In this document: positions 1-64,000 of the stretch, piece after piece
How positions within the stretch are numbered: the first letter of the stretch is position 1
Layout of the letters: each line of letters begins with the position of its first letter
Assembly (NCBI GenBank): GCA_023443725.1
Contig: JAEZTF010000007.1
Span: 103,846-167,845, forward strand
Reading direction: 5' to 3'
DNA from: Candidatus Parcubacteria bacterium
Lineage (GTDB): Bacteria > Patescibacteriota > Microgenomatia > UBA12405
Length of the DNA stretch: 64,000 nt
The notes under the pieces: generated by a model
Told to the model about the DNA's origin: nothing
Seen by the model: only the letters and a program-made list of their open reading frames with translations
The model's database searches: none
Position numbers and translations under genes: made by a program

Positions 1-189
1 CCAAGAAACAATTGAGTCAATACCTCCTGAAACTAAATGAATTACATTTGAACCTTTAGAAGGCATTTTGCTCACAAAGCCTCTTTTCAATTGAAAAAAA
101 TCCTCTATAGTCTTAATTGTTTCTAAATCCTCTAATGGATGTTGTTTCAAAAAATTTTCAAAATCTTCATGATTTACTTTTTTAATCAT
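1..189 (-). CDS. NH3-dependent NAD+ synthetase, N-terminal fragment (truncated at the window edge)
   Basis: Minus-strand ATG at 189. Translation MIKKVNHEDFENFLKQHPLEDLETIKTIEDFFQLKRGFVSKMPSKGSNVIHLVSGGIDS has the PP-loop SGGxDS at about residue 54, which is where NadE carries it. Confidence 0.4.
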   Translation of the reverse strand, partial: MIKKVNHEDFENFLKQHPLEDLETIKTIEDFFQLKRGFVSKMPSKGSNVIHLVSGGIDSIVSW

Positions 190-246
190 ATACAATTTAT
201 TTTTTATATTTAATTAGAATAAGTAGAATTATATCTTATACACAAA

Positions 247-963
247 TTAATATTTAAAATATTGTTCCAAAACCTCATTTCCACCATCCATCACAATTTT
301 CCCACTATTCATAACAATATATCTATTACAGAATTTCTCCAAATATTGTCTATAGTGAGAAACCAAGATTATTGTCTTTTTACTCTTTATCATTTCATTC
401 ATTTTAAGATCAATTTTTCTTTTAAAGTTTTCATCACCAACAGAAATATTTTCATCCAAAATTAAAATATCCGGATTGGCATTTATAGCCACTGCAAACC
501 CCAATCTTAATCTCATTCCAGAAGAATAAGTATACAATGGAGAATCAATAAATTTACCAATATCTGCAAAAGAAACAATTTTATCAAGGTTTTTCATTAT
601 TTCGGCTTTCGTTAATCCCAGAATTAAACCATTCAATAAAACATTTTCTACACCAGTTAAATCTGGATGGAACCCAGCATCCAAATCAATAAGAGAAATT
701 AATTTTCCATTGGTTAGTATCTCTCCTTCTGTGGGAACAGATATACATGACATCAATTTTAATAAAGTAGTTTTTCCGGAACCATTGTGACCAATAATAC
801 CAACCTTTTCTCCTTTATTAATAATTAGAGATAGATTGTTTATTGCCAAAAAAATCTCTTTTCTTTTCCTCATAATTACATCTTCAACAAAAGTCGGTTT
901 TTCATGATGAAGAATATAACTTTTAGTTACATTCGTAAGTTTAATAGCAATATCACTTTTCAT
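247..963 (-). CDS. ABC transporter ATP-binding protein, polysaccharide/teichoic-acid exporter type (TagH/Wzt-like)
   Basis: Walker A GHNGSGKTT, ABC signature YSSGMRLRLGFA and Walker B ILILDE. Adjacent to an ABC-2 permease gene. Confidence 0.85.
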   Translation of the reverse strand: MKSDIAIKLTNVTKSYILHHEKPTFVEDVIMRKRKEIFLAINNLSLIINKGEKVGIIGHNGSGKTTLLKLMSCISVPTEGEILTNGKLISLIDLDAGFHPDLTGVENVLLNGLILGLTKAEIMKNLDKIVSFADIGKFIDSPLYTYSSGMRLRLGFAVAINANPDILILDENISVGDENFKRKIDLKMNEMIKSKKTIILVSHYRQYLEKFCNRYIVMNSGKIVMDGGNEVLEQYFKY

Positions 964-976
964 AAAACATTATAAT

Positions 977-1753
977 CTACAGCCAATCATCGAAATATGG
1001 CTCTTCTTTTTTAAAAATAAATATTCCTAAAAACAAAATTAAAATTGTAAATATTAAACTAGTAATTGCTAATTTCCATGAATAGATCGGTATACCTAAC
1101 ACTAAAAATCTAAAGATTTCAACAATAGCAGTCATCGGATTTAAATAAAAATAGTTGGCAATATTTTTAGGTAACAAATTCAAACTATAAACAATTGGAG
1201 TTGCATAATACCAGAGTGGCATAATTGCACTTACAGCAAAACTTACATCTCTGAATCTCACATCTAAAGCAGAAAAAAATAAAGAAAAACCAATTGTTAA
1301 AATAGTCAAGAAAAACAGTAAAAACGGCGATAAAAAAAACCAACAAAAGTTTAATTCACCAAAGAAAAAAACAATCAACATAAATATCGGAAAAAATATT
1401 AATGTATGAAATAAATTCGACAAAACTATTGAGATAATTATCGACTCTCGAGGAAATTTTGCCTTCTTAATCAACATTCTTTCATTTACAATCATAGATA
1501 CATTTTTTAAAACCGAATAAGAAAAAAAATTCCAAAGCAACAATCCGGAAAATAAAAACAAAAAATAATTATTTACTCTAACCGGAATAAAAAACTGAAA
1601 AATAAAACCAATAGCAAACATTTGTAAAAGAGGGTTTAATATGATCCATAAAAAGCCCAAAGTTGCCACCTTATACCTAGCCTTTATCTCTTTCTCTGTC
1701 ATGGCCCACAAAAATTCCCACCACCTTTTCTGTTTTTTAGATAATTTAAACAT
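977..1753 (-). CDS. ABC-2 type transporter permease (TagG/Wzm-like)
   Basis: Six predicted TM helices and an ABC-2 permease-like hydrophobic profile. Directly upstream of the ABC ATPase gene. Confidence 0.7.
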   Translation of the reverse strand: MFKLSKKQKRWWEFLWAMTEKEIKARYKVATLGFLWIILNPLLQMFAIGFIFQFFIPVRVNNYFLFLFSGLLLWNFFSYSVLKNVSMIVNERMLIKKAKFPRESIIISIVLSNLFHTLIFFPIFMLIVFFFGELNFCWFFLSPFLLFFLTILTIGFSLFFSALDVRFRDVSFAVSAIMPLWYYATPIVYSLNLLPKNIANYFYLNPMTAIVEIFRFLVLGIPIYSWKLAITSLIFTILILFLGIFIFKKEEPYFDDWL

Positions 1754-1763
1754 ATTCTTATTC

Positions 1764-2849
1764 TCAAAATTTAGAAACTAATTTTACTTGTTTTAATATT
1801 AATCGATCTTGAATTAACTCTCCACAACCTTTAATAACTGCCATTCCTCCTTCATCTATTAATCGACAAAAAATTTTAGTCTTAGATTCAATTAATGAAC
1901 TTATACCATCAATCTTTGCCCCGTTACCTACCAACGCAATTCCTCTTTTAAGTATATCTTCCATTAATTCAGGTGGAGTTTCGTCTAAAACTGAAACTAC
2001 TAATCTAACTATTTTAGCCATATCTAACGCAACTGCTTCTCTAATCTCGTTACTAGTCAACTTAACACTTTTTGGTAAACCAGTTTCCAAGTCTCTGCCT
2101 CTAACTAGGCCAATTTCTTTTCCTATTTCTATTTTTATCTTTTCTGCACTATTTTCTCCAATCAAAATTCCATATTTCATTTTGATATAGTTAATAATAC
2201 TTTCATCAAAATCATTACCAGCAGTTTTAATCCCTCTTCCAACTACTACCCCACCCATAGATACCACACTTACTTCAGTTTTTCCTCCACCTATATCTAC
2301 AACCATCAAGCCAGCCGAACTATCTATTGGTAAACCAATTCCAATTGCCGCTAATACTGCACTTTCTACTAAGACTACTTCTCTTGCTCCAGCATTTAAA
2401 AAAACTGATCTCAAAGCTCTTTTTTGAACTTGATTAATATAACTTGGAACACTCACAATCACCCTTGGTTTAAAAAACTTTGGATAAGTTGATGGTATTT
2501 CATATATCAATTTAAGATGATAAGCAATTAAATTCTCTAATGCTTCCAAATCAAAAATCACTCCATTTTTAATTGGGCTAATAACTTCAATTTGTTTTGG
2601 TTCTCTATTCAACATTTCTTTCGCTTTAAAACCAAAAGCCACTGGAATTTTAAAATTATTCTTTGGTGCTGAAAGGCCTGTCCATCTTTTCTTTTTATGT
2701 CTTACCAACATTGTAGGTTCGTCTATAATTACTCCTCTGTCTTTTAAATAAACCAAAGTGTTACTACTTCCCAAATCCACACCCACGTCCCAACTAAAAC
2801 TTGATATAAATGATTTTGCTTTGTCTTTAATATTTGAAAACCTAGTCAC
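1764..2849 (-). CDS. MreB/Mbl-family actin-like protein (second paralog)
   Basis: Phosphate-1 motif DLGSSNT, VVDIGGGKTEVSVVSMGGVV and a C-terminal LVGNGAKIDG motif. Clearly related to, but divergent from, the MreB at 57124-58125. Confidence 0.75.
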   Translation of the reverse strand: MTRFSNIKDKAKSFISSFSWDVGVDLGSSNTLVYLKDRGVIIDEPTMLVRHKKKRWTGLSAPKNNFKIPVAFGFKAKEMLNREPKQIEVISPIKNGVIFDLEALENLIAYHLKLIYEIPSTYPKFFKPRVIVSVPSYINQVQKRALRSVFLNAGAREVVLVESAVLAAIGIGLPIDSSAGLMVVDIGGGKTEVSVVSMGGVVVGRGIKTAGNDFDESIINYIKMKYGILIGENSAEKIKIEIGKEIGLVRGRDLETGLPKSVKLTSNEIREAVALDMAKIVRLVVSVLDETPPELMEDILKRGIALVGNGAKIDGISSLIESKTKIFCRLIDEGGMAVIKGCGELIQDRLILKQVKLVSKF

Positions 2850-2899
2850 TTTAGAATTATAACAAGTTCATCATTTTTAAGTTAAAATAAAACACATCT

Positions 2900-4837
2900 A
2901 TGAAAAGAATTACTAACCTAATAAAACTTTTTTTTCTTTTTCTCTTTCTTGCCACTCCCCTAATTTTTACTTTTTTCAATTCTGAACTATTTGAACTTCC
3001 TAAAATGTATTTTGTTTATATGATAACTATCATAATAACCACTCTACATTTGACTAACTGGTCATTAGGAAAGGTTGCTTTATATAAAAAGACTTTTTTA
3101 AATATACCAATATTCTTATTTTTAATCAGTCAAATTATATCAACTTTTATATCTATCGACCCTCATACTTCATTTTTTGGTTATTATTCTCGTTTAAATG
3201 GTGGTTTACTCCCACTAATATCCTTTATTACTCTATATTTTATTTTGCCTAATTATAGTGACTCAAAGTTCAATAAAAAAATTATAAATACTGTTCTCCT
3301 TTCAGGCCTATTAGTCTCAATTTACGGCATAGCCCAACATTTTGGTGCTGATAAAAATCTTTGGGTTCAAGATGTTCAATCACGAGTCTTCTCGACTCTC
3401 GGCCAACCCAATTGGTTAGCTGCTTTTTTAGTTATTCTCATTCCTTTTTCTATTCATAAGTTTCTAGAATCAAAAAATTTTATTCATAAGTCTTATTACT
3501 TACTACTTACTATTAGCTATTACCTAACTATTCTTTTTACTAAATCTAAATCTGGCATTATTGCCTGTGTTTCTTCTTTATTTATATATTTTATTTTTAA
3601 GTTATTTTCTGACATTAAAAATAAATTTTTATCCATAAATTTAAAATCATATTTTATATTTTTTGTTTTAATAGTCCTATCTTTATTAATTTCCAATCCT
3701 ATCAAAGATAAACTATTTCCTAAGAAATTTACTCCCACTACTACAGAGTTACAAACTGAAAAACTGAACATAACTCCAAGTGAAGACATTCGTAAAATCG
3801 TTTGGCATGGAGCCTTTGACCTATGGAAACAATATCCAATATTTGGAACCGGTGTTGAAACATTTGCCTATTCATACTATTGGACCCGTCCAATTGAACA
3901 TAACCTTACCTCAGAATGGGAGTTTCTTTATAACAAAGCCCACAACGAATATCTCAATTTCTTAGCTACTACTGGAATTGTTGGCATTATTGCTTACCTT
4001 TTTCTAATTATTACTATTCTTATCAAAACCTTCAGAGACAAACCAACTTTTTGTGCTATTTTAGCTTTACTAATCACCAATTTAGTCGGTTTTTCAGTAG
4101 TTACTACTTCTTTATTATTTTTTCTCCTACCAATTTTAGTCATCAACTACAAACCATCAACCAAAGAGCTAAAACCAAAAAAATATTTGATTATTCCCAT
4201 TTTATTAATATCTATCTATCTAATTTCTAAAAATATAAATTTCTACACCGCTGATATTTTCTACGCTAAATCAATTAGTTTTGATCAAAATTCAAATTAT
4301 CAGACTTCATATAAATTAATCAGCCAAAGTTTAGATTTAAGACCAAACGAACCAGAATATTTAACTCAATCAGCCATTCTAGAATCAAAATTAAGTATTA
4401 TTACTAAAGAAAATATTTATCAAGACAGTGCTATTAAACATATTGATCAAGCCATTAAAATTTCTCCTGCCAATACTAGTATTTGGAAACAAAGAGCCCA
4501 AGTATTTTATTATTTATCCGCCATCGATAAACAATATTTTCAAGAATCAATCAATTCACTTTTACAAGTTATTACTCTTGCTCCAACTGACGCTAAAAAC
4601 TTTTTTACTATCGGACAATTTTTAGAATCAGCCAATTTAGTTGATCAATCTATTCCTTATTATCAAAAAGCCGTTGAATTAAAATCCAATTATGATCACG
4701 CTTATTTTGCCCTAGGTCAAATTTATTTTTCTCAAAAAAAATACGATCTAACTAAACAAAATCTAGAATTAACTCTCAAATACGCCCCCACCAACACTGA
4801 TGCACAAGAAATTTTAAAAAAAATTCCTATTAAATAA
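2900..4837 (+). CDS. O-antigen ligase (Wzy_C/WaaL)-like polytopic membrane protein with C-terminal TPR repeats
   Basis: About 12 TM segments, the Wzy_C-type HNEYLNFLATTGIVGIIAYL motif, and a TPR-like C-terminal region (YYQKAVELKSNYDHAYFALGQIYF). Confidence 0.65.
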   Translation: MKRITNLIKLFFLFLFLATPLIFTFFNSELFELPKMYFVYMITIIITTLHLTNWSLGKVALYKKTFLNIPIFLFLISQIISTFISIDPHTSFFGYYSRLNGGLLPLISFITLYFILPNYSDSKFNKKIINTVLLSGLLVSIYGIAQHFGADKNLWVQDVQSRVFSTLGQPNWLAAFLVILIPFSIHKFLESKNFIHKSYYLLLTISYYLTILFTKSKSGIIACVSSLFIYFIFKLFSDIKNKFLSINLKSYFIFFVLIVLSLLISNPIKDKLFPKKFTPTTTELQTEKLNITPSEDIRKIVWHGAFDLWKQYPIFGTGVETFAYSYYWTRPIEHNLTSEWEFLYNKAHNEYLNFLATTGIVGIIAYLFLIITILIKTFRDKPTFCAILALLITNLVGFSVVTTSLLFFLLPILVINYKPSTKELKPKKYLIIPILLISIYLISKNINFYTADIFYAKSISFDQNSNYQTSYKLISQSLDLRPNEPEYLTQSAILESKLSIITKENIYQDSAIKHIDQAIKISPANTSIWKQRAQVFYYLSAIDKQYFQESINSLLQVITLAPTDAKNFFTIGQFLESANLVDQSIPYYQKAVELKSNYDHAYFALGQIYFSQKKYDLTKQNLELTLKYAPTNTDAQEILKKIPIK

Positions 4838-5399
4838 TTTTATCTACATTCCAAACTTTCATCTTTCCGTCAACGCTTTTAAAAAACTTACCTTTATCCT
4901 CTTTTATATGATCAACAAACACAATTCCGTCTAAATGGTCTGATTCATGCTGCCACACAATTGCCTTAAAACCCTCTAATTCTTCACTTTTTGAAACTAA
5001 TTTTTTATCAATTAATTCTTGCCATTCTACTTTTATCTTTAACCATCTTTTGACAGTTCCCCAATAATTTGGAAAAGATAAACAACCCTCCAAAAAGTCT
5101 TCACTATTACCTTTCTCATCAACCATTACTGGAAAAGTTTTTTCACCAGAGGTCAATTTTATTTTTGGATTTATAATCACTCTGATTTTTTTATTTTCAT
5201 CTTTCACTCCAAAAAATCTTTTAGAAATTCCAATTTGAGGTGCGGCCAATCCTGCTCCATTTTCAGCTCCTTCTAATTCTTTTTTTAAAATTTCAATCTC
5301 TTTTATTAATTTATCATCAACCAATTCAATAGTCTTAGTTCTTTCTCTTAAAATTTTATTTGGATAAGTTAAAATTCTTTCCATGACATATTTTAGCAA
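4830..5399 (-). CDS. def: peptide deformylase
   Basis: PDF motifs GAGLAAPQIG, EGCLSFP and HESDHLDG. Confidence 0.9.
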   Translation of the reverse strand: MLKYVMERILTYPNKILRERTKTIELVDDKLIKEIEILKKELEGAENGAGLAAPQIGISKRFFGVKDENKKIRVIINPKIKLTSGEKTFPVMVDEKGNSEDFLEGCLSFPNYWGTVKRWLKIKVEWQELIDKKLVSKSEELEGFKAIVWQHESDHLDGIVFVDHIKEDKGKFFKSVDGKMKVWNVDKII

Positions 5400-5435
5400 A
5401 CTACTAACTAGCTACGGTATAATTCCATTATTATC

Positions 5436-6275
5436 ATGATCAATACTATTTTTTTTGGCTCATCAGAATATTCTGTTATTATTTTAGACCAACTTTTAAA
5501 GTTGTCTGATTTCAAAATCTCGGCTGTCGTCTCTAAAATTGACAAACCAGTTGGACGTAAGCAAGAAATTACCCCTAATCCCATAGTTAAATTTGCCAAA
5601 GATAATAATCTATCTCTTTATCAAATTGAAGAATTTGATTTTAAAGTTAAATCAGAAATAAAAAATTTAAATCCCGACCTTGGTCTTTGTGTTGCTTTCG
5701 GTCCACCTTATTTTGATCAAGAGATGATAGATATCCCTAAATTCAAAATTGTTAACATTCATCCTTCTCCGTTACCTAAATATCGCGGAGCTACTCCAGG
5801 CCCCTGGCAAATTATTAATGGAGAAACTAAGTCTAGTGTCACTTTTTTCCAAATTGATGTTTTACCTGATCACGGTCCAATCATCGCTCAAATTCCTTTT
5901 GATATTTCCTCAACCGAAACATCAACCACCTTCTATAAAAAAGCTTTCAATCTAGCCTGTAAACATTTAGACACAATTTTGAAAAATTATATTTCTTCTC
6001 CAGATAATCTCATTATTCAGAATCACTCAGAAAAAACCTACTTCCCAAAATTTACCAAAGAAACTGCTCAAATTGATTGGTCCTGGTCTCAAGATAAAAT
6101 TGATCGCTTCGTTCGTGCCCTTTATCCTTGGCCCACAGCCTGGACTTATATTACTGACCAAAAAGGTCATCTATTAAAAATGAAAATGTATCCAGAAAAT
6201 CTTGTTCAAATTGAAGGCAAAAAAATTACTAAATGGTCAGAAATTTCTTCTTACTATACTATAAAAAAATCCTAA
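5436..6275 (+). CDS. fmt: methionyl-tRNA formyltransferase
   Basis: N-terminal IFFGSSEYS and the formyltransferase motif VNIHPSPLPKYRGATP. Divergent from def. Confidence 0.9.
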   Translation: MINTIFFGSSEYSVIILDQLLKLSDFKISAVVSKIDKPVGRKQEITPNPIVKFAKDNNLSLYQIEEFDFKVKSEIKNLNPDLGLCVAFGPPYFDQEMIDIPKFKIVNIHPSPLPKYRGATPGPWQIINGETKSSVTFFQIDVLPDHGPIIAQIPFDISSTETSTTFYKKAFNLACKHLDTILKNYISSPDNLIIQNHSEKTYFPKFTKETAQIDWSWSQDKIDRFVRALYPWPTAWTYITDQKGHLLKMKMYPENLVQIEGKKITKWSEISSYYTIKKS

Positions 6276-6645
6276 AATTAGGCAAACAATCACTTTCAAA
6301 CTTATAGTAAAATTTTAATTTTATATTTTTTGAATTTTGTTTTTATCCTATTTTATGGCTTTATTTAAACATCATTTTTAAATTTAATGGATGTTTTCAT
6401 TAATTATGGAATAAGTTTTTTCTGCTACCTTAGGCATTTTTTTTAGTTTTATTTTTTCTATTTTTTTGAAGAAATATTTTTTATCAATTTAAAATTTTCG
6501 ATAAAATAGGCATTTTCAATAAAAAATTTTTCAAAAAATTATTCAAATTTAGTTTATTAAAATTTAAAAAATACCATAAAACAGGCATTTCATTTTTTGA
6601 CAAAGAAAATCAAAATCTTTTTAATTAATTAAAGGAGGTAAAAAT

Positions 6646-6765
6646 ATGCCAGTCAAAAAGAAAGTCGTTAAAAAAGCTGTAAAAAAACCAGCTAAGAAAG
6701 TCGTTAAAAAAGCTACCAAAAAAGTAGCTAAGAAAAAAGTCGCCAAAAAAACTAAAAAGAAATAA
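6646..6765 (+). CDS. 39-aa lysine-rich basic peptide (histone H1/Hc1-tail-like KKAVKK repeats)
   Basis: ATG 7 nt downstream of AAAGGAGGT. Translation MPVKKKVVKKAVKKPAKKVVKKATKKVAKKKVAKKTKKK, followed immediately by a hairpin plus T-run. Not in the ORF track because it is shorter than 60 aa. Confidence 0.5.
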   Translation: MPVKKKVVKKAVKKPAKKVVKKATKKVAKKKVAKKTKKK

Positions 6766-6787
6766 AATTATGTTTCGCCAATAAAAA

Positions 6788-6816
6788 CGGTACTTATTTA
6801 TTAAGTGCCGTTTTTT
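6788..6816 (+). terminator. rho-independent terminator (hairpin CGGTACTT/AAGTGCCG plus T6)
   Basis: Stem-loop followed by TTTTTT. Overlaps the 3' end of rpmB on the opposite strand. Confidence 0.5.
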
Positions 6817-7003
6817 GTTCTCCAGCCTCTTTTTTAATTCTTTTCAAACACTTGGTACAGAAACTACCACTAATTTTTTCTTCACCCACACTCATAGTAA
6901 CTTTTTGAATGTTAGCTTTATAAGTTCTTGGTGTTCTATTTTGGGCATGAGATCGGTTTTTACCGATACCTGTTTTTTTGCCACATAAACTACATGTTCT
7001 CAT
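6794..7003 (-). CDS. rpmB: 50S ribosomal protein L28
   Basis: MRTCSLCGKKTGIGKNRSHAQNRTPRTYKANIQKV matches the L28 N-terminus. The start is probably the second Met of the 75-aa ORF. Confidence 0.8.
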   Translation of the reverse strand: MRTCSLCGKKTGIGKNRSHAQNRTPRTYKANIQKVTMSVGEEKISGSFCTKCLKRIKKEAGEQKTALNK

Positions 7004-7041
7004 AGTAAGGTATAATAACAAAACAAATCCATTTTTTAAAC

Positions 7042-7668
7042 ATGTTAAATATAATTTCCTTTTTAATTTTAATTCTAGCTATTACCATTCATGAATTTTC
7101 TCATGGATTTGTGGCTGATAAATTAGGCGATCCAACTCCTCGATCATTCGGACGGTTAACTTTAAATCCATTAGCTCACGCTGATCTTGTTGGGACAATT
7201 CTATTACCTCTTTTTAGTGCCCTAACTGGAATTCCCACTATTGGATGGGCTAAACCAGTTCCAATTGATCCTTTTAATTTTCAACATCCCAAAAGAGATA
7301 TTATTTTAACTTCTTTAGCTGGCCCTGTTAGTAACTTTACTATTGCTATATTTGTTTCCATACTTTGTAATATATTTCACACATATAATGTGTATGCCTA
7401 TGTTTTTGTTTTGATCAACCTTTCTTTGGCCATATTTAATTTAATTCCCATTCCCCCGCTAGATGGATCAAAAATATTTCTCAACCTTCTTTCCAACGAA
7501 TCTAGTCAAAAATGGGAAGAGGCTTTTGATAAATATGGATTTATTATTTTAATTATCGTTGTTTTCCTTCCATTAGGACCATCAGGTAAACCAATCCTTA
7601 CTTCAATTATTTCTCCAATAGTTAATCTTATTTTTTCTTTACTTCTACCCTCTTTTTCAGGTCTTTAA
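7042..7668 (+). CDS. M50-family (site-2 protease type) membrane zinc metallopeptidase
   Basis: HEFSHG (HExxH) motif and NLIPIPPLDGS (LDG) motif, with multiple TM segments. Confidence 0.8.
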   Translation: MLNIISFLILILAITIHEFSHGFVADKLGDPTPRSFGRLTLNPLAHADLVGTILLPLFSALTGIPTIGWAKPVPIDPFNFQHPKRDIILTSLAGPVSNFTIAIFVSILCNIFHTYNVYAYVFVLINLSLAIFNLIPIPPLDGSKIFLNLLSNESSQKWEEAFDKYGFIILIIVVFLPLGPSGKPILTSIISPIVNLIFSLLLPSFSGL

Positions 7669-7861
7669 CTAGTTTTTCAATTTCTTTTGATTCCATTCCG
7701 TGAACTGTTGCTCCTTCTTCTAAAGTTTCCATTCCCGCTGCCATACAACCAATACAATGAAAACCATATTTCTCTACCAATACACTAGCTAAATCGGGAT
7801 AATTTTCTACTAAATCGCCAATTAAAATATCTTTATTTATTTCTATTTTTTGTTTTGTCAT
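7628..7861 (-). CDS. DUF1858-type small redox/disulfide domain protein
   Basis: The ENYPDLASVLVEKYGFHCIGC...ETLEEGATVHG pattern is typical of DUF1858 / hybrid-cluster-associated small proteins. Confidence 0.5.
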   Translation of the reverse strand: MTKQKIEINKDILIGDLVENYPDLASVLVEKYGFHCIGCMAAGMETLEEGATVHGMESKEIEKLVKDLKKRVEVKKK

Positions 7862-8135
7862 AAGAATTATTATACCTTAATTTAAAATTTGGTAATTAAC
7901 GCATTAACCCCGCAAATATTTAAACAACTTTTATATTTTTACTGACAAAAATTTTTAATATTGTTAGACTTAATTGTCCTATCAAAAGCTCACTCTTTAA
8001 GAAGGTGTTTTTTCTAACTAAACTTCTTTAAAGGAAGATTTGTGCTTATTCGGATTAGTCTTAGTAAGCCGATTTTCCCCCACGTTTATTTAGCGTGGAA
8101 AAGCCGCTTAAAGAACACTTTTGGTGGGACTCTTT

Positions 8136-9257
8136 TTAAGGCAAATTTAACATTTCTTTAATAATTGTTTCACTTGCATTTGGTTTAGCTAGCTTTTTTA
8201 AATTTCTTTTCATCTCTTTAAGTTTATTTGGATCTTTCAATACTTTATTAACAATTTTTCCAATTTCCTTTATATCTTTAATATAAATTCCTGCTTTAGC
8301 TTTTGTTAAGTAATCAGTATTACCATCCTCTTGTCCTGGAGTTGGTCTGACGATTAACATTGGCAAACCTAATGTAATTGCTTCGGTTGTTGTTAAACCT
8401 CCTGCTTTAGATATTAATAAATCTGCTGCTTTCATGTATTCATCAATATTATCGACAAAACCAACTACTTTACCTTCAAAACCAAAAGTATTAAATTTCA
8501 ATTTCAAATTATCTTGTCTCTCTTTATTTTTTCCTGCTATTACAACTAATTGAAAAAATTTTTTGTATGGAGATAATGATTTTAAAATCTTTACAAACGG
8601 TCCAACAGCATCTCCTCCGCCCATCATTAACAACGTTGGTTTTACTAAATCTAAATCAAGTTTTTTTCTTAATTTATTTTTATTAAATGGTTTTAAAAAG
8701 ACATCTCTTACCGGAATACCAGAAACACATATATTTTCTTTTTTAAAACCAATTTTTTTTAATTCTTTAATCACCTGATCACAAGCCACAAAAATTCGAT
8801 TGTTTTTAGGATAAACCCACATCGAATGAGATGTATAGTCGGTAATTACTACTCCATTATTAATCGGCATCTCTTTATACATCCAAGAGACTATCATTGC
8901 CGGCAAATAATGGGTTGAAATAATTATATCTGGTTTATATTCTTCTATTAATTTTCGATATTTTTTGAAATCTAATTTTAAATAATTATCTAAATTTTTA
9001 AACCATTTATTTGAATTAAATTTGCCGCTCTCATAGGTAAATTTAGTAATCAAAGGGGTATATTTCACCATTAGATACCAGATCTTTTCTATTAATTTAC
9101 TTAATTCAGGACTAACATAATCTAAAAAATTAACATGATCAACCTTTAAACCAAATTTTTTAGATGCTACTTGAGTTAAAGATTCAGCCGCCCTTACATG
9201 TCCAGCACCAACTACTGCCGACAAAATTAATAATCTCTTTTTTTTATTTAAACTCAT
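8136..9257 (-). CDS. GT28-family glycosyltransferase (MGDG synthase/UgtP-like)
   Basis: N-terminal LILSAVVGAGHVRAAESL and overall similarity to diacylglycerol glycosyltransferases. Confidence 0.65.
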   Translation of the reverse strand: MSLNKKKRLLILSAVVGAGHVRAAESLTQVASKKFGLKVDHVNFLDYVSPELSKLIEKIWYLMVKYTPLITKFTYESGKFNSNKWFKNLDNYLKLDFKKYRKLIEEYKPDIIISTHYLPAMIVSWMYKEMPINNGVVITDYTSHSMWVYPKNNRIFVACDQVIKELKKIGFKKENICVSGIPVRDVFLKPFNKNKLRKKLDLDLVKPTLLMMGGGDAVGPFVKILKSLSPYKKFFQLVVIAGKNKERQDNLKLKFNTFGFEGKVVGFVDNIDEYMKAADLLISKAGGLTTTEAITLGLPMLIVRPTPGQEDGNTDYLTKAKAGIYIKDIKEIGKIVNKVLKDPNKLKEMKRNLKKLAKPNASETIIKEMLNLP

Positions 9258-10392
9258 CTTTAATTCTTCTTAAGATTAAAGGTAAACTTTTTTTATTTAA
9301 ATCCCCTTCTTTTATTATCTCTTTTTTAAATTTATTTTCAAAATATTTTGGTTTTTCTAAATATTCAATTAAAAAATCAGAAATCTCTCCATTTCTCTCT
9401 TTAATCCATCCCAACTTTTTCTTTTTTATCAAATCAATATTACCATCTTCTTGACCTCCAATATGAGTCATAGCTACAAATGGTTTTTTACAAGCTACAC
9501 AATCAAATAAAAAATTTGGACCAGCTTTTCCAAATACTATATCTGCTGCTGCCAAAACTTCAGCCATGTTATCAATCCAACCCAAATGCTTAATTTGAAT
9601 CTGTTTATCCTTTTTAACTGTTTTTAAAATTTTAATAAATTGTTCTACTAATTTAAAAGCTAACTTATCAGTACCCGTATTAATAATCAAACCAACTTTT
9701 TTCTTAACTATTAATAACGATGGTAATAATTTATAAAGTGAATTAGTTCCCAAACTACCACCTCCAACAAAAACTATTGGTCTATTATCCTTAAAACCAA
9801 GTTTTTCTCTAGATTTTTGGTAATCAAATTTTTGATACATTTCATTTCTAGTCCACCAACCAGTCACAAAAACTTTTTTAGCATCTACTCCATTTTTAAT
9901 TGCTTCTTTTTTACCTATTTGGTCATAAACAATATTTAAATCCGCTTCTGGTACAAACGATATTGGATTAATTGTCCATGGATCTGCCGCCACTGTCCAC
10001 AATTTAAAATTTCTTCCTTTTTTCTTTTTCCACCAAACCAAAGAGTGACTATGTAAAAAATAAGTTGAAATAATTAAATCTGGTTTTATTTGACTAATTT
10101 TCTCTTCTAAGTTTTTTGAATTTAAAATAGCTACTTCTTTCAAAATATCTTGGGCTATTTTCAAACCAGAAATTTTATGAAAAATTTTATTTGTACCAGG
10201 AACATATCTATAAGCAAAAGTGTAAAATTCATTCATTGACATTGTTTCCGCCTTAATCTCGGCCAATTCCACAAAATATTTACTACTATCTATCTCTTTT
10301 TTCAGAAAATTAAAAATCGCTCTAGCAATTGATCTATGACCCCATGGCATGTCATCAGTCAAGACCAAAATTTTTTTCTTTATTTCAGACAT
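9244..10392 (-). CDS. GT28-family glycosyltransferase (second MGDG synthase/UgtP-like paralog)
   Basis: N-terminal ILVLTDDMPWGHRSIARAI with the same fold signature. Tandem with the previous gene. Confidence 0.65.
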   Translation of the reverse strand: MSEIKKKILVLTDDMPWGHRSIARAIFNFLKKEIDSSKYFVELAEIKAETMSMNEFYTFAYRYVPGTNKIFHKISGLKIAQDILKEVAILNSKNLEEKISQIKPDLIISTYFLHSHSLVWWKKKKGRNFKLWTVAADPWTINPISFVPEADLNIVYDQIGKKEAIKNGVDAKKVFVTGWWTRNEMYQKFDYQKSREKLGFKDNRPIVFVGGGSLGTNSLYKLLPSLLIVKKKVGLIINTGTDKLAFKLVEQFIKILKTVKKDKQIQIKHLGWIDNMAEVLAAADIVFGKAGPNFLFDCVACKKPFVAMTHIGGQEDGNIDLIKKKKLGWIKERNGEISDFLIEYLEKPKYFENKFKKEIIKEGDLNKKSLPLILRRIKDEFK

Positions 10393-10441
10393 CTTTATAT
10401 TCTACCTCAAAAAGTCTAAACAATTGTTATAATATGGCTAC

Positions 10442-10513
10442 GCCTGAGTAGCTCAGTGGTAGAGCAGCTGTTTTGTAAACAGCAGGTCGTCAGTCCAAAT
10501 CTGACCTCAGGCT
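10442..10513 (+). tRNA. tRNA-Thr (anticodon UGU)
   Basis: Cloverleaf: acceptor GCCTGAG/CTCAGGC, D-arm AGCTCAGTGGTAGAGC, anticodon loop TTTGTAA, T-arm GTCGTCAGTCCAAATCTGAC. Confidence 0.8.
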
Positions 10514-10555
10514 CATATATTTAAAAACTTTTGGTACAATATCAAAGTACAATGT

Positions 10556-10628
10556 GCCCGGATAGCTCAGTTGGTAGAGCATCCCCTTGGTAAGGGGAAG
10601 GTCTTGGATTCGAGTTCCAATCCGGGCT
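10556..10628 (+). tRNA. tRNA-Thr (anticodon GGU)
   Basis: Acceptor GCCCGGA/TCCGGGC, anticodon stem TCCCC/GGGGA with loop TTGGTAA, T-loop TTCGAGT. Confidence 0.8.
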
Positions 10629-10672
10629 CACTTAAAGTTAGGAGGGCATTGCCCATCCGAAGCTTTAGCGTA

Positions 10673-10756
10673 GGAGGGTTGGCCGAGTGGTTTATGGCGC
10701 CAGTTTTGAAAACTGGTGGGCGAAAGTCCGCATGGGTTCGAATCCTATACCCTCCG
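10673..10756 (+). tRNA. tRNA-Ser (anticodon UGA), long variable arm
   Basis: Acceptor GGAGGGT/ACCCTCC, anticodon loop TTTGAAA, long extra arm TGGGCGAAAGTCCGCA, T-loop GGTTCGAATCC. Confidence 0.8.
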
Positions 10757-10859
10757 CAGCGTAATAAATCGTAAAACGATTTAAACGCTGCTGAAACGTT
10801 TAAATTTCTTAAAAGAAATTTATTACGTCTCGCTCAAAAATTGTTGGTATCATTAATTA

Positions 10860-11225
10860 ATGCCGTCGTCCAAGAAATCCAAAAAAAAGTTAAAAAAAAT
10901 AATTTTATTATCAGGAATATCCCTAATAATCCTTATTATTTTGATTTCTTTTTTAATCATTAGAAATAGATTCAAAAATCGTCAACTACCTTCTCAACCT
11001 CAAAATCAATCCGTTATCGTTCAAGAAATTGATTGGGCCACCGCCTCTAATTTAATTAAAAATTGTCAAATTAGAGTTATTTTTCAAGCCAAAACTTTAC
11101 AATTAAATCTTCGTGGGTTTGACAATCAACTTTATTACACTCTCGAGCCTAAATTTAATGATGTAGTTGAACTTGCCAAACAAGTTCAAGGCCCTTGTGA
11201 CATTATTCAAATTGTCACCGAATAG
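10860..11225 (+). CDS. hypothetical membrane-anchored protein
   Basis: Lys-rich N-terminus followed by one TM helix (IILLSGISLIILIILISFLII). No recognisable domain. Confidence 0.4.
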   Translation: MPSSKKSKKKLKKIILLSGISLIILIILISFLIIRNRFKNRQLPSQPQNQSVIVQEIDWATASNLIKNCQIRVIFQAKTLQLNLRGFDNQLYYTLEPKFNDVVELAKQVQGPCDIIQIVTE

Positions 11226-11305
11226 TTTTTTAAGCTTGTTTTAAGTGTTAAAATTAATTATTAAAGTGAATATTGCTTGTTATAAATTATTTTGGAGGCC
11301 AATTT

Positions 11306-11608
11306 ATGAACATCAGGATCAAAGGCGTTAATTTAATAATTTCTTTCAAAGTCCGTCGTCTAATCAACGATAAATTCGTTGTCAAATTAGACCAGCTTCT
11401 CCCCCAATTTAATAACGAACTCAAAACTGCCTATCTTCATCTGGAAAAGAATAAAAAATACAAAAACTATATTGCTAAGTTCGATATGACCCTCCCTGGT
11501 CAAAAAAATAATTTCCACGCCGAAACTACTCATAAAGATCTGACTTCAGCCATTACTGACCTTCGAGAAGCCATCGAAAAACAAATTAAAAAATACAAGC
11601 ACGCTTAA
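11306..11608 (+). CDS. hpf: ribosome hibernation promoting factor (HPF/RaiA family)
   Basis: The MNIRIKGVNL... start and overall pattern are typical of the sigma-54 modulation / ribosome-associated inhibitor family. GGAGG lies 8 nt upstream. The ORF-track start at 11273 is probably too early. Confidence 0.65.
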   Translation: MNIRIKGVNLIISFKVRRLINDKFVVKLDQLLPQFNNELKTAYLHLEKNKKYKNYIAKFDMTLPGQKNNFHAETTHKDLTSAITDLREAIEKQIKKYKHA

Positions 11609-11658
11609 ATTATCAACTTATACTTGATAAACGCGATAAACTTGATAAACTATCAATC

Positions 11659-11838
11659 ATGTCTAAATCTAAAAAAACACCTCGAATTTTGTTGGCCTTA
11701 GTTTGTTCGGTTTGTGGTGCTCAAAACTACCTTACTGAAAAAAACAAAACCAATACCCCTGACAAACTTAAATTTGTCAAATATTGTAAATGGTGTAAAA
11801 AACGCACTGAACACAAAGAATCTGCTAAACTAAAGTAA
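11659..11838 (+). CDS. rpmG: 50S ribosomal protein L33
   Basis: MSKSKKTPRILLALVCSVCGAQNYLTEKNKTNTPDKLKFVKYCKWCKKRTEHKE fits the L33 Cys4 zinc-ribbon pattern. Not in the ORF track (shorter than 60 aa). Confidence 0.8.
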   Translation: MSKSKKTPRILLALVCSVCGAQNYLTEKNKTNTPDKLKFVKYCKWCKKRTEHKESAKLK

Positions 11839-11839
11839 T

Positions 11840-12001
11840 ATGACTGACACTAAAGTCAAAAAAACTGACGAAAAAATCGTTCCTGAAACTACGGTTCCTA
11901 AATTCAATAAACCAGATTTTCAAAATCTTGGTGCCAATAAATTTAGACCAGTATTTAAAGCCACCGGACGCTTTCAGAGTATCAATCGTTCTCGCCGATA
12001 A
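11840..12001 (+). CDS. hypothetical small protein (53 aa), directly after rpmG
   Basis: ATG overlaps the rpmG stop. Translation MTDTKVKKTDEKIVPETTVPKFNKPDFQNLGANKFRPVFKATGRFQSINRSRR. No match recognised. Confidence 0.3.
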   Translation: MTDTKVKKTDEKIVPETTVPKFNKPDFQNLGANKFRPVFKATGRFQSINRSRR

Positions 12002-12010
12002 ACTCTAATT

Positions 12011-12529
12011 TTATTGTTTTTCGTATTGTTGCAATTCGTTGTATTTATATTCCAATTTTATCCCTACTTTTTTAAACATCTCTTCTGATTCAGCCCCAGC
12101 ATGATATTTTCTCTCACAAACAACTCTTTTTATTCCACAATTAATTAAAAGCATGGCACAAGTCCTGCACGGGGTCATCCGACAATATACTGTTGCCCCA
12201 TCAATCGAAACCCCTAATTTAGCTGCCTGACAAATAGCATTCTGCTCTGCATGAACTGTTCGTACACAATGTTCGGAAATTGACCCATCTTCATTAATCA
12301 TTTTTTTATATTGATGACCAACCTCATCACAATGAGGCAAACCTTTTGGTGAACCAACATATCCAGTTACCAAAATTTGTTTATTCTTCACAATTACACA
12401 TCCACTTCTACCTCGATCACAAGTGGCACGTTTAGAAATTGCTTCCATTACTTCCATAAAATAATCATCCCAACTCGGTCTGACATATTTAGATACATTT
12501 ACTGAACTTTTTTTATCTGTTTTTTTCAT
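12011..12529 (-). CDS. dCMP deaminase (ComEB-type cytidine/deoxycytidylate deaminase)
   Basis: Zinc motifs VHAEQNAI and PCRTCAMLLINCGIKRV. Confidence 0.8.
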   Translation of the reverse strand: MKKTDKKSSVNVSKYVRPSWDDYFMEVMEAISKRATCDRGRSGCVIVKNKQILVTGYVGSPKGLPHCDEVGHQYKKMINEDGSISEHCVRTVHAEQNAICQAAKLGVSIDGATVYCRMTPCRTCAMLLINCGIKRVVCERKYHAGAESEEMFKKVGIKLEYKYNELQQYEKQ

Positions 12530-13089
12530 TATTTATGATCAATAATTTGTAATATTTTTTCAATTTTTTCATTTAATTCTTCCAATGATCCATTATTATC
12601 AATTACAAAATCAGCTCTTTTAATACATTCACTTAGATTTTGTTTATTTGGATCAATTGAAACCATTTCTCTTTGTTCATCAGCTAAAAACTTTTCAAAA
12701 CTAACATTATCCGTTGATGTACCTCGTGTAGAAATTCTCATATATCTTATTTTAGGATCAGCATCTACAGCTAACAAAGTAAAATTACCTTTTTTTCTTA
12801 ATGTTTCAATTTCTCCAATAGTTCTCAAACTCTCAATTACAGTATTGTCTTCAGAATTTAAAGCCCTATTAAATAATTCTTCTGCAATAAACCCAGGACC
12901 AAATTTTTCTCTTAAATCATTAGCAACATTCACCATACTATCACGATTGTTTTCTAATCCTCTTTTTTTTATTTCTTCAATCAAAAAATCCCTAGCCGAA
13001 AAATGTTTAAAATTTTTATTTTTAACTAGATATTCAACTACGGTACCTTTCCCTGCTCCTAATGTTCCTGTAATACCAATTATTATCAT
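12529..13089 (-). CDS. P-loop nucleoside-monophosphate kinase-like protein (adenylate/cytidylate/dNMP kinase or CoaE-like)
   Basis: N-terminal Walker A IIGITGTLGAGKGT. Exact family not resolved. Confidence 0.45.
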   Translation of the reverse strand: MIIIGITGTLGAGKGTVVEYLVKNKNFKHFSARDFLIEEIKKRGLENNRDSMVNVANDLREKFGPGFIAEELFNRALNSEDNTVIESLRTIGEIETLRKKGNFTLLAVDADPKIRYMRISTRGTSTDNVSFEKFLADEQREMVSIDPNKQNLSECIKRADFVIDNNGSLEELNEKIEKILQIIDHK

Positions 13090-13221
13090 TCTGGTATCAA
13101 TTTACCATCAATTTAGGCTCAAAACAATCTATCATTTTTAAAAAAAATATGCCCAATATAAAAGTTTTTTCAAACTCCCATATTGGGCACTCACCAAAAT
13201 CCCTACACTTTATAAATTTTC

Positions 13222-13404
13222 TTAGCTATTGGCTACAGCTTTTTCTTCAGCATTTTTCGAACGCTTTTTCAACTGACGCCGCAGATCATTTTCTCTTTCT
13301 GAAGGACTTCTCCTTCCTGAATTAGCTTGTAGCATGCGACCTCCACATTTACCACATACCGTCTGGCTGTTTTGGACTTTCCCACATTTACTACATCTTG
13401 GCAT
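13222..13404 (-). CDS. small zinc-ribbon protein (60 aa), GC-richer than surroundings
   Basis: MPRCSKCGKVQNSQTVCGKCGG has two CxxC pairs, with AAGGAG 7 nt upstream. The ORF-track start at 13422 is probably too early. Confidence 0.5.
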   Translation of the reverse strand: MPRCSKCGKVQNSQTVCGKCGGRMLQANSGRRSPSERENDLRRQLKKRSKNAEEKAVANS

Positions 13405-13562
13405 AAATAATCTCCTTTTCATTCAGTTGTTTTATTTTATCGGTAAAGTGCAAGGGATTTCTTAAAAAGAAAAGATACTTTCAAAAACTATATTTCAAAA
13501 GTAATAGTTCGTATTCTATACCATCTTGTGCAGGTTCGCCAGGAGTCGTCTCAATTTATTAT

Positions 13563-14174
13563 CTATTTTCTTCCTATATACGAAACAATACCGTAATATT
13601 TCAAAAATTCTTTAGTTCTATTACTATCCCAAAAATATAAGTCATGTGCCAAGATCGTTTCAAAACCATTAAACAAATTTTGAACCTGTACTAAAGATAA
13701 ATTGCTTCTAATTGTGTTTAAATAATCATCTGTAGGGAAATTACTTCTGTTTGCTGTAGGGTCTCTGTCTGACAACATTGAAACATATATTACTCCTCCC
13801 TTCTTTAACCCCTGTTTCATTTTTTCAACCGCCTTCTCTACACCAGCTTCGTCCAAGTGATGTAAAACCATTGAGCATAGAATCAAATCATATTCATCAC
13901 TCTTCATTTCAAAATCCAATATGTCTGAAACATGAAAATCACAATTAGGATATTCTCTTGATAATTCACTAATAGCATAACTAGAAATGTCTATTCCGCT
14001 GACTTCAAATCCACTATCAATTAATGTTTTTATATTTGGTCCTAAGCCAACACCTACATCAAGTGCTTTACCTTTATTAATAACATCCAAATACTTAAAT
14101 AGATCTAATACCTCTTTAGATTGATATTGTTTTTCTCTGTAATCACGATCATAAAAAGACTCTATTTTGTTCAT
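13563..14174 (-). CDS. class I SAM-dependent methyltransferase
   Basis: Motif I ALDVGVGLGPN and motif post-I ILCSMVLHHL. Bracketed by a tRNA-Trp 3'-end direct repeat. Confidence 0.75.
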   Translation of the reverse strand: MNKIESFYDRDYREKQYQSKEVLDLFKYLDVINKGKALDVGVGLGPNIKTLIDSGFEVSGIDISSYAISELSREYPNCDFHVSDILDFEMKSDEYDLILCSMVLHHLDEAGVEKAVEKMKQGLKKGGVIYVSMLSDRDPTANRSNFPTDDYLNTIRSNLSLVQVQNLFNGFETILAHDLYFWDSNRTKEFLKYYGIVSYIGRK

Positions 14175-14176
14175 TT

Positions 14177-14250
14177 TGGCAGGTCCGCCAGGAGTCGAAC
14201 CTGGAAAAGCAGTTTTGGAGACTGCTGTGATACCATTTCACCACAGACCT
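14177..14250 (-). tRNA. tRNA-Trp (anticodon CCA), CCA end encoded
   Basis: Reverse complement AGGTCTGTGGTGAAATGGTATCACAGCAGTCTCCAAAACTGCTTTTCCAGGTTCGACTCCTGGCGGACCTGCCA. Anticodon loop CTCCAAA, T-loop TTCGACT. Confidence 0.8.
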
Positions 14251-14281
14251 AAAGTAAAGGAATTTTACCCTAAAACTAAGT

Positions 14282-14914
14282 CTAATTCAAAGTTAAGATT
14301 TTTTTGATTCCTATTAAAATATCTTTTGGAGTTTCGGCAATGAAGTCAACTCCATTTCTTTCTAATCTTTCCTTTTCATGTAACCCCCACAAAACTCCAA
14401 TTGCTTTCATTTTTACTTCATGAGCTTCTTTCACATCTCCTACACTATCAGTTACCAATAAAGTTTCTTTTGGTTTAATTTTGAATTCTTCAAAAACCAT
14501 TTTAAACTTCTCCACTTTACTCGGATTAGTCTTTCTAGCCATAATTCTAGTAATATATTTATCTAAATTATGTTCTTTTAAATAAATTTCTATTGCTTCT
14601 TCATCAGCTGAAGACACAATTATTATTTTAAATTTCTGTTTTATTAATTCTTTGAATATATCTTCTATCCCTTCAATCGGAATCAATTTTGTTACTCTTT
14701 TTGAGTATTGTTCAAAATAATAAACTTCACTTCCATTACCTTCTTCCTCTCTCAATTTTTTACTATAAACATTTCCTTCTGCCCAATCCTGAATTTCTGA
14801 ATATTCAACATTACCAAAATATTCTTGGTTTATAGTTAAACCCATTTCCAGAGTATCAACAATAACTCCGTCAAAATCAAACATAACTATTTTATTTTTC
14901 TTCATAAAACTCAA
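14282..14914 (-). CDS. HAD-superfamily hydrolase (phosphatase)
   Basis: Motif I MFDFDGVIVDT, plus a downstream HAD motif (VTDSVGDV). Confidence 0.7.
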   Translation of the reverse strand: MSFMKKNKIVMFDFDGVIVDTLEMGLTINQEYFGNVEYSEIQDWAEGNVYSKKLREEEGNGSEVYYFEQYSKRVTKLIPIEGIEDIFKELIKQKFKIIIVSSADEEAIEIYLKEHNLDKYITRIMARKTNPSKVEKFKMVFEEFKIKPKETLLVTDSVGDVKEAHEVKMKAIGVLWGLHEKERLERNGVDFIAETPKDILIGIKKILTLN

Positions 14915-15965
14915 TTTTATTTAATAGTTTTTGAATTTTAATCTTATCAAAAAATTTATCCAAAAACATCTTTTCTAAAAATTTTCGTAAAATATCAATT
15001 CCAAATCCTAATATAAATATTATTATTGCCACTAACAATAAATAAAATCCAAAATAATTAAAATTAGCAAAATGTTTAATATTGAAAATTTGATACCACA
15101 AATAAGACCAAATAGGTCCATCATGAAATAAATATATTCCCAAAGTAGTTGAAGCCAATAAGTTTATTAATTTATTATTCTTTATCTCAAGGTTTTTAAA
15201 CAAGAAAAATAATGATATTGACCAAATCAACATCAAAAAAGAATTTGGTCTCCAAAAATAATTAGCACTAATTCCCGGTATTTTAAAAAATTCGATTATT
15301 AAAATAGGTAAAATGATTAACATTGTTGAAGCTAAAAATATTAATATTGAATTCTTTAATTTGTTAAAAAATTTCGGCAAAAACAGTCTTGTATAGGCTC
15401 CAAACAAAAACATCATTACTCCCCAGATAAATCGACTAAAAAACAAATAACTCTCAGTTTCGTTTGTTTTAAAACCCAATATTGTCGGCCAGAAAGACCA
15501 AATAAATGTCATTAAAAATAAAACCATCGACATTTGTTTCTTTGAAAGAGTTAATATCGTTTTTTTTAAAACTGGAGAGAATAAATAAATTAAAATATAA
15601 ACACTTAAAAACCAATAAGCCCCATTCAACACTGGTAAAAATGCTCTTGGTAACCACCAATCAATTCCAGAATTATTTCCAGTAACTTTCAACAAAAAAA
15701 CTCCAAATAATATATAAAAACTTGCTTCCAAGGAGACTTTAATTACTTTTATCCACTTAAAATTATTTTCTAAAAAGAAATATCCTGAAATTAAAATAAA
15801 ACAACTCACTCCTAATTCTCCTAACATGTCCAAAAAATCAACTAAAATTTTGTTAAAACTCAAAGTCGAATATCCCACTCCGCTATGCCAAACCGAATGG
15901 TACAGAATAATACACACTATACTTACAATTCTCAGCAATTCAAAATTAGATTTTCTAGAGTTCAT
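14892..15965 (-). CDS. acyltransferase-3 family membrane O-acyltransferase (OafA/WecH-like)
   Basis: Ten or more TM helices and an N-terminal FELLRIVSIVCIILYH acyltransferase-3 signature. The ORF-track start at 16016 runs into the tRNA-Ala gene, so the start was moved to Met at 15965. Confidence 0.65.
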   Translation of the reverse strand: MNSRKSNFELLRIVSIVCIILYHSVWHSGVGYSTLSFNKILVDFLDMLGELGVSCFILISGYFFLENNFKWIKVIKVSLEASFYILFGVFLLKVTGNNSGIDWWLPRAFLPVLNGAYWFLSVYILIYLFSPVLKKTILTLSKKQMSMVLFLMTFIWSFWPTILGFKTNETESYLFFSRFIWGVMMFLFGAYTRLFLPKFFNKLKNSILIFLASTMLIILPILIIEFFKIPGISANYFWRPNSFLMLIWSISLFFLFKNLEIKNNKLINLLASTTLGIYLFHDGPIWSYLWYQIFNIKHFANFNYFGFYLLLVAIIIFILGFGIDILRKFLEKMFLDKFFDKIKIQKLLNKIEFYEEK

Positions 15966-15974
15966 TTTTTTTAG

Positions 15975-16047
15975 TGGACCCAAGGGGACTCGAACCCCTG
16001 ACCTTCCCCATGCCATGGGGACGCGCTACCAACTACGCTATGGGCCC
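15975..16047 (-). tRNA. tRNA-Ala (anticodon GGC) with G3:U70
   Basis: Reverse complement GGGCCCATAGCGTAGTTGGTAGCGCGTCCCCATGGCATGGGGAAGGTCAGGGGTTCGAGTCCCCTTGGGTCCA. Anticodon loop ATGGCAT and a G3-U70 wobble in the acceptor stem. Confidence 0.8.
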
Positions 16048-16132
16048 TTTCAGGTTACATATTCTATCAAAAATTTTTTTATGCTACCATGTAGCTAGTC
16101 AACTAAATTAAAAGTTTATTTTTCATAAATTT

Positions 16133-17008
16133 ATGATTAAAAAAGCTGTTATAGCCGCTGCTGGCCGCGGAACTCGTTTTCTTCCTGTCGTTAAAACATA
16201 CCCCAAAGAACTTATTGCTGTTTTAGAAAAACCAAATATTCAATATTTAGTTGAAGAAGCCATTGGTGCTGGTGTTACCGAAATTGCCATCGTTCATCGA
16301 ACTGGTGAAGATTCAATTGAAAAATATTTCACTCCAGATCAAGATCTTGAGGACTATCTTATCAAAAATAATAAACTTAGTTATTTAGATAGCCTTAAAG
16401 CTATTTGGTCAAAAGCTAAAATTACTTTTATTGCTCAACCTCTTAATCTTCCTTACGGTAATGGTTCTCCCCTTTTAGCTGCAAAAAACTTTATTGATGG
16501 TCAAGATTTTATTTATATGTTTGGTGATGATTTAACTTTAGAACCAGTTCCCGGACAATTCTTGTCTAGAATGATTGCTACATATGAAAAATATCAACCA
16601 GCTGAAGTTATCGCTGTCAAAGATGTTGGCCGTGAAGAAATTGTTCGCTATGGTTCTGCTCAATATATGAATGATTCACAATATCCTAACCGTATTTCAG
16701 CTATGTTAGAAAAACTTCCGGCCGATCAAGCTCCTTCTACTTTTGCTCAAGGTGGTCGTTTCGTAGTTTCTGCTAAAGTTATTTCTATTTTAGAATCACA
16801 AGAGCTTTCTCGAGATAATGAACTTTGGTTTGCTGACGCTAGCAACACCATGGCCAAAAATGATGTCGTTATGACTCAAGCTTTTGAAGGTGAAGAAGAT
16901 TGGGTCACTACTGGTGATCCTCTTCGTTGGCTCAAAGCTAATATATTGTTAGCTATAAAATATTCTCCATACAAAGACGACCTTCGTGAATTTTTAAAAA
17001 CTTTATAA
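16133..17008 (+). CDS. galU: UTP--glucose-1-phosphate uridylyltransferase
   Basis: KAVIAAAGRGTRFLPVVKTYPKELIAVLEKPNIQYLVEEA matches the GalU N-terminus. Confidence 0.85.
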   Translation: MIKKAVIAAAGRGTRFLPVVKTYPKELIAVLEKPNIQYLVEEAIGAGVTEIAIVHRTGEDSIEKYFTPDQDLEDYLIKNNKLSYLDSLKAIWSKAKITFIAQPLNLPYGNGSPLLAAKNFIDGQDFIYMFGDDLTLEPVPGQFLSRMIATYEKYQPAEVIAVKDVGREEIVRYGSAQYMNDSQYPNRISAMLEKLPADQAPSTFAQGGRFVVSAKVISILESQELSRDNELWFADASNTMAKNDVVMTQAFEGEEDWVTTGDPLRWLKANILLAIKYSPYKDDLREFLKTL

Positions 17009-17025
17009 TAAAAATTTACCGAGAA

Positions 17026-17068
17026 TTCATTATTATGATGGACTCTCGGTATTTTTTTTAGTCTATTT
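17026..17068 (+). terminator. rho-independent terminator of galU
   Basis: TACCGAGA...TCTCGGTA hairpin followed by T8. Confidence 0.7.
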
Positions 17069-17078
17069 CTATCCTATA

Positions 17079-17119
17079 ATCTTGACAAAGTGACATTTTT
17101 ATGCTAGTATTTTAGTTGA
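17079..17119 (+). promoter_or_regulatory. sigma70-like promoter (TTGACA-17-TAGTAT) preceded by the 20-nt repeat TATCCTATAATCTTGACAAA, copy 1
   Basis: -35 at 17091-17096 and -10 at 17114-17119 with 17-nt spacing. An identical 20-mer recurs at 17873-17892. Confidence 0.6.
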
Positions 17120-17203
17120 ATTAATAAAAATAAATCTTAAAAAGCTTAAGACAAATTTTTATTAAAGTACCTTAACAGTTTTAGTGAATAAAAAGCTTTT
17201 TAT

Positions 17204-17250
17204 AAGCTTGCTACTTGGAAATCATTTATTGGTTTCCAGCTACCAAGCTT
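17204..17250 (+). promoter_or_regulatory. 5' leader hairpin, copy 1 (AAGCTTGCTACTTGGAAA-loop-TTTCCAGCTACCAAGCTT)
   Basis: 18-bp imperfect stem with an 11-nt loop TCATTTATTGG. Homologous to 18040-18086 with compensatory changes. Confidence 0.55.
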
Positions 17251-17305
17251 ATAGAAAGAAGCATTGGATAACAGAAAATAAAAAAATAGAAGGAGAATCA
17301 CAATT

Positions 17306-17749
17306 ATGGAAAACAAGAATCAAGTTTCAACAGACACTTCCAGCCACGGAATTCACTACCAAGCAAAACCTCGAACCGTCCTCGTGTGGATGGTGTTGGG
17401 TTTCTTCGCCCTGATGCTCATTACCGCCGTCATCTGTAACCTGTACTATGGTTACCAATATGATCTGGCAAGAGCAAAGGAAGGAGAACAAGTAGTACTT
17501 TCATTGAATGAGCCATTTATGGTTATCGGCCTCGGGCTGTTGATCTATGGTATCATCGCGGCTTATACCGCAATGTCTTACCACAATGGTAAGATTGAGA
17601 TCAAGGAGAATACTTCCAAATTTGGAAAAGGTCTCTTTTTGGTCTACATTTCCACATGGAATGTAATTATTCCATTGGTTATGGGCTTCGCTATCTCCTT
17701 GGCTGATTACCTTGAATGGACAATTTCAATCATATTAAACATTCACTAA
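17306..17749 (+). CDS. small 3-TM membrane protein, hypothetical (GC-rich, about 43%)
   Basis: GAAGGAG lies 10 nt upstream. Three hydrophobic helices. Composition differs strongly from the flanks. No domain recognised. Confidence 0.55.
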   Translation: MENKNQVSTDTSSHGIHYQAKPRTVLVWMVLGFFALMLITAVICNLYYGYQYDLARAKEGEQVVLSLNEPFMVIGLGLLIYGIIAAYTAMSYHNGKIEIKENTSKFGKGLFLVYISTWNVIIPLVMGFAISLADYLEWTISIILNIH

Positions 17750-17762
17750 GCTGCCCTGAAAA

Positions 17763-17862
17763 GAGGCTGGGATCATTCGTATGAGTTTGTAAAAAGTTTT
17801 GTTGACAATCTGATTGTCACACTACAATTTACTCTTTCATACGAACCCCAGCCTCCTTTTTT
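17763..17862 (+). terminator. long hairpin terminator (GAGGCTGGG...CCCAGCCTC plus T-run) with an internal TGACAATC/GATTGTCA palindrome
   Basis: Outer 9-bp and inner roughly 10-bp stems followed by TTTTTT. The loop holds a perfect 8-bp inverted repeat at 17803-17819. Confidence 0.6.
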
Positions 17863-17872
17863 ATCTCAACAC

Positions 17873-17913
17873 TATCCTATAATCTTGACAAATCGCCTAT
17901 TTTAGGCTATAAT
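17873..17913 (+). promoter_or_regulatory. sigma70-like promoter (TTGACA-17-TATAAT) preceded by the 20-nt repeat, copy 2
   Basis: -35 at 17885-17890 and -10 at 17908-17913. Identical 20-mer to 17079-17098. Confidence 0.65.
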
Positions 17914-18039
17914 CCCCTCGATACTTAAAAAGTATCAAATTTTAACAAAGTAAAACTAAAAGAATCAAAAATTGCTTTTGGTTAAAAGTTTTACAGCACG
18001 TTAAAAATCTGTAGAAGTTAGAAGACTAACCTTAAAAGT

Positions 18040-18086
18040 AAGTCTGTTATTTGGAAACTATTTATTAGTTTCCAGTTATCAGACTT
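18040..18086 (+). promoter_or_regulatory. 5' leader hairpin, copy 2 (AAGTCTGTTATTTGGAAA-loop-TTTCCAGTTATCAGACTT)
   Basis: Same architecture as 17204-17250. The outer stem differs (AGCTTG to AGTCTG) with compensatory changes on the 3' arm, and the internal mismatches fall at the same positions. Confidence 0.55.
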
Positions 18087-18170
18087 ACCTAAAAGGTAAA
18101 GTTTCTGTTGATATATATTTCCCCTTTATAACAGGCAAAACCTGATTTTATAGAAAGGAGGCGACACAAT

Positions 18171-18908
18171 ATGACGTCTCAGGCACACTGTAAAGGGTGT
18201 GGCCATTTTCTCTCTCGTGATGACCAAAGTAAAAAAGATGGCTACTGTCAAAAGTGCCGACTATCTATACTTTCAGGTCATAAGAACTCAAATAAAAAAA
18301 TGGAGGAAAAGAAAATGAGTACCATGAGTAATACCCAAAAATGGGTTATCGGCATCATTGTTGGGCTAGTTATCCTGACTGTAGGAATTCCCACCTTGAT
18401 CGCCGGAGGTCGTTTCGTAACCAATTCTGTGATCATTCCGGTATGGAATTGGGGGTTGGGTGTCAAAGCTACAACGCAAAACAACGCTGCCGTCGATACA
18501 CCCAAAACCGCTGCATCCAATGCAACTGCGCCCGCAGTACCAGCTGCAACATCTGCACCTGCAGTCATCGACAGTAATGCCGATACCACCGGTATGGTGA
18601 CAGAACAGAACTATGTTCCGCATCCCCGTCGCTATGAAGAGACCGGAATCGAAGGCACCAAGACATGGGAAAACCTTGTCGTCAATGACGATGAATACCT
18701 TGTTGTTGGTGGCGTGATCGTAAATGGAATCAAAGATGGTGTCTACCAAGGTTACGGCCCCGGTACATATACTGTTACGGTAACCAACGGCTTCATTTCC
18801 GTCGTCGATGACGATTGGGGTGATGAAGAATTCGATTTTCGTGTCGACCAAGCGATCCAATATGGTTGGGCACATGCTCATCTTAGCCGTGGAGTAATCC
18901 CCAACTAA
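18171..18908 (+). CDS. zinc-ribbon / single-TM / extracytoplasmic-domain protein, hypothetical (GC-rich, about 48%)
   Basis: AAAGGAGG lies 9 nt upstream. N-terminal CKGCGH...CQKC zinc ribbon, TM helix WVIGIIVGLVILTVGIPTLIAGG, an Ala/Pro/Thr-rich linker, then a 100-aa C-terminal domain. Anti-sigma-like topology. Many overlapping spurious ORFs on both strands reflect the high GC. Confidence 0.55.
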   Translation: MTSQAHCKGCGHFLSRDDQSKKDGYCQKCRLSILSGHKNSNKKMEEKKMSTMSNTQKWVIGIIVGLVILTVGIPTLIAGGRFVTNSVIIPVWNWGLGVKATTQNNAAVDTPKTAASNATAPAVPAATSAPAVIDSNADTTGMVTEQNYVPHPRRYEETGIEGTKTWENLVVNDDEYLVVGGVIVNGIKDGVYQGYGPGTYTVTVTNGFISVVDDDWGDEEFDFRVDQAIQYGWAHAHLSRGVIPN

Positions 18909-19070
18909 CTTCTACAGAAGAAGGGTCATGTACTTAAATGTACATAGTTGATTATGAATATGTTTTTGTAAGCGCTTGCTTACTAAAAACCTCTATTTAT
19001 ATTCAACTCCCTTTCTCTTATACCGATACACTCGGTACTGACGAGTCCCATTAGGACGAAAAGAGAAATT

Positions 19071-19952
19071 ATGAAAACTAAAAAACCATTAATTACTGTC
19101 TACATGCCAGTTTTTAATGCCGCCAAATTTTTAGACGAGTCAATTCAAAGTATTCTTAACCAAACTTTTTCTGATTTCGAGTTTATTATTATCGATGACG
19201 CTTCTACTGACAATTCTTGGAAAATTATTAAATCGTATGCTAAATCTGATAAACGTATTATTGCTATAAAAAATCATATCAATCTTGGAGTTAGTTTAAC
19301 CTCAAATATTGCTATATCCTACGCTCGCGGTAAATTTCTGGCTCGTATGGACGCTGATGATATCTCAGTTTCTAACCGTTTTGAAAAACAAATCAACTTT
19401 TTTAAAAAGCATTCTCAAGTTGTTGCTCTTGGTGGACAATGTTTTGTTATTGATGAAAATAATCAAAATATTGGAAACAAAAACTTCCCTACCAATTTCA
19501 AAAAATTATCCAAAATGATTTTTTGGGCAGTTCCAATTCAACAACCATCAATGATGGTAAATCTTAAATTATTACCTAAAAAATTCGTTTGGTATTCCCC
19601 CAACAAAACTTCTGCTGAAGAAATCGATTTAATGTTTCGATTCATGCTTTATGGACAAATCAATAATTTACCAGATTACTTGCTTTACTATAGACATTTA
19701 AATACCAGTTTGTCTCATCAAAATCCAAAAAAAACTTTCAACTTAACCATTAAAAGTCGACTAGGTGCTGTTAAGATGGGATTTAAACCAACTCTCCCTG
19801 CTATTTTATTAAACATTTGCCAAATTGTTGTTATTTCTATACTTCCAAATTCTGTGATAAATCAAATCTGGTCATTTGTTCGTGGTATTAATAAAACCCC
19901 AACATCTAAACTACAGTATAATTCTCTTAATGAAACTGTTATCAAGGCTTAA
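19071..19952 (+). CDS. family-2 glycosyltransferase (GT-A fold)
   Basis: ITVYMPVFNAAKFLDESIQSILNQTFSDFEFIIIDDASTDNS with a DDA/DxD motif. Confidence 0.8.
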   Translation: MKTKKPLITVYMPVFNAAKFLDESIQSILNQTFSDFEFIIIDDASTDNSWKIIKSYAKSDKRIIAIKNHINLGVSLTSNIAISYARGKFLARMDADDISVSNRFEKQINFFKKHSQVVALGGQCFVIDENNQNIGNKNFPTNFKKLSKMIFWAVPIQQPSMMVNLKLLPKKFVWYSPNKTSAEEIDLMFRFMLYGQINNLPDYLLYYRHLNTSLSHQNPKKTFNLTIKSRLGAVKMGFKPTLPAILLNICQIVVISILPNSVINQIWSFVRGINKTPTSKLQYNSLNETVIKA

Positions 19953-22425
19953 GCCATTTTTTGATATCATCGGTCTTTCGATTGTTCTAATAATAATTTT
20001 TATCGTCAATTTTAAAAATCAAACTTGGTTAATTGGTTGGGATAATCTCATACCGGAACTAAATATCGGCATGAATATCAAAAGATCTATTTTAGCCGTT
20101 TGGCAACAATATCAAGGTTTAGGTTTAATCGGAGGCATGGGTCATGCCTCTGATCTAATTCGACAAATTTTGATATTCCCCTTAACTCTATTTTTACCCA
20201 CTAATCTAGTTCGTTATTTGTGGCATTTTTTCTGTCTTAGTTTGGGTACTTTTGGTATTTATTTTGGTCTTAAAAATTATCTTAAATTCTCTAAAACAAT
20301 TTGTTTCTTATCGTCTCTTTTTTATCTTCTAAATTTTGGAACTATTCAAAATTTTTGGGTTCCCTTTGAGCCATTTTCTACTTTTTGGGGATTTTTTCCT
20401 TGGTTAATATTTAGTTTATTAAATTATCTCGATAAACCAAATCGACACAACTTAATCAAATTACTTTTAGTAAACCTACTAGCTATACCTAGCTTTTACG
20501 TTCCCACTATTTTTATCGTTTATTCATTGTGTTTATTTTGTATTTTAATTTCTAATTTAGTTGTTAATAAAAAAATTAATATTAAATCATTTTTAATGAT
20601 TTTATTAGTTAATTCTTTCTGGCTTCTACCATTTTTATATTTTGTCAAAAACGATATTTATAATCCTCAATTAGCTTTTGGAAACAAAATGGCTACAGAA
20701 GAAACTTTTTTAAGAAATCAAAATCGAGGTCATTTATCTGATTTTTTATTACTTCGAGGTTATTATTACGATCTCAATAGCAATGATTCATCTATAATGG
20801 ATATTTGGCGTCAACATTTTTCCTTCCCTATTTTAATTATTGGTTATTTAATCTCTTTAATTGTCTTTCTTGGATTAACAAAGGTAATAATTTCCTTCAA
20901 AGAAAATCGTTATTTTAAATTAGGAATAATATTAATATTTTTACTTACTGCAATTGCTCTTTTATCCAAAACCCTTCCTTTTCTATATGTCAATCAACTA
21001 TTACGAAATATACCAGTAATTAATCAAACTTTTCGTTCTCCTTTTACTAAATTCATAGTTCCCGGAATTTTTTCTTTCACTATTTTCCTATCATTTGGTC
21101 TTAAATTTATTCAAGAAATATTATTAAAACATAAAAAAATATTTTTATTTTTTTCGATAATCATATTTTCTTTTCTCATAACCTTCTCTTTTCCTGTTTT
21201 CACTGGTAATTTGTTCTATTTCAAAATGCGTCAACAAATTCCAAAAGAATATTTTGATTTAATTAATTATTTTAAAACTCAACCACAAGATGATCGTATT
21301 ATGAATCTCCCTTCTGGTGATTTCTGGGGTTGGACCAATTATCGTTTTGGTGTCAATGGTTCCGGGTTCATTTGGTATGGTATTCAGCAACCAATACTAG
21401 ACCGTGCTTTTGATGTTTGGAATCTAAAAAACGAAGTTTATTATCGAGAATTAAATTATTGTCTCCAAAAGAAAGATTCTAATTGCTTATCTCTATTAAT
21501 AGACAAATATGCTATTTCTCAAATTATGTTTGATAACAATGTTTATTTTCCAAATCAAAAAATATATTCTAAATTAGCTACACCCACAAAGGAACTATTA
21601 AAAAAAATTCCATCTCTAAAGAAAACTCAAGAATTCGGCAATATAACTATTTATCAAAAAAATCAGCATACTCAACCATATACTATTACTCAGCTAGAAA
21701 CGATTAATCTGATTCCACAACAAATAACCAATCCAAAATTGATTATTTCTGATTCAAATAAAATAATTTTCAACAACACTACTCCTAATAACCTTAAGTC
21801 AAAATACTATCCTAACATTACTTTTAATAAATCATATTTAATTAAAATTACATATAAAAATATATCTGGGTACCCTCTTGTCATTAGCGCAGTCAGTGAA
21901 AAATCAAATTTATTATTTTTTACTCAAAAATTATCTCAAAATAAGGATTGGCAAACTGATGAATTTATTATTCCTCAAATGACTGACGAATTTGGACAAG
22001 AGTTAACCATTATTTTTAATAATTCTAGTTTCAATAAATCAGCTTCAATTAATGAAATTAAAAATATCGAAATATATCAAATAGATCAAGAAGTACCTAC
22101 AATAATTACTAATAACAAAACTATACTTTCTTGTTCTTCTAATATTTTTATTTACAAAATAAATCCTATTAATAATTTACAAAATCAATATCTAATTCTT
22201 CCTCAATCTTTTCATAAGGGTTGGATCGCTTTTTATTTTGACCATTTTAAACCAATATTTTTATCAAATCATATTCTTTATAATAATTGGGCCAACGCTT
22301 GGGCCATTCCCTCTTCTTATAACCTATCATCAAAAATATATGTCCTCTTTTGGCCTCAAATTTTTGAATTTATTGGAATCGGATTAACTACTTTTGTATT
22401 ATTTCTAACACTTAAGAAAAAATAA
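19876..22425 (+). CDS. large polytopic membrane protein (12+ TM) with C-terminal extracytoplasmic domain, putative GT-C-type (YfhO/ArnT-like) glycosyltransferase
   Basis: 849-aa ORF with N-terminal 500 aa of hydrophobic helices and a C-terminal 300-aa soluble domain. Overlaps the GT2 gene, and the true start may be Met at about 19930. Family assignment is an inference. Confidence 0.45.
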   Translation: MFVVLIKPQHLNYSIILLMKLLSRLKPFFDIIGLSIVLIIIFIVNFKNQTWLIGWDNLIPELNIGMNIKRSILAVWQQYQGLGLIGGMGHASDLIRQILIFPLTLFLPTNLVRYLWHFFCLSLGTFGIYFGLKNYLKFSKTICFLSSLFYLLNFGTIQNFWVPFEPFSTFWGFFPWLIFSLLNYLDKPNRHNLIKLLLVNLLAIPSFYVPTIFIVYSLCLFCILISNLVVNKKINIKSFLMILLVNSFWLLPFLYFVKNDIYNPQLAFGNKMATEETFLRNQNRGHLSDFLLLRGYYYDLNSNDSSIMDIWRQHFSFPILIIGYLISLIVFLGLTKVIISFKENRYFKLGIILIFLLTAIALLSKTLPFLYVNQLLRNIPVINQTFRSPFTKFIVPGIFSFTIFLSFGLKFIQEILLKHKKIFLFFSIIIFSFLITFSFPVFTGNLFYFKMRQQIPKEYFDLINYFKTQPQDDRIMNLPSGDFWGWTNYRFGVNGSGFIWYGIQQPILDRAFDVWNLKNEVYYRELNYCLQKKDSNCLSLLIDKYAISQIMFDNNVYFPNQKIYSKLATPTKELLKKIPSLKKTQEFGNITIYQKNQHTQPYTITQLETINLIPQQITNPKLIISDSNKIIFNNTTPNNLKSKYYPNITFNKSYLIKITYKNISGYPLVISAVSEKSNLLFFTQKLSQNKDWQTDEFIIPQMTDEFGQELTIIFNNSSFNKSASINEIKNIEIYQIDQEVPTIITNNKTILSCSSNIFIYKINPINNLQNQYLILPQSFHKGWIAFYFDHFKPIFLSNHILYNNWANAWAIPSSYNLSSKIYVLFWPQIFEFIGIGLTTFVLFLTLKKK

Positions 22426-23566
22426 TTTTCGCTATTTTATTTCCTAATTCTTCAAATTCTTTTTCTTTCCAACCTTTAGTCGTCATCGCTGGAGTTCCAA
22501 TTCGAATTCCTGATGGTTTAAAAGGACCAGCTTTGTCGTGAGGAATTGTATTAGCATTACAAACTATTCCATTTTCTTCAAGTTTAACAGCTATTTCTTT
22601 TCCTCTTCCCTCGCCTACATCGACTACCATCAAATGATTTTCTGTCCCAAAAACTTTTAAACCATTTTTCTTTAAAGTTTCTGCTAAAACTTTGGCATTT
22701 TTAATTACTTGAAGAGAATAGTCTTTAAACTCTTGAGTGTCTGCTTCAGCAAAAGCCACTGCTAAAGCGGCAATATTATTTTCATGTGGACCACCTTGAA
22801 GCCCTGGGAAAACTGCTTTATCAATCTTTTCAATTAATTTATCATCTTTCTCTAATCCTTTCTTTGTAACCCCTATAAAGGCTCCTCGCGGACCTCTTAA
22901 ACTTTTGTGAGTTGTACTCATGATTAGATGAACATAATTTACTGGACTTGGATGAACTCCACCCACTATCAATCCAATAATATGTGACACATCAGCCACC
23001 AACCAGGCTCCAACTTTGTCTGCAATTTTGCCAAATTTTTCAAAATCCAAAATCCACGGATAAGCCGTCGTCCCTGCCATAATCATTTTTGGTTTCTCTT
23101 TTAAAACTAATTCTTCCAGCTTTTCATAATCAATTCGACCATCTTCTTCGACATCATATTGAACACTTTCAAAAAATTTACCTGAAAAAGTAATTTTTGG
23201 ATGTCCATGAGTTAAATGTCCTCCAGCCGACAATTTAAGCCCACAAATTTTATCCCCTCTTTCAAGAAGTGCCATTTGGATCGCGCTATTAGCTGGACTT
23301 CCAGAATAAGGCTGAACATTTAAATGCTCCACTCCTAAAAGTTTTTTACCCCTATTAATAGCCAAATTCTCAATTTCATCAATAAATTTATTTCCTTGAT
23401 AATACCTTCGACCAGGATAGCCTTCAGCATATTTATTGGTTAAACAACTTCCAATTGCCATCACCACTTCCTCTGAAGCAAAGTTTTCTGATGGAATTAA
23501 TGAAACGACTTCATCTTGTCGTTCTTCTTCTTTTTTAATTAAATCTCTTATTTGTTTATCGATCAT
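22412..23566 (-). CDS. glyA: serine hydroxymethyltransferase
   Basis: SLIPSENFASEEVVMAIGSCLTNKYAEGYPGRRYYQG and the PLP-binding region TTHKSLRGPRG. Confidence 0.9.
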   Translation of the reverse strand: MIDKQIRDLIKKEEERQDEVVSLIPSENFASEEVVMAIGSCLTNKYAEGYPGRRYYQGNKFIDEIENLAINRGKKLLGVEHLNVQPYSGSPANSAIQMALLERGDKICGLKLSAGGHLTHGHPKITFSGKFFESVQYDVEEDGRIDYEKLEELVLKEKPKMIMAGTTAYPWILDFEKFGKIADKVGAWLVADVSHIIGLIVGGVHPSPVNYVHLIMSTTHKSLRGPRGAFIGVTKKGLEKDDKLIEKIDKAVFPGLQGGPHENNIAALAVAFAEADTQEFKDYSLQVIKNAKVLAETLKKNGLKVFGTENHLMVVDVGEGRGKEIAVKLEENGIVCNANTIPHDKAGPFKPSGIRIGTPAMTTKGWKEKEFEELGNKIAKIIFS

Positions 23567-23629
23567 AATATATTTTCAAAATTAATAACTCAAAACCAGA
23601 CGACGTTTTCTTTATATCATAGTCCCATT

Positions 23630-24622
23630 TTACAATAATTTATTTTGTTGTTCCCATTTAAACAAATCTCCCAAAGATCTTTCTGTATGAACTCGTTTAA
23701 TAATTTTGGCCAAAAGTGGAGCTACTGAAATTATTGTCATCCCTTTAAATCGTTTATGTTTTGGAATTGGTACTGTATCCAAAAATATTACTTTATCTGC
23801 TGCACAGTTTTTTAGTCTTTCAACTGCTTCTCCATTTAAAAATCCATGAGTAGCTCCAATTATAATTTTTTTAGCTCCAAATTTTTTGACTGCTTCTACT
23901 GCCCCCACAATTGATCCACCACCGTCAACCATATCATCAATTAAAAGAGCAGTTTTATTTTTTACATCTCCTACTACATGAGCCGCTTCAGACATTCCAT
24001 GACCAGTCCTAACTTTATCTACAATCGCAATTTGAGTTCCCAAAAGATCAGCTACTTTATGGGTTTTTTTGGCTGCTCCAATATCAGGAGCCACTACTAT
24101 TAAATCTTTATATTTTTTCTTTTGCACATATTTTGCAATCAATGGATATCCCATTAAATGATCCACTGGAATATTGTAAAAACCCTGAATTTGAGAAGCA
24201 TGTAAATCAACAGTAATTAATCTTTCTACTCCAGCTACAGTAATTAAGTCAGCTACTAATTTGGCTGAAATTGGTTCATGTGATTCCACTTTTCGATCCT
24301 GACGTGAATAACATAAATTTGGACAGACAATGTTAATTCGACCAGCCGAAGATCTTTTTAAAGCATCAATAATAATCAATAATTCCATTAAACTATCATT
24401 TACATTATCTCCAAAAGTCTGAATTACGAAAATATCATCACCTCTTACTTTCTTCCCAATCCTTACATATATTTCACTATTTAAAAACTTTTTTATTACC
24501 ATTGGTGTCAATGGTAAATCCATCTTTTTAGAAATTTTTTCAGCTAATTCTGGGTGTGAACTTCCGGCTATTAACTGAATACCTTTCATAAGATTATTTT
24601 TCTCCTTTTTAATTCTAACCAA
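23630..24622 (-). CDS. prs: ribose-phosphate pyrophosphokinase
   Basis: DLHASQIQGFYNIPVDHL and the PRPP-binding loop. The start may be Met at 24589, which would abut the tmk stop. Confidence 0.9.
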   Translation of the reverse strand: MVRIKKEKNNLMKGIQLIAGSSHPELAEKISKKMDLPLTPMVIKKFLNSEIYVRIGKKVRGDDIFVIQTFGDNVNDSLMELLIIIDALKRSSAGRINIVCPNLCYSRQDRKVESHEPISAKLVADLITVAGVERLITVDLHASQIQGFYNIPVDHLMGYPLIAKYVQKKKYKDLIVVAPDIGAAKKTHKVADLLGTQIAIVDKVRTGHGMSEAAHVVGDVKNKTALLIDDMVDGGGSIVGAVEAVKKFGAKKIIIGATHGFLNGEAVERLKNCAADKVIFLDTVPIPKHKRFKGMTIISVAPLLAKIIKRVHTERSLGDLFKWEQQNKLL

Positions 24623-25272
24623 ATAATTTCATTAATTTCTTCCATGGGTAATAATTTACCATCTCTACAACAATCAATTATCAACCATCGATCAGGTTCT
24701 TTTTTCGCCATTTTTTCATATTCCTTAGCTGTTTCCATTTGATGATTAAAGTTTGATTCTGCCTGATCCATCGCCTCTTGACCAGTATAATTTCTTTTGG
24801 CTTTTTTTAAAATATTTTCTCGACAAATTTCTGGAGCTACCGACATAACCAGAATTAAATCTGGTTTGATAATTCCCATTTGATTGTATCCTGCTTCCCA
24901 TAGCCAATCAGCATATTTTTCTCTCTCATTTTCTGGTTGCTTGGCAATTTGATGAACATTTGATGTGAAATATCTATTGGAAACAACCATTTTCCCGATC
25001 TTTAAAGCTGGACCAATTATTTTTTTACTTCCATCTGCTTCATCAAGCATATATGGTAAAACTGCCAAATATGGACTAATTGTGAACAATTCTCCAAATT
25101 CACCCGTCAGTAATCGACCTACTTGTTTGCCCCAAAAACCAGTTTCATAATGAGGATAATCATCGGTCACCAAATCAACACCTTCTTTTTTTAATCTGTC
25201 CACCAACAATTCCGTTTGTGTTCCTTTTCCTGAACCATCAATTCCTTCAATAACTATAAATTTTCCTTTCAT
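24586..25272 (-). CDS. tmk: thymidylate kinase
   Basis: KFIVIEGIDGSGKGTQ P-loop and overall dTMP-kinase pattern. Confidence 0.85.
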   Translation of the reverse strand: MKGKFIVIEGIDGSGKGTQTELLVDRLKKEGVDLVTDDYPHYETGFWGKQVGRLLTGEFGELFTISPYLAVLPYMLDEADGSKKIIGPALKIGKMVVSNRYFTSNVHQIAKQPENEREKYADWLWEAGYNQMGIIKPDLILVMSVAPEICRENILKKAKRNYTGQEAMDQAESNFNHQMETAKEYEKMAKKEPDRWLIIDCCRDGKLLPMEEINEIIWLELKRRKIIL

Positions 25273-25994
25273 TTTTTTATTCTTGATTTTAATTCACAAC
25301 CTTTAATCGTTTTCCATAAACCACAGCTCATATTCCCTTCCCAGCAAATACCTTCAGAAATACAACTAGCTCCAGCATTTTCAAATATTTTTGGTGCCAC
25401 TTTTTTAACTTCAGCCAACATTAAATTAGATAATATTCTTATTTCCCATTGAGCTCTCAGACAACATCTTTCTCTAAAGAAATTTAATAAGGATCTAGCA
25501 TTCATTGTTACTACGATTTTTGTTTGACAAGCATTTGGCAATATAAATCTAGCATCTTCTGGTTTGACTCCATCTTTTATTAAACCTCGATACTCAGATT
25601 CAATTAAATCCATTGTTTTTTTATATTTTTCTAAAAGATTTTTATCTTTTTTTATTTCCGGTGGTACAACATAACCTAAATCACTTTTACTTAAATCAAC
25701 ATATCTTTGAGATTGTTGTGAAAAAGAAGCTATTCTATGACGAACCAATTGATGAGAACAAGCTCGACTAATTCCTTCTATTGCAAAGGTAAAAACAGCA
25801 TGTTCAATCGTCGATGTGTGACCAGATTCAACCACTTGATTAATCAATCTATTTCTCGTTTCTTCTGTAGTTTTTTCTTTTAATTCCTCTGCACCAACAG
25901 CACTGTAACATTGTCTAATTGCTGCTACTACATTTTGTTCAGGATTTAACGTATGACTCAAAAGTATTACCTTAATTTTTTCTTCTTTTGCCAT
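25269..25994 (-). CDS. thyX: flavin-dependent thymidylate synthase
   Basis: ThyX motif RHRIASFSQQSQRY (RHRxxxxxS). Confidence 0.85.
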   Translation of the reverse strand: MAKEEKIKVILLSHTLNPEQNVVAAIRQCYSAVGAEELKEKTTEETRNRLINQVVESGHTSTIEHAVFTFAIEGISRACSHQLVRHRIASFSQQSQRYVDLSKSDLGYVVPPEIKKDKNLLEKYKKTMDLIESEYRGLIKDGVKPEDARFILPNACQTKIVVTMNARSLLNFFRERCCLRAQWEIRILSNLMLAEVKKVAPKIFENAGASCISEGICWEGNMSCGLWKTIKGCELKSRIKK

Positions 25995-26141
25995 TTTTTT
26001 AATCTTTTTTAATTCTGACCAAATTTAAACTTAAATCAACCTAAAATCAATCGTAAAAACTATATCAAATCAACAAATTGTGTTTTTAAATTATTTGGTT
26101 ATAATAATTCAATTTGCCTATATTTTAATAATTTAAATTTT

Positions 26142-26861
26142 ATGGAAAGAACAACAGTATTTAGTTCTCGCATTATTGAAAATAGTTTATCTTATTTAAG
26201 AAACAAAGATACCGAGCTGCCTGATTTTAGAAAACATGCCGATATAATTTCCATTGGAGTTGGCTATCAATTAGCAGAAATTATTTTACCTCCACTTATA
26301 ACTCGTCAAATTGAAACTCCATTAATGGAAACATCAGCCAACTTTACTGATTCTAGTAAATTTCTTTTTGTGGCTATTCTTCGATCTGGATATCCACTCT
26401 GTCGAGGTATTCAAACATCTTTTCCTGATTCAAAACTAGCTCTTGTAGACATAAAACGAGACGAAAAAACTGCTAAACCTAAATTAAATTACAACGGTCT
26501 TCCAGCTGATCTTGATCAATATAAAATTATTATTCCCGATCCAATGTTAGCCACTGGAGGTTCTTTATCAATGGCTATAAGTGAACTTAAAATGAGAGGA
26601 GCTAAAGATATTACTGCTGGTTGTATAATTGCTGCTCCTGAAGGTATTAGCCGTATAAATGAAGATCATCCTGATGTTAATATTTTCACTTGTGCAATTG
26701 ATGAAGGTCTGAATAAAGTATTTTATATTTATCCAGGGTTAGGCGATTTTGGCGATCGTTATTATGGAAACACTAGTCCATCATTCTATGATGAAATTAA
26801 TCAAAGAACTTTAAAGTACCAACCTGATGGTACTTTTTACACCCTCCCCGGAAAAATTTGA
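26142..26861 (+). CDS. upp: uracil phosphoribosyltransferase
   Basis: IIIPDPMLATGGS and YPGLGDFGDRYYG motifs. Confidence 0.8.
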   Translation: MERTTVFSSRIIENSLSYLRNKDTELPDFRKHADIISIGVGYQLAEIILPPLITRQIETPLMETSANFTDSSKFLFVAILRSGYPLCRGIQTSFPDSKLALVDIKRDEKTAKPKLNYNGLPADLDQYKIIIPDPMLATGGSLSMAISELKMRGAKDITAGCIIAAPEGISRINEDHPDVNIFTCAIDEGLNKVFYIYPGLGDFGDRYYGNTSPSFYDEINQRTLKYQPDGTFYTLPGKI

Positions 26862-26901
26862 TAAATATATCAAAGAGATTCAATAAAGATATCAAAAGAT
26901 A

Positions 26902-27852
26902 TCAATCTTTTGAATAGGTAATTTTTAGACCACATGATGGACAAACACTAGCCCCATCTTTTAATTCAGTACCACAAGGACAAAAACTTTTTCCATCTCT
27001 AATCTCCGGTTTTACTGATATTTCAGATTTAGAAAATAACTTATCAAAACTACTTTCTAATTGATCACTATTAAGACCACCATGGTTTCCTCCTTCTATT
27101 TGATAACCTCTCACTTTCATCATTCTTTCTAAAAATGCTCCAGTGTGAATTGAATTATTTTCAGTAAAACCACCAAATCTAACTTTTATATCTTCTAATG
27201 TTTCATTGATTACAGTTTCTATTTCTTTTTTTCTACAAATATCTTTGCCTTGTCTAACCACATTCCAAACTTCTTCAACACCAAAAACACTTTCACAAAA
27301 ATTCCATAATTCTTCTTCGTTCTTAATACCAAACTTTAAACCCAATGCTTGTTCTCTCAAATCCTCCACTTGTTTTATCTCTCCAACAGAATCACCTCCA
27401 AATTCAATTATCTTATTTGCCATTAACCACATTTCGTTTGGTTTATTAAAAAGTGGTATACCTCGACAATTAATTTTTATTTGGTTACTATCTTCAACAA
27501 TACCAACTACAATCCTACCGTCTTCATAATCACTTCTTCCTCCACTTGGACTTATCCAAAAAATATATTTACATCCACTCTTTGCCAATTTCCAAATATT
27601 CTTCATTCCCTCATATTCAGCTTTTCCAATTTCACTATTCAGTTCACAACGAAAATTTGGATTACCGTTAATATCAAAACTTAATTCGTAAGGATTAACT
27701 CTTTTTTCAATCTCTTCTACTCCATTTTCCAAAAAAACTCCAGCCAGTTCAGACAAATCTCCATGTTGTCTTTCTAAAGTAATTAAACGCTGTTCTTTTC
27801 CCATATTCTTCTGCTCGGAAGTTTCAGGCTCGGGCTTTAACCGTTGCGGCAC
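26902..27852 (-). CDS. hypothetical protein with C-terminal zinc ribbon
   Basis: 316 aa. C-terminus CPCGTELKDGASVCPSCG. No other recognisable domain. Confidence 0.4.
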   Translation of the reverse strand: MPQRLKPEPETSEQKNMGKEQRLITLERQHGDLSELAGVFLENGVEEIEKRVNPYELSFDINGNPNFRCELNSEIGKAEYEGMKNIWKLAKSGCKYIFWISPSGGRSDYEDGRIVVGIVEDSNQIKINCRGIPLFNKPNEMWLMANKIIEFGGDSVGEIKQVEDLREQALGLKFGIKNEEELWNFCESVFGVEEVWNVVRQGKDICRKKEIETVINETLEDIKVRFGGFTENNSIHTGAFLERMMKVRGYQIEGGNHGGLNSDQLESSFDKLFSKSEISVKPEIRDGKSFCPCGTELKDGASVCPSCGLKITYSKD

Positions 27853-27888
27853 AGCTTGGGAATTACACCCAATTCAAGAAAATTAAAT

Positions 27889-28341
27889 TTACTTCTCTTC
27901 AGCCCTCCTAGCCTTCAAAAACAAATAATCAGACAACCTATTAAAATATTCCAAAACTTTTTCATCTTGTTTTTCTTGATTATCCAAAGCTACTATTCTT
28001 CTCTCTAATCTTCTAGCTACAGTTCTTGCCCAATTTAAATTTAAAGCTTTTTTGTTTTTAAATCTTAAAAATTGTTTTAGCTCAGACAATTCTTTTTCTA
28101 ATTTGTCAATTTCTTTTTCTAAAAATAAAACTTTTTTACCAATATCAACTTCACTATTACATCCAATTTTACCCATTAATTGAAACAAATCATCAACTAT
28201 TAATTCTTCTCCTCCAATCAATTCTAATATTGATTGGAGTTCATCAATAGTACCCACAACTTCAACCAACAAAGAGTCTTTGGAAACTCTTTTGTTTCCA
28301 CAGATTGTTTGACCTTTATCTCCTTGTTTGGTTGTAATCAT
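27889..28341 (-). CDS. ATP:cob(I)alamin adenosyltransferase, PduO/MMAB type
   Basis: N-terminal TKQGDKGQT...SKDSLLVEVVGTIDELQS matches the PduO-family signature (T-GDxGxT ... RVEAxGT-DEL-S). Confidence 0.65.
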   Translation of the reverse strand: MITTKQGDKGQTICGNKRVSKDSLLVEVVGTIDELQSILELIGGEELIVDDLFQLMGKIGCNSEVDIGKKVLFLEKEIDKLEKELSELKQFLRFKNKKALNLNWARTVARRLERRIVALDNQEKQDEKVLEYFNRLSDYLFLKARRAEEK

Positions 28342-28347
28342 ATTTTT

Positions 28348-30789
28348 TTAACTACATTTAGAATAGCCACAAAAAACATTAGTACACTTAAAACAACCTT
28401 CTTCAGCTCGAAGTGGTGATCCACAATCAGGACAAGCTCCAAATTTACTTTCTGCCTGATTCATTTCTTCACTAATTTTAGAAACATCTATATGTGATAA
28501 TCCCTCTTCGTCTTTAAACATACTTAATTGTTCACCTTTAGAAATTTCCAGGACAGATTTTCCCACTGCATCAAACATACTCAATACAGCTCCATTTCCC
28601 ATCCCCACTTTTTGACCACAAGAAATTCCAATTAATTCGCCAGAGATTTCATCTAAAGTTGCTCCATATTTCAATGCTAAAGATGCCAATCTTCCAGTTA
28701 CCTCAGCCGATGCAGCTAAATAACCACCAGACTTACCTAAGTTTACAAACACTTCCACTGGACCATCACCTTCTTCATAAAAAATTGATGTATAAACACT
28801 ACCCACGTCACATTTTTTCTTTACTCTAATTCCACTAGCAACAATCGGGGTAGGTTTTTTCTTTGGTAAACAATTAATTTCTTTTTCTTCTGCTTTATTT
28901 TCCTTATCTTTAACTTTTTGTAATGGTTCAAAAGATCTTGATCCGCTTCTATAAATAGTTATTCCTTTGGTACCCAAAGAATAACTTAATCTGTAAGCAT
29001 CTCTGACATCATTTATTGTTGCGGTCTCTGGTAAATTAATTGTTTTTGAAACCGCATTATCTGTATATTCTTGAAAAGCAGCTTGAACTTTTATATGCCA
29101 TTCAGGATCAATTTCCAAAGCAGTAATAAAAATCTTTTTAAAATCCTCAGGAATTTCTTCTATATCTTTAAGCATTCCTCCATTCTTAACAATTTTTTCG
29201 ACCAATTCTTCAGAATAAATTCCTCTTTTCTTTAGTTCCTCTAATAATACTGGATTAACGCTATAAAGAGTTTTACCTTCAACCGTATTTTTTTGATAAC
29301 CCAGAGAAAATACTGGTTCAATTCCCGAACTAGTATCGGCAATCATACTAATTGTTCCAGTTGGTGCAATTGTGGTTAATGCCATATTTCGTGGTCGATA
29401 ATCAGTGTTTGCATAAACACTTTTTTCCCACCATGGAAAAACACCTCTTGTTTTAGCTAATTCTACTGTTGCCTCTTTAGCCGTCTCAGTAATAAACTTC
29501 ATTATTTTCTTTGCCCATTCCAAACCTTGATCAGAATTATATTGAACCCCCAATTTAAATAAAGCATCAGCAAATCCCATTATTCCCAGACCAATTCTTC
29601 GAGTATTGCTCACCATTTCTCTAATTTTTTGCACCGGAAATTGATTAATTTCTACTACATTGTCTAAAAAATGAACTCCAGCAAAAACTGCTTTTTTTAA
29701 TTCCTCCCAATCTAAATCTTTTTCTTTAACAAATTTTGCCAAATTTATTGAACCCAAATTACAAGCATCGTAAGGTAAAAGTGGTTGTTCCCCACAAGGA
29801 TTAGTTGCCTCAATTCTTCCCATAGCTGGTACTGGATTGGAACTTGGAGCATTCATTCGATCAATAAAAACTAATCCTGGATCACCATATTGCCAAGCCA
29901 AACGAGTCACCAAATTAAATACTTTATAAGCATTTAATTTCATTTTCACTTTTCCATCTCTTGGGTTTATTAATTCATAACCTTCACCCTTATCTTCTTG
30001 AGTAGCTATTGCCCAATCGTATAATTTTTTTACCCCAACTTCTATTTGTCTTAACCTCTCGTCTGCACTTCTAATCCCTTCAGCCAATCTAATTTCTTCA
30101 ACTACATCTTCCGGAATATTATCATTTTCCACAAACATTTTATCTTCATCAATTTTTTTCATGAAAGCATCGGTTACTGCCAAAGAAATATTGAAATTAG
30201 TCAAACTCCATTCATCTAATTTCACTACTGCAAATCTCAATACATCTGGATGATGAATGCTAAGCATTCCCATATTTGCCCCCCGTCGAACTCCACCTTG
30301 TTTTATTTGAGCTGTTACATCATTGTAAGCTTGCATAAAACTAACTGGTCCCACTGTAGTACCACCACTTGATTTAATATAGTCACCATAAGGTCGCAAT
30401 TTCGAAAAAGAAAAACCTGTTCCACCACCAGATTTGTGAATCATAGCCATATTTGACATAGTTTCCAATATTGATTCCATCGAATCTTCCACTGGCAATA
30501 CAAAACATGCCGAAAGTTGTTGTTTGGCTTTTCCTGCATTTACTAAACAAGGTGTGTTTGGCATAAATTTTTGCTCTGCCATTAAACCATAAAAACTCAA
30601 GGCTAATTCATTTGTTTGCTCCTCAGTTTTTCCAAAATTTATATCACCTTTAGCTACATTACTCGCCACCCGCCAAAAGATATCGGAAACTTTTTCATAA
30701 GCCTTCCCTTCTTCATCCTTTTGGGAATACCTAGTTTCTGCAATATATTTTGCATTTTCTGATAATTGTGGTTCGATTAAATCTCTCAT
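28348..30789 (-). CDS. nrdJ: adenosylcobalamin-dependent (class II) ribonucleotide reductase
   Basis: 813 aa. Class II NrdJ-like core including NPCGEQPLLPYDACNLGSINLAKF, plus a C-terminal zinc ribbon CPDCGS...CFKC. Confidence 0.9.
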   Translation of the reverse strand: MRDLIEPQLSENAKYIAETRYSQKDEEGKAYEKVSDIFWRVASNVAKGDINFGKTEEQTNELALSFYGLMAEQKFMPNTPCLVNAGKAKQQLSACFVLPVEDSMESILETMSNMAMIHKSGGGTGFSFSKLRPYGDYIKSSGGTTVGPVSFMQAYNDVTAQIKQGGVRRGANMGMLSIHHPDVLRFAVVKLDEWSLTNFNISLAVTDAFMKKIDEDKMFVENDNIPEDVVEEIRLAEGIRSADERLRQIEVGVKKLYDWAIATQEDKGEGYELINPRDGKVKMKLNAYKVFNLVTRLAWQYGDPGLVFIDRMNAPSSNPVPAMGRIEATNPCGEQPLLPYDACNLGSINLAKFVKEKDLDWEELKKAVFAGVHFLDNVVEINQFPVQKIREMVSNTRRIGLGIMGFADALFKLGVQYNSDQGLEWAKKIMKFITETAKEATVELAKTRGVFPWWEKSVYANTDYRPRNMALTTIAPTGTISMIADTSSGIEPVFSLGYQKNTVEGKTLYSVNPVLLEELKKRGIYSEELVEKIVKNGGMLKDIEEIPEDFKKIFITALEIDPEWHIKVQAAFQEYTDNAVSKTINLPETATINDVRDAYRLSYSLGTKGITIYRSGSRSFEPLQKVKDKENKAEEKEINCLPKKKPTPIVASGIRVKKKCDVGSVYTSIFYEEGDGPVEVFVNLGKSGGYLAASAEVTGRLASLALKYGATLDEISGELIGISCGQKVGMGNGAVLSMFDAVGKSVLEISKGEQLSMFKDEEGLSHIDVSKISEEMNQAESKFGACPDCGSPLRAEEGCFKCTNVFCGYSKCS

Positions 30790-31229
30790 TTTTTAAAATC
30801 AACTAATAATTTTTCAAAATCTTTTATAGATTCAATATCTAAATAAACTGTGGCAAATCTCACATATGCTAATGGGTCAACTTTTTTTAATTTTTCCATA
30901 ATCATTTTGCCAATTTCTTTAGAAGGAATTTCTACACTTTGCCAATTTAATAATTTCTTTTCAATCTCATCAACTATTTCTTCTCTTTCATCGACACTCA
31001 CTCGCCAACAAGCTTTTTCTAAACATTTTTCCAACTTAGCTCGGCTATAATCTTCTACTCTACCTGATTTTTTCAAAACTTTTAAATTAATATTTTCCAC
31101 TCTTTCATAAGTTGTAAATCTTTTTTTACAACTAATACACTCCCGTCGTCGTCTAGTTGCTTTTCCATCTTCAGCTTCTCGACTCTCCAAAACATTAGAC
31201 TCATCCTTACCACAATATGGACATAACAT
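30786..31229 (-). CDS. nrdR: transcriptional repressor NrdR
   Basis: MLCPYCGKDESNVLESRE zinc ribbon followed by an ATP-cone. Confidence 0.9.
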   Translation of the reverse strand: MLCPYCGKDESNVLESREAEDGKATRRRRECISCKKRFTTYERVENINLKVLKKSGRVEDYSRAKLEKCLEKACWRVSVDEREEIVDEIEKKLLNWQSVEIPSKEIGKMIMEKLKKVDPLAYVRFATVYLDIESIKDFEKLLVDFKK

Positions 31230-31274
31230 AATTTTTTTTGAAAAAATTCAGTAAATTTTAATTTTTAATACTAT

Positions 31275-31325
31275 CCACTATCTATAGTGGCTGTGTTTCA
31301 TCATACCCACCACCTATAGAACGGG
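31275..31325 (-). promoter_or_regulatory. tandem NrdR-box-like operator upstream of nrdR-nrdJ
   Basis: CCACTATCTATAGTGG (7-bp inverted arms) at 31275-31290 and a weaker CACCTATAGAACGGG-type site about 32 bp away centre to centre. Confidence 0.5.
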
Positions 31326-31416
31326 TCAATAATATAAACCATATCAAATTTTTTATCTGCAACAATTCCGCGGTGAAATTACTTTTATAAAGATATTTTT
31401 TAGTTTAAAATGAGTT

Positions 31417-32391
31417 ATGAGTGAAGGAACAACAGAACTTTGGCATATACCAACTCTTGATAATACAGAACCAAAAGACGATCGTCTTAAAATTAAAAAT
31501 AGTTTAAGAAAAGCTACCGATGAGGATCTTTGGCATGTGCCCACTTTTGCCAAAGACCCAGAAGTTCAAAATAATCCGGAAGTAAACAAGGATAACTCCT
31601 CTTTCGTTTGTGCTGCTACTTTAAATATTGAAGGTGATGAAGATGCCCCTCCAATCGCCAAAAAAATAACCGAATCTACTAGCCTTATTTTTGTTGCTGA
31701 TGGCATGGGTGGTTCCGGAGCCAGACGAATCGAAACTGGTAAAACTACAGCCTATTATGGTTCAAGAGCCGCTCGAGAAGGTATCTCTTCACTTTCAACA
31801 TCAGATTTTAATCAAGATTTATCATCTATCAAAAGGACAGTAGAAAGTTCTTTTGCCAGATCATTTTCATCTTTACCTAAAGTTCCAGAAAGTATTATTA
31901 AATCAAAATTAATAAAAGATTATCCTACAACCGTTTCCACCGCTGTCCTTACAGAAGAAAAAGATAGTAAATCAGTTAAACTATTATGGACAGGAGACTC
32001 TCCCATTTTTATTTTTACTCCAGAAGCAATTTATACTACCTCCACTCCTGAATCAGGAGATGCTCCAACATCTTCTATTTATCGTGATCATTATCATCTT
32101 GATTCACAGGAATTAACTTTCAAAAAAGACACTCCAATTATGGTTGTTGCTACTTCCGATGGCCTTTTAAAAATGGGAGGAGACACAATTGGTACTGCTA
32201 TTAGATTTATTTTAAGAAATACCAAAGACACTGATCCCTCAACGATCTCTCAACAAATGACTGATTATTATCAACAATTAAAAAGTCGACATCAAATAGA
32301 ATTAGACGACACTACTATCGCCCTGGCAACTTCAGGAGATATATCTAAATTACGAGCAGAAGTTCCTGTCAGACTTATTAATCCAAAATAA
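31417..32391 (+). CDS. PP2C-family (PPM) phosphatase-like protein with duplicated N-terminal LWH(I/V)PT motif (GC-richer)
   Basis: FVADGMGG, VVATSDGLLKMGG and C-terminal DDTTIALAT motifs resemble PP2C motifs 1, 8 and 11. Two N-terminal ELWHIPT/DLWHVPT repeats. Confidence 0.5.
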   Translation: MSEGTTELWHIPTLDNTEPKDDRLKIKNSLRKATDEDLWHVPTFAKDPEVQNNPEVNKDNSSFVCAATLNIEGDEDAPPIAKKITESTSLIFVADGMGGSGARRIETGKTTAYYGSRAAREGISSLSTSDFNQDLSSIKRTVESSFARSFSSLPKVPESIIKSKLIKDYPTTVSTAVLTEEKDSKSVKLLWTGDSPIFIFTPEAIYTTSTPESGDAPTSSIYRDHYHLDSQELTFKKDTPIMVVATSDGLLKMGGDTIGTAIRFILRNTKDTDPSTISQQMTDYYQQLKSRHQIELDDTTIALATSGDISKLRAEVPVRLINPK

Positions 32392-32455
32392 AAGCGCTTA
32401 AAAACAAATCTTTCCTAAATTAGGAAAAATCTATCTTCAAGCGCCAAGCACTTTC

Positions 32456-33052
32456 TTAACCTTGAGTATCAATTCTCTTTTGTCTTGTCATTAAAATTGG
32501 CATGATGTCTTTTTGAACATTAGCTTCAATTCCTGTAACATCTCCACCTATGTCGGAAACATCTCCAGAAAACGAGCCATGAATTCTTAAAATATCTCGC
32601 CAACTTCCCTCTATACAACCATAAAGACCGGTGAAATCACCAGAAGCTTCAGAGATATATCCTTCAAGACGAGGATCTAGTACTCCAAAACATCCTTTGA
32701 TGTTACCACGAAGTTTGGGACCGATCAGCCCGACCAAATCTTGAGTAAAGAGGCCGTTCAGATTCGAAATACAACCAGCTAAGTGTGAAGAAATCACCCC
32801 TTTAATATGCAGGGCATCTCCCCAAACTGTTTTTGAGTAAATAATTAAACCATTCGGATCCTGGTTCCTGATATTCATATCTTCTTTTTGAACCATTTCC
32901 CAAATTACTCCAACTTGGTCATATAATTTGCTCAAAAACTCCTCCCTTCTTCTCTTTTTTTCTTCAGCTGGAAACAAATACAACTGATTCAAGATTTTCC
33001 TTTGCATTTCATCGGACAACATTTTTATCACTCCTTTCAAAGTACTTTTCAA
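32456..33052 (-). CDS. hypothetical protein with Gly-punctuated beta-helix-like repeat region (GC-richer)
   Basis: C-terminal half has repeating G-x-(I/V/F)-x-G units (GDFTGLYGCIEG...GSFSGDVSDIGGDVTGIE), as in bactofilin or hexapeptide-type beta-helices. Assignment uncertain. Confidence 0.3.
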   Translation of the reverse strand: MKSTLKGVIKMLSDEMQRKILNQLYLFPAEEKKRRREEFLSKLYDQVGVIWEMVQKEDMNIRNQDPNGLIIYSKTVWGDALHIKGVISSHLAGCISNLNGLFTQDLVGLIGPKLRGNIKGCFGVLDPRLEGYISEASGDFTGLYGCIEGSWRDILRIHGSFSGDVSDIGGDVTGIEANVQKDIMPILMTRQKRIDTQG

Positions 33053-33113
33053 TCATATTATAACAATAATCATCAATAGGCAGAAAAAACCAAATCCTTG
33101 CTATAATACTTCT

Positions 33114-33299
33114 ATGAAAAAAGTCATAAACTTCTTCAAAGAAGTCATGGTTGAATTTAAAAATATAACTTGGCCTAAAAAAGATACTTTAATTCAGCTT
33201 ACAATTGTGGTAATATCAATCTCAATTATAATCTCCCTAATTTTGGGGGGTTTTGATTATCTATTTACTCAAGGTATTGCCCTCTTAGGTAATCTTTAA
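33114..33299 (+). CDS. secE: preprotein translocase subunit SecE
   Basis: 61 aa with a single TM helix. Positioned directly upstream of nusG. Confidence 0.8.
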   Translation: MKKVINFFKEVMVEFKNITWPKKDTLIQLTIVVISISIIISLILGGFDYLFTQGIALLGNL

Positions 33300-33314
33300 A
33301 AAAAAATTAAAAAT

Positions 33315-33911
33315 ATGCCAAAAACTTCTAATAAAACTAATCAAAAAGAGTTTCTTTTTAAACTCTCCCCTATAGAACCTAGTATTGATGCCGCTTGGTA
33401 CGTCGTCAACACTTACTCTGGTCATGAATACAAAGCTATTGAAGCTCTTAAAACTCGTATCAAAACTATGGGTTTGGAAGATCAAATTTTTCAAGCTATC
33501 GTTCCAATTCAACCAAAAATGATCATTCGTCGTGGTCAAAAAGTTAAATCTCAGGAAAAAACTTTTCCCGGTTATGTTTTGATTCAGATGGTTTTAAATG
33601 ACGATTCCTGGATTACTGTTCGTACTACTCAAGGTGTTACTGGATTTATTGGTATCGACAATACTCCTAGTCCTCTTTCTCAAAAAGAAGTTGACAAAAT
33701 TCTTAAAAACACTGAAGATGACAAACCAAAATACGAAACTCCATTCTCTATTGGTGATGTTGTCAAAATTACTAATGGACCATTTGCTGATTTCATCGGT
33801 ACTATCGATAGTATTGACCAAGAAAAAGGTAAAATCCGTTGTCTTGTCTCTTTCTTTGAAAGAGAAACTCCTGTCGAACTCGACTTTTTACAAGTTACTA
33901 AAGAGTTATAA
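33315..33911 (+). CDS. nusG: transcription termination/antitermination factor NusG
   Basis: N-terminal WYVVNTYSGHE and a C-terminal KOW motif GDVVKITNGPFADFIGTI. Confidence 0.9.
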   Translation: MPKTSNKTNQKEFLFKLSPIEPSIDAAWYVVNTYSGHEYKAIEALKTRIKTMGLEDQIFQAIVPIQPKMIIRRGQKVKSQEKTFPGYVLIQMVLNDDSWITVRTTQGVTGFIGIDNTPSPLSQKEVDKILKNTEDDKPKYETPFSIGDVVKITNGPFADFIGTIDSIDQEKGKIRCLVSFFERETPVELDFLQVTKEL

Positions 33912-33964
33912 AAACTTAGTGCTCCCAAAAAGAGGCTTCTCACTAAATTTTTTCTAAAAAAAAT

Positions 33965-34390
33965 ATGCCAAAAAAAATAAAAACAATTGTTAAAATCGCT
34001 ATTCAAGCGGGTAGTGCTAATCCAGCTCCTCCAGTAGGTACAGCTTTAGGTCCTCATGGTATTAAAATCATGGATTTCTGTAATGAATTCAATGAAAAAA
34101 CTAAAGATCAAAGAGGTTCAGTTATTCCAGCAGTCGTTACTATTTATGAAGATCGTTCTTTTGATTTCATAATTAAAAAACCACCTGTTTCAGACATGAT
34201 CAAAAAAATGTCTGGTGTTCAAAAAGGTGCTGGTACCACTGGTAAAGAAAAAGTCGGTAAACTTACTATGGCTCAAGTTGAAGAAATTGCCAAAAATAAG
34301 ATGTCCGATTTAAATACTAAAGATTTAGAAGCTGCCAAAAGATCAGTTATGGGTACCGCTAAATCCATGGGTATTGAAATAATAAATTAA
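33965..34390 (+). CDS. rplK: 50S ribosomal protein L11
   Basis: KIAIQAGSANPAPPVGTALGPHGIKIMDFCNEFN. Confidence 0.95.
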   Translation: MPKKIKTIVKIAIQAGSANPAPPVGTALGPHGIKIMDFCNEFNEKTKDQRGSVIPAVVTIYEDRSFDFIIKKPPVSDMIKKMSGVQKGAGTTGKEKVGKLTMAQVEEIAKNKMSDLNTKDLEAAKRSVMGTAKSMGIEIIN

Positions 34391-34528
34391 ACCCTCCTGT
34401 TCTGCTTTGCAGAACTTCCTCCCTTAAAAAAAGGAGGCTTAAATAGTTGCCCTTTTTAAGGGAAATGTCACGAAGTGACAAAGGGTTTTTAAAAAAATTA
34501 TTAATTATAAATTTAAAAAATAAAAAAT
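34391..34528 (+). promoter_or_regulatory. structured intergenic leader between rplK and rplA (candidate L1 autoregulatory site)
   Basis: Four consecutive hairpins: GTTCTGC-TTT-GCAGAAC, CCTCC...GGAGG, CCCTT...AAGGG and TGTCAC-GAA-GTGACA. Confidence 0.35.
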
Positions 34529-35275
34529 ATGAGCAAAACCTCACAAGAAAATAAGGCTAAAAAAGCCAAACAAGAAAGTGTGGAAGTTCAAGATCAAGAA
34601 CTTGAACAAAAGGCCGTAACTGAAGAAACCACTGCCGAGTCAGAAACTTCAGAAGCTACCGAAACCCACAAAGTTAAAACTGCCAAAGTTAGGGGCAAAA
34701 AATATCAAGCTGCTAAAAAGCTGATTGATGTTACCAAATATTATCCCCTTTCAGAAGCTGTTCAATTAGTTAAAAAAACTTCTATTTCTAAATTTGAAGG
34801 TAAAGTTGAAGCCCATGTCACTATTGCTGACATTGGCAATGTTGGTGAAATTAGCTTTCCTCATTTAGAAACTGCTAGTAAAAAAGTCGTTGTTTTAAAC
34901 GATACTATTTTAGCTGAGATCAAGGAAGGTCAAATTAATTTTGATATTCTTATTGCCACTCCAGCTACTATGCCAAAACTTCTTCCTTTGGCTCGTGTTT
35001 TAGGTCCAAAAGGTTTAATGCCAAATCCAAAAAATGGTACTCTTACTGACAAACCAGAAGAGTCAGTCAAAAGATTATCCGCTGCTAAAACAGTAGTTAA
35101 AACTGAAAAGAAAGCTCCTATCGTTCATATTTTAGTTGGAAAAATTTCTCAACCAGAAGCTGAACTCGAAGCCAATGTAGCCGAATTAATCAAAGTCATC
35201 AAAGCTAATAAAATCAAGAAATTAGCTCTTTGTGCTACCATGGGTCCATGTGTCAAAGTCGAAGTTACTAAATAA
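34529..35275 (+). CDS. rplA: 50S ribosomal protein L1 with acidic N-terminal extension
   Basis: L1 core beginning KVRGKKYQAAKKLIDVTKYYPLSEAVQLVKK, preceded by about 50 aa of E/T/S-rich extension. Confidence 0.9.
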   Translation: MSKTSQENKAKKAKQESVEVQDQELEQKAVTEETTAESETSEATETHKVKTAKVRGKKYQAAKKLIDVTKYYPLSEAVQLVKKTSISKFEGKVEAHVTIADIGNVGEISFPHLETASKKVVVLNDTILAEIKEGQINFDILIATPATMPKLLPLARVLGPKGLMPNPKNGTLTDKPEESVKRLSAAKTVVKTEKKAPIVHILVGKISQPEAELEANVAELIKVIKANKIKKLALCATMGPCVKVEVTK

Positions 35276-35292
35276 TTTTTTTAAAATCTCAA

Positions 35293-35319
35293 AACCTCCC
35301 AAGCATGGGAGGTTTTTTG
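35293..35319 (+). terminator. rho-independent terminator of rplA
   Basis: ACCTCCCA-AGCA-TGGGAGGT followed by T6. Confidence 0.7.
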
Positions 35320-35394
35320 TTAATAAAATTTTCCAAAAAAAATACCGTATTTCACACATCTTGTGTTAATACGGTATTACCGAAGCTCTTTTGT

Positions 35395-35907
35395 TTAGTT
35401 TTGATCAATTGGATCGGAATAAGTGAGTTTTAAAAATTCTGAGTACTGTTCATCGGTCATGGATATAGTCACCATTTTAGAACAATACTCAATAATCTCA
35501 TTATAGGCAAGTGGGGAAGCATCCAAATCACCAAGCCCATATTCAAAAAGGCTTAGGTTAAAATTGACAGTCAATTTGTCACCAGTTGCTGTTTTTACTC
35601 TTTGAAATTCACTTGCCGGAATCTCGCAAATATAACTGTATCCATCGCGGCTCATCCATGAAAATCTGATGATAGTCTGACTTTTACCTTCCAAACTACC
35701 GCTCAAAAAAACAAAACTTCCAGCAATATTATCACCTTCATAAGCATCCAGTGCTAATATTGGTAAATCTCCGCCGATATTGCTCATTATTTCTGTCTTA
35801 GTAAGTTCATCATTACGACTTTCAATAGAACCACAAACAATCGCAATACCAAAGACGAAGATCAACGCCACTACTACCCAAAACCAGACCCACTTCTCTT
35901 TGTTCAT
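35395..35907 (-). CDS. hypothetical N-terminally membrane-anchored protein (GC-richer)
   Basis: TM helix WVWFWVVVALIFVFGIAIV, then a soluble domain. No match recognised. Confidence 0.4.
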   Translation of the reverse strand: MNKEKWVWFWVVVALIFVFGIAIVCGSIESRNDELTKTEIMSNIGGDLPILALDAYEGDNIAGSFVFLSGSLEGKSQTIIRFSWMSRDGYSYICEIPASEFQRVKTATGDKLTVNFNLSLFEYGLGDLDASPLAYNEIIEYCSKMVTISMTDEQYSEFLKLTYSDPIDQN

Positions 35908-36048
35908 TTAAAACACCTTTCCTTTATTCAAATTAGTCACCTAAACTGTCAAAGATCTATATTTAAAATTTGAAAATGCTATATTTTCAAACATTTTTTA
36001 AATTGGCTAATTATATCAAAAAAAGTCAAAAAATCAACATTATAGGTT

Positions 36049-36969
36049 TTATTCCAAACCTAACTCAATCATTTTATCTAATAACTGACTATAACTTATA
36101 CCAGCACTTTTTGCCTCTTTGGGCAAAAGTGAATTTGGTGTCATTCCTGGGATCGTATTTATTTCCAAAATCACCGGTCTTTCTCCATTTACAATAAAAT
36201 CCACTCTGGCCATTCCCCTACCATTTATTAATTTAAAAACTTTTAAAGAATAATCTTGAATTTTTTTTGTTATTTCTTTTGATAATCTAGCCGGCACTAT
36301 CTCTTCACATTTTCCCAATTTATATTTGGCCTCATAATCAAAGAAATTATTTTTGGGACAAATTTCTATCACTGGCAAAGCCATTACATTTTTATTTCCC
36401 AATAAACCACATGACACTTCAATTCCAGGCACAAATTCTTCTATCAAAACTCTATCATCAAATTTAAAGGCCAACTCCAAAGCCATATCTAATTTTTCTA
36501 AACTATCAACAATGCTTACTCCAACACTTGATCCTTGAGTTGCCGGTTTTGTTATCCATTTTTCTCCCAATATTTTTACTCGATCCAAATCGACAAGTTC
36601 ATTTTTCTTTACTTCAATTCCTTTTGGTATTGGCAAACCATTTTCTTCCATTAATTTCTTAAATCTCGACTTATCTATGCCAATTGCCGATGCTTTTGAT
36701 CCACACCCTACAAATTTTATTCCCTCATCTTCCAATATTTTTTGAACTGTCCCATCTTCTCCAATTCCACCATGAATTATTATAAAAACTACATCTGGAC
36801 TTATTTCTTTTATCTTTTTTATATCCAAACATCCATTTTCAACAACCATTGAATCAATCTCATATTTCTCTTGATCAAAATTTCTTAAAACTTCTTTTCC
36901 AGAAGACAATGAAACTTCATGTTCCGTTCCCCCACCACCCATCAAAACCAAAATCTTCTTTTTTTTCAT
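36049..36969 (-). CDS. ddl: D-alanine--D-alanine ligase
   Basis: N-terminal KILVLMGGGGTEHEVSLSSG and ATP-grasp C-terminal motifs. Confidence 0.9.
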   Translation of the reverse strand: MKKKKILVLMGGGGTEHEVSLSSGKEVLRNFDQEKYEIDSMVVENGCLDIKKIKEISPDVVFIIIHGGIGEDGTVQKILEDEGIKFVGCGSKASAIGIDKSRFKKLMEENGLPIPKGIEVKKNELVDLDRVKILGEKWITKPATQGSSVGVSIVDSLEKLDMALELAFKFDDRVLIEEFVPGIEVSCGLLGNKNVMALPVIEICPKNNFFDYEAKYKLGKCEEIVPARLSKEITKKIQDYSLKVFKLINGRGMARVDFIVNGERPVILEINTIPGMTPNSLLPKEAKSAGISYSQLLDKMIELGLE

Positions 36970-37001
36970 CTTAGATCTATTTTAACTGATAAAATACATT
37001 A

Positions 37002-38204
37002 GTGAAAAAAAATATTTCTCTATTTGTTTTGGCTTACCTCAAATTTCTTGCCAAAATCCAACTTAAAAAAATTAGACTAATTCAAAAATTAAAACATCGA
37101 CAACTTGATATCGTTGGTATCACAGGGTCTGCCGGAAAAAGTTCCACCTTATTTGCCTGCCAATCTGTTTTATCTCCTCATTTGAAAATTAAAACCAACG
37201 ATGGCTACAATTCTGAATCTGGACTCCCTTTGGCTATTATTGGATTAAAAATCAAAAATTATAGTTTTTTTTCCTGGTTAAAAATTCTTCTTCTTTCTCC
37301 TCTAAAAATTTTAATCAATTGGCAAGGTTTTGATGTTTTAATTTTGGAAATGGGAGTCGATTCCCCTATTTGGCCCAAGAATATGGATTATCTTTTATCA
37401 ATTGTTAAACCAAACATTGGTATTTTTCTCAATGTTAGTTCGGTTCATCTAAACAAATTTGATTCTCTTGATCAAATTGCGAGTCAAAAAGCCAAGTTAG
37501 TTAATCAAGCCAAAACTGCCATTATTAATGACCAAGATAAGTTGGTCAAAAAATACACTCAAAACAAAAATATAATAAATATTATTCCCACCAAAATAAA
37601 ATTTACCAATTTTTATTTGCCTGATATTTATCAAACCAGTTTTGGTGCCGCCCTTTCTTTGGCCCGAATTTTTAATATTAATTATAAAGATGCCATTAAA
37701 AGTCTTCAAACTAATTTTTCTCTACCACCATCTCGATCATCAATTTTAAAAGGCATCAAAAATACTACTATTATAGATAGTTCTTATAATTCTTCTCCCA
37801 TTGCTTGTCAAAAAATGCTTGAATTTTTAGATACTTTTAAAACTAGAAAAATTGCTATCCTTGGTGACATGCGAGAGTTAGGTTCACTAAATGAGTCAGA
37901 ACATAACAAAATATATCAGCAAGCTATTAAAACTGCTGATCTTTTGATTAGTGTTGGTCCAGAAACCAAAAAATATTTTGGTGATAGATCAAATAAATTT
38001 TCTAATTGGTGGACCGCAGCAGAATTTTTAAAACAACAAATCAAAGGTAGTGAAACTATTTTGGTCAAAGGTTCTCAAAACACCATTTATCTTGAAGAGC
38101 TAGTCAAATCAATTCTTCAAAATCCATCTGATTCTTCTAAACTTTGTCGTCAATCTGCTTGGTGGCTAAAAACAAAAAATAATTTTAAAAACCAAAGTAA
38201 ATAA
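37002..38204 (+). CDS. Mur ligase family protein (MurF-like UDP-MurNAc-tripeptide--D-Ala-D-Ala ligase)
   Basis: Mur ligase P-loop DIVGITGSAGKSST. Sits beside ddl. N-terminal domain shortened. Confidence 0.65.
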   Translation: MKKNISLFVLAYLKFLAKIQLKKIRLIQKLKHRQLDIVGITGSAGKSSTLFACQSVLSPHLKIKTNDGYNSESGLPLAIIGLKIKNYSFFSWLKILLLSPLKILINWQGFDVLILEMGVDSPIWPKNMDYLLSIVKPNIGIFLNVSSVHLNKFDSLDQIASQKAKLVNQAKTAIINDQDKLVKKYTQNKNIINIIPTKIKFTNFYLPDIYQTSFGAALSLARIFNINYKDAIKSLQTNFSLPPSRSSILKGIKNTTIIDSSYNSSPIACQKMLEFLDTFKTRKIAILGDMRELGSLNESEHNKIYQQAIKTADLLISVGPETKKYFGDRSNKFSNWWTAAEFLKQQIKGSETILVKGSQNTIYLEELVKSILQNPSDSSKLCRQSAWWLKTKNNFKNQSK

Positions 38205-38272
38205 ATCTATCCCCCTTTTGTAACGTTTTTTGTAAATGCTATAATTCCCAAACCTGCCAAAAAACTAATAAC

Positions 38273-39610
38273 ATGGCATCACCAGAACAACCAACAATAG
38301 CACAGGAAAAAATTACTTCCGTTTTGATATCGCCTGGTGAAATGCCCCAAACCAGAGAAATAAATCAAAAACAAATTTCCGGAGAGTTAGTCACAATTAA
38401 ACAAGAATTTGATTCATGGTTACCAGAAGATCATTATGATGTTACTTTTTATCAAGCAATTACTATATGTTTTAACGGTAGTGAAACCTCCTATTTAGTT
38501 AGGGACCCCCACAAATTAAAACAGCTCAAAGACGATATTTTTCAAATTTTAGATGAAAAGAAATTAACGTTATCTAAATTAATTACATCAATTTTTGTGA
38601 CAAGTTATGATTATGACCTACTATCATTATTTGATAACGATCGGCATCTAAGAAAAAGTTTTTTAAAAGAAATTTTTGAAGAAAATAAAGGTCCTGAAAA
38701 TCATCAAAAAAGAAGAGAATTAGTCCTAAAAGCTATAGATAGTGGAGAAGCTTATCGTCACAAACCAACTAAAATAGAAACTCAAAAAACTGTCAAAAAG
38801 CCAAAAACCAACAATACAGAAACAAAAAAATCTACAAAAATAAAAACTCAGAATGTCACTAATGAACCAAAAAAAGAAACTAAACCAAAAATTATTCAAA
38901 ATAATCCAATTACATCAATTACAGAAAAGATACCGAGCATTGAAGTTTATTCAATAAGTGGTACTTTTTTTGAAGAATTAAAAAAAGTTCAAGTTTTAAA
39001 AAATGCATTTTCAAACGCAGCCATCTTCCCTGAAAAAATTTCATTAGAAAAAGCAATGAAACTAGTCCATCCAAAATACGCAGACACCGAAACAAAACCG
39101 TCATTCTTTAATCAAAAATACAAACAAGTTCTTGAATCTTGGCTTCAAGATAATTTACCCAAATATGGTCTTAGTAATATTGATGGTATAGATAAATCAT
39201 TTTTTATTTTTCTAAAAGCTAATCCCAAACTTGTTGATCTATTCAACCAAGGATCTCTAATTGGTCTTAATGAATCAAATCTAAAAGATATAATCGCCTT
39301 TTTCCCAGGTGAATATTATTATACGGTCCAAAAAACAATTTCGAGATCTTTAGCAGAGATTTTTCAAACAATTCATTATGATGACGAAACTATTCAAAGA
39401 ATATTAGAAGAATGTCATAAAAAAATAGGATATGAAGTTGATCCTGAAAATGAGATAAAAATACGAGAGCTTGTAAGAAAAACTTGCGCAAAAAATTTAC
39501 CTAATAATTTATACCAACCAGTAATACTAAAACAACCATCATTAAAAAAATTTCCACCAAATAAAAGATCATATAGCCCTCAAAATAAAAAAACTAAAGA
39601 ATCTCTATAA
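38273..39610 (+). CDS. hypothetical protein with K/T-rich low-complexity linker
   Basis: 445 aa with no recognisable motif. Central TKKSTKIKTQNVTNEPKKETKPK stretch. Confidence 0.35.
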   Translation: MASPEQPTIAQEKITSVLISPGEMPQTREINQKQISGELVTIKQEFDSWLPEDHYDVTFYQAITICFNGSETSYLVRDPHKLKQLKDDIFQILDEKKLTLSKLITSIFVTSYDYDLLSLFDNDRHLRKSFLKEIFEENKGPENHQKRRELVLKAIDSGEAYRHKPTKIETQKTVKKPKTNNTETKKSTKIKTQNVTNEPKKETKPKIIQNNPITSITEKIPSIEVYSISGTFFEELKKVQVLKNAFSNAAIFPEKISLEKAMKLVHPKYADTETKPSFFNQKYKQVLESWLQDNLPKYGLSNIDGIDKSFFIFLKANPKLVDLFNQGSLIGLNESNLKDIIAFFPGEYYYTVQKTISRSLAEIFQTIHYDDETIQRILEECHKKIGYEVDPENEIKIRELVRKTCAKNLPNNLYQPVILKQPSLKKFPPNKRSYSPQNKKTKESL

Positions 39611-40225
39611 AATCTTAAATAATTTATTTATCTTTCCGATTAAAAAATCCGGTTTGTTTTTTGCTAATAATTTTTCATCACTAAATCCCCAAGTCACTGC
39701 CGCTATTTTTATCCCGATTTTTTTACACGCCTCAATATCTCTTACTTCATCACCCACATATAAAACTTGATCTTTATTTAATTTTCTTGTTTTCAAAATA
39801 TTTTTTATTACTCTAGTTTTTCCAAACAAACTTCCCTTGCCCACAACATAATCAAACATTTCAATTTTATTTTTCTTTAAAAATTCTTTGATATTTTCTT
39901 CACTATTTGTCGAAATTATCCCCAAAGTAAGTCCTCTTTTTTTTAGTTCCATCAACATTTCTTTTGTGCCTTCAAATGGTTCAACTGATTTTATTTTTTG
40001 ATTCATCAGTTTTTTACCCATTTTTAATATTTTTAATATTTTCCAAACAGAAATATTTCTTTTTTTAATTAACTCAGCCACACCTTGTTCTTTATAAATT
40101 TTAAGTTCTTTTTCTCCAAATTTTTCAAAACCAAATTCTTTTTTATGCTCTTCAAAAATTTCCATCATCGCTCCAAAACTATCCGCTATCGTTCCATCAA
40201 AATCAAAAATTATTTCTTTAAACAT
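39605..40225 (-). CDS. HAD-superfamily hydrolase
   Basis: Motif I IIFDFDGTIADS and a C-terminal HAD motif (YVGDEVRD). Confidence 0.7.
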   Translation of the reverse strand: MFKEIIFDFDGTIADSFGAMMEIFEEHKKEFGFEKFGEKELKIYKEQGVAELIKKRNISVWKILKILKMGKKLMNQKIKSVEPFEGTKEMLMELKKRGLTLGIISTNSEENIKEFLKKNKIEMFDYVVGKGSLFGKTRVIKNILKTRKLNKDQVLYVGDEVRDIEACKKIGIKIAAVTWGFSDEKLLAKNKPDFLIGKINKLFKIL

Positions 40226-40228
40226 TTC

Positions 40229-40801
40229 CTATTTAAAATCCTTCTCTTTTTTCATTTCTCTTTCAATTAGATTTCTCAAAAACACCGATTTTGGAATCAT
40301 TCTTTTTTGTGTCACCCAATCAAGATAAGTTAAAATCTTTGGGCTAACAAAAAAATTAAATCTCACATCAACCAAAGCTGCTACTTTTTTAAGAGTTGTT
40401 TTAATTACTTCTTCTACATTTTCATTATCATATTCCACCAAAAAAAGTTTTTGATCCGCAATTCCTCCAATAAAAATTGGTTTGGATTCTGATTTATATA
40501 AAGCAATTACTGGTTTATTCATTTCTAAAGCTTGTGCAATCAAGTAACCAGCAGACATACTATGACCAGATACTTCTATCACTACTAATTCAGCTTTTTT
40601 TAAACTCTTAATTGATTCTTCATAATTACTTCTTTTAAATTGAAGTGATTCGTTTTTAAGATCTCTTACTCCAGATTTAATTAGTTTCAATACTTTATCA
40701 CTTACCATTTTATTACCATCAGCTAAAACCTCATACATTCGTTTATACAAAGTCACATCTTTACCCACCAATCTTGATGATGCTACAAAATATACCTGCA
40801 T
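40229..40801 (-). CDS. hypothetical fusion: nucleoside 2-deoxyribosyltransferase-like (SLOG-type) domain plus C-terminal ribbon-helix-helix-like segment
   Basis: N-terminus QVYFVASS...ELVVIEVSGHSMSAGYLIAQALEMNKPVIALY resembles the NDT/LOG fold. C-terminus FFVSPKILTYLDWVTQKRMIPKSVFLRNLIEREM fits an RHH pattern. Both assignments are memory-based. Confidence 0.3.
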   Translation of the reverse strand: MQVYFVASSRLVGKDVTLYKRMYEVLADGNKMVSDKVLKLIKSGVRDLKNESLQFKRSNYEESIKSLKKAELVVIEVSGHSMSAGYLIAQALEMNKPVIALYKSESKPIFIGGIADQKLFLVEYDNENVEEVIKTTLKKVAALVDVRFNFFVSPKILTYLDWVTQKRMIPKSVFLRNLIEREMKKEKDFK

Positions 40802-40813
40802 AAACCAATTATA

Positions 40814-41950
40814 CTATAAAGTTCCCAACTTTTGGCTAAAAAATTCTATATCCATTTTAGCTACATCATCCCAACTTTGTTTTAAGTTATGATCATTATC
40901 TTTTCTAATATCTAGACTAACTTCTTTATTTAATTTTTTAAGTTTATTTTGTAAATCTTTTTGCCAACTAACCTTACACCATTCGTCAGCCGTTCCCTGA
41001 TGAATCAATATTGGAGATTGGATATTATTATAAAAATTATCAATAGAATAAAGTTTACTGTCATATTCTTTCTCAAATTGATCAATTCTATCTTTCACAA
41101 TTTTTCCTGATTCACTATTTTCATCAATCGTTTCCAAAACACTTTTGGGGAATGGATTAGTCATCGGTGCCCACAAAACCGTCGGATAATTTTTGCCAGT
41201 AATTTCTAAGACTGATATGGCAATTTGCCCCCCATTACTATGTGCCCAAATCCCAATTTTTCCGCTATCAACAAAATCTAAACTTTTTACCGACTCAATT
41301 AAATCCAATACACTAACCGGTTTTTCAAATCTGGCTTCCAAAATATCTGTTGATTCTTGGTCTGATAATCCAAATCCCAAAAAATCTAAACTAACCGTCA
41401 CAAACCCATTTCTGGCCAATTCATCAGCCATTTTCCAACTTCCAGAACCAATAAAATAACCTTGTGATTCAGCAAATCCTCGTATCATAATTATTGCCGG
41501 TAATTTATTACTTTTAGTAGTTATTGGAATGTTCATCATTCCAGAAATTTTTTTTCCATTTGATTCAAAACTAATTGCTTTACTTTCAAAATTATTTTCC
41601 TTTTTTATTCCCTCTTCTTCATATTTTTTTAAAACTGTCTTTCTCGCTTCTTCTACTACTAATAATTTTCCAATTGTTTTAATTTCTGAAGACTGATTTT
41701 TTCTTTTTTTTAAATTTTCAAAATTATATTGTGCTAAGTAACCAACATTTTTTTCTATTTTTTTATTTTCTTTGTTACCACTAAATTTAATATCACTAAC
41801 CGGATTTGTAAATTCTGTCTCCAGTCTCCACCATCCCATTTTCCAACTGATCAGTCCTCCTCCTACCAACAAAACCAACACCATTAATAATATTTTCCAA
41901 AACTTCATTATTTTAATTTTACAATTAATATCATCTTTTAAGCTTGACAA
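40814..41950 (-). CDS. alpha/beta-hydrolase (dienelactone-hydrolase/S9-like) with N-terminal membrane anchor
   Basis: N-terminal TM helix. Nucleophile elbow GIWAHSNGG and a C-terminal HQGTADEW...DH triad-like region. Confidence 0.6.
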   Translation of the reverse strand: MSSLKDDINCKIKIMKFWKILLMVLVLLVGGGLISWKMGWWRLETEFTNPVSDIKFSGNKENKKIEKNVGYLAQYNFENLKKRKNQSSEIKTIGKLLVVEEARKTVLKKYEEEGIKKENNFESKAISFESNGKKISGMMNIPITTKSNKLPAIIMIRGFAESQGYFIGSGSWKMADELARNGFVTVSLDFLGFGLSDQESTDILEARFEKPVSVLDLIESVKSLDFVDSGKIGIWAHSNGGQIAISVLEITGKNYPTVLWAPMTNPFPKSVLETIDENSESGKIVKDRIDQFEKEYDSKLYSIDNFYNNIQSPILIHQGTADEWCKVSWQKDLQNKLKKLNKEVSLDIRKDNDHNLKQSWDDVAKMDIEFFSQKLGTL

Positions 41951-42099
41951 GTTTTCTCATCTCAATTACAATCACCACCATATTTAACTTAATAGCAAGC
42001 TAAATTAAATACTACAAAATAGTATTTTGTTCCTTTCCAGTTTATCTAAAAATATGGGATTATTGGCAAAAGCCAATAAAATAAAGGGAGGGTATTTAA

Positions 42100-42282
42100 A
42101 TGTCTCAACAAAGTAACGCCTACACCAGAAGTTACAACCCAAACGAACCCAGCACCAACGGTAGATCGTTTACCCGAAACGGTCTAAGCAGCCAAAAAAC
42201 CAGGCCGATACCAACATATCAACCTGATAAAAAAGGCACATCCCCCAAAGGAAAGAAAAGAAAAAGTCTTTCAATCTTTTAG
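42100..42282 (+). CDS. small basic hypothetical protein (60 aa)
   Basis: GGAGGG SD 8 nt upstream, with its own terminator at 42297-42350. N/S/T/K-rich. Confidence 0.4.
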   Translation: MSQQSNAYTRSYNPNEPSTNGRSFTRNGLSSQKTRPIPTYQPDKKGTSPKGKKRKSLSIF

Positions 42283-42296
42283 ATAAACTCCATTTT

Positions 42297-42350
42297 GGAT
42301 ATTGTTGTAGACACTTTTGTGTCAACCCCGTCTACAACAATATCCTTTTT
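42297..42350 (+). terminator. rho-independent terminator with a perfect 16-bp stem
   Basis: GGATATTGTTGTAGAC...GTCTACAACAATATCC followed by T5. Confidence 0.7.
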
Positions 42351-42522
42351 CCCCTTTTAATTCACTCTATATATTGACCATATTATTGTTTCTAAGGTAA
42401 AATAGCCAAATTTTGGAAAAATAAGAATTTAGCTCTTTAAAACAAAACCAAAATTTAACAAATCTGATATCAACATTGAGGTAAGACAGTGTTGAAATAT
42501 AAACGGAGGTATTTGTCACACA

Positions 42523-42807
42523 ATGGAAAAAGGTTATGTCGTAGTTAAAGGAAGTCATTCTTCAAACGAAGCTGACGCAATAAAAAATCGGCCTCCAGAA
42601 GGAGATGTCGAAGTTCTTATTCATGAGCTTAAAAGTCATGGACTCATTACACCATCGTGTATTCCAGGGGAATATTTATCCGTAATTAATTTCTTGTCGA
42701 CAAGAAAGAGCGAAGTCTCGGCTTTTGTCAGAAACAAAGGCTTTGATTTATACATTTGTGTTCCTCTTTCAAAACCACCGGCAGGAAAACAGCGTTATTC
42801 AGAATGA
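42523..42807 (+). CDS. hypothetical protein (94 aa)
   Basis: ACGGAGG SD. Preceded by TTGACC-18-TAAAAT and followed by the hairpin GAGGTTGTG...CACAACCTC plus T-run. Confidence 0.4.
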   Translation: MEKGYVVVKGSHSSNEADAIKNRPPEGDVEVLIHELKSHGLITPSCIPGEYLSVINFLSTRKSEVSAFVRNKGFDLYICVPLSKPPAGKQRYSE

Positions 42808-43027
42808 CATATAAACCATAGTAATCGTCTCTAACGAGGTTGTGTTTAGGGTTTTTACCCTTTTCTTACCAGCACAACCTCTTTCCCTTTTTATCCCAAA
42901 AACTTGTATTTATTTATATTTTTTAGTAAAATTACCCCCTGTAAATTTTCAGAAAGCAATTTCTGTTTTTTTACGAACGTTCAAAATCTATAAAGAAAAC
43001 AATAATAAGATAGAAGGAGACATTTTC

Positions 43028-43402
43028 ATGAATGATGGCAAGATCCTACCCTTTAGTATCGAAATGCTAAAAGTCAAACTTGTTGTTAATCCTAACTACA
43101 AGTTTGATGATCAAGAAAATCCCCCAGAAAAATATTTTCATCAACTTGTTGGTTTTTTCAACCGAAGCAGTAGTCAAACGGTTGAAATTCATGATGAAGA
43201 TGGTTACATTTTGATTCCAATTAGCGAATCGGCTAACATCGAAATGTACAAATCTCTTTGGACCATTCATAAAATTCATAGTAAAAAACAAGAAAACACC
43301 GAAACAATTCCAAAACACATCGAACTAAAATTTACTACAGTAAAGTGCACCACCGAATCATTTGATAATTTTTTATACTTTTGTGCTGAAACAACTAGTT
43401 GA
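43028..43402 (+). CDS. hypothetical protein (124 aa)
   Basis: GAAGGAGA SD 9 nt upstream of ATG. Preceded by TTGTAT-17-TAAAAT. The ORF-track start at 42842 is probably too early. Confidence 0.45.
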   Translation: MNDGKILPFSIEMLKVKLVVNPNYKFDDQENPPEKYFHQLVGFFNRSSSQTVEIHDEDGYILIPISESANIEMYKSLWTIHKIHSKKQENTETIPKHIELKFTTVKCTTESFDNFLYFCAETTS

Positions 43403-43419
43403 AAGGAGGTTCTGTTTGT

Positions 43420-43713
43420 ATGACACAAACATTATTTGGTCAGAGACACCTTATGATCAAAATTCTCAACAAAGAATCAGAAAAAGATCAAACAGGCAAA
43501 AGTCCACAAGACTATCAACAAGGGATCATTGAAGATTGTCTCAATGTCGTCTTGCGTGAAAACAAAGCCATTGGAATCGATGTTATCAAACTTCTCAAGC
43601 CCATAGACCCTCGTCAATTCGACGATGAAGTCAGTTCTTTAGAAGGTCTAATCAAACAATATGTAATGGAATACGAATTAGACAATCTTAGGTTCACTAT
43701 CACTTATTGTTAA
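43420..43713 (+). CDS. hypothetical protein (97 aa), co-transcribed with the previous gene
   Basis: AAAGGAGG SD, 17 nt after the previous stop. Followed by long hairpin 43728-43785 and terminator 43903-43929. Confidence 0.45.
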   Translation: MTQTLFGQRHLMIKILNKESEKDQTGKSPQDYQQGIIEDCLNVVLRENKAIGIDVIKLLKPIDPRQFDDEVSSLEGLIKQYVMEYELDNLRFTITYC

Positions 43714-43902
43714 CTTTATGGATTTGTGGAAGCACGGAAACTTAACAAATTATTTAAAAAATAAAATGTTAAACTCCGTGCTTCCCAAATTCTCTTTATT
43801 TACAATCCTAAATTATTAAGTTATAATTCTCCATCAACCGAAGACAGCCAGCATTCAAATAAGTCTAGCCGAGGCAAAACAATTTATTTTGTTTTATCTA
43901 CA

Positions 43903-43929
43903 CCTCGCATCTTCGGCGAGGTTTTTTTT
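43903..43929 (+). terminator. rho-independent terminator
   Basis: CCTCGC-ATCTTCG-GCGAGG followed by T8. Confidence 0.65.
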
Positions 43930-44026
43930 GTTAAATAGGTCTAAATTTGAACCGTAGGGCCAAATTTTGCCTATTTATCAAACTCCGATTTATCGGAGTA
44001 AACAATTAAAATTTATTTAAAAACAA

Positions 44027-44539
44027 ATGCCAGCAATCAAAAAAATCGAACAAGTCGACCAAGTTGCTAAAAAATTAGCTGATGCTAAATCTGTAGCTTT
44101 GATTCAATATCAAGGTTTAAATGCTGCCGATATAGAGCAACTCCGAGCTAATATTCGTGCCAACGGTGGACAAATGGAAGTTGTCAAAAACTCTCTTATT
44201 ACTCGTGCTTTAGAAAAAATGGGGATTAAACTCCCAGAAGTTCTTACTGGACCAACCTCTATCACCTATTGTAATGACGATGAAGTTGCTCCTTTAAAAG
44301 AAATTGACAAAGTCAATAAAGCCAAAGAAGTAACTTCTTTTAAATATGGTATTTTTGACAAAAAACTTTTATCTCTTGATGAATTAAAAACTTTCATCAA
44401 TTTACCTTCCAAAACCACTCTTATTTCTCAATTTGTTGGTGGTTTAGCCAACCCTCTTCAAAGATTGGCTTATGCTCTCCGTTACAACCAAACCAATTTG
44501 GTTTTAACTCTAAAAGCACTTGCTGAAAAGCAAAAATAA
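44027..44539 (+). CDS. rplJ: 50S ribosomal protein L10
   Basis: Typical L10 N-terminus (KSVALIQYQGLNAADIEQLRANIRANGGQMEVVKNSL). Confidence 0.9.
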   Translation: MPAIKKIEQVDQVAKKLADAKSVALIQYQGLNAADIEQLRANIRANGGQMEVVKNSLITRALEKMGIKLPEVLTGPTSITYCNDDEVAPLKEIDKVNKAKEVTSFKYGIFDKKLLSLDELKTFINLPSKTTLISQFVGGLANPLQRLAYALRYNQTNLVLTLKALAEKQK

Positions 44540-44573
44540 AATTATTAATTATTTATTAAAAATTTAAAAAAAT

Positions 44574-44954
44574 ATGTCAGATAAAATTCAAAAAATAATC
44601 GATTCTGTCGCTGAATTAAGCGTTCTTGAGCTTTCTGAATTAGTTAAAGCTCTCGAAGAGAAATTCGATGTTAAAGCTGTCGCTGCTGCTCCTGTAGCTG
44701 CTGCTCCTGCTGCTGGTGCTGCTGCTCCTGCTGCTGAAGAAAAAAGTGAATTTGATGTCGTCATCACTTCTGGTGGTGCCAACAAAATCGCTGTTATCAA
44801 AGTAGTCCGTGAATTCAAACCAGAATTAGGTTTGAAAGAAGCTAAGGATATGGTTGATACTTGTCCAGCTACTTTAGGTACTATGAAAAAAGATGCTGCT
44901 AATGATGCAAAAGCAAAATTAGAAGCTGCCGGTGCCCAAGTCGAATTAAAATAA
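44574..44954 (+). CDS. rplL: 50S ribosomal protein L7/L12
   Basis: Ala/Pro-rich hinge [21 protein letters not shown] and a conserved C-terminal domain. Confidence 0.95.
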
Positions 44955-44974
44955 TTCTCTTATTTTAAAACCTT

Positions 44975-45001
44975 AAAGCCCGCCTCCCGGCGGGCTTTTT
45001 A
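44975..45001 (+). terminator. rho-independent terminator of rplJL
   Basis: AAGCCCGCC-TCCC-GGCGGGCTT followed by T5. Confidence 0.75.
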
Positions 45002-45023
45002 GTTAATTAAAAAGAGAATAATT

Positions 45024-45917
45024 TTATTTATTAATCTTTATATTAGGCAAAACGGCTGACACCAAAATCAAAATACTTCCAATAATTACTCCCCATCCAA
45101 CCACTTCTCCAAAAAACACTGCTCCAAAAACCACTCCAAAAATAATTTCCACCAATCCAATTAAACTTCCAATACTTGGTTCCAAATGTTTATAACCCTC
45201 AATCACTGCCAAATTAGCCACCAAGAAAGCCACCAAATATCCCAGCTGAGCTAACCATGGCACATTAAATCCAAAAACAGGCAAAGAATCTTTGAATATT
45301 GCCGACATTATAAAATTGACCACTGTAATTGAAATAAAATAACTAGTCATTATTTGTATCTCTGGATAATCACCAGATAATTTTTTGGTAAAGACTACTC
45401 CTCCCGCTCCCATCAAACCTGCCAAAATAGTCAAAGCTACCGCCAACAATTGACTTGAATTTAAAGTTAGTTGATAAATCGCCACCATCCCAAAAATTGC
45501 CAACACCAAACTTATCCATTTTATTTTGGTTATCTTTTCATTAAATCCAAATCGACCAATCACATATCCACCAATCAACAAAGCCGCATAAAACATCAAC
45601 GTTGCCGTGCCCACACTCAAATGTTTGAATCCATAAAAATATGGTGCCTGATTTAAACCCATGAGAGCAATTACTCCAAACCAAATCCAGTCTTTTTTAT
45701 TAATTGGTTTTAAAAATTTAAAAAAGAAATTTAAAATCAAAGTACCGATTAATAGCACTAAAGCTCTAGTCCAGGCTTGAGAAAACTCTCCAAAATAATT
45801 AGCCATTAATCTTGACCAAACTCCATAAGAGGCATAAAAAAACGCCGACGTCAAAATAAAAGCACTTCCTCTAACTTTTTGACTAGTTATTTTTTTCATT
45901 CTGATTGAATATATCAA
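45024..45917 (-). CDS. EamA/DMT-family transporter
   Basis: Ten TM helices in two repeated halves. Confidence 0.65.
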   Translation of the reverse strand: MIYSIRMKKITSQKVRGSAFILTSAFFYASYGVWSRLMANYFGEFSQAWTRALVLLIGTLILNFFFKFLKPINKKDWIWFGVIALMGLNQAPYFYGFKHLSVGTATLMFYAALLIGGYVIGRFGFNEKITKIKWISLVLAIFGMVAIYQLTLNSSQLLAVALTILAGLMGAGGVVFTKKLSGDYPEIQIMTSYFISITVVNFIMSAIFKDSLPVFGFNVPWLAQLGYLVAFLVANLAVIEGYKHLEPSIGSLIGLVEIIFGVVFGAVFFGEVVGWGVIIGSILILVSAVLPNIKINK

Positions 45918-45940
45918 TTAAATTGATTAAAATATAGCTG

Positions 45941-46720
45941 ATGTCCGAACAAACAGACAACCTAAATTTTCTCCTAAAACCATTTGGTTTAACCTCAGAA
46001 GAATCTAATATCTACCTAAATCTACTTGAAAACAGTACTTCATCGGCTCTAAAAATTAGTCGTCAAATAAATATGGCTCGCACTAAAGTGTATCGTATTT
46101 TGGACAAACTTATTGAAAAACAACTTGTCGTCCAACAATATAATCAAAACGGTTTTAAATTTAAAGCCAACCACCCATCCAAATTAAACCAACTAATTAC
46201 TCAAAAAGAAATTGAAATTTCTAGCCTTAAACAATCACTTCCTCAAACCATTGATCTGCTCGAAAAACATATAAATCTTAATCATCCTCAATCTCAAATC
46301 CTTTATTATCAAGGTCAAGATGGTCTTTCTCAAGTTAATTGGAATTTGCTTAATGCTAAAAAGGAATTTTTAAGTTATGAAGTTGATACCGCCGATGCTT
46401 ATCTTCCTCACTCTGAAGCCGAAAAACTTCGCCAAGCCCTAATCGACAAAAATATTACCTCTAGAACCTTAATGAACAAAAAAATTTCTAGTAATTTTTC
46501 TCAAATCTCTAAATTAGATATTTTTCAAGAGATACGATTTATACTGCCAAAAATCTTAACTATAAAATCAGATATCTTCATTTACAACGACATTTTTACT
46601 ATTTGCCATTATCTTGACAATAAAGATGTTTTTTGTCTTGAAATTAAAAATCAATTTCTGGTCGACATGCAAAAACAAATCTTTGAAAATCTTTGGAATC
46701 AATCTAAAAAAAATATTTAA
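45941..46720 (+). CDS. TrmB-like HTH transcriptional regulator
   Basis: N-terminal LGLTSEESNIYLNLLENSTSSALKISRQINMARTKVYRILDKLIEKQLV winged-helix of TrmB type. Confidence 0.5.
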   Translation: MSEQTDNLNFLLKPFGLTSEESNIYLNLLENSTSSALKISRQINMARTKVYRILDKLIEKQLVVQQYNQNGFKFKANHPSKLNQLITQKEIEISSLKQSLPQTIDLLEKHINLNHPQSQILYYQGQDGLSQVNWNLLNAKKEFLSYEVDTADAYLPHSEAEKLRQALIDKNITSRTLMNKKISSNFSQISKLDIFQEIRFILPKILTIKSDIFIYNDIFTICHYLDNKDVFCLEIKNQFLVDMQKQIFENLWNQSKKNI

Positions 46721-46722
46721 AT

Positions 46723-47202
46723 CTATTTTTTATCTAAAAAATCCCCCCAACCAATTTTGGTAAACGTTTTTCGACATTCTTTTTCCAATACCCCACCAAC
46801 CACTTCCGGTTCTTTATCAAAAGGTGGATTGAATTTAGCCAAGCTCTTATCCTCCAAAATATTCCATTTGTTATGTCCGCCCATATTCGGTGATTTTACT
46901 CCATAAATTACTCTCTTAAAATGCAATTCTCTCATCATAAACGAACACATTGGACAAGGTTCACAATTTGAATATATTTCACAAGTCGATAAATCTTTTG
47001 TATTCAACTTCTTTTGAGCTTTTCTCATTACCATAATCTCAGCGTGACTAGTAATATCATGTTTTTTCTCATTAGCATTGGTTGAAGATACAATTATCTT
47101 CCCATCTCTTACAATTAAGCTTCCAAAAGGTGCCTCACCTTTTTTAATCGACATCTCTGCCAAAGCAATACATTTTTTAATAAAAAATTCATCTCTTTTC
47201 AT
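46723..47202 (-). CDS. CDA-fold nucleoside/tRNA adenosine deaminase (TadA/guanine deaminase-like)
   Basis: HAEIMVMRKA and CEPCPMCSFMM zinc motifs. Confidence 0.7.
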   Translation of the reverse strand: MKRDEFFIKKCIALAEMSIKKGEAPFGSLIVRDGKIIVSSTNANEKKHDITSHAEIMVMRKAQKKLNTKDLSTCEIYSNCEPCPMCSFMMRELHFKRVIYGVKSPNMGGHNKWNILEDKSLAKFNPPFDKEPEVVGGVLEKECRKTFTKIGWGDFLDKK

Positions 47203-47238
47203 ATACCCATTATACCTTCATGTTAAAATGAATTACCT

Positions 47239-48309
47239 ATGAATTATGCAGTAATCATGGCCGGAGGATCCGGCTCCCGTCTTTGGCCGCTTAGTCGTAA
47301 AAATAAACCAAAACAGTTTCAGCCTTTAATTTCAGAAAAAACTCTCCTTCAGGAAACTTTTGATCGGGTTAAACAAATTCTTCCCGAAAAACAAATATTT
47401 GTCTCTGCTACTCCAGAATATGGCGAAGAAATTCTTCGTCAACTTCCTACTCTTCCAAAAGAAAACTGTATTCTCGAACCAAGTGCTCGCAATACTACTG
47501 CTGCTCACGGTTTTATTGCTATTCATTTACTTCGTTTAGACAAAGATGCTGTCTTTACTACTCTTCCTTCAGATCATTCAATTCAAGATGTTCCTGCATT
47601 TATAAAAGCTACCCAAGCTTCATTTGAGGCTATTGCTCAACATCCAGACAAATTAGTTACCTTGGGTATTACCCCTACTAGACCAGAAACTGGACTTGGT
47701 TATATCAAAATTGATAAAGAATTTGGTGAAATTTTAGGAGAAAAATTTTATACTGTCGATTCTTTTGTTGAAAAACCTGATTTAGAAACTGCCAAAAAAT
47801 ATGTTTCCGACTGGGGTTATCTCTGGAATAGTGCCAATTATATGGCTAAAGCTGATGTTTTGATGGGTTGGATTAAAAAATATCGCCCTGCTACATATGA
47901 TCTTTTAGAAGAAATTGACGAGCTTATCAAAAAAGATCCAAAAGATCCAAAAATAGCCCAAACTTATGAAAAAATAGATAAAGAACAATTGGCTGACTCT
48001 ATTGCTGAACAACCAGACTGTCCTACTCTAGTTATCCCTGTCAATTTAGGTTGGGATGATGTTGGTAATTGGGGTGCCATTTTTGATCTTATTTCTAAAA
48101 CCAAAAATATTAACATTGTTACCAAAGGTCAAGTTGTTGACCACGATAGTCATAATTGTCTTGTTTATGGAGATAAAAAACCTATCGCTATTTTAGGTCT
48201 TGAAGATATTGTGGTTATCGATTCTCCAGATGCCCTTTTGGTTACCACTAGAGACAAAGCTCAAAATATTAAAGATCTCCTCCCTAAGCTCGACGAAAAA
48301 CTACTCTAA
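47239..48309 (+). CDS. manC: mannose-1-phosphate guanylyltransferase
   Basis: AVIMAGGSGSRLWPLSRKNKPKQF N-terminus. Confidence 0.8.
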   Translation: MNYAVIMAGGSGSRLWPLSRKNKPKQFQPLISEKTLLQETFDRVKQILPEKQIFVSATPEYGEEILRQLPTLPKENCILEPSARNTTAAHGFIAIHLLRLDKDAVFTTLPSDHSIQDVPAFIKATQASFEAIAQHPDKLVTLGITPTRPETGLGYIKIDKEFGEILGEKFYTVDSFVEKPDLETAKKYVSDWGYLWNSANYMAKADVLMGWIKKYRPATYDLLEEIDELIKKDPKDPKIAQTYEKIDKEQLADSIAEQPDCPTLVIPVNLGWDDVGNWGAIFDLISKTKNINIVTKGQVVDHDSHNCLVYGDKKPIAILGLEDIVVIDSPDALLVTTRDKAQNIKDLLPKLDEKLL

Positions 48310-48328
48310 ATTTTATTGAAACCAAAAA

Positions 48329-48354
48329 ACCGGCAATTTTACTTGCCGGTTTTT
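48329..48354 (+). terminator. rho-independent terminator
   Basis: AACCGGCAA-TTTTAC-TTGCCGGTT followed by TTTT. Confidence 0.7.
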
Positions 48355-48369
48355 AATTTACAACAACCT

Positions 48370-49317
48370 TTATTCTTGCATCAATGGAATTCTTGAAGGA
48401 TCAAGATTGTCTACAATCTCTTTAATTCCCTCTTCTAATCCTACACTTGGTGCATAACCTAATTCAGTTGAAATTTTTTCAATTCCAGCTAATTGAGTTT
48501 TAATATAAATTCCTTTTAAAGGATTTGGAATTAATTGTGGTGGAATATTTTTACCCATCACTTTATTAATAATCCCTACCAATTCGTTTAAGCTAATAGC
48601 AGTTGCTGTTCCAATATTAAAAATATTGAAACCATATTTTTTCTCGCTATTCATAGCTTTCTCAATGCCTTGACAGACATCTCGAACATTGGTGAAATCT
48701 CTTTCTTGAGTTCCATCACCATACAAAACCGCTGGTTTACCCTTGGCCATTTCCCAAATAAATTGAGAAAGTACATTTGCATAAACCTTTTTATGACCTT
48801 CATTTGGACCATAAACTGACATAAATCTGAAAGCAATGATCTCTAAATCATATTTAGTTGAATAAATTCGTGAAGTTCCTTCTTGAGCGAATTTAGTTAC
48901 TGAATAAAAATTAGGTGGAATCACCAATTGATCTTCAGTTAATGGAGTTGGATTATTACCATAAATTGAAGAAGTTGAAGCAAACATGACTTTTTTAGCT
49001 TTAATATCTCGAGCATAGTTCAAAACATCAATGTGGCCCAAAATATTATTTTCAAAAGCCCCTCTTAAATCACTATCAAACATTGGAGCTGAGGACGAAG
49101 CTGCCAAATGGACTATATAATCCACATAACCCACTTTTTCCAGATCTTCTCTCTTTCTCACATCACCTACAATAAGCTTTACCTCTGGAACTAAGTTTTC
49201 TTTTACCCCCAAAGATAAATTATCTAAAGCTGTCACTTCGTGACCTTTTTTGACCATTAAGTTACAAAAATTGCTGCCTATAAAACCAGCACCACCGGTA
49301 ACTAAAATTTTTGCCAT
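48370..49317 (-). CDS. NAD-dependent epimerase/dehydratase (SDR family, GalE/UDP-sugar epimerase-like)
   Basis: KILVTGGAGFIGSNF Rossmann motif and the YxxxK region (YSVTKFAQE). Confidence 0.8.
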   Translation of the reverse strand: MAKILVTGGAGFIGSNFCNLMVKKGHEVTALDNLSLGVKENLVPEVKLIVGDVRKREDLEKVGYVDYIVHLAASSSAPMFDSDLRGAFENNILGHIDVLNYARDIKAKKVMFASTSSIYGNNPTPLTEDQLVIPPNFYSVTKFAQEGTSRIYSTKYDLEIIAFRFMSVYGPNEGHKKVYANVLSQFIWEMAKGKPAVLYGDGTQERDFTNVRDVCQGIEKAMNSEKKYGFNIFNIGTATAISLNELVGIINKVMGKNIPPQLIPNPLKGIYIKTQLAGIEKISTELGYAPSVGLEEGIKEIVDNLDPSRIPLMQE

Positions 49318-49385
49318 TTTTATTCCCTTTTATTAACTAATAATAAAACAAGAGTAAACCATTCTAGCCTTATTGATAATCTTTT

Positions 49386-50378
49386 TCAACCCTTCTTTAT
49401 GAATCCATTTATATTCTCTACTGTCGTCTTGATTATTCTCTCTATTGCTTCCTTGGTATTAAAAGCATTATGAGGTGTAAACACCACATCATCTCGATCT
49501 CTCAACATATGGAAACTCAACACTTCTTGTAAATTATCTTTAGTAATTTTTTTACTCATTACCACACTCATACTGTCTACCAACATTTCTTCCTCAGTCA
49601 CATCTAATCCTGCTCCCGCCAAAATTTTATTATTTAAAGCCCAAACTAAAGCTTCTGTTTCTACTACTGCCCCTCGAGCCGTATTAACTAGATAACTTCC
49701 TGGTTTCATTAACTTAATATTTTTTTTATTTATCATATGAAAAGTTTGTGATATCGCTGGTACATGAAGTGTCACAAAGTCCGACATTTTTAGACAAGTT
49801 TCTAAATCGACATATTTAAAACCCAACTTTTTTGCCACTTTAGGATCTTGATTACCATCCACTCCTAAAACTTTCATTCCAAAGCCCTTGGCGATCTTGA
49901 TTACATTTTGTCCTATCTTTCCACAACCAATCACACCCAAAGTTTTTCCAAATAAATCAACCCCCGTTAAACCCTCTGGACTAAATTCCCCTTCTTCAAC
50001 TGACTGATGAGCTACTACAATTTTTCGACTAATTGCTAATAATAACGCAAATGCATATTCAGCCACAGTATTAGAACCATACACTGGCACACTAGTTACA
50101 ACCACTTTTCTTTTATTACATTCCATACAATCTATATGATCCATTCCGGTTGATCTAGTCGCCACCATTTTCAAATTTGGCAATTTAGCCAGTACTTCTT
50201 TATCTAATGTGGAATAAATAAAAGGTGAGATAATATCGTATTTCTTGGCCAATTCAATATCATCTTGAACCTCCTTTTCAAAAATTCCCACTCCAAAAGT
50301 ATCCAATTTAGAAATTTCTCTTTCGATAATTTCTTTTTCCCATGATTTAACTCCAAAAAATGCAACTTTATATTCCAT
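49386..50378 (-). CDS. D-isomer-specific 2-hydroxyacid dehydrogenase (NAD-dependent)
   Basis: GVIGCGKIGQNVIKIAKGFGMKVLGVD NAD-binding region and catalytic R/E/H positions. Confidence 0.8.
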   Translation of the reverse strand: MEYKVAFFGVKSWEKEIIEREISKLDTFGVGIFEKEVQDDIELAKKYDIISPFIYSTLDKEVLAKLPNLKMVATRSTGMDHIDCMECNKRKVVVTSVPVYGSNTVAEYAFALLLAISRKIVVAHQSVEEGEFSPEGLTGVDLFGKTLGVIGCGKIGQNVIKIAKGFGMKVLGVDGNQDPKVAKKLGFKYVDLETCLKMSDFVTLHVPAISQTFHMINKKNIKLMKPGSYLVNTARGAVVETEALVWALNNKILAGAGLDVTEEEMLVDSMSVVMSKKITKDNLQEVLSFHMLRDRDDVVFTPHNAFNTKEAIERIIKTTVENINGFIKKG

Positions 50379-50545
50379 AAATTATTCTACCTTATTTTTT
50401 TTTAAAAAAATCTTTCAAAAAGATAAATTATCCCTTTCTTTAGAGAAAGAATAATTTTTTTTAAAATTCATTATTGACACACAAATATCCAATGTGATTA
50501 ACTGATTATAGTTAATCATTATTTTGATATTAGAGGAGCCAGTCA

Positions 50546-50803
50546 ATGGATTATCAAACTGAATCACAAGATAAACTTGTGAAACAACAATCCACCCCAA
50601 AGAAAATCAATGGCGTTTCCATTGATAATCTTCCCGATCTTCTCACTGTCGCTGAAGTCGCCGACTTACTTCGAGTCAGCAAATTGACTATTAAGCGCTG
50701 GGGAAAGAGAGGTAAATTGCCCGCTATTCGTATCAATGCCCGCGGTGACCGACGTTACCGCAAAGAGGCTGTGTTGTGGCTTCTTGGTATTCAATCCGAA
50801 TAA
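50546..50803 (+). CDS. excisionase-family (HTH_17/MerR-like) small DNA-binding protein (GC-richer)
   Basis: LLTVAEVADLLRVSKLTIKRWGKRGKLPAIRINARGDRRYRKEAV matches the excisionase-family HTH. GAGGAG SD. Upstream palindrome TGATTAAC...GTTAATCA. Confidence 0.6.
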   Translation: MDYQTESQDKLVKQQSTPKKINGVSIDNLPDLLTVAEVADLLRVSKLTIKRWGKRGKLPAIRINARGDRRYRKEAVLWLLGIQSE

Positions 50804-50869
50804 AAAATTCCTGCCCAATTCCTGCCTTGCCCGACTAAAAACGAAGTTTTTGGCGTGGTCCAAATCTAA

Positions 50870-51085
50870 TTAAGCATCACCTGGTACCGGATTACCTGTT
50901 GTTTGAGTATGATTAGTCGATCCTAAATTTCTATCAACGATAGCACCATCATCATTAGAATATCTTATTTCGCTCTTTACACGTTCAACTGGTAAATTAT
51001 AACAATCATCACCCAGCTCTGAACCATAATTTCCTTGAACTTTCTTTTCAGTAGCCTCAGAACCAATTTCTGGTATTCTCGTCAT
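50870..51085 (-). CDS. hypothetical small protein (71 aa), ATGA overlap with the ruvB stop
   Basis: Translationally coupled to ruvB and GC-richer. No recognised motif. May not be real. Confidence 0.3.
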
Positions 51086-52071
51086 ACCAGTATTCTACCT
51101 TTAGGAGTCCTTTTTATCAACCCTTTTTTCATCAAAAAAGGTTCGTAAACTTCGGTAATTGTTCCCACATCTTCAGACAAACTGGCGGCAATATTCTCTA
51201 CTCCCACTGGTCCTCCTTTATACTGATTTTTGACTACATCTAAATATCTTCTATCTGCATCACTTAAACCCATACTGTCCACTCCCAACATTTTTAAAGC
51301 ATCATCCACTTCTTTTTGAGTTATTAATCCATCTGATTTTACTTGAGCATAATCTCTTACTCTTCTTAATAATCGATTGGCAATACGAGGTGTCCCTCGA
51401 GATCTTTTACCAATTTCTAGTGCCGCTTTAGTTTCAATTTTGACATTAAACACCTCTGCTGTTCTCTCGACTAATTCACTCAAATCTTCATCGGCATAAA
51501 AATCTAATTGTTGAATATAACCAAATCTATCCCTCATTGGACCAGAAATTAAACCAATTCTAGTGGTTGCTCCAACTAATGTAAATTTTTGTAAATTTAA
51601 TCGAACCGTTTTAGCCGATGGACCTTTACCCAACACTATATCCAAAGCAAAATCTTCCATGGCCGCATAAAGCATTTCTTCCACCAGTTTATTTAACCGA
51701 TGAATTTCATCTATAAACAAAAAATCACCTTTTTTAAGGCCAGTTAGAATCGACGCTAAATCTCCTGCCCTTGACAAAGCTGGACCAGATGTCATTTTGA
51801 TATTTCCACCCATCTCTCGCGCCATTAAACAGGCCAGAGTTGTTTTTCCCAATCCTGGTGGACCATAAAACAAAATATGATCCAACACTTCGTTTCGAGA
51901 TTTAGCTGCTGTCAAAAATATATTCAATTGTTCTTTTAATTTTTCTTGACCAATAAATTCATTTAAAACTTGCGGTCTTAATTTTTTCTCAACTATTTTT
52001 TCTTCTGTTTCGACTTTGGCGTCTAGTATTTTTTTATCGTCCATATTTAATTTAGATTTTGCAAACACCAA
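51082..52071 (-). CDS. ruvB: Holliday junction branch-migration ATPase RuvB
   Basis: Walker [12 protein letters not shown], plus sensor and RuvB C-terminal winged-helix. Confidence 0.9.
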
Positions 52072-52610
52072 CTAATTTTTTCTTCAATTAAAATAATTTC
52101 TGCTGGCATCTTTTTGACCACTTTTTCAATTTCTTTTTTATCAAAACCGAGTTGTTTTAAACTCATCCATAATTCATCTTCTTTAACCTCTTCGTCAGCA
52201 GCCAAATCTAGTTCTCCTAGACCACCAATTTTTGATTTTAAATCAATAATAATTCTCTGAGCTGTCTTTTTTCCAATCCCTTTTATTTTTTGAAAAAAAT
52301 CTACATCCGCATTTCCAATTGCTTTGATAACTAAATCTGATTTTGTTCCAGCTAAAATTTGAGCTCCAGTTTTTGGACCCACTCCTGAAACTGAAATTAA
52401 CATTTTAAATAAATTGACATCATCCCAATTTTCAAAACCATACAAAGCAATTTCATTTTCTGATACTGCCATATAAGTATAGATTTTTACTTCATCATCA
52501 ATTTGATAATTCTTTTTACCCACAAAAACTAAATAACCAACTCCACCGACTTCTATCTCCACATAATCACCAAATACCCTATCAATTTTTCCTTTTAAAC
52601 TTGAAATCAT
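52047..52610 (-). CDS. ruvA: Holliday junction DNA helicase RuvA
   Basis: N-terminal OB-fold and the HhH motif region [16 protein letters not shown]. Confidence 0.85.
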
Positions 52611-52699
52611 AAATTCATTTTACACTAAACCCGAAGATTATCCAAAGACTATTTAGGTCTAAAAATACCCTATATCTAAATACCACCAAAATAGATCAT

Positions 52700-53170
52700 T
52701 TAGCCTTGTAGATTTTTATTGGTAAAAAGATAAGTCAATGCCACTGCCACCGCATCTGATGCATGGCTTGGAGAAATATTTTTTTCCAAACACAAAAAGT
52801 TTCTGACCATTATTTCTACTTGTTCTTTTTCGGCTCGACCATATCCTACTAATGCCATCTTCACTTGCAACGGTGTAAATTCCGCCACTTCAATTTTATT
52901 TTTTTCACCACAAATTTTTATGACTCCAATTGCTTCAGCCACTTTCAAAGCTGACTTAGCATTTTTGGCAAAAAATAAAGATTCAAAAGCCAAAGCAGTG
53001 ATATTATATTTTTTAATTAATCTTTCCAATTCTTCATAAATTTCTGCCAATCTTTTGGGTGAATCATCACTAATTTTTGTCACCAAACAGCCACATTCTA
53101 CTAAAGTATTTTCATCTTTTAATACCGCCCAGCCAGTGTTGGCCAACCCCGGATCAATTCCTAAAATCAT
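52700..53170 (-). CDS. ruvC: crossover junction endodeoxyribonuclease RuvC
   Basis: MILGIDPGLANTGWAV N-terminus with RNase-H-like fold acidic residues. Confidence 0.85.
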   Translation of the reverse strand: MILGIDPGLANTGWAVLKDENTLVECGCLVTKISDDSPKRLAEIYEELERLIKKYNITALAFESLFFAKNAKSALKVAEAIGVIKICGEKNKIEVAEFTPLQVKMALVGYGRAEKEQVEIMVRNFLCLEKNISPSHASDAVAVALTYLFTNKNLQG

Positions 53171-53173
53171 AAT

Positions 53174-53800
53174 CTATTTTATCTCAAATCCAATTCTTGA
53201 CATAAAATAGTCAACTTGCTCAATTGGCAAGCCAATTTCTATAAACCGTCCTCTCATTTCTCCATTATTAATTCCATTTGATGACCACATTTCACAAGAA
53301 TCCTTGATGAATTCTCTGGTTTCGTGAGGGAAAATCACCCAAGCTCTGGTTTCAAAACCATAAAAATCTGGAGAAATACAAGACCTAGGTTTAGAACAAA
53401 GAGTCGCTGTCATTACTTCTTTTGCGCCTGCACCAATTACATAATCTTTAGCAAATTTCAATGTCTCTCCTGAATCAGCTACATCATCATAAATTAGAAT
53501 TCTTTCTCCGTTTACTAAATCTGTTAGAGGTTGAATCAATTTAATTTTTTCATTTGAATTAACACCAGTATAAGATTTAACTCTTATAGAAGACATTTGT
53601 TCTATGCCTAAATTATCAACAGTAGTCCTTGCCCAAGTCCAACCACCCTTTGCCAAAGCTATTAATCTGTCAAATTTTTGACCAGATTCTTCGATTTGTT
53701 TGGACAATTCAAAAGATACCCTCCCCATCTGTTCCCAATTAGGACACACATAATTAATACCGTCAAAACTTGTTTCTCTAAAATTAAAATTCTCTTTCAT
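53174..53800 (-). CDS. type I phosphoribosyltransferase-domain protein (purine PRT-like)
   Basis: PRPP-binding motif ILIYDDVADSGETL. Confidence 0.55.
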   Translation of the reverse strand: MKENFNFRETSFDGINYVCPNWEQMGRVSFELSKQIEESGQKFDRLIALAKGGWTWARTTVDNLGIEQMSSIRVKSYTGVNSNEKIKLIQPLTDLVNGERILIYDDVADSGETLKFAKDYVIGAGAKEVMTATLCSKPRSCISPDFYGFETRAWVIFPHETREFIKDSCEMWSSNGINNGEMRGRFIEIGLPIEQVDYFMSRIGFEIK

Positions 53801-54083
53801 TAAACATTATATTACTTCTATATTTTCATTTTCAACTACTTATTTAAACTATAGGCCATCCATCATTTTTCCCACTTTTCCACACCAACATCCCATATTT
53901 TTTTACTACATCAAAAAATTTATTTTATAAGACAGTTTTTAGCTTTGAATCTGTCACCAAAAAATCTGAAGTTACAATTTTGGAACGTTTTTGAACGTGG
54001 GCAACCACATTCATTTTCCAGTGGAAAAATTCGTAACGAAGATTTTTTAAAAAATTAAAGGCAAATTAAGTTATAATTCCACT

Positions 54084-55091
54084 ATGGATATCCAACAAAA
54101 TATTCCTCTCGCTCCCTACACCACTGTTAAGATTGGTGGTCTAGCTGATTTTTTTATTCATGCCCAAAATACTTCTGAATTATTAGAAGCTATTAAGTAT
54201 GGACAAAACAATAATCTTCCAATTACCATTTTAGGTAACGGTTCCAATGTTTTAATTTCTGATTCCGGTATTCGTGGTCTAGTCATCAAAAATGATTCTA
54301 ATAGTTTTGATATTTTAGACACTCCAATTGAATCTCAAAAATTAGACAAAATCTCTACTCATCGAACCGAAGAAAATCCTACCAAATACTTAAATTTTGG
54401 TGCCTTGGACTATAATGAATCCGATAAACCCAGAGTTTTGGTAAAAATTGATTCTGGTTGTCTACTTTCTCAAATTATTAATCAACTTATTGATCAAGGT
54501 GTCACTGGCCTTCAATGGTTTGGCTATATCCCTGGCACCATCGGTGGTGCAATTTACAGTAATATTCACGGTGGTGCTTATCATATTTCAGATTTTATTG
54601 AATCTGTTGAAGTTTTCGATCTTCAAAACAAATCTGTAAAAAACTTAAAAAAATCAGAACTCGTTTGGGATTATGATTCCTCTTCATTTCAAACAAATCC
54701 TAATTTAATTATTATTTCTGTTGTTTTATGCCTATTCAAGGGTGATACTGTTAGAGCCAAAGAAACTGTTGCCGCTTGGATCAAACAAAAATCATACGTC
54801 CAATTGATGAATTCTATTGGTTCTGTTTTCAAAAATCCTCCACTTGAGATTTGTCAGCCAATTTGGGGTGAACAAAAATCAACAGGATGGATCATCGACA
54901 ATGAATTACATTTAAAAGAATATGCCATTGGTGATGCTCAAGTCAGTCCCCTTCACGCCAATTTTATTATCAATAATGGTCATGCCACTGCTTCAGATTA
55001 TTTAAAATTAATTAAATATATTCAATCGCAAGCTTTAGAAAAATTAAATCTCACTCTCGAACCCGAAATCAAATTTCTTGGAGAATTTTAG
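54084..55091 (+). CDS. murB: UDP-N-acetylenolpyruvoylglucosamine reductase
   Basis: PLAPYTTVKIGGLADFF...ILGNGSNVLISD FAD-binding N-terminus. Confidence 0.8.
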   Translation: MDIQQNIPLAPYTTVKIGGLADFFIHAQNTSELLEAIKYGQNNNLPITILGNGSNVLISDSGIRGLVIKNDSNSFDILDTPIESQKLDKISTHRTEENPTKYLNFGALDYNESDKPRVLVKIDSGCLLSQIINQLIDQGVTGLQWFGYIPGTIGGAIYSNIHGGAYHISDFIESVEVFDLQNKSVKNLKKSELVWDYDSSSFQTNPNLIIISVVLCLFKGDTVRAKETVAAWIKQKSYVQLMNSIGSVFKNPPLEICQPIWGEQKSTGWIIDNELHLKEYAIGDAQVSPLHANFIINNGHATASDYLKLIKYIQSQALEKLNLTLEPEIKFLGEF

Positions 55092-55180
55092 TCAAAAAAA
55101 AAGGACCGATATTTACTTTGCATTACTGCATTTCGATACCGGTCGCCCTTAATACACACTAGGAGAAATTTAAAATCAGT

Positions 55181-55855
55181 TTATCGAATTGTTACCCCAA
55201 GAACGCAGTTAGTTAGATCGTCAAATTTTAACCCGTATTGGTTAAGAACAAATCTTTGCTGCAGTAATCCATCACCACACTTGGTGATAAAAATAGCTTC
55301 AGTACAGTTTTTACTGCAAGCAATCGCCGATCTATAGTTGAGTGAATTTTCATCCACTAAAAGGGGCCATATTAACAAAAGTTCTTCATGATTTAATATG
55401 ATTCTTTTTAGAGAATATAAAATTCTTTCCTCCTCGTCGACATATTTCCCAAAATCGTAAACCTTTTTCTTTTCTTCAATCTGCTTACCATCGGGACCAA
55501 TTTTTCTTTTCGTCAATTTTTCCAGTATCTTATCAATTTGTTCACTGTCGTTGATCAAACGAATACAATCGGTCCCTGGTACCAAAATTATCTTTTTTTT
55601 GTGGGTACTATCTTGAATATAAATAACCAGGACAGTCCTTTCGACAAGATACTTTGAATCTAAATTTTTAGCGACACTGTCAAGTAACAAGATAGGCTCT
55701 CGCTTTTCATCTACTACAGGTCTCGCAGTACAACCAGAATAAACCCAAAGCCTTCCTCCTTTTCCAAAACTGTACGGATTTGATCTCATGAGTCTTGCCA
55801 AAACTGGATCTTCACTGAATACCATTTGTTCCCCAAGGTCTTTGATACGCAACAT
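55181..55855 (-). CDS. hypothetical protein (GC-richer, about 38-40%)
   Basis: 224 aa with no recognised motif. Composition differs from its neighbours. Confidence 0.35.
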   Translation of the reverse strand: MLRIKDLGEQMVFSEDPVLARLMRSNPYSFGKGGRLWVYSGCTARPVVDEKREPILLLDSVAKNLDSKYLVERTVLVIYIQDSTHKKKIILVPGTDCIRLINDSEQIDKILEKLTKRKIGPDGKQIEEKKKVYDFGKYVDEEERILYSLKRIILNHEELLLIWPLLVDENSLNYRSAIACSKNCTEAIFITKCGDGLLQQRFVLNQYGLKFDDLTNCVLGVTIR

Positions 55856-55921
55856 GTTCTATTTCTCCCTGTCTTTTAATTTGCTGCTGCCAAATAGCAA
55901 CGTCGAAATTATACCTTCAAG

Positions 55922-56782
55922 CTATTTATTTATCAACACTTTCCACATAAATTTTGGTAGTACCAACTGTCTTTTGATTCTTTTTGGTTCTTTAATCAAA
56001 GAGTACAACCATTCCAAACCCATTTTTTGCCATTTTTTAGGGGCCCTTTTAAGTTCGCCACTATAATAATCAAAACTCCTGCCTACTCCCATCACTAAAC
56101 CAACATCTAAACTTTTTAAATTATTGTTAATCCAAAACTCCTGTTTTTTCATCCCGTAAGCCACTAGTAAAATATCTGGTTTAAAGCTATTAATCTTCTT
56201 AACTACTTCACTATTAGCTATACTTGGCTCACCACAAGACCAAGCCAATTGCTCTTTGCTCAAAAAAAACTTCTTTCTAAAAAATTTGGCTGTTTTAGCT
56301 GCCCTATCACCAAATCCTCCCAAAAAAAACATTTTTAAGTTTCTTTTAGCCGCTATTTCACCTAAGTTAAGCATTAAATCTGCTCCAGTTGCCACTTGAT
56401 CCCGATGTTTACCTTGTAAAACCTCTAACCCTACTTTTATTCCATTTATAAGTTTATTTGACGATCTACGATCTAACTCTCGTGCCCAAATCAAACCTAT
56501 TCCATCCATTACATTTAAATTAGTTTTGGTCAGTATTCTGGCAAATTCTTTATCTTTTAACGTTGCCATAATAAATTCCGGGTTAACCGTAGCTATCCAA
56601 TATCTTTTTGATTTCAAAGCTAACCTTGAATCAAGTATGTTTAACACTTGATTTACGTCTCTGCTAAAAAGAGGAATATCAAACATTTTCCACAAACTAC
56701 CACTTAAATTAAGATCTGATTGACCAAAATTTACCCCTTCAAAGCTGGTTTTTTCCTTTTTAGTGATACTAGTTTTCCCCAT
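55922..56782 (-). CDS. WecG/TagA/CpsF-family glycosyltransferase (GT26)
   Basis: IATVNPEFIMATLKDKEFARILTKTNLNVMDGIGLIWA pattern. Confidence 0.7.
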   Translation of the reverse strand: MGKTSITKKEKTSFEGVNFGQSDLNLSGSLWKMFDIPLFSRDVNQVLNILDSRLALKSKRYWIATVNPEFIMATLKDKEFARILTKTNLNVMDGIGLIWARELDRRSSNKLINGIKVGLEVLQGKHRDQVATGADLMLNLGEIAAKRNLKMFFLGGFGDRAAKTAKFFRKKFFLSKEQLAWSCGEPSIANSEVVKKINSFKPDILLVAYGMKKQEFWINNNLKSLDVGLVMGVGRSFDYYSGELKRAPKKWQKMGLEWLYSLIKEPKRIKRQLVLPKFMWKVLINK

Positions 56783-57123
56783 TGACCAATTTTAACACTA
56801 AATTATTGACAAATTATCCCCCAAAAAGATTGTCTGCTAGATCCTATAGTATATATATTTAACTTAAATCGTATAAATATATCAACTCTCTTTCACTTTA
56901 AATATTATAAGTTTTATCTTGTCGTCATATAAACATTCAAAAAAGTCATCTTTTGAATAAAAATATTACTCAAGTTTTTTACCAAAGAATAGGTATTTAA
57001 GTCAAAAAACTAAAAATACAAATAAAAATATGAAAATATACTTATATTGATAACTAAACAAACTAAAAATATTTTTTTAACAAATGTAAAATACCTATTA
57101 TAGGATTAGTATTTTTTACTATA

Positions 57124-58125
57124 TCACCTTAAAGCTCTTCTATAAGTTTCCAAATTTTCGATCGCCATCCCCGTTCCTTTGATGACACAAAACTGCGATT
57201 CTAGAGCTACATGTGCCGACACTCCTATCTCTCTAGTAACCAAGATATTAAACCCTTTTAGTTGGACTGTTCCTCCACTTAAAACTATCCCTCTTTCCAT
57301 AATATCTGACACCAATTCAGGTGGAGTTACTTCCAAAGTATCTTTAATTACCATCACCATTGAATCAAGGACTGGCCTTATTGCTTCATAAACTTCATCG
57401 TTATTTATTTCTAAGTTTTTTGGTAACCCATAAATCGAATCTCTACCACTTATTTCCATAACTTCAATTTTCTTTGGTTTAATTGCACTTCCCATTTGAA
57501 TTTTAATTAATTCAGCTGTTTGTTCTCCCACAATCAAGTTATATTTTTTCTTTAAATAATCCATTATTGCCTGATCAATTTTATTTCCACCAATCTTAAC
57601 TGATCGATGAACTACCACTCCTCCCAAGGCTACCACTGCCGCTTCTGCTGCTCCACCACCAATATCTACAATCATATTTCCAAAAGCTTCAGATACTGGA
57701 ATTTTAGCTCCAATTGCTGCAGCTAAAGGTTCATCAATTAAATAAGCTTTTCTAGCTCCAGCCGATAAAGCCGCATCTACTACTGCCCTTTGCTCTACCT
57801 GAGTTATCCCTGCCGGCACGCAAATCATTACTTCCGGACCAAAAAACCAATTATTTCCCATGACTTTACGTAAAAAATATCGAAGCATTGCTTCGGTTAC
57901 TTCATAATCAGCAATTACTCCATCTTCTAATGGTCTAATAACCTCAATATATTCTGGCGTTTTACCTAGCATTTTTTTAGCTTCATTACCCACGGCCAAC
58001 ACTTTCCTATCATCAATACCTACTGCTACCACAGTTGGTTCGTTTAAAACAATACCCTTATCTGCTTCCCAAACAATCGAGTTGGCTGTTCCTAAATCTA
58101 TTGCTAACTTCTTAAACAATTTCAT
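57124..58125 (-). CDS. mreB: rod-shape-determining protein MreB
   Basis: DLGTANSIV, IVDIGGGAAEAAVVALGGVV and LSGGTVQLKG motifs. Confidence 0.9.
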   Translation of the reverse strand: MKLFKKLAIDLGTANSIVWEADKGIVLNEPTVVAVGIDDRKVLAVGNEAKKMLGKTPEYIEVIRPLEDGVIADYEVTEAMLRYFLRKVMGNNWFFGPEVMICVPAGITQVEQRAVVDAALSAGARKAYLIDEPLAAAIGAKIPVSEAFGNMIVDIGGGAAEAAVVALGGVVVHRSVKIGGNKIDQAIMDYLKKKYNLIVGEQTAELIKIQMGSAIKPKKIEVMEISGRDSIYGLPKNLEINNDEVYEAIRPVLDSMVMVIKDTLEVTPPELVSDIMERGIVLSGGTVQLKGFNILVTREIGVSAHVALESQFCVIKGTGMAIENLETYRRALR

Positions 58126-58192
58126 AACTTTATTCTATCTAATCCATGGATTACAATCCACGGTCTGTCTACTTTTGATATATAATATATCC

Positions 58193-59401
58193 ATGAATCA
58201 ACACTCTAATAAAAAAAGTCTTTTATTAATAAGTATTGTCTCTTTTTCAATTGTTTTTTTAACTTTAGTAATTTCTTTTATCGCCAGAGGTTACAAAATA
58301 AATCTCAAACAAGGAACTATTTTAACTGCTACCGGAATTCTTTCAGCTACTTCTGAACCAAAAGGTGCATCAGTTTATTTAGATGAAAAGCTAGTTACTG
58401 CTACCGACAATACTCTTAATCTTAGTCCAGATACATACACCGTAAAAATTGTTAAAGATGGTTACCTTCCTTGGCAAAAAACAATTCAAATTAAAAAAGA
58501 AACTGTTTATCAAACCAATACTCAACTTTTTAGATCAGTTCCAGATCTTAAACCAATTACTTACACTGGGGCCATTAATCCTATTGTTAGTCCAGACAAT
58601 ACTAAAATTGTTTATGCTGTTGCTTCTGCTTCTGCTTCAGTTGATAACGGTCTTTATTTAATGGAATTAACCAATTCTTTTTCTTTAAACTTTACCAAGA
58701 ATACCGCCAAACAACTTAGTCAAAATTTAGCCAATATTAATTGGGCAGACTTTACATTTGAATTTTCCCCTAATTCCCGACAAGTCTTAGCTACTAATTC
58801 TCTTAAGAATGTTGCCTATTTAATTTCTCTTGATACTGCTATCAATCCAAAAAATCTTTATGATGTCACTCCAACTTTAAATACTATTAAAACTGATTGG
58901 CAAGATCAATTAAGTCAACAAATGAACTCTAAATTAGCCAAAGTTCCCACTGTTCTTCAAGGACTTATTTCTACTGCTTCAGCCCAAGATCTTCAATTTT
59001 CTGCAAGCGAAGAAAAAATTCTTTTCTTAGCTCAGAAAGATGGTAATTTAGAAACTAATCTTATTACTCCTCCACCAAGCCAAAGCACTCAGAAACAATC
59101 TCGTGATATCAAAGCTGGTAATTATTACGTCTACGATCTAAAAGACGATACCAGCTTTCTTATTGGTTCCAAGAACGACATTCATAATCTCACTTGGTTA
59201 GACAGCTCCGATAATATCGTTTTTACCAATCTTCAAACTATTAAAGTTGCCGATTATGATGGTACCAATCAACAAACCCTTTTTGCTGGTAACTTTAATT
59301 CCAATACCGTCTTCCCTATGCCAGGCGGCAGTAAGATAACCACTATCACCTCTCCATACTCTGGAGCTCCAGAAAATCTCTATACCATCTCTATTAAATA
59401 G
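58193..59401 (+). CDS. PEGA-domain membrane-anchored protein with beta-propeller-like C-terminal region
   Basis: Signal anchor, then a PEGA-like segment (SEPKGASVYLDEKLVTATDNTLNLSPDTYTVKIVKDGYLPWQ), then repeats resembling TolB/WD40. The ORF-track start at 58082 overlaps mreB and is probably too early. Confidence 0.55.
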   Translation: MNQHSNKKSLLLISIVSFSIVFLTLVISFIARGYKINLKQGTILTATGILSATSEPKGASVYLDEKLVTATDNTLNLSPDTYTVKIVKDGYLPWQKTIQIKKETVYQTNTQLFRSVPDLKPITYTGAINPIVSPDNTKIVYAVASASASVDNGLYLMELTNSFSLNFTKNTAKQLSQNLANINWADFTFEFSPNSRQVLATNSLKNVAYLISLDTAINPKNLYDVTPTLNTIKTDWQDQLSQQMNSKLAKVPTVLQGLISTASAQDLQFSASEEKILFLAQKDGNLETNLITPPPSQSTQKQSRDIKAGNYYVYDLKDDTSFLIGSKNDIHNLTWLDSSDNIVFTNLQTIKVADYDGTNQQTLFAGNFNSNTVFPMPGGSKITTITSPYSGAPENLYTISIK

Positions 59402-59407
59402 ATAAAT

Positions 59408-59629
59408 TTATCTATTTAAATCACTTAGATCGATTTCAGCATTTGGTAAAACAATATTCACATTATCAACTTCCTCTACTTCAACTACAGTTTCATCTCC
59501 TAAGACCTGAGATTTTGAAGAAACCATAATATTGTTTACTTCTACAAATTTTAATGACATTAACCCAAACATTGATATTACAAAGCAAACTATTAGTGTT
59601 CTAATATTTCTTTCTTGTTTTGTCATCAT
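59408..59629 (-). CDS. hypothetical small single-TM protein (FtsL/FtsB-like topology)
   Basis: 73 aa with one TM helix (LIVCFVISMFGLMSL). Speculative. Confidence 0.3.
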   Translation of the reverse strand: MMTKQERNIRTLIVCFVISMFGLMSLKFVEVNNIMVSSKSQVLGDETVVEVEEVDNVNIVLPNAEIDLSDLNR

Positions 59630-59843
59630 AATATAAAGTCTAATGTCTTTTTATCCCCTAGTCAAGGCCAGAAATTAATCTTAAATTGATTAGCAATTAA
59701 ACTTAAAAACTGCCATTTAAATTTTATTTAAATAATCAAAATATATACAATATATACCTTATACATCAATACCTATTACTTAATTCTCTATCATTTTAGT
59801 TCTGAGATATAATAGTGTACCTTTAACATTTCGGGGATTAGCG

Positions 59844-59869
59844 CAACCTGCCTGCCGGCAGGCAGGTTG
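59844..59869. repeat. 26-bp perfect GC-rich palindrome CAACCTGCCTGCC|GGCAGGCAGGTTG
   Basis: Exact inverted repeat upstream of the tRNA-Pro/Arg pair. Stands out in an AT-rich spacer. Confidence 0.7.
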
Positions 59870-59917
59870 GCTAGCACGGTCCGATGTCCATCGGACAGAC
59901 TGCACATACAAAATTAA

Positions 59918-59993
59918 CAGGAATTAGCGTAACTGGTAACGCGCGCGATTCGGGTTCGCGAGACTAGGAGTTCGAATCTCCTATTCCTGACCA
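59918..59993 (+). tRNA. tRNA-Pro (anticodon CGG), CCA encoded
   Basis: Acceptor CAGGAAT/ATTCCTG, anticodon stem CGCGA/TCGCG with loop TTCGGGT, T-loop TTCGAAT, ends ACCA. Confidence 0.8.
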
Positions 59994-59994
59994 T

Positions 59995-60066
59995 GTCCTC
60001 ATAGTTCAATGGATAGAACGGCCGCCTCCTAAGCAGCAAATCCAGGTCCGATTCCTGGTGGGGACA
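59995..60066 (+). tRNA. tRNA-Arg (anticodon CCU)
   Basis: Acceptor GTCCTCA/TGGGGAC, D-arm GTTCAATGGATAGAAC, anticodon loop CTCCTAA (one stem mismatch), T-arm CCAGG-TCCGATT-CCTGG. Confidence 0.7.
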
Positions 60067-60628
60067 CAAAGTAAGTCTTAGTTTCATTTTTTTACTAAAT
60101 TCTCTGTTTTTAAGCTCTTAAAACATCTATTTACCGCATATTTTGAACACAAAAATATAACTATAACCGCATTATTTTAATGTATTCCGCAAATTAACCG
60201 TATTGAACTTAAAAATATTTTTTATATTTTTTCTCCGAATTTAATATTTTAAAAATAACTTACCTAAATATATCAATTAAATCTAAAATAAATAATAATT
60301 ACCGCATTAACTAAAATATATTCAATTGATCTTTCTTTTTTTTATTTTTTCTTATCATTTTCTAATATTTTTTCACTGTCCAAAATCTTGTCTATAAACA
60401 TAAAAAATAATATATCAATCAATTACAAATACCTTTTTCAACATCTTCCCTAATTCATTAATTTATTAATATTTCTTTACTTTAGAATCTATTAAAATTT
60501 GATTGTTAAAAGTTACTTTTTTACCTCAAAACTCAATAAAAATCATTTACCAATATACATAGCAGACAAATTTTTTATTGCTAAATAGTTATTACACTAC
60601 TCTGTTATGACAACCAAAGCTAAAATTA

Positions 60629-61900
60629 TTACTTATTAGCAATAATTACTCTTTTTATCTTTTTATTTTCAAAAATCTCTCCGGCTAGCCTTTTAAGGCT
60701 TTTCAAATCAATCTTTGTATATCTTTTTATTTCAGAATCAATCATTTCTACCTTACCATCTAAAAGTAATTTTTCTCCAACAAAGCCACTTATATAGCTA
60801 GTTTTGTCCATGGCTAATTTTGTTTTACCAATTAAAAAATCCTTAGCTCGATTTAATTCCTCTTCGTTTAAAGATTCTTTTAATCCTTTTAATTCATTAC
60901 TAACTATCTCCATTGCCTCATCAAGCTTCTCTAAAGTCACTCCAGATTGAACTCCCCAATATCCATCTTCACTGAAGTCTTCGCTTATAGAAAAGACATA
61001 ATAAGCTAAAGCTCTTTCTTCTCTTATTTTTTGATACAACCTAGACGAACTATTACCACTCAAAATTAAATCCAATAGTCTAAATTCATACTTTCTCTTA
61101 TCTTCTCTTCCAAAAGTTGGCACTGCCATAGCAAAATGGCCCTGTTCAACTTCTTTTTTAATCACCTTTTTTTCTTTATCAGTTAATATTATTTCTATGT
61201 TCGGTAATTTTTCTTTGTTTTCATTAATAAAACTTCCAAAATATTTTTCCACTTCACTAGAGACTCCCAAATCAACGTTTCCAGCTATTACTATTACCAT
61301 ATCTTCTGGATTTATAAATTTATTTCTGTAGTTAATTACTTTTTGTCGATTTATTGGTTTTATATCTCTTACTTCACCGGCAATATTCCAACAACCAATT
61401 TTTGATTTTCCATAAAGAAATTTAGTCATCTCAGCCGACAAACCCATCATTGGATTATCTTGGTACATCCTAATTTCTTCGATTATTACTCCTCTTTCTT
61501 TCAAAACTTCTTCATCATCATAGATCGAATTGAACAAGATATCTGATAGCATCTCCAAAGCCCAAGGAATATTTTCTTTAATAGTCGTAATATGGTAAGA
61601 AGTCATTTCATGACCAGTACCAGCATTGTAACTAGCTCCCTTAGAATCCATCTCCTTATTAATTAAAACTGCCGATGGTCTTTTTTGAGTTCCTTTAAAA
61701 GCCATATGTTCCAAGAAATGACTCATTCCAAATTCACCATTGATTTCATATTTTGAACCTATTTTAAAAAATACTTCCACCGTCACCGAATTAAGGCCTT
61801 TAAGAGGAATAACCACTCCTTTAGCTCCATTTTTTAGTTTAAATTCTTTAAATTTCATTTTTAGTCTTTTTTTCGATCTTTCAAGTAATTTGATAGTCAT
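60629..61900 (-). CDS. M16-family zinc peptidase (pitrilysin-like)
   Basis: Inverted zinc motif HFLEHMAFKGT (HxxEH). Confidence 0.8.
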   Translation of the reverse strand: MTIKLLERSKKRLKMKFKEFKLKNGAKGVVIPLKGLNSVTVEVFFKIGSKYEINGEFGMSHFLEHMAFKGTQKRPSAVLINKEMDSKGASYNAGTGHEMTSYHITTIKENIPWALEMLSDILFNSIYDDEEVLKERGVIIEEIRMYQDNPMMGLSAEMTKFLYGKSKIGCWNIAGEVRDIKPINRQKVINYRNKFINPEDMVIVIAGNVDLGVSSEVEKYFGSFINENKEKLPNIEIILTDKEKKVIKKEVEQGHFAMAVPTFGREDKRKYEFRLLDLILSGNSSSRLYQKIREERALAYYVFSISEDFSEDGYWGVQSGVTLEKLDEAMEIVSNELKGLKESLNEEELNRAKDFLIGKTKLAMDKTSYISGFVGEKLLLDGKVEMIDSEIKRYTKIDLKSLKRLAGEIFENKKIKRVIIANK

Positions 61901-61972
61901 TAGCAGTTAAATCACAAAACTGCTTGATATATTTTGTAATATTATATTGAGTTAATTAATTTAACTAGATCT

Positions 61973-64000
61973 TTATATTACTAAGTTTACCATCTTAGCT
62001 GGTATATATATCTCTTTAACTATCTTTTTGTCTCCCAACCATTTTATTATCTCATTATTTTCTTTAGCCATTTTTAAAACCATCTCTTTGTTATTAATTT
62101 CTTTATTATCAACTAAGATACTACTTCTGACTTTTCCATTGATAGCCACCATTACTTTGATCTCTTTATCTATTAAATATTTTTCATTTACTTCTGGCCA
62201 AGCACTTTGATGAATTGATTCATTATCTAACTGACTGTAAAGTTCTTCGACTGTATAAGGAGCTAATGGAGCCAATAATTTTAAAATCTTTTTTATATCT
62301 TCAATTGATATATTTATTGATTTACTTACAGTTAAACCATTTAACATTTCCATCATCTTGGCAATAGCTGTATTGTATTTAAAAGCTTCGAGATCCTCTG
62401 TCACTCCTTTAATAGTCTTGTTTATAATCATACTAACTTCATCACTGCTAACAGTTTCGTTATTTGACTGATTAGTAAATTGTCCAATAAACTTCTCAAA
62501 TCTATCTAAAAATCTTTTAACTCCCATTAAAGTTTTTTCATTCCAAGCCATAGTTGAATCAAATGGACCCATAAACATTAAATACATTCGGGTTACATCA
62601 ACTCCATATTTATCCGCTACAGTTTCTGGAATTATCACATTACCTCGAGATTTACTCATTCTTTGATTATCTGGACCCAAAATTACCCCATGAGAGATTC
62701 TTTTATAATATGGCTCAGGATTCCCTTCTGGTAAAACCCCTAAGTCATATAAAAATTTATAAATGAATCGAGAATATAACAAATGAAGTACATTGTGTTC
62801 ATCACCACCTATATAAACATCTACCGGTGACCAATATTTTAGTTCCTTTTGACTATCACTAAATATATCATCATCTATATCATTCAAAGCTAAATTGCGG
62901 TTTATTTTGGAAGCTATAATATAACCCAAAAAATACCAATCACTACCCGCCCAATTTGGCATCGTGTCGGTTTCTCTTTCGGCATCTCCACCACAAACAG
63001 GACATTTACACTTTACAAAAGATTCAATTTTAGACAATGGACTCTTACCATCATCAGTTGGTTCATATGCTTCTACTTCTGGTAACACTATAGGTAATTG
63101 TTCATCTGGTACTGGCACCCAAGCACATTTTGGACACTTAATCATTGGAATTGGTTCTCCCCAATAATGTTGACGACTAAAAATCCAATCTCTTAAATGA
63201 TAAGAAGCGGTTTTTTCTCCAATCCCTTTATTTTCTAACCAATTAATCATCTCCTTAATTGCTTTCTCTTTAGTTAATCCATTTAAAAATTCCGAATTAA
63301 TTACCTTTTCTTTTTCATCATAGACACTAATGATTTTTAAATCAAATTTTTTAGCAAATTCTTCATCTCTTTCATCATGAGCTGGTACCGACATTATTGC
63401 TCCAGTGCCATAACTTGCCAATACAAAGTCACTTATCCAAATTGGAATTTCTTTATTATTAACTGGGTTAATGGCATAAAGACCACTAAATACTCCCGTT
63501 TTATCTTTATTTAACTCTGTCCTTTCCATTTCCGATTTTTTACGCGCATCTTTTACATAATTATTTATTTCCTCTTTTATTGTTTTACTAATAGCTACTT
63601 CGCTAATTAACTTACTAACTAATTCGTGTTCTGGGGCTATCACCATAAAAGTGGCTCCAAAAAGAGTGTCTGGTCTAGTGGTAAACACCTCTAAACTTTC
63701 TTCATTATCCTTGATTTGAAATTTTACTTTTGCTCCTTCTGATTTCCCAATCCAATTAATTTGTTGTTGTTTTACCTTTTCAATAAAATCAGTTTTTTCT
63801 AATCCCTCAATTAATTTATCAGCATATTCTGTTATTTTAACTACCCATTGAGATATATTTCGTCTGGATACCTCAGCTCCACATCTCTCACATTTTCCAT
63901 CAACTACTTCTTCATTAGCCAAACCAATTTTACAAGATGGACACCAATTAATCGGCATCTCTTTCTTGTATGCCAAACCCTTTTTAAATAGTTGAATAAA
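61973..64000 (-). CDS. leuS: leucyl-tRNA synthetase, C-terminal about two-thirds (continues beyond the window end)
   Basis: GLAYKKEMPINWCPSCKIGLANEEV..., KMSKSRGNV and the anticodon-binding C-terminus. The reading frame stays open upstream of 63976 to the window edge. Confidence 0.85.
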   Translation of the reverse strand, partial: FIQLFKKGLAYKKEMPINWCPSCKIGLANEEVVDGKCERCGAEVSRRNISQWVVKITEYADKLIEGLEKTDFIEKVKQQQINWIGKSEGAKVKFQIKDNEESLEVFTTRPDTLFGATFMVIAPEHELVSKLISEVAISKTIKEEINNYVKDARKKSEMERTELNKDKTGVFSGLYAINPVNNKEIPIWISDFVLASYGTGAIMSVPAHDERDEEFAKKFDLKIISVYDEKEKVINSEFLNGLTKEKAIKEMINWLENKGIGEKTASYHLRDWIFSRQHYWGEPIPMIKCPKCAWVPVPDEQLPIVLPEVEAYEPTDDGKSPLSKIESFVKCKCPVCGGDAERETDTMPNWAGSDWYFLGYIIASKINRNLALNDIDDDIFSDSQKELKYWSPVDVYIGGDEHNVLHLLYSRFIYKFLYDLGVLPEGNPEPYYKRISHGVILGPDNQRMSKSRGNVIIPETVADKYGVDVTRMYLMFMGPFDSTMAWNEKTLMGVKRFLDRFEKFIGQFTNQSNNETVSSDEVSMIINKTIKGVTEDLEAFKYNTAIAKMMEMLNGLTVSKSINISIEDIKKILKLLAPLAPYTVEELYSQLDNESIHQSAWPEVNEKYLIDKEIKVMVAINGKVRSSILVDNKEINNKEMVLKMAKENNEIIKWLGDKKIVKEIYIPAKMVNLVI

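Follow-up and report, generated by a model that had tools for sequence, protein, structure and literature searches.

A conserved gene for a short lysine-rich, H1-tail-like peptide and a periodic array of upstream sites between fmt and rpmB in Candidatus Shapirobacteria

The window analyzed here is a stretch of 64,000 nt from a contig assigned to Candidatus Parcubacteria (JAEZTF010000007.1). Judged by the names of fmt homologues and related genomes, it belongs to Candidatus Shapirobacteria, within the candidate phyla radiation. A 39-aa peptide is encoded on its forward strand at 6646–6765, amid the gene order def (−), fmt (+), rpmB (−), M50 peptidase (+) and DUF1858 gene (−); the rpmB product is L28 (Pfam E 4.7e-15). 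The ORF and its product, MPVKKKVVKKAVKKPAKKVVKKATKKVAKKKVAKKTKKK, are present as given in a preliminary description of the locus, except that the peptide contains 21 lysines and not 22. The remaining composition is 8 V, 5 A, 2 P and 2 T, with no acidic residue (D/E), and lysine accounts for 54% of the residues. The coding sequence displays a (KKxx)n periodicity with an internal 36-nt repeat, seen as period-12 and period-36 nucleotide repeats. The product would be a polycation of ~4.3 kDa with a net charge of ~+21, composed of KKxx tetrapeptide units and probably disordered. The term "unannotated", applied to the gene at first, needs qualification, since the identical product of 39 aa had been predicted by gene callers on 14 contigs from metagenomes of several studies. 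On those contigs, fmt and rpmB were always on either side wherever flanks were present.

The peptide gene is a real one with expression signals of its own, as had been proposed: promoter, Shine-Dalgarno sequence and terminator are all conserved. Alignment of the upstream regions on TTGACA revealed the common layout TTGACA–17 nt–cTTTTTAATTA–AAGGAGG–ATG in 50 of 51 species. The −35 hexamer TTGACA lies at 6597–6602 (+); its TTGAC anchor was found in 50 of the 51 species, every one shown as TTGACA, and the distance from the start of the hexamer to the ATG is 48–51 nt in most of them. The species alignment also identified a −10-like hexamer, TTTAAT (6620–6625, +), within the conserved cTTTTTAATTA 17 nt past the −35 element, which was missed by a consensus promoter scan because that scan demands A at hexamer position 2. 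From this arrangement we infer a transcription start near 6632 and a leader of ~13 nt. The Shine-Dalgarno sequence AAAGGAGGT (6631–6639, +) is located 6 nt from the ATG, one of the few details in which the preliminary description, with 7 nt, was inexact; AAGGAGG occurs in nearly all orthologous loci. The elements TTGACA, 17 nt, TTTAAT and a ~13-nt leader make up an initial consensus for a strong promoter of Shapirobacteria.

Downstream of the ORF, the previously noted hairpin with a T-run was confirmed at 6783–6816 as an intrinsic terminator, AAAAACGGTACTTATTTATTAAGTGCCGTTTTTT, common to the peptide gene and the convergent rpmB. It begins 17 nt past the stop codon, is flanked by an A-run and a T-run, and has a folding energy of −17 kcal/mol (z −4.7), which none of 200 shuffled sequences reached. 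The hairpin is considered bidirectional because the stop codon of rpmB (6794–6796) falls in its loop, with the last codons of rpmB forming the right arm. Across 28 species, the terminator consensus comprises 12 base pairs; it is kept in 27 of the 28, and compensatory changes were found at 6 of the 12 pairs. Transcription from the conserved TTGACA-17-TTTAAT promoter would yield an mRNA of ~185 nt that carries the strong Shine-Dalgarno sequence in its ~13-nt leader and ends at the hairpin shared with rpmB.

To follow the gene in related genomes, an ortholog set of 80 species-level genomes was assembled via fmt alignment (fmt identity to the window 53–77%), with ~9 kb of neighbourhood compared per genome. 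An MP[VAT]KK-initiated, K-rich ORF of 20–46 aa is located between fmt and rpmB in 49–51 of the 80 Candidatus Shapirobacteria species, directly 3' of fmt and convergent with rpmB, and the order of fmt, rpmB and the M50 gene is kept in nearly all loci long enough to judge. Conservation in relatives, proposed earlier as a check, was found for both the frame and the position of the ORF between the two genes. In the ortholog alignment, differences in length correspond to gaps among the KKxx repeats; M1, P2 and K5 are the sole invariant positions. In ~22 of the 80 species, fmt lies within ~40 bp of rpmB, the peptide gene is missing and any hairpin left between fmt and rpmB is degraded; the cassette of spacer and gene is therefore an accessory element of the fmt–rpmB locus, and in these species the gene is either dispensable or relocated. 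Such genes escape notice because they are short and of low complexity, fall below ORF cut-offs and are missing from the protein databases searched, so that a component that is conserved, and probably expressed at a high level, can be overlooked in bacteria of the candidate phyla radiation.

Next, codon substitutions were compared among the orthologs. Nine ortholog pairs of the same length showed 8, 8 and 59 differences at codon positions 1, 2 and 3, respectively, corresponding to 52 synonymous versus 11 non-synonymous codon changes in the forward frame. The opposite strand must be considered here as well, since an antisense frame at 6621–6746 (−) is open and could in principle be the true gene, encoding a 41-aa hydrophobic product rich in Phe, Leu and Thr, of which the lysine frame would be the mirror image. 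Its changes, 47 synonymous versus 21 non-synonymous, give a fairly high ratio because the two frames share their wobble positions; codon evidence alone is therefore indecisive, and strand-specific signals are required. These favor the forward strand: the conserved promoter, AAGGAGG and ATG all point in the + direction, whereas the antisense ORF starts with TTG and has no Shine-Dalgarno sequence upstream. Gene callers also picked the forward frame, its substitution ratio is the better one (52:11 against 47:21), and a stop-free antisense frame is expected opposite any A-rich sense strand. The antisense ORF was accordingly rejected on expression signals, its codon statistics being not clearly worse than those of the forward frame, and we regard it as extremely unlikely to be the gene.

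The use of lysine codons was also compared. AAG makes up 25% of the lysine codons in the peptide gene as compared with 15% in the long ORFs of the window, and the longest A-run in the coding sequence measures 7 nt, whereas genomic codon usage predicts 9.3 (P 0.016); averaged over 50 orthologs, the longest run is 7.1 nt versus 9.7 expected. Such avoidance of A-runs would be expected if slippery poly(A) were selected against in a message that is translated. The reading frame at 6646–6765 is under selection, and the ORF is very probably a real, translated gene.

A translated ORF with 21 lysine codons among 39, followed by a terminator 17 nt past its stop codon, could also be a regulatory leader, in which the lysine codons sense lysyl-tRNA and control termination at the hairpin and read-through antisense to rpmB. 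However, there is no co-oriented gene downstream, rpmB being convergent, and the spacer between stop codon and hairpin differs in length and sequence among species. RNAalifold on 28 species returned the terminator stem as the sole consensus structure and no antiterminator pairing that overlaps it. In addition, the third-position bias and the avoidance of A-runs indicate that selection acts on the product and on its faithful translation. The attenuator or leader peptide was rejected because of the convergent orientation of the downstream gene and the absence of a conserved alternative to the terminator; we consider it highly improbable.

We then searched for relatives of the product itself. Hmmscan against Pfam, with E up to 1, matched no family, including Hc1 (PF07432), HC2 (PF07382) and H1/H5 (PF00538), although composition filters may suppress matches of such a peptide. 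No match was obtained in a scan of NCBIfam, in a profile search with an alignment of 34 orthologs against 5.8 billion proteins (word-indexed), or with phmmer, run exhaustively against 1.84 billion representatives; the sole match in the PDB, eL27 at E 9.2, is noise, and an exact look-up of five orthologs found none of them in the protein collection. These negative results say little, because the query is 39 aa long and of low complexity and the collection does not contain these short sequences. The earlier comparison with histones thus stands for composition, which is that of an H1 tail, but not for descent, as the searches revealed no relationship with H1, Hc1 or HU; with no match to these, to HC2 or to any other family, the functional assignment is drawn from composition alone.

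On this basis, the product most likely belongs to the lysine-rich H1-tail-like class as a minimal, stand-alone representative, the class being understood as functional and not as a homology family. Two of the features that define H1-like proteins, of which a third is the binding and compaction or bridging of DNA, were found, in the peptide, as lysine-dominated short tandem repeats with Ala, Pro and Val and without acidic residues, and among its orthologs of 20–46 aa, as rapid variation in repeat number and length. The peptide shares the short repeats of Lys with Ala, Pro or Val, the lack of acidic residues and the fast evolution in length with the PAKKA/KAAK tails of Hlp/HupB, Deinococcus HU and Mycobacterium smegmatis Ku, low-complexity segments rich in lysine that confer additional DNA binding, bridging and end-apposition (PMC3553676). 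Those tails, however, are appendages on folded DNA-binding domains, whereas here the repeat constitutes the whole 39-aa protein, Val outweighs Ala or Pro, and homology is not detectable. Chlamydial Hc2 (hctB), a DNA-binding protein of 165–237 aa with a variable number of repeats, and Pseudomonas AlgP, which is linked to the spacing of polyphosphate granules, are polyanion-binding bacterial proteins of the "histone H1-like" type and resemble the peptide in being stand-alone proteins made up mostly of lysine-rich short repeats whose number varies among strains or species (PMC2848022, PMC9239181). Hc2 is several-fold larger than the peptide, which belongs to a minimal size class and has no Pfam HC2 match, and the repeat units of Hc2 and AlgP (pentamers, KPAA) differ from KKxx. 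AlgP, too, is much larger than 39 aa.

Comparable in size are Coxiella ScvA and the sperm protamines, extremely basic proteins of ~30–50 aa that are thought to condense DNA, are rich in Arg or Arg/Gln and are specific to developmental stages. The peptide is likewise tiny and very basic, but with Lys in place of Arg or Arg/Gln, and no sequence relationship exists. Proteins that consist only of a lysine-rich segment like the H1 C-terminal domain and lack a globular domain, as the peptide does, occur in kinetoplastids and Toxoplasma, where the TgH1-like protein has 91 aa (PMC9769792). These are longer eukaryotic proteins of nucleosomal chromatin, and common descent is not implied.

The modularity of the segment was further illustrated by a DNA-pattern scan of metagenomes for MPVKKK-initiated, K-rich ORFs behind AAGGAGG, which detected 58 loci. 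Several groups are represented: the type found in Shapirobacteria, proteins of the AKKAPAKK type with 48–66 aa on contigs with a GC content of ~0.6, 16-aa versions, and proteins in which a K-rich N-terminal tail is fused to a desulforedoxin-like Cys domain. Its occurrence alone or in fusion on unrelated contigs suggests a generic, modular polyanion-binding segment. Considering composition, tetrapeptide repeats, changes in repeat number and modularity, we favor a non-specific role on polyanions, most likely on DNA. The peptide would bind without sequence specificity; there is about an even chance that DNA is its main target, with RNA and polyphosphate as alternatives. If it does coat DNA, the peptide would rank as the smallest H1-tail-like protein of the stand-alone kind and could serve as a simple model for nucleic-acid organization by lysine-rich low-complexity sequences. 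Current understanding would not be overturned, since lysine-rich H1-like proteins and tails are known from many bacteria.

Two other roles were weighed against the H1-like one. The genes around the ORF all serve translation or N-terminal processing, its expression signals are strong, and several ribosomal proteins that were discovered late are equally basic and short, so that the peptide might associate with the ribosome or bind rRNA as a small protein akin to bS22, bL37, bTHX or eL41, with a role in translation as suggested by its neighbours rpmB, fmt and def. However, no curated model or solved ribosome chain of the small ribosomal proteins (bS22, bL37, bTHX, bL36 and similar) matched it. 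Ribosomal proteins with fixed contacts also differ from it in kind: the peptide lacks their fixed length and position-specific residues, its orthologs ranging from 20 to 46 aa with conservation limited to MPVKK and invariance to M1, P2 and K5. Moreover, the gene is missing from the fmt–rpmB locus in ~22 related species and, being convergent with rpmB, is not part of the rpmB operon. A ribosomal function is thus rather improbable, and, like the leader-peptide role, it fits worse than the H1-like one.

Bacteria of the candidate phyla radiation are often episymbionts, and a short, highly cationic product in which K alternates with small hydrophobic residues might be a secreted or surface peptide, antimicrobial or cell-penetrating, acting against or on the host. 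We judge this to be very unlikely. The sequence lacks both a signal peptide and bulky hydrophobic residues, and genes for transport, immunity or maturation are not found alongside; lysine makes up more than half of the sequence, and a period of four residues would give no straight amphipathic face. The H1-like, polyanion-binding role remains the preferred reading of the product.

The region upstream of the promoter contains an array of sites that is conserved and non-random in its periodicity. Three copies of AGGCATTT had been reported at 6432, 6508 and 6583; all three were confirmed, but they belong to an array of five sites. The underlying motif, CC-N8-GG(CA), frequently takes the form of a true dyad, CCTA-N4-TAGG or CCTAA-N2-TTAGG, and the sites start at 6271, 6347, ~6423, 6499 and 6574, with spacings of 76, 76, 76 and 75 bp. 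A weight matrix derived from the site adjoining the −35 element on its 5' side in 49 other species scored strongly at 6499 and 6574, recovered a weak half-site at 6432 and revealed the two extra sites at 6271 and 6347.

The most distal site, S0 (CCTAAAATTAGGCA, 6271–6284, +), detected by both matrix and pattern scans, is a perfect 5+5 dyad, CCTAA-N2-TTAGG. As CCTAAAATTAGG, it overlaps the fmt stop codon TAA (6273–6275), and it is the sole CCTA-N4-TAGG in the 64 kb (0.5 expected); 11 relatives have an equivalent at −372 to −378 from the ATG, and indels have moved it to −366 in L023 and −363 in L084. S1 (CCTATTTTATGGCT, 6347–6360, +) is of the CC-N8-GG type and is found at −297 to −304 in 18 of 20 species (−290 in L023, −287 in L084), often as a perfect dyad such as CCTAACTTTAGG; L022 carries CCTGTTTACAGG. 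S2 (CCTTAGGCATTTT, 6428–6440, +) is a half-site only and contains the first AGGCATTT copy (6432); TTAGGCA is kept there in part of the clade, with CTTCCGYC instead in L010, L017, L018 and L027. S3 (CGATAAAATAGGCA, 6499–6512, +), at −146 to −151 in 18 of 20 species (−138 in L023, −136 in L084), falls within a 41-nt direct repeat, 6475–6515 versus 6550–6590, of 76% identity. S4 (CCATAAAACAGGCATTT, 6574–6590, +) is situated immediately 5' of the −35 hexamer, at ~−59 to −43 from the inferred start, and its CC and AGG are the highest-information columns 5' of the −35 element in the 50 species aligned on TTGACA.

Across the 20 species with a long spacer, sites recur at about −375, −300, (−224), −148 and −73 from the ATG, and the autocorrelation summed over 19 species peaks at lags of 75–76 (z-sums ~43) and 151–153. 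The repeats are therefore position-conserved, and their non-random nature, implied by the preliminary description, holds. Clustering of three AGGCATTT copies inside 159 bp has a probability of ~8e-5 by a Poisson estimate. The number of units varies among clades and may be 1, 2, 4 or 5: four are present in one clade, another clade carries two sites at a distance of 87 bp, and only the proximal site is retained in the shortest spacers (~100 bp).

Two initial interpretations of the repeats did not hold. The sites had been placed on the same face of the helix, but 75–76 bp is not a whole number of turns: at 10.5 bp per turn, 76 bp corresponds to 7.24 turns of B-DNA, and neighbouring sites are rotated by ~85 degrees. 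The repeats had also been likened to UP elements. UP elements and class I activator sites lie 5' of sigma-70 promoters, where S4 sits, and its position (~−59 to −43) fits; the informative columns, however, are CC and AGG and not the A/T-rich UP consensus, and UP elements do not have conserved C/G positions with a dyad tendency and four further copies at 76-bp intervals reaching ~375 bp upstream of the ATG.

The array might instead be the decaying remnant of a tandem duplication of a promoter-upstream unit, its function gone. The differing number of units among clades and the 76% identity of the 41-nt repeat would both be expected of it, as would the state of the first unit's interior, 6285–6346, which has been swapped for unrelated sequence even among strains of the window's own species. 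Yet that replacement is of exactly equal length and leaves the flanking sites identical; in 20 species the CC/GG positions and their spacing are kept while the intervening sequence diverges; and the block at 6345–6440 is far more conserved than its surroundings. Decay without function is, in our view, somewhat unlikely. We read the array as a ~76-bp unit that was probably tandemly duplicated with a putative protein-binding site kept under selection, and thus as a candidate operator array for a dimeric regulator. The five CC-N8-GG(CA) dyad-like sites would serve as targets of a dimeric DNA-binding protein with control over the promoter, the site adjoining the −35 element being the universal one and the others having arisen by duplication of the unit. 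Such binding is a prediction that we hold with even confidence. No regulator gene is evident near the peptide gene, and the array points to a candidate regulator yet to be described.

The conserved block itself spans ~95 bp from S1 to S2 (6345–6440). In alignments of 20 species it is conserved at nearly every base, with the consensus tCCTAtttttAGGcaaaATTTAAA..TTTTTAAATTTATTGGAAAAtTTCAyCATTAATgAAt..TTTTTCTGCTAnCTTAGGCA; together with the site array, it is the least expected feature of the locus. A structured cis-regulatory RNA or sRNA was considered and discarded: Rfam returned only sub-threshold noise on the ~370-bp spacer, RNAalifold found no pairs in the block on either strand, and the single-sequence fold of the whole spacer (z −0.46) is no better than those of shuffled sequences. 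Mini-ORFs in the block were likewise rejected upon reading the alignments by eye, since the forward frame has stops in L069 and L031, the reverse-strand frame is lost in L069, L011 carries a 1-nt insertion, and no 3-nt pattern of conservation is seen. To our knowledge, the block bears no convincing match to the sigma-54, CodY, cre, DnaA-box, parS or IHF consensus, as compared by eye.

Taken as a whole, the explanation that combines a real gene, a DNA-directed polycation and a regulator-bound array is one that we consider evenly balanced between true and false. A bolder form of it, which must be regarded as unlikely, would make the peptide a minimal "bacterial protamine/H1 tail" of these ultra-small, AT-rich bacteria, an abundant, genetically encoded polycation that acts as a main chromatin or charge-neutralizing component and possibly replaces polyamines or other nucleoid proteins, with its dosage set by an undescribed regulator on a superhelically phased array of five CC-N8-GG dyads at 76-bp intervals and the 95-bp block.

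Finally, the distribution of the motif was assessed over the window. The enrichment of AGGCATTT that had been suggested for examination was not seen, with 4 copies against 4.2 expected, and the array motif was not seen at the other promoters within the 64 kb. It was consequently dismissed as a general promoter feature, no comparable site being located 5' of another promoter in the window. As a separate observation, the promoter at 17885 carries a related CC-N7-GG dyad in its spacer.

Metagenome loci retrieved by a DNA-pattern scan for lysine-rich ORFs that begin with MPVKKK behind AAGGAGG contained two further forms of such ORFs. In eight distinct metagenome contigs (loci L096, L097, L108, L125, L131, L133, L143 and L146), an AAGGAGG motif precedes an ORF of only 16 aa, MPVKKKA[AV]KKKTAKK[RK]; GC content was about 0.40 in the two of these loci that were checked, L133 and L146. 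In nine other loci on metagenome contigs (L103, L105, L106, L107, L120, L127, L134, L135 and L141), the MPVKKK lysine-rich stretch forms the N-terminal tail of a 56–64-aa ORF that also encodes a Cys-rich domain. The motif YVCxxCG...LxCCGE, found in eight of the nine, is reminiscent of desulforedoxin, and L120 carries another Cys pattern.

The genomic context of the small ORFs was also recorded. In five loci from unrelated lineages with GC content from 0.36 to 0.63 (L098, L101, L117, L122 and L130), a small lysine-rich ORF has in its vicinity a gene for a presumably YicC-like product beginning with MxSMTGxG; this pairing may represent a recurrent neighbourhood. A second small basic ORF of 23 aa, MGSSKSSELKKVKIKGVTKTKRR, recurs in several Shapirobacteria species, where it precedes fmt by approximately 1.6–2.6 kb; it lies at 2359–2430 (−) of the related locus L012 and is also present in loci L014, L019 and L025.

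Comparison of strains of the window's own species revealed a 62-bp stretch 3' of fmt (window 6285–6346; 5645–5706 in strain locus L001; also strain locus L008) in which unrelated TAATTA-rich sequence of equal length is substituted between strains, the rest being identical. In both strain loci with this substituted stretch, fmt was predicted by gene callers to encode 281 aa rather than 279 aa.

Elsewhere in the window, GC skew was negative in all 2-kb bins (1–64000; cumulative −8.35) and no switch was detected, so the window bears no signature of a replication origin or terminus. A promoter close to consensus, TTGACA-17-TATAAT, is located at 17885–17913 (+), and its spacer contains CCTATTTTAGG, a dyad of the form CC-N7-GG, compared with which the sites in the 6271–6590 array upstream of the lysine-rich peptide gene are longer by one base. 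An AdoCbl-II (cobalamin) riboswitch aptamer was identified at 27818–27895 (−) by an Rfam match exceeding the gathering threshold (40.6 bits, E 3e-6).

Follow-up and report, generated by a model that had tools for sequence, protein, structure and literature searches.

How did the 3' end of a tRNA-Trp gene come to stand twice, in the same orientation, around a single methyltransferase gene, and what kind of element does the arrangement represent? The question is posed by a stretch of 64 kb (the window), in which the original prediction had read the duplication as an att-like scar of insertion into the tRNA gene, left either by a decayed integrated element or by an unusually compact gene cassette. 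Where homologs of the flanking kinase have a named source, it is Candidatus Shapirobacteria, a lineage of the CPR/Patescibacteria. In the direction of the tRNA, the features of the locus are as follows.

14282-14914, minus strand: HAD hydrolase, the conserved left-flank gene, 3-7% divergent among otherwise near-identical strains.
14262-14290, minus strand: putative sigma-70-like promoter TTGAAT-17-TAAAAT just upstream of tRNA-Trp, found by consensus scan and kept in the aligned relatives.
14177-14250, minus strand: tRNA-Trp(CCA), predicted by ARAGORN, intact, scoring 62 bits against the tRNA model RF00005 (Rfam).
14179-14197, minus strand: repeat copy 1 (attL-type core), tRNA positions 56-74, CGACTCCTGGCGGACCTGC.
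13549-14178, minus strand: insert-specific DNA of 630 bp, made up of CAAA, the methyltransferase ORF and ATAATAAATTGAGA, as delimited by alignment (BLAST breakpoints 14172 and 13548).
13563-14174, minus strand: methyltransferase ORF of 203 aa, with its ATG 2 nt past the CCA of the tRNA.
13530-13548, minus strand: repeat copy 2 (attR-type core), CGACTCCTGGCGAACCTGC, which is the tRNA 3' end that was displaced and has A in place of G68.
13423-13529, minus strand: ancestral tRNA trailer and Zn-ribbon leader (ACAAGATGGTATAGAATACGAAC...), with one difference (13487) from the DNA directly after tRNA-Trp in empty-site strains.
13222-13422, minus strand: Zn-ribbon protein gene of 66 aa, with its own AAGGAG ribosome-binding site.
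13149-13190, minus strand: predicted intrinsic terminator, a 19-bp stem followed by T8 (consensus scan).
12529-13089, minus strand: AAA_17-type nucleotide kinase, the conserved right-flank gene and the anchor for retrieving related loci.

The duplication itself is confirmed. With up to three mismatches allowed, the 18-mer CAGGTCCGCCAGGAGTCG at 14180-14197 has a sole other match in the 64-kb window, at 13531-13548 on the same strand and with one mismatch, while none of 100 dinucleotide-preserving shuffles of the window contains any. A repeat search extends the match by one base to 19 nt (13530-13548 versus 14179-14197, 18/19 identical, spacing 649), so that the repeat, read in the tRNA direction, begins at C56 of the T-loop and reaches one base past the discriminator. 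The possibility that the 18-mer is a generic motif, which would have undermined the original prediction, is ruled out by its two matches in the window and by the lack of partial copies for other tRNAs: none was found for the other six tRNAs in the window, and among 74 tRNAs in 658 kb (related loci and window) a partial copy was found for the window tRNA-Trp only. The displaced copy was also considered as a functional RNA element and rejected as such, since it folds no better than its shuffles (z = +0.48) and the Rfam scan of the region matches the tRNA only. The same insertion structure was found again in at least five contigs from five assemblies and three assembly pipelines and is therefore not an assembly artefact. 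Samples with the methyltransferase include those behind ERZ27268862, ERZ27268864, ERZ28596294, ERZ28596802 and SRR13358430.

Between the repeat copies lies one ORF only, that of the 203-aa methyltransferase. The tRNA strand ends in ...TTCGACTCCTGGCGGACCTG-CCA, followed by AA and then by the ATG of this ORF, and the non-coding DNA in the insert amounts to 4 nt and 14 nt. These 4 and 14 bases leave no room for lambda-like arm-type sites, and only a simple Cre/Xer-like enzyme fits such a layout. As originally noted, the insert encodes no integrase. Pfam revealed neither an integrase or other recombinase (tyrosine or serine) nor a transposase or phage gene among the genes annotated in the window, by means of precomputed annotation of the called genes at about 7.5-64 kb and direct scans of the remaining larger ORFs, some genes having no Pfam match at all; the genes with a Pfam annotation at about 7.5-64 kb are housekeeping genes only. 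Viral contigs contained no exact match to the 20-mer core, no relatives of the methyltransferase and, in those scanned, neither a circle nor an attP version of the cassette. Two matches to a degenerate 18-mer in viral contigs are attributed to chance, the contigs being GC-rich, with no tRNA and with unrelated flanks. The viral-contig scans for core and gene thus gave no sign of an attP-bearing phage or plasmid source.

The original suggestion that the gene may encode an orphan DNA methyltransferase did not survive closer analysis. The protein matches Methyltransf_11/12/23/25/31 and TehB (Pfam, NCBIfam), and its AF2 model (pLDDT 88.6) has its best Foldseek matches in TehB, 2p8j and uncharacterised small methyltransferases, with a TM of about 0.75 and 19% identity to TehB. 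From the model, the enzyme is predicted to be a class I SAM-dependent methyltransferase with a TehB-like fold and of the small-molecule type; TehB orthology is not implied by the scores, which miss the TehB equivalog cut-offs (51.5 bits versus 303 and 45.3 versus 218, NCBIfam). No DNA-methyltransferase domain or motif ((D/N/S)PP(Y/F/W) or PCQ) is present in the sequence, and a PADLOC mad2 match spans the SAM-binding core only. A DNA methyltransferase or restriction-modification function is ruled out by the generic domains, the missing catalytic motif, the TehB-like structural matches and a PDB sequence search.

The methyltransferase is close to an orphan, with no near homolog found beyond the strain group of the window. 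In a word-based search of 5.8 billion proteins it matches itself alone, and when 1.84 billion representatives were scanned in full with HMMER the nearest relative, P0122, is 42% identical; the next relatives, at 34-39% identity, are domains at the C-terminus of radical-SAM fusion proteins, which reach about 900 aa. P0122 follows a gene with a UvrA-like C-terminus (identified by eye) and has no tRNA nearby, which indicates that the family is not generally linked to tRNAs. The GC content of the methyltransferase gene is 0.31, the level of the host. The idea that the 5' end of the gene was built from ancestral spacer (CCAAAATGA...TAGAG resembling AAAATGATAGA) was rejected, as the N-terminus MNKI..FYD..Y is kept in the 42%-identical P0122.

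Whether the methyltransferase was inserted can be read from related loci, which were retrieved via the downstream kinase as anchor and then via members of the Zn-ribbon 90% cluster. By alignment, three states are distinguished. In state 0, tRNA-Trp is followed by a spacer of 50-85 nt and the kinase (L006, L007, L038 and L083-L085); in state 1, tRNA-Trp is followed by the Zn-ribbon gene and the kinase (L081, L082 and L089-L096); and in state 2, that of the window, tRNA-Trp is followed by the methyltransferase, the partial tRNA copy, the Zn-ribbon gene and the kinase. L089-L095 belong to the same species as the window. The junction is spanned by six of these conspecific contigs, from six other samples (L089, L090, L091, L092, L094 and L095), and all are uninterrupted. 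In 6/6 of these the empty site reads ...CGACTCCTGGCGGACCTGCAC AAGATGGTATAGAATACGAAC..., the exact sequence found after the displaced copy in the window. For the three of them that were measured (L089-L091), the right flank (11700-13500) is 0.1-0.2% divergent from the window (99.8-99.9% identical) and the acyltransferase region is at most 1% divergent. The sole structural difference between the window and the conspecific empty-site strains is a clean insertion of 649 bp with its junctions at the repeat, consisting of the 630 bp of unique DNA and one repeat copy.

The expectation that strains without the methyltransferase would have tRNA-Trp directly followed by the Zn-ribbon gene is thus borne out in these six and also in the more divergent L096 (93-97% identical) and L081/L082 (87%). 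As these outgroups lack the insertion, it was gained in the lineage of the window. Among the relatives compared, the methyltransferase is confined to the strain group of the window, so the converse expectation of a gene syntenic with tRNA-Trp across the whole lineage is not borne out. Taken together, the empty sites and the junctions at the repeat in conspecific strains support the reading of the locus as an att-like insertion scar. The Zn-ribbon gene is in turn missing from the distant relatives L006, L038 and L083-L085, so that it marks an older allelic stage of this hotspot.

At base-pair resolution, the junctions show what the inserted DNA brought with it. Before the insertion the tRNA was followed by CAC AAGATGG..., and it is now followed by CCA AA ATG, while the native trailer (CAC AAGATGG...) is kept by the displaced copy 649 bp downstream. 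The cassette supplies the trailer and the encoded CCA of the working tRNA: tRNA-Trp of the window strain has an encoded CCA end, where the empty-site strains have CAC after the discriminator. The window has CCAAAATGA as the 9 nt past the discriminator, and the tRNA-Trp trailer of the distant relatives L083/L084 (CCTGCCAAAATGATAGG) matches it exactly; because of this identity the att site of the cassette fits a derivation from another tRNA-Trp locus. The displaced copy has A where every functional tRNA has G68. At a flank divergence of 0.1-0.2%, a random change within the 19-nt copy is expected 2-4% of the time, and A68 probably arrived with the incoming DNA. If A68 is donor-derived, the crossover would fall within ACCTGC, the six bases that close the identity block (tRNA positions 69-74), which is where we infer it to have taken place.

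The methyltransferase is one of several cargos at this position, as the 3' end of tRNA-Trp is a multi-allelic hotspot. An antiviral viperin homolog occupies the same site in one sister genome, in which the cargo is a radical-SAM protein matching prokaryotic viperins (L037; PADLOC pVip, 1e-27). Other loci carry a 1105-aa glycine-rich/fn3 protein together with an 84-aa ORF (L040), a 277-aa protein with no assigned identity (L041), or a cupin and two more genes (L044). In several cases the cargo ORF starts close to the tRNA and in the same orientation. For instance, the cupin starts 4 nt past its tRNA, comparable with the 2 nt past CCA for the methyltransferase, and the viperin homolog starts 10 nt past its insertion junction; a 136-aa ORF starts 1 nt past tRNA-Ala in L006 and L096.

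Duplications are also found around other inserts at the hotspot. The insert with the viperin homolog is flanked by an exact 9-nt duplication, AAAATGATA, which is single-copy in L038. A 33-nt filler bounded by the 8-nt ACCTGCAC is present in L006, L037 and L038; it aligns with the 3' third of the tRNA at 21/32 positions and may be an older, emptied scar. That these duplications (9 nt and 8 nt) differ in length and position at the same hotspot speaks against a single recombinase with a fixed core. A direct repeat around the Zn-ribbon module (AAGATGGTATAGA / AAAATGATAGA) was suggestive by position and was set aside as not significant by shuffling (p = 0.26).

We propose, at a probability of roughly 0.55, that the insert is an integrase-less, one-gene cassette that was inserted by site-specific recombination with a recombinase acting in trans and that is expressed from the tRNA promoter. 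The layout of the locus is as site-specific integration would leave it, since a tRNA-end repeat, a regenerated tRNA, a displaced tRNA end, exact empty sites and a donor-type polymorphism are found together. Tyrosine integrases that target tRNAs reportedly use, as a rule, just such an identity block, from the T-loop to the 3' end. The cassette would consist of the 630 bp of unique DNA and a 19-nt core copying tRNA-Trp positions 56-74, and would recombine conservatively with the 3' end of the chromosomal tRNA-Trp, the core for the exchange being GAGACGACTCCTGGCGAACCTGCCAAAATG x tRNA-Trp 3' end. The recombinase may have been supplied in trans by a helper element or may have been a host recombinase. 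Against this proposal weigh the negative results on recombinases in the window and on circles or attP in viral contigs, as well as the scant non-coding DNA of the insert. Such an exchange would rebuild an intact tRNA from cassette bases and push the original 3' end 649 bp downstream, an outcome that can be read directly from the sequence. The predicted attP of the cassette is ...ATAATAAATTGAGACGACTCCTGGCG[A/G]ACCTGCCAAAATGAACAAA... and the restored attB would be ...CGACTCCTGGCGGACCTGCACAAGATGG....

Expression in this proposal rests on consensus scans. No promoter or Shine-Dalgarno sequence of its own was found for the methyltransferase between the tRNA and the ATG, and the TTGAAT-17-TAAAAT motif is the only candidate promoter upstream of the gene. 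The methyltransferase is presumably transcribed from this tRNA-Trp promoter as a tRNA-mRNA co-transcript, from which 3' processing of the tRNA would release a nearly leaderless methyltransferase mRNA; this is the simplest account of how the gene may be expressed. The predicted terminator at 13149-13190, past the Zn-ribbon gene, is the first downstream of tRNA-Trp and would close a putative tRNA-Trp / methyltransferase / Zn-ribbon unit.

The strongest competitor of the trans-acting recombinase, less likely but to be taken seriously, is short-homology or illegitimate recombination after DNA uptake, with no dedicated recombinase. DNA of a relative, acquired by transformation, could have come in by two routes, each of which would leave the partial duplication: a fragment that had become circular may have entered through one crossover within the tRNA-end homology of 19-27 nt, or one end may have paired homologously in the HAD/tRNA region while the other joined illegitimately. 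The latter process, homology-facilitated illegitimate recombination, is documented for naturally competent bacteria (PMC3240628). Such an origin agrees with the lack of any integrase found in the window, with neighbouring duplications of 8, 9 and 19 nt at varied positions in the same 40-nt zone, and with a trailer similarity that extends past the 19 nt (C-AAAATG versus CACAAGATG), the BLAST segments overlapping by 27 nt. The adjacent HAD gene, moreover, has been scrambled by recombination, as reflected in its 3-7% divergence among strains. However, HAD is equally divergent among strains without the methyltransferase, and the 186 nt to the left of the insertion are identical to those of two empty-site strains (L090/L091) and thus separate the divergent HAD tract from the insertion. 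On these two grounds the more specific idea that the divergent HAD gene marks the tract that imported the methyltransferase is unsupported. Also against illegitimate recombination, the duplicated block is the exact, canonical T-loop-to-3'-end att block, and no donor with a native tRNA-methyltransferase arrangement was found in the databases searched. RecA-mediated exchange, furthermore, usually needs homology longer than 19 nt with a mismatch.

Less likely again is that the insert is a decayed remnant, in which a larger integrase-bearing element at tRNA-Trp, such as a prophage, an integrative element or a tycheposon-like island, was deleted down to one gene with its att sites kept, leaving a classical cis-mobilizable element (CIME). 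Elements without integration and transfer genes but with attL and attR are known as CIMEs (PMC5704250), and Prochlorococcus islands show scattered partial tRNAs and degenerated elements in streamlined genomes (10.1101/2020.12.28.424599). If the 33-nt filler in L006, L037 and L038, with its 21/32 alignment to the tRNA 3' third, is an older scar, it would be in keeping with such decay. The insertion, however, is recent by its right-flank divergence of 0.1-0.2% and yet contains no pseudogene debris; the deletion would have had to stop exactly at the attR core and 14 nt past the stop codon; and no larger intermediate allele is seen among about 25 related loci. Of the two sources named in the original prediction, which are not fully separable, a compact and complete cassette is favoured over a decayed larger element because the insertion is recent and debris is absent.

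That the methyltransferase is ancestral and was lost in the relatives by precise deletion is very improbable: recombination between the 19-nt repeats would regenerate the exact empty site, and the structure alone gives no direction, but every other lineage is without the gene (the six conspecific contigs, L096, L081/L082 and the distant relatives), which requires many losses versus one gain, no relative above 42% identity exists in the 1.84 billion representatives, and an earlier insertion would in any case have to account for the repeat.

The one-gene cassette that we prefer shares traits with several known systems. Like the islands of the tyrosine-integrase type that target tRNAs, such as P4-like prophages, pathogenicity islands and the tycheposons that account for the many partial tRNAs in Prochlorococcus islands (10.1101/2020.12.28.424599), the locus has a tRNA 3' repeat, a regenerated tRNA, empty sites in sister genomes and varied cargo at a hotspot. 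Unlike them, it has no integrase, excisionase or replication gene, measures 0.65 kb as opposed to several to hundreds of kb, and consists of one promoterless ORF abutting the tRNA. Of the traits that define a tRNA-targeting element, the repeat with an intact tRNA and the uninterrupted sites in relatives are found here, and an integrase of its own is not.

With CIMEs (PMC5704250), the locus shares the kept attL- and attR-type repeats, the absence of integration and transfer genes of its own and a mobility that would need a recombinase in trans. CIMEs, as in streptococcal systems, arise from ICEs or IMEs by deletion, and remnants of these are usually kept; here, by contrast, neither remnants nor a larger allele were seen among about 25 related loci, the lineage has no known ICE or IME that is related, and the insertion looks recent and complete as a single ORF.

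The likeness to integron cassettes lies in the single promoterless ORF, the minimal non-coding DNA, the defined insertion site, the apparent use of a resident upstream promoter and the varied single-gene cargos. The locus differs from them in having no attC fold, in that no IntI/attI platform was found, in that the site is a tRNA 3' end and in that one cassette and the Zn-ribbon gene stand there instead of an array. Xer-dependent elements (IMEX such as CTX-phi, and Acinetobacter dif modules; PMC6449649, PMC12907356) encode no recombinase and use that of the host; the site of the element resembles the chromosomal target, as it does here, and single-gene modules are possible. The repeat at tRNA-Trp differs in being a tRNA end and not a 28-bp site of the dif type, in which two binding arms enclose a 6-nt spacer, and inspection by eye revealed no dyad symmetry around ACCTGC.

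A broader and more speculative idea, which we think doubtful, is that the tRNA 3' end serves in CPR bacteria as an integron-like platform for capture and expression, at which promoterless single-gene cassettes would pass between relatives without a cassette-borne recombinase. Cassettes of this kind would be those of the cupin, the viperin homolog and the methyltransferase, and perhaps also the Zn-ribbon module with its ribosome-binding site and terminator; tRNA-Ala may be a further site. If this were true, the 649-bp unit would be a complete mobile entity and not a remnant, and tRNA processing would yield leaderless messages.

The genomes of CPR/Patescibacteria are tiny, and little is understood of the ways in which accessory genes pass between these bacteria; our literature search found no papers on tRNA-linked islands or integrases in them. 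If the locus is merely the scar of an ordinary integration followed by decay, it is a tidy and unsurprising example. The locus offers a clean natural experiment, with members of the same species with and without the 649-bp insert, junctions known to the base pair and a repeat polymorphism that points to the crossover. If the unit moves as it is, it would rank with the smallest mobile units that we know to target tRNAs, and would imply either a recombinase acting in trans or a competence-driven, gene-by-gene exchange at tRNA hotspots.

The site that holds the methyltransferase cassette in the window, between tRNA-Trp and the nucleotide kinase gene, is occupied in the related contig L037 by a gene for a radical-SAM protein that matches prokaryotic viperins (PADLOC pVip, 1e-27). 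The features considered here are as follows.

L037:3892-4905, radical-SAM protein of 337 aa, between tRNA-Trp and the kinase
L006:3143-3175, L038:1853-1885 and L037:3837-3869, 33-nt filler TTCGTTTTCAAACTTCGGCAAGGTAAACCTGCAC, directly 3' of tRNA-Trp
Window 13128-13527, Zn-ribbon module (gene 13222-13422, predicted terminator 13149-13190)
L081:1107-1614 and L082:167-674, identical segment that takes in tRNA-Trp and the Zn-ribbon gene and reaches the spacer preceding the kinase
Window 13550-13562 and L088:872-884, 13-mer ATAATAAATTGAG, in the window shortly past the stop codon of the methyltransferase gene
Window 14892-16016, acyltransferase, mechanical ORF starting within tRNA-Ala
Window 14282-14914, HAD-hydrolase gene, directly upstream of tRNA-Trp

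The radical-SAM insert of L037 has an exact 9-nt duplication, AAAATGATA, on both sides, and the genes directly downstream of it encode the nucleotide kinase and a dCMP deaminase. The 33-nt filler found in L037 and two other relatives is bounded by ACCTGCAC and aligns with the 3' third of tRNA-Trp at 21 of 32 positions. The filler may be an older att-type scar that has since decayed.

The 66-aa Zn-ribbon gene, which adjoins the cassette in the window, is missing in the more distant relatives L006, L038 and L083-L085, where the kinase directly follows tRNA-Trp. The module has an AAGGAG ribosome-binding site and a strong predicted terminator of its own. Its flanks, AAGATGGTATAGA (13515-13527) and AAAATGATAGA (13128-13138), resemble each other. 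Their position is suggestive of a flanking repeat, but the similarity does not reach significance by shuffling (p = 0.26). L081 and L082, contigs from different samples, share the identical segment that includes this gene, and the DNA upstream of it is unrelated, with tRNA-Ala in one and two tRNA-Arg genes in the other. The acceptor stem of their tRNA-Trp has AGGCTTG as its 5' strand, which leaves C4 mismatched with A69 of the shared 3' strand. Recombination with a breakpoint at the tRNA, or a chimeric assembly, could account for this.

The 13-mer also lies 3' of P0122, the sole close methyltransferase homolog (42% identical), in an unrelated context in which P0122 is preceded by a gene with a UvrA-like C-terminus, as judged by eye. 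The 13-mer could belong to this methyltransferase family as a conserved 3' element that moves with the gene, or could recur by chance in AT-rich DNA.

A second variable spot is the 3' flank of tRNA-Ala (window 15966-16047; L006:873-1358; L096:424-909). In L006 and L096, a 136-aa ORF whose ATG lies 1 nt past tRNA-Ala gives the acyltransferase gene a remodelled start; this ORF is missing 3' of tRNA-Ala in the window and the conspecific L089. No repeat of tRNA-Ala was found at this spot. The first ~17 codons of the mechanical acyltransferase ORF overlap the tRNA-Ala gene, and the true start is probably the ATG ~8 nt after it (MNSRKSNFELL...). In public assemblies, gene callers take the overlapping start.

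The HAD-hydrolase gene is 3-7% divergent between strains, and the DNA adjoining it differs by ≤1% in the same strains; divergence of 3-7% is also seen between strains that lack the methyltransferase. The gene looks like a local hot region of recombination or diversification adjoining the insertion hotspot.

Follow-up and report, generated by a model that had tools for sequence, protein, structure and literature searches.

The window (the whole 64 kb stretch of DNA analysed) carries two small genes in tandem between a galU-like gene and a family 2 glycosyltransferase (GT2) gene, and each is preceded by its own promoter and structured leader (Table 1). All sequence features listed in an initial annotation were recovered at the positions given there, including the strong SD described for each gene. 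The zinc-ribbon/TM/extracytoplasmic layout given there for the gene 2 product was also recovered: in an AlphaFold model the TM helix spans residues 54-72, the linker is disordered and the C-terminal domain is beta-rich. Searches of both proteins against Pfam, PHROGs and PADLOC, and of nine other cassette proteins against Pfam, gave sub-threshold zinc-ribbon/TM noise only.

Table 1. Coordinates of the cassette elements and of the two anchor genes in the window.
Feature	Position	Strand	Description	Basis
Upstream anchor gene	16133-17008	+	galU-like NTP_transferase	profile match
Promoter 1	17070-17110	+	upstream element TATCCTATAATC, -35 TTGACA (17082-17087), 17-nt spacer, TG-extended -10 TAGTAT (17105-17110)	
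Leader 1 5'-proximal hairpin	17121-17165	+	apical loop AAAGC within UCUUAA/UUAAGA	inverted repeat, MFE fold
Leader 1 probable 5' arm	17181-17186	+	TTAGTG, pairs with CACTAA 17744-17749 (stop codon inside)	
Leader 1 P3 hairpin	17196-17258	+	core 17203-17251; outer stem, two 1x1 mismatches around invariant UA/UA, UUGG...CCAG inner stem	
Gene 1	17306-17749	+	147 aa, three hydrophobic segments, 41.7 % GC, SD AAGGAG 17290-17295	
Cassette 1 intrinsic terminator	17758-17867	+	long hairpin and U-run	
Promoter 2	17873-17913	+	same upstream element, -35 TTGACA (17885), 17-nt spacer, -10 TATAAT (17908-17913)	
Leader 2 P1	17920-17936	+	hairpin GAUACUUAAAAAGUAUC at predicted transcript 5' end	
Leader 2 P2	17940-18006	+	composite hairpin: UUUAAC/GUUAAA closing helix, GUAAAAC/GUUUUAC, inner UCAAAA-AUUGC-UUUUGG hairpin	
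Long-range helix, 5' arm	18008-18021	+	UCUGUAGAAGUUAG	inverted repeat, 17 loci, mRNA folds
Leader 2 P3 hairpin	18020-18106	+	core 18039-18087	repeats, fold, covariation
Leader 2 P4	18117-18162	+	predicted hairpin; UUUCCCCUUU pairs with SD region (AAGGAGG at 18155-18161)	RNAfold only
Gene 2	18171-18908	+	245 aa, CxxC..CxxC zinc ribbon, TM helix, Ala/Thr/Pro-rich disordered linker, ∼95-aa beta-rich C-terminal domain, 47 % GC	
Long-range helix, 3' arm	18905-18918	+	CUAACUUCUACAGA; stop codon UAA 18906-18908 inside	
Terminal hairpin after gene 2	18921-19013	+	branched, no U-run	fold
Type III hammerhead ribozyme	19012-19068	+	predicted	Rfam HH3 sub-threshold, RNAfold, covariation
Downstream anchor gene	19071-19952	+	family 2 glycosyltransferase (GT2)	

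Both genes are GC-rich, as had been claimed, at 41.7 % and 47.0 % and not at the approximately 43 % and 48 % first given. Codon usage deviates as well, with GC3 values of 0.50 (gene 1) and 0.43 (gene 2) compared with 0.11-0.37 for the ∼60 remaining ORFs of the window that encode 100 aa or more. GC3 was 0.18-0.22 for ribosomal proteins L11, L1, L10 and L7/L12. At four-fold degenerate sites the proportion of C reached 0.40 for the cassettes, compared with 0.19 for ribosomal-protein genes and 0.10 for the flanking genes, and G-ending codons are enriched in the cassettes and avoided by ribosomal-protein genes. Plain high-expression codon bias was rejected as a full explanation on account of the ribosomal GC3 values and the avoidance of G-ending codons. 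Cassette ORFs are GC-rich at all loci (42-57 % against 30-38 % for the genome).

The 20-mer TATCCTATAATCTTGACAAA, reported as an identical repeat ahead of each gene, occurs exactly twice in the window, at 17070 and 17873; no further matches with up to three mismatches were found in the 64 kb (0.02 expected by chance). The promoters had been called near-consensus and agree with the consensus at 10 of 12 positions (promoter 1, 17082-17110, TG-extended) and at all 12 (promoter 2, 17885-17913); the -10 box of promoter 2 is followed by a C-rich discriminator (CCCCTC). In public genome and viral contigs, 21 of 38 exact matches to the 18-nt core of the 20-mer had a -10 box 16-17 nt downstream, and these 21 promoter-like loci, which share a 14-18-mer with the window promoters, stand ahead of many unrelated genes. 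This sequence context identifies the 20-mer as an extended -35 promoter element, one in wide use among Patescibacteria MAGs. The suggestion that it marks cassette boundaries was not upheld: it lies in promoters of many unrelated genes, and a role as a recombination site was rejected on the same ground. A literature search for hammerheads or promoter motifs in Patescibacteria found nothing relevant.

Both leaders fold much better than shuffled sequence (leader 2, −67.2 kcal/mol, z = −6.7; leader 1, −43.0 kcal/mol, z = −4.9), and leader length ranges from 230 to 360 nt. Further copies of the leader were identified in relatives, with P1 in 24 loci and P3 in 14 copies; among the leader-bearing MAGs, a single one has a name at phylum level, Ca. 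Shapirobacteria (Microgenomates group of Patescibacteria). P1 is near-invariant across the 24 loci, loop included, and its covariation is limited to the closing pair. It also forms a perfect palindrome at the predicted +1. RNA-level covariation extends to P2: in the P1/P2 alignment 92 % of cells are paired (slid controls, 34-48 %) and 10 pairs carry double changes, at P2a pair 40-88, 13 sequences have AU and nine have GC, and P2b has compensating changes in five of seven pairs. The P3 core TTGGAAAnnATTTATTnGTTTCCAG is present twice in the window, at 17215 and 18051 (0.01 expected by chance). The outer stems of this 47-nt hairpin differ with compensating changes, as noted initially (AAGCTTG/CAAGCTT and AAGTCTG/CAGACTT), and such changes affect 10 of 23 pairs among the 14 copies. 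The P3 core contains 25 G·U cells and only one A·C cell, which indicates that it acts as sense-strand RNA and not as a DNA palindrome; the earlier preference for functional RNA over a shared DNA operator was thereby reinforced. P3 is absent from one sub-clade (L013, L050, L065 and L066). A uORF or leader peptide in P3 was rejected: the GTG at 17184 has no SD, and visual inspection of the gene 2-type P3 showed stops in all frames. The P3 peptide seems conserved because the hairpin nucleotides are conserved. P4, an SD/anti-SD hairpin, is predicted for leader 2, and the anti-SD sequence is kept in close relatives only and not across the clade. This leader architecture is absent from Rfam: no family was found in Rfam 15 at gathering thresholds over the whole window or at E ≤ 10 over 16500-19500, where the output consisted of hairpin-like miRNA models and a weak HH3 match only.

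Such a leader might be a regulatory sensor (riboswitch, protein-binding autoregulatory leader or attenuator), in which binding to P1, P3 or the joining strands alters SD access or transcript fate. The constancy of P1 with its loop, the invariant UA/UA between the two P3 mismatches, the conserved joining strands AACAAAGU and ACGUUAAAAAU and the RNAfold pairing of the SD with its upstream complement all point in this direction. A sensor is nevertheless considered rather unlikely. No Rfam match was obtained even at E ≤ 10, and some sub-clades lack P3 and the anti-SD. No leader-internal terminator and no terminator/antiterminator alternative were seen in the window leaders, and the attenuator first proposed found no support. 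The same leader also stands ahead of unrelated ORFs, including ORFs without a zinc ribbon (L030, L054 and L061); autoregulation by the product or by a product-specific ligand is therefore unlikely, and the suggested ligand-binding element is disfavoured as a gene-specific switch. A sensor would be compatible with the stability platform discussed below, the two not being mutually exclusive.

Gene 2 is bracketed by two arms that pair perfectly over 14 bp, and this helix is contained in both the MFE and the centroid folds of the full 1106-nt mRNA. An ORF-enclosing helix of 9-15 bp was found at the same position in 17 loci with at least nine compensating arm sequences, for example GTAGAAGTTA, TTTGCAAGACTAA, TTTGCGAGTTA, GTGTGGTTA and AGTTGTTTGTTATTT. 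The best cognate helix had a mean of 11.1 (minimum 8.5) for the 17 non-identical loci, compared with 6.2 for shuffled tails, 3.4 % of which reached 9. The stop codon lies within the 3' arm in 13 of the 17. For leader 1 the probable helix is weak in the window (6 bp) and measures 11 bp in L001 (arms TTAGTGAATGA/TCGTTCACTAA) and L069 (arms CAATTTAGTGA/TCACTAAATTG). The natural compensation among arm sequences demonstrates the leader-to-stop-codon helix as a structure. The bracket helix has three G·U and two A·C cells, and this ratio by itself fits a function in RNA as well as one in DNA. Among other genes sharing the promoter, the helix was significant in one of eight only (L018, an A-rich tract with the terminator T-run), and a general trait of genes with this promoter is thus ruled out.

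Cassette 1 ends in a hairpin of 104 nt (17758-17861; −42.9 kcal/mol, z = −6.8) followed by a U-run, in agreement with the terminator of about 100 nt annotated initially; the palindrome GACAATC/GATTGTC lies inside, and the hairpin base GAGGCTGGG/CCCAGCCTC is kept in L001. Long hairpins equivalent to the one after gene 2 occur at other loci. Since the hairpin after gene 2 has no U-run, read-through is expected, and the GT2 gene is probably co-transcribed with cassette 2 and released by the predicted hammerhead, which ends 2 nt before the GT2 ATG (19071). The hammerhead consists of stem III (UUUCUCUU/AAGAGAAA, open), loop-closed stems I (UACCGA/UCGGUA) and II (GUCC/GGAC), and the core segments CUGACGA (19038-19044) and GAA (19058-19060); the three-way junction is produced by RNAfold alone. 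H17 is A19020, with cleavage predicted between 19020 and 19021. The match to Rfam RF00008 (HH3) scored 19.8 bits (E = 0.84) and is below the gathering threshold of 48.5. The viroid and satellite members of the RF00008 seed have far longer stems and loops. The element was found directly upstream of GT2 in 10 loci, with 87 % of alignment cells paired and double changes in eight of 17 pairs; covariation was 0.405 compared with 0.109 for shuffled alignments, and none of 500 shuffles reached the observed score. Nine of the 10 loci have an intact core (L030 reads CCGAUGA). The 15.1-16.1 pair is formed by U19019 and A19061 in the window, and the A15.1-U16.1 feature is present in nine of 10 loci, L011 having U-A. 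With the core, the three helices and the A15.1-U16.1/H17 features all present, 19012-19068 is, as a sequence-based prediction, a type III hammerhead. It lies within the interval covered by the initial annotation, from which it was absent, as were the ORF-enclosing helix and the syntenic slot with replaced or mosaic ORFs.

The galU-like/GT2 slot holds the same promoter-leader in L001, L002, L011, L013 and L030, and one of the two flanking genes is retained at several further loci. The flanks of relatives are only 55-96 % identical to the window, yet the slot position is syntenic in all relatives compared. Alignment of the window with L001 gave flanks of 85-89 % identity around a segment without similarity (17258-17844). 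Gene 1 has P0021 (76 % identity) and the slot-1 ORF of L063 as homologues, and the gene 1 slot is filled by unrelated ORFs in L001, L055 and L069. In L069 and L071 the C-terminal domain alone is swapped (breakpoints 18562 or 18544, and 18899); at least six C-terminal domain types without mutual similarity were distinguished by tblastn of gene 2 and by eye. Genes 1 and 2 are replaced independently of each other, and every complete cassette recovered has its ORF in promoter orientation (19 distinct ORFs, ∼25 loci). As read from these alignments, the exchanged unit is the ORF inside the slot, either whole or as its C-terminal domain only.

The two genes had been interpreted as a recently acquired mobile or defence module on a GC-rich islet (toxin/immunity, abortive infection or anti-sigma sensor). 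Their composition is indeed atypical, their products are small membrane proteins of no assigned family, and weak sub-threshold holin and XhlA matches cover the TM region. However, relatives with diverged flanks carry the same promoter-leader in the same place, between the galU-like gene and GT2, and genes 1 and 2 are exchanged separately. Examination of neighbourhood gene content revealed no integrase, transposase or sigma gene near the cassettes; presence among the relatives compared is not patchy, as it would be for a recent genomic island, and the 20-mers are promoter elements and not island boundaries. The unit gave no phage, plasmid or viral-contig matches, by which a phage or plasmid origin is ruled out. 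Neither PADLOC, PHROGs nor Pfam supported toxin/immunity, abortive-infection or anti-sigma functions. A zinc-binding anti-sigma factor (ZAS) was rejected for gene 2, which has the motif CxxC-x17-CxxC instead of HxxxCxxC, no zf-HC2 match and no neighbouring ECF sigma gene. The module is thus largely refuted and is regarded as extremely improbable. Integron attC cassettes were also rejected: the hairpins lie 5' of the ORFs in promoter-driven leaders, there is no nearby integrase, and attC boxes were checked by eye.

Another proposal is that the repeats act on DNA, the palindromes as operators and the ORF-flanking arms as inversion repeats (phase variation) or exchange anchors. The arms are mostly perfect inverted repeats around a variable segment, P1 is palindromic at +1, and breakpoints adjoin conserved elements (18899 just before the 3' arm in L071; 17258 just after P3 in L001), which probably serve as homology for recombination. 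A role confined to DNA is very unlikely, however: by its G·U and A·C cells P3 is stable as sense RNA only, the ORFs have a single orientation, the flanks are without recombinase, and all elements belong to one transcription unit with the 3' arm in register with the stop codon. An inverton was excluded by the single orientation seen and the lack of an integrase.

The window probably contains, in tandem, two copies of an expression platform that a single clade has conserved. The structure is established by covariation, and from it we infer the function, which is fairly likely to be that of an mRNA-stabilising, insulating platform for abundant, diversifying surface proteins. In each cassette a near-consensus sigma-70 promoter with a conserved upstream extension is followed by a 5'-end hairpin and the P2/P3 helices. 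A segment of 9-15 nt pairs with the stop-codon region and places P3, the SD and the whole ORF inside a closed loop; a strong SD and a long terminal hairpin complete the cassette, the hairpin serving as an intrinsic terminator or standing ahead of the predicted self-cleaving hammerhead. This scaffold would shield both mRNA ends from ribonucleases and let the expression signals work in the same way for any ORF placed in the slot. With the stop codon lying inside the 3' arm at most loci, a terminating ribosome should open the clamp transiently, which would link decay to translation. The hammerhead would split the abundant cassette mRNA from that of the downstream glycosyltransferase operon. The expected outcome would be high, portable expression of small membrane-anchored or secreted proteins that diversify fast by whole-ORF or C-terminal-domain replacement through recombination; high abundance, stabilisation and ribozyme cleavage are predictions. 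The near-invariant P1 and the invariant UA/UA of P3 suggest a specific binding partner, which a pure stability model would not need. The GC enrichment of the cassettes is not explained by the platform model.

Hairpins that stabilise mRNA at its 5' terminus are known from ompA, aprE and ermC. The cassettes resemble these in having a hairpin within a few nt of the predicted +1 (P1 at 17920; leader 1 hairpin at 17121), but in P1 the sequence has been kept along with the shape, a pattern suggesting that it does more than shield the end sterically. RiboJ is a synthetic insulator of the hammerhead type. In bacteria, hammerheads have been described next to genes of polycistronic transcripts, most of them from prophages (Perreault et al. 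2011, PMC3088659). The window copy likewise has a canonical core between two co-oriented genes, and its cleavage would give single-gene mRNAs with a defined downstream 5' end. It differs from those hammerheads in its chromosomal location within a conserved housekeeping-like CPR neighbourhood and in being a single, minimal type III copy with short loops, whose Rfam score stays under the gathering threshold.

The nearest analogue so far described is the hbs mRNA of B. subtilis. A stretch of 14 nt that immediately follows the second of its 5' hairpins base-pairs with the 3' UTR at a site right before the terminator (Braun, Durand and Condon 2017, PMC5737220); compensatory mutants established that this pairing restricts RNase Y cleavage of the leader and 3' decay (PMC5737220). 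In both systems the 5' hairpins lead directly into 10-15 nt that can pair with a site downstream of the stop codon and ahead of the terminal hairpin or terminator, and the SD is strong; the hbs product is abundant. The arm position corresponds in 17 loci, and compensation is provided by at least nine natural arm pairs, which is evolutionary and not mutational evidence. Unlike in hbs, the stop codon is usually inside the 3' arm, the leader is longer (230-360 nt) with the extra helices P2 and P3, and the scaffold has been retained, with compensating changes of natural origin, across dozens of genomes and serves interchangeable, unrelated ORFs. Two UTRs of one bacterial mRNA also base-pair in S. 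aureus icaR, where the 3' UTR pairs with the SD, blocks translation and triggers RNase III cleavage (PMC3868564); the 5' arm of the cassettes, in contrast, is ∼160 nt upstream of the SD, which is not the partner.

Taken together, it seems likely on balance that a conserved strong promoter and a folded mRNA scaffold are used by tiny candidate-phylum bacteria for fast-changing GC-rich membrane proteins. The 5'/3'-UTR clamp, so far a single experimental case (hbs), would be extended to an evolutionarily conserved family with natural covariation, and the predicted hammerhead, in a chromosomal candidate-phyla operon, would naturally insulate neighbouring genes from each other. Genetic tools for Patescibacteria could draw on the promoter, leader, clamp and ribozyme as a ready set of parts. 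Of all envelope proteins of these uncultivated bacteria, which likely depend on hosts, the cassette products probably reach the highest expression and change the fastest; because they adjoin glycosylation genes, they are candidate factors for attachment to a host, for phage reception or for the recognition of strains.

More tentatively, and with clearly less confidence, the galU-GT2 slot can be read as a site from which variable surface proteins are expressed throughout a clade of Patescibacteria, and whose RNA scaffold accepts unrelated GC-rich extracellular-domain cassettes by recombination. The scaffold would then combine a super-promoter, a leader/stop-codon clamp opened by terminating ribosomes and ribozyme punctuation; the conserved RNA elements would at the same time anchor recombination, and GC enrichment would be kept by the exchange process or by selection on mRNA. 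If this is true, antigenic-variation expression sites would have a counterpart, based on mRNA architecture, that has not been described before. The vls cassettes of Borrelia (vlsE/vls) have ∼49 % GC in a genome of 28.6 % (PMC11499132), and are similar in that a GC-rich variable surface-protein gene in an AT-rich genome changes through recombination. Here, in contrast, the 10 kb next to each locus showed no silent cassette array, a strong positive GC skew is lacking (C exceeds G at third positions in the cassettes), and variation was observed between strains and not within a clone. That AT-rich genomes have GC-rich ORFs under promoters of this class is a compositional puzzle. The glycosylation genes that adjoin the variable proteins comprise the galU-like gene, GT2 and, in L069, a PMT-family gene.

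The locus combines a clamp between the 5′- and 3′-UTR, of the type known from Bacillus subtilis hbs mRNA, with a hammerhead ribozyme; in Patescibacteria it is a conserved platform that carries hypervariable surface-protein genes, with a function that we infer. The sequence features listed in the initial annotation (20-mer, promoters, hairpin core, compensating outer stems, GC content and gene 1 hairpin) were all recovered. A cassette is taken as promoter, leader, open reading frame (ORF) and 3′ hairpin.

Positions and properties of features in the window (5′ to 3′)
Feature	Position	Strand	Details
galU-like NTP-transferase gene	16133–17008		upstream of the slot
20-mer, copy 1	17070		
Promoter 1 (gene 1)			TTGACA-17-TAGTAT; consensus match 10/12
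P3 core, copy 1	17215		
Gene 1	17306–17749		three hydrophobic segments
20-mer, copy 2	17873		
Promoter 2 (gene 2)			TTGACA-17-TATAAT; consensus match 12/12
C-rich discriminator	17914–17919		
Bracket helix	18008–18021 with 18905–18918		14/14 bp
P3 core, copy 2	18051		
Gene 2	18171–18908		zinc ribbon, TM segment, C-terminal domain
Hammerhead ribozyme, minimal type III	19012–19068	+	core CUGACGA...GAA; H17 = A19020; A15.1–U16.1 pair
GT2 gene	19071–19952		downstream of the slot
AdoCbl-II (cobalamin) riboswitch aptamer	27818–27895	−	40.6 bits; Rfam gathering threshold 36.5

Among 5.8 billion proteins, 18 detectable homologues of gene 2 and one of gene 1 were found. Gene 2 homologues with available context were flanked by the same genes for a galU-like NTP-transferase and a family 2 glycosyltransferase (GT2). 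In the related locus L001, identity to the window is 96 and 91 % for the flanking proteins and 63 % for gene 2; an unrelated ORF stands in place of the entire gene 1 ORF (17258–17844), with promoter, leader and terminator retained. Promoter and leader are likewise kept in L011, L013, L030 and L044, with an ORF that is not a detectable homologue. A metagenome scan with the promoter and the first leader helix (P1) as query gave 20 more loci. The 19 distinct cassette ORFs from all loci have 42–57 % GC and a GC3 of 0.40–0.76; most of the products combine zinc ribbon, TM helix and extracellular domain (in some, a signal peptide instead), and tblastn of gene 2 together with visual inspection distinguished at least six C-terminal domain types without mutual similarity. 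In the related proteins P0004, P0006 and P0017, the N-terminal half is ∼90–100 % identical to that of the gene 2 protein and the C-terminal domain is different (alignment A2). DNA homology of L069 to the window stops at 18562, the end of the Ala/Pro linker, and the segment swapped in L071 (18545–18898) stops just 5′ of the 3′ arm of the clamp. Two or three promoters in tandem are a frequent arrangement in the clade (L044, L047, L050, L055, L058, L063, L065, L069); the first slot is occupied by a small multi-TM protein with a gene 1 type leader, or else by a conserved ∼64-aa soluble protein. Synteny and ORF replacement across relatives therefore indicate that the slot is ancestral and that its contents turn over. 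A mobile islet, possibly for defence, had been proposed; with the slot syntenic in relatives, no integrase, transposase or sigma gene near the locus and no matches in phage, plasmid and viral collections, neither the mobile-islet nor the defence reading was supported.

The soluble first-cassette protein (∼60–66 aa; L021, L047, L050, L058, L065) carries the motif GFIPxT...G.YLTLEEV, is preceded by the same promoter and a leader that is short and unstructured, is of ordinary GC content, and gave no Pfam match. L002 (2459–4357) and L021 (1983–3897) carry two tandem copies of the galU-like gene directly 5′ of the cassette.

The 20-mer TATCCTATAATCTTGACAAA occurs twice (chance expectation 0.02 in the 64 kb window), each copy overlapping the −35 box of a sigma-70-type promoter; no further copy was found in the window with up to three mismatches allowed. 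Its 18-nt core TCCTATAATCTTGACAAA was scanned in 185,579 species-representative genomes and in viral contigs, and 38 loci were obtained from both scans. A −10 hexamer lay 16–17 nt past TTGACA in 21 of these (exactly 17 nt in 20), mostly in Patescibacteria-type MAGs (Shapirobacteria, Microgenomates, Levyibacteriota, "Patescibacteria group"); a number of "binchicken" MAGs with a Gammaproteobacteria or Pseudomonadales label were syntenic with the window. The remaining 17 matches came from unrelated organisms, were without a −10 box and corresponded roughly to the expectation for a random 18-mer in 596 Gb. Because of the −10 spacing in the 21 loci and the chance level of the rest, a cassette boundary was rejected; the 20-mer is an extended −35/upstream promoter element of the clade.

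At other patescibacterial loci, the 18-mer promoter mostly precedes long leaders followed by lipoprotein or secreted/membrane-protein ORFs with a GC content of 0.48–0.58 vs. 0.37–0.46 in the surroundings, and promoter class and GC-rich envelope genes look linked clade-wide. L014, L018, L028, L032, L033, L034 and L037 have this promoter and a long leader before unrelated envelope-type genes that exceed their surroundings by 10–20 GC points. A C-rich discriminator (CCCCTC or TCCCCCG) is found at the equivalent site, between −10 and +1, in every gene 2 type leader, including that of the window. GC-rich discriminators are typical of stringently controlled promoters, such as rrn P1, and by analogy growth-rate control of gene 2 type promoters is conceivable. 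The IMG/VR contig L046 (43 kb, 31 % GC) carries the exact 18-mer (3615–3632) with TATAAT 17 nt downstream and small ORFs after it, and may represent a phage of these bacteria borrowing the host's strong-promoter consensus. The promoter was also present in MAGs titled 'uncultured Gammaproteobacteria' or 'Pseudomonadales' (L002/L042, L011, L013, L016, L021, L030, L032, L037, L044); L002, L011, L013, L021, L030 and L044 have galU or GT2 synteny or the leader in common with the window and the Ca. Shapirobacteria MAG L010, and these titles are probably unreliable.

Folding of the leaders against shuffled sequence gave z = −6.7 for gene 2 and z = −4.9 for gene 1. Alignment of the 24 gene 2 type leaders (A1) yielded three conserved 5′ elements (P1, P2a and P2b). 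P1 (GAUACUyAAAAAGUAUC), at the predicted +1, is nearly invariant; P2a covaries at pair 40–88 (AU in 13, GC in nine sequences), and P2b covaries with compensating changes in five of seven pairs. Over P1 and P2, 92 % of cells were paired (slid controls 34–48 %), with double changes in ten pairs. P3, the 47-nt hairpin, has its core repeated in the two leaders, and the differing outer stems are compensated. When 14 copies from both leader types were pooled, ten of the 23 pairs had compensating changes, and a UA/UA motif flanked by two 1×1 mismatches was invariant. The P3 core contained 25 G·U cells and one A·C cell, an asymmetry from which P3 is read as acting as sense-strand RNA and not as a DNA palindrome; together with the P2/P3 covariation, this supports the initial view that the hairpins act at the RNA level. 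P3 is swapped for another hairpin class in some loci and for a short hairpin in the L013/L050/L065/L066 sub-clade. The near-constant P1 and the fixed UA/UA motif leave room for a bound factor and thus for a leader that serves as regulatory sensor, which we regard as unlikely; a platform for mRNA stability and insulation is preferred.

Immediately after P2, a segment of 9–15 nt is complementary to the stop-codon region, and the two arms form a bracket helix enclosing the ORF. Across 17 non-identical loci this helix has a constant position and a changing sequence, as in the arm pairs GTAGAAGTTA/TAACTTCTAC, TTTGCAAGACTAA/TTAGTCTTGCAAA, TTTGCGAGTTA/TAACTCGCAAA, CGTGTGGTTA/TAACCACACG, AGTTGTTTGTTATTT/AAATAACAAACAACT and CCCGTAGAGTTTA/TAAGCTCTACGGG. 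Cognate arms scored 11.1 on average (minimum 8.5) vs. 6.2 for shuffled tails, 3.4 % of which reached 9; the stop codon fell within the 3′ arm in 13 of 17 loci. Folding of the whole 1106-nt mRNA placed the helix in the MFE and centroid structures alike. A comparable pairing occurs with gene 1 type leaders (TTAGTG/CACTAA in the window; 11 bp in L001 and L069). As a control, an equivalent helix was searched for in eight other genes with the same promoter, and was not significant in seven.

A long hairpin comes after the 3′ arm of the bracket helix; the hairpin at the 3′ end of gene 1 comprises 104 nt and has a U-run (z = −6.8). In loci without GT2 downstream, the 3′ hairpin is a terminator (GGGCCGAG...CUCGGCCC stem plus U-run). 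After gene 2 of the window, and likewise in nine other loci, the hairpin has no U-run and is followed by the hammerhead, directly 5′ of GT2. RNAfold gave the three-way junction of the window copy unaided; over the ten loci, 87 % of cells were paired, eight of 17 pairs had double changes and stem III occurred in eight sequence versions, a covariation matched by none of 500 shuffles. The Rfam score of the window copy was 19.8 bits, below threshold. This copy overlaps the annotated interval in part and was absent from the initial annotation. The copies in L030 and L011 deviate in the core and may be inactive. In the window, 2 nt separate the 3′ strand of stem III (AAGAGAAA) from the GT2 start codon, and the predicted cleavage might also free the region before this start. 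L047 has three tandem cassettes (promoters at 1810, about 2150 and 3414) and a hammerhead at about 3300–3360, after the second cassette (zinc-ribbon protein); the next element is a cassette promoter, not GT2.

The closest documented system is B. subtilis hbs mRNA, in which two 5′ hairpins precede a 14-nt stretch base-pairing with the 3′ UTR directly 5′ of the terminator, with a strong SD; compensatory mutants showed that, owing to this pairing, the leader is cut less by RNase Y and 3′ decay is slower (PMC5737220). Hammerheads that flank individual genes of polycistronic RNAs have been described in bacteria, chiefly in prophages (PMC3088659). In view of these precedents, the module, whose structure is shown by covariation, was read by analogy as a probable platform for mRNA stability and insulation. 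The 5′-terminal hairpin, the clamp and the terminal hairpin would shield the mRNA ends; the clamp would keep the conserved signals apart from any inserted ORF, and the hammerhead would cut the transcript into a cassette mRNA and, downstream of it, a glycosyltransferase message. With the stop codon inside the clamp, ribosomes that terminate there would be expected to open it, with a possible coupling of decay to translation.

The deviating composition of the two genes was confirmed: GC was 41.7 % (gene 1) and 47.0 % (gene 2), and GC3 values of 0.50 and 0.43 lay above every other window ORF of at least 100 aa (0.11–0.37); GC3 of ribosomal proteins L11, L1, L10 and L7/L12 was 0.18–0.22. At four-fold degenerate sites, C and G were 0.40 and 0.15 in the cassettes, 0.10 and 0.09 in the flanking genes, and 0.19 and 0.01 in ribosomal-protein genes. 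The bias is chiefly towards C, the same lean as in ribosomal-protein genes; the cassettes also use G-ending codons, and plain codon adaptation fails as the cause of the GC enrichment because ribosomal-protein genes avoid these. A single transfer event does not account for the codon bias. Comparable GC-rich cassettes within an AT-rich genome are found at the Borrelia vls locus (∼49 % in a 28.6 % GC genome), where the enrichment was ascribed to selection tied to recombination (PMC11499132).

The gene 2 protein was modelled with AlphaFold2 from a 14-sequence alignment (mean pLDDT 66.8), giving a confident zinc ribbon, a TM helix (54–72), a disordered linker (78–150) and a beta-rich C-terminal domain (pLDDT 76–89); no convincing match to the model was found among solved structures. 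The C-terminal domain defines an unannotated family that comprises about 150 clusters when grouped at 50 % identity, usually at the C-terminus of single-pass membrane proteins of many bacteria. In other, apparently GC-rich bacteria, one member is fused to a Ser/Thr kinase and TM segment, and the domain also occurs as a tandem pair (P0141, 693 aa; P0022, 330 aa); these arrangements may point to an extracytoplasmic domain family for binding or sensing, which has no Pfam entry. The neighbouring genes (galU-like, GT2, an 849-aa polytopic protein, and a PMT-family gene in L069) and Ser/Thr/Pro/Ala-rich linkers suggest a glycosylated envelope protein as the gene 2 product. The PMT-family (PF02366) gene, protein-mannosyltransferase-like (L069, 2904–4295, minus strand; L067, 1124–2725, minus strand), follows the cassette in a close relative in place of hammerhead and GT2, and fits a glycosylated cassette protein.

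The AdoCbl-II aptamer elsewhere in the window is adjacent to genes for a Cob_adeno_trans-like protein and a ribonucleotide reductase (Pfam context taken from L001).
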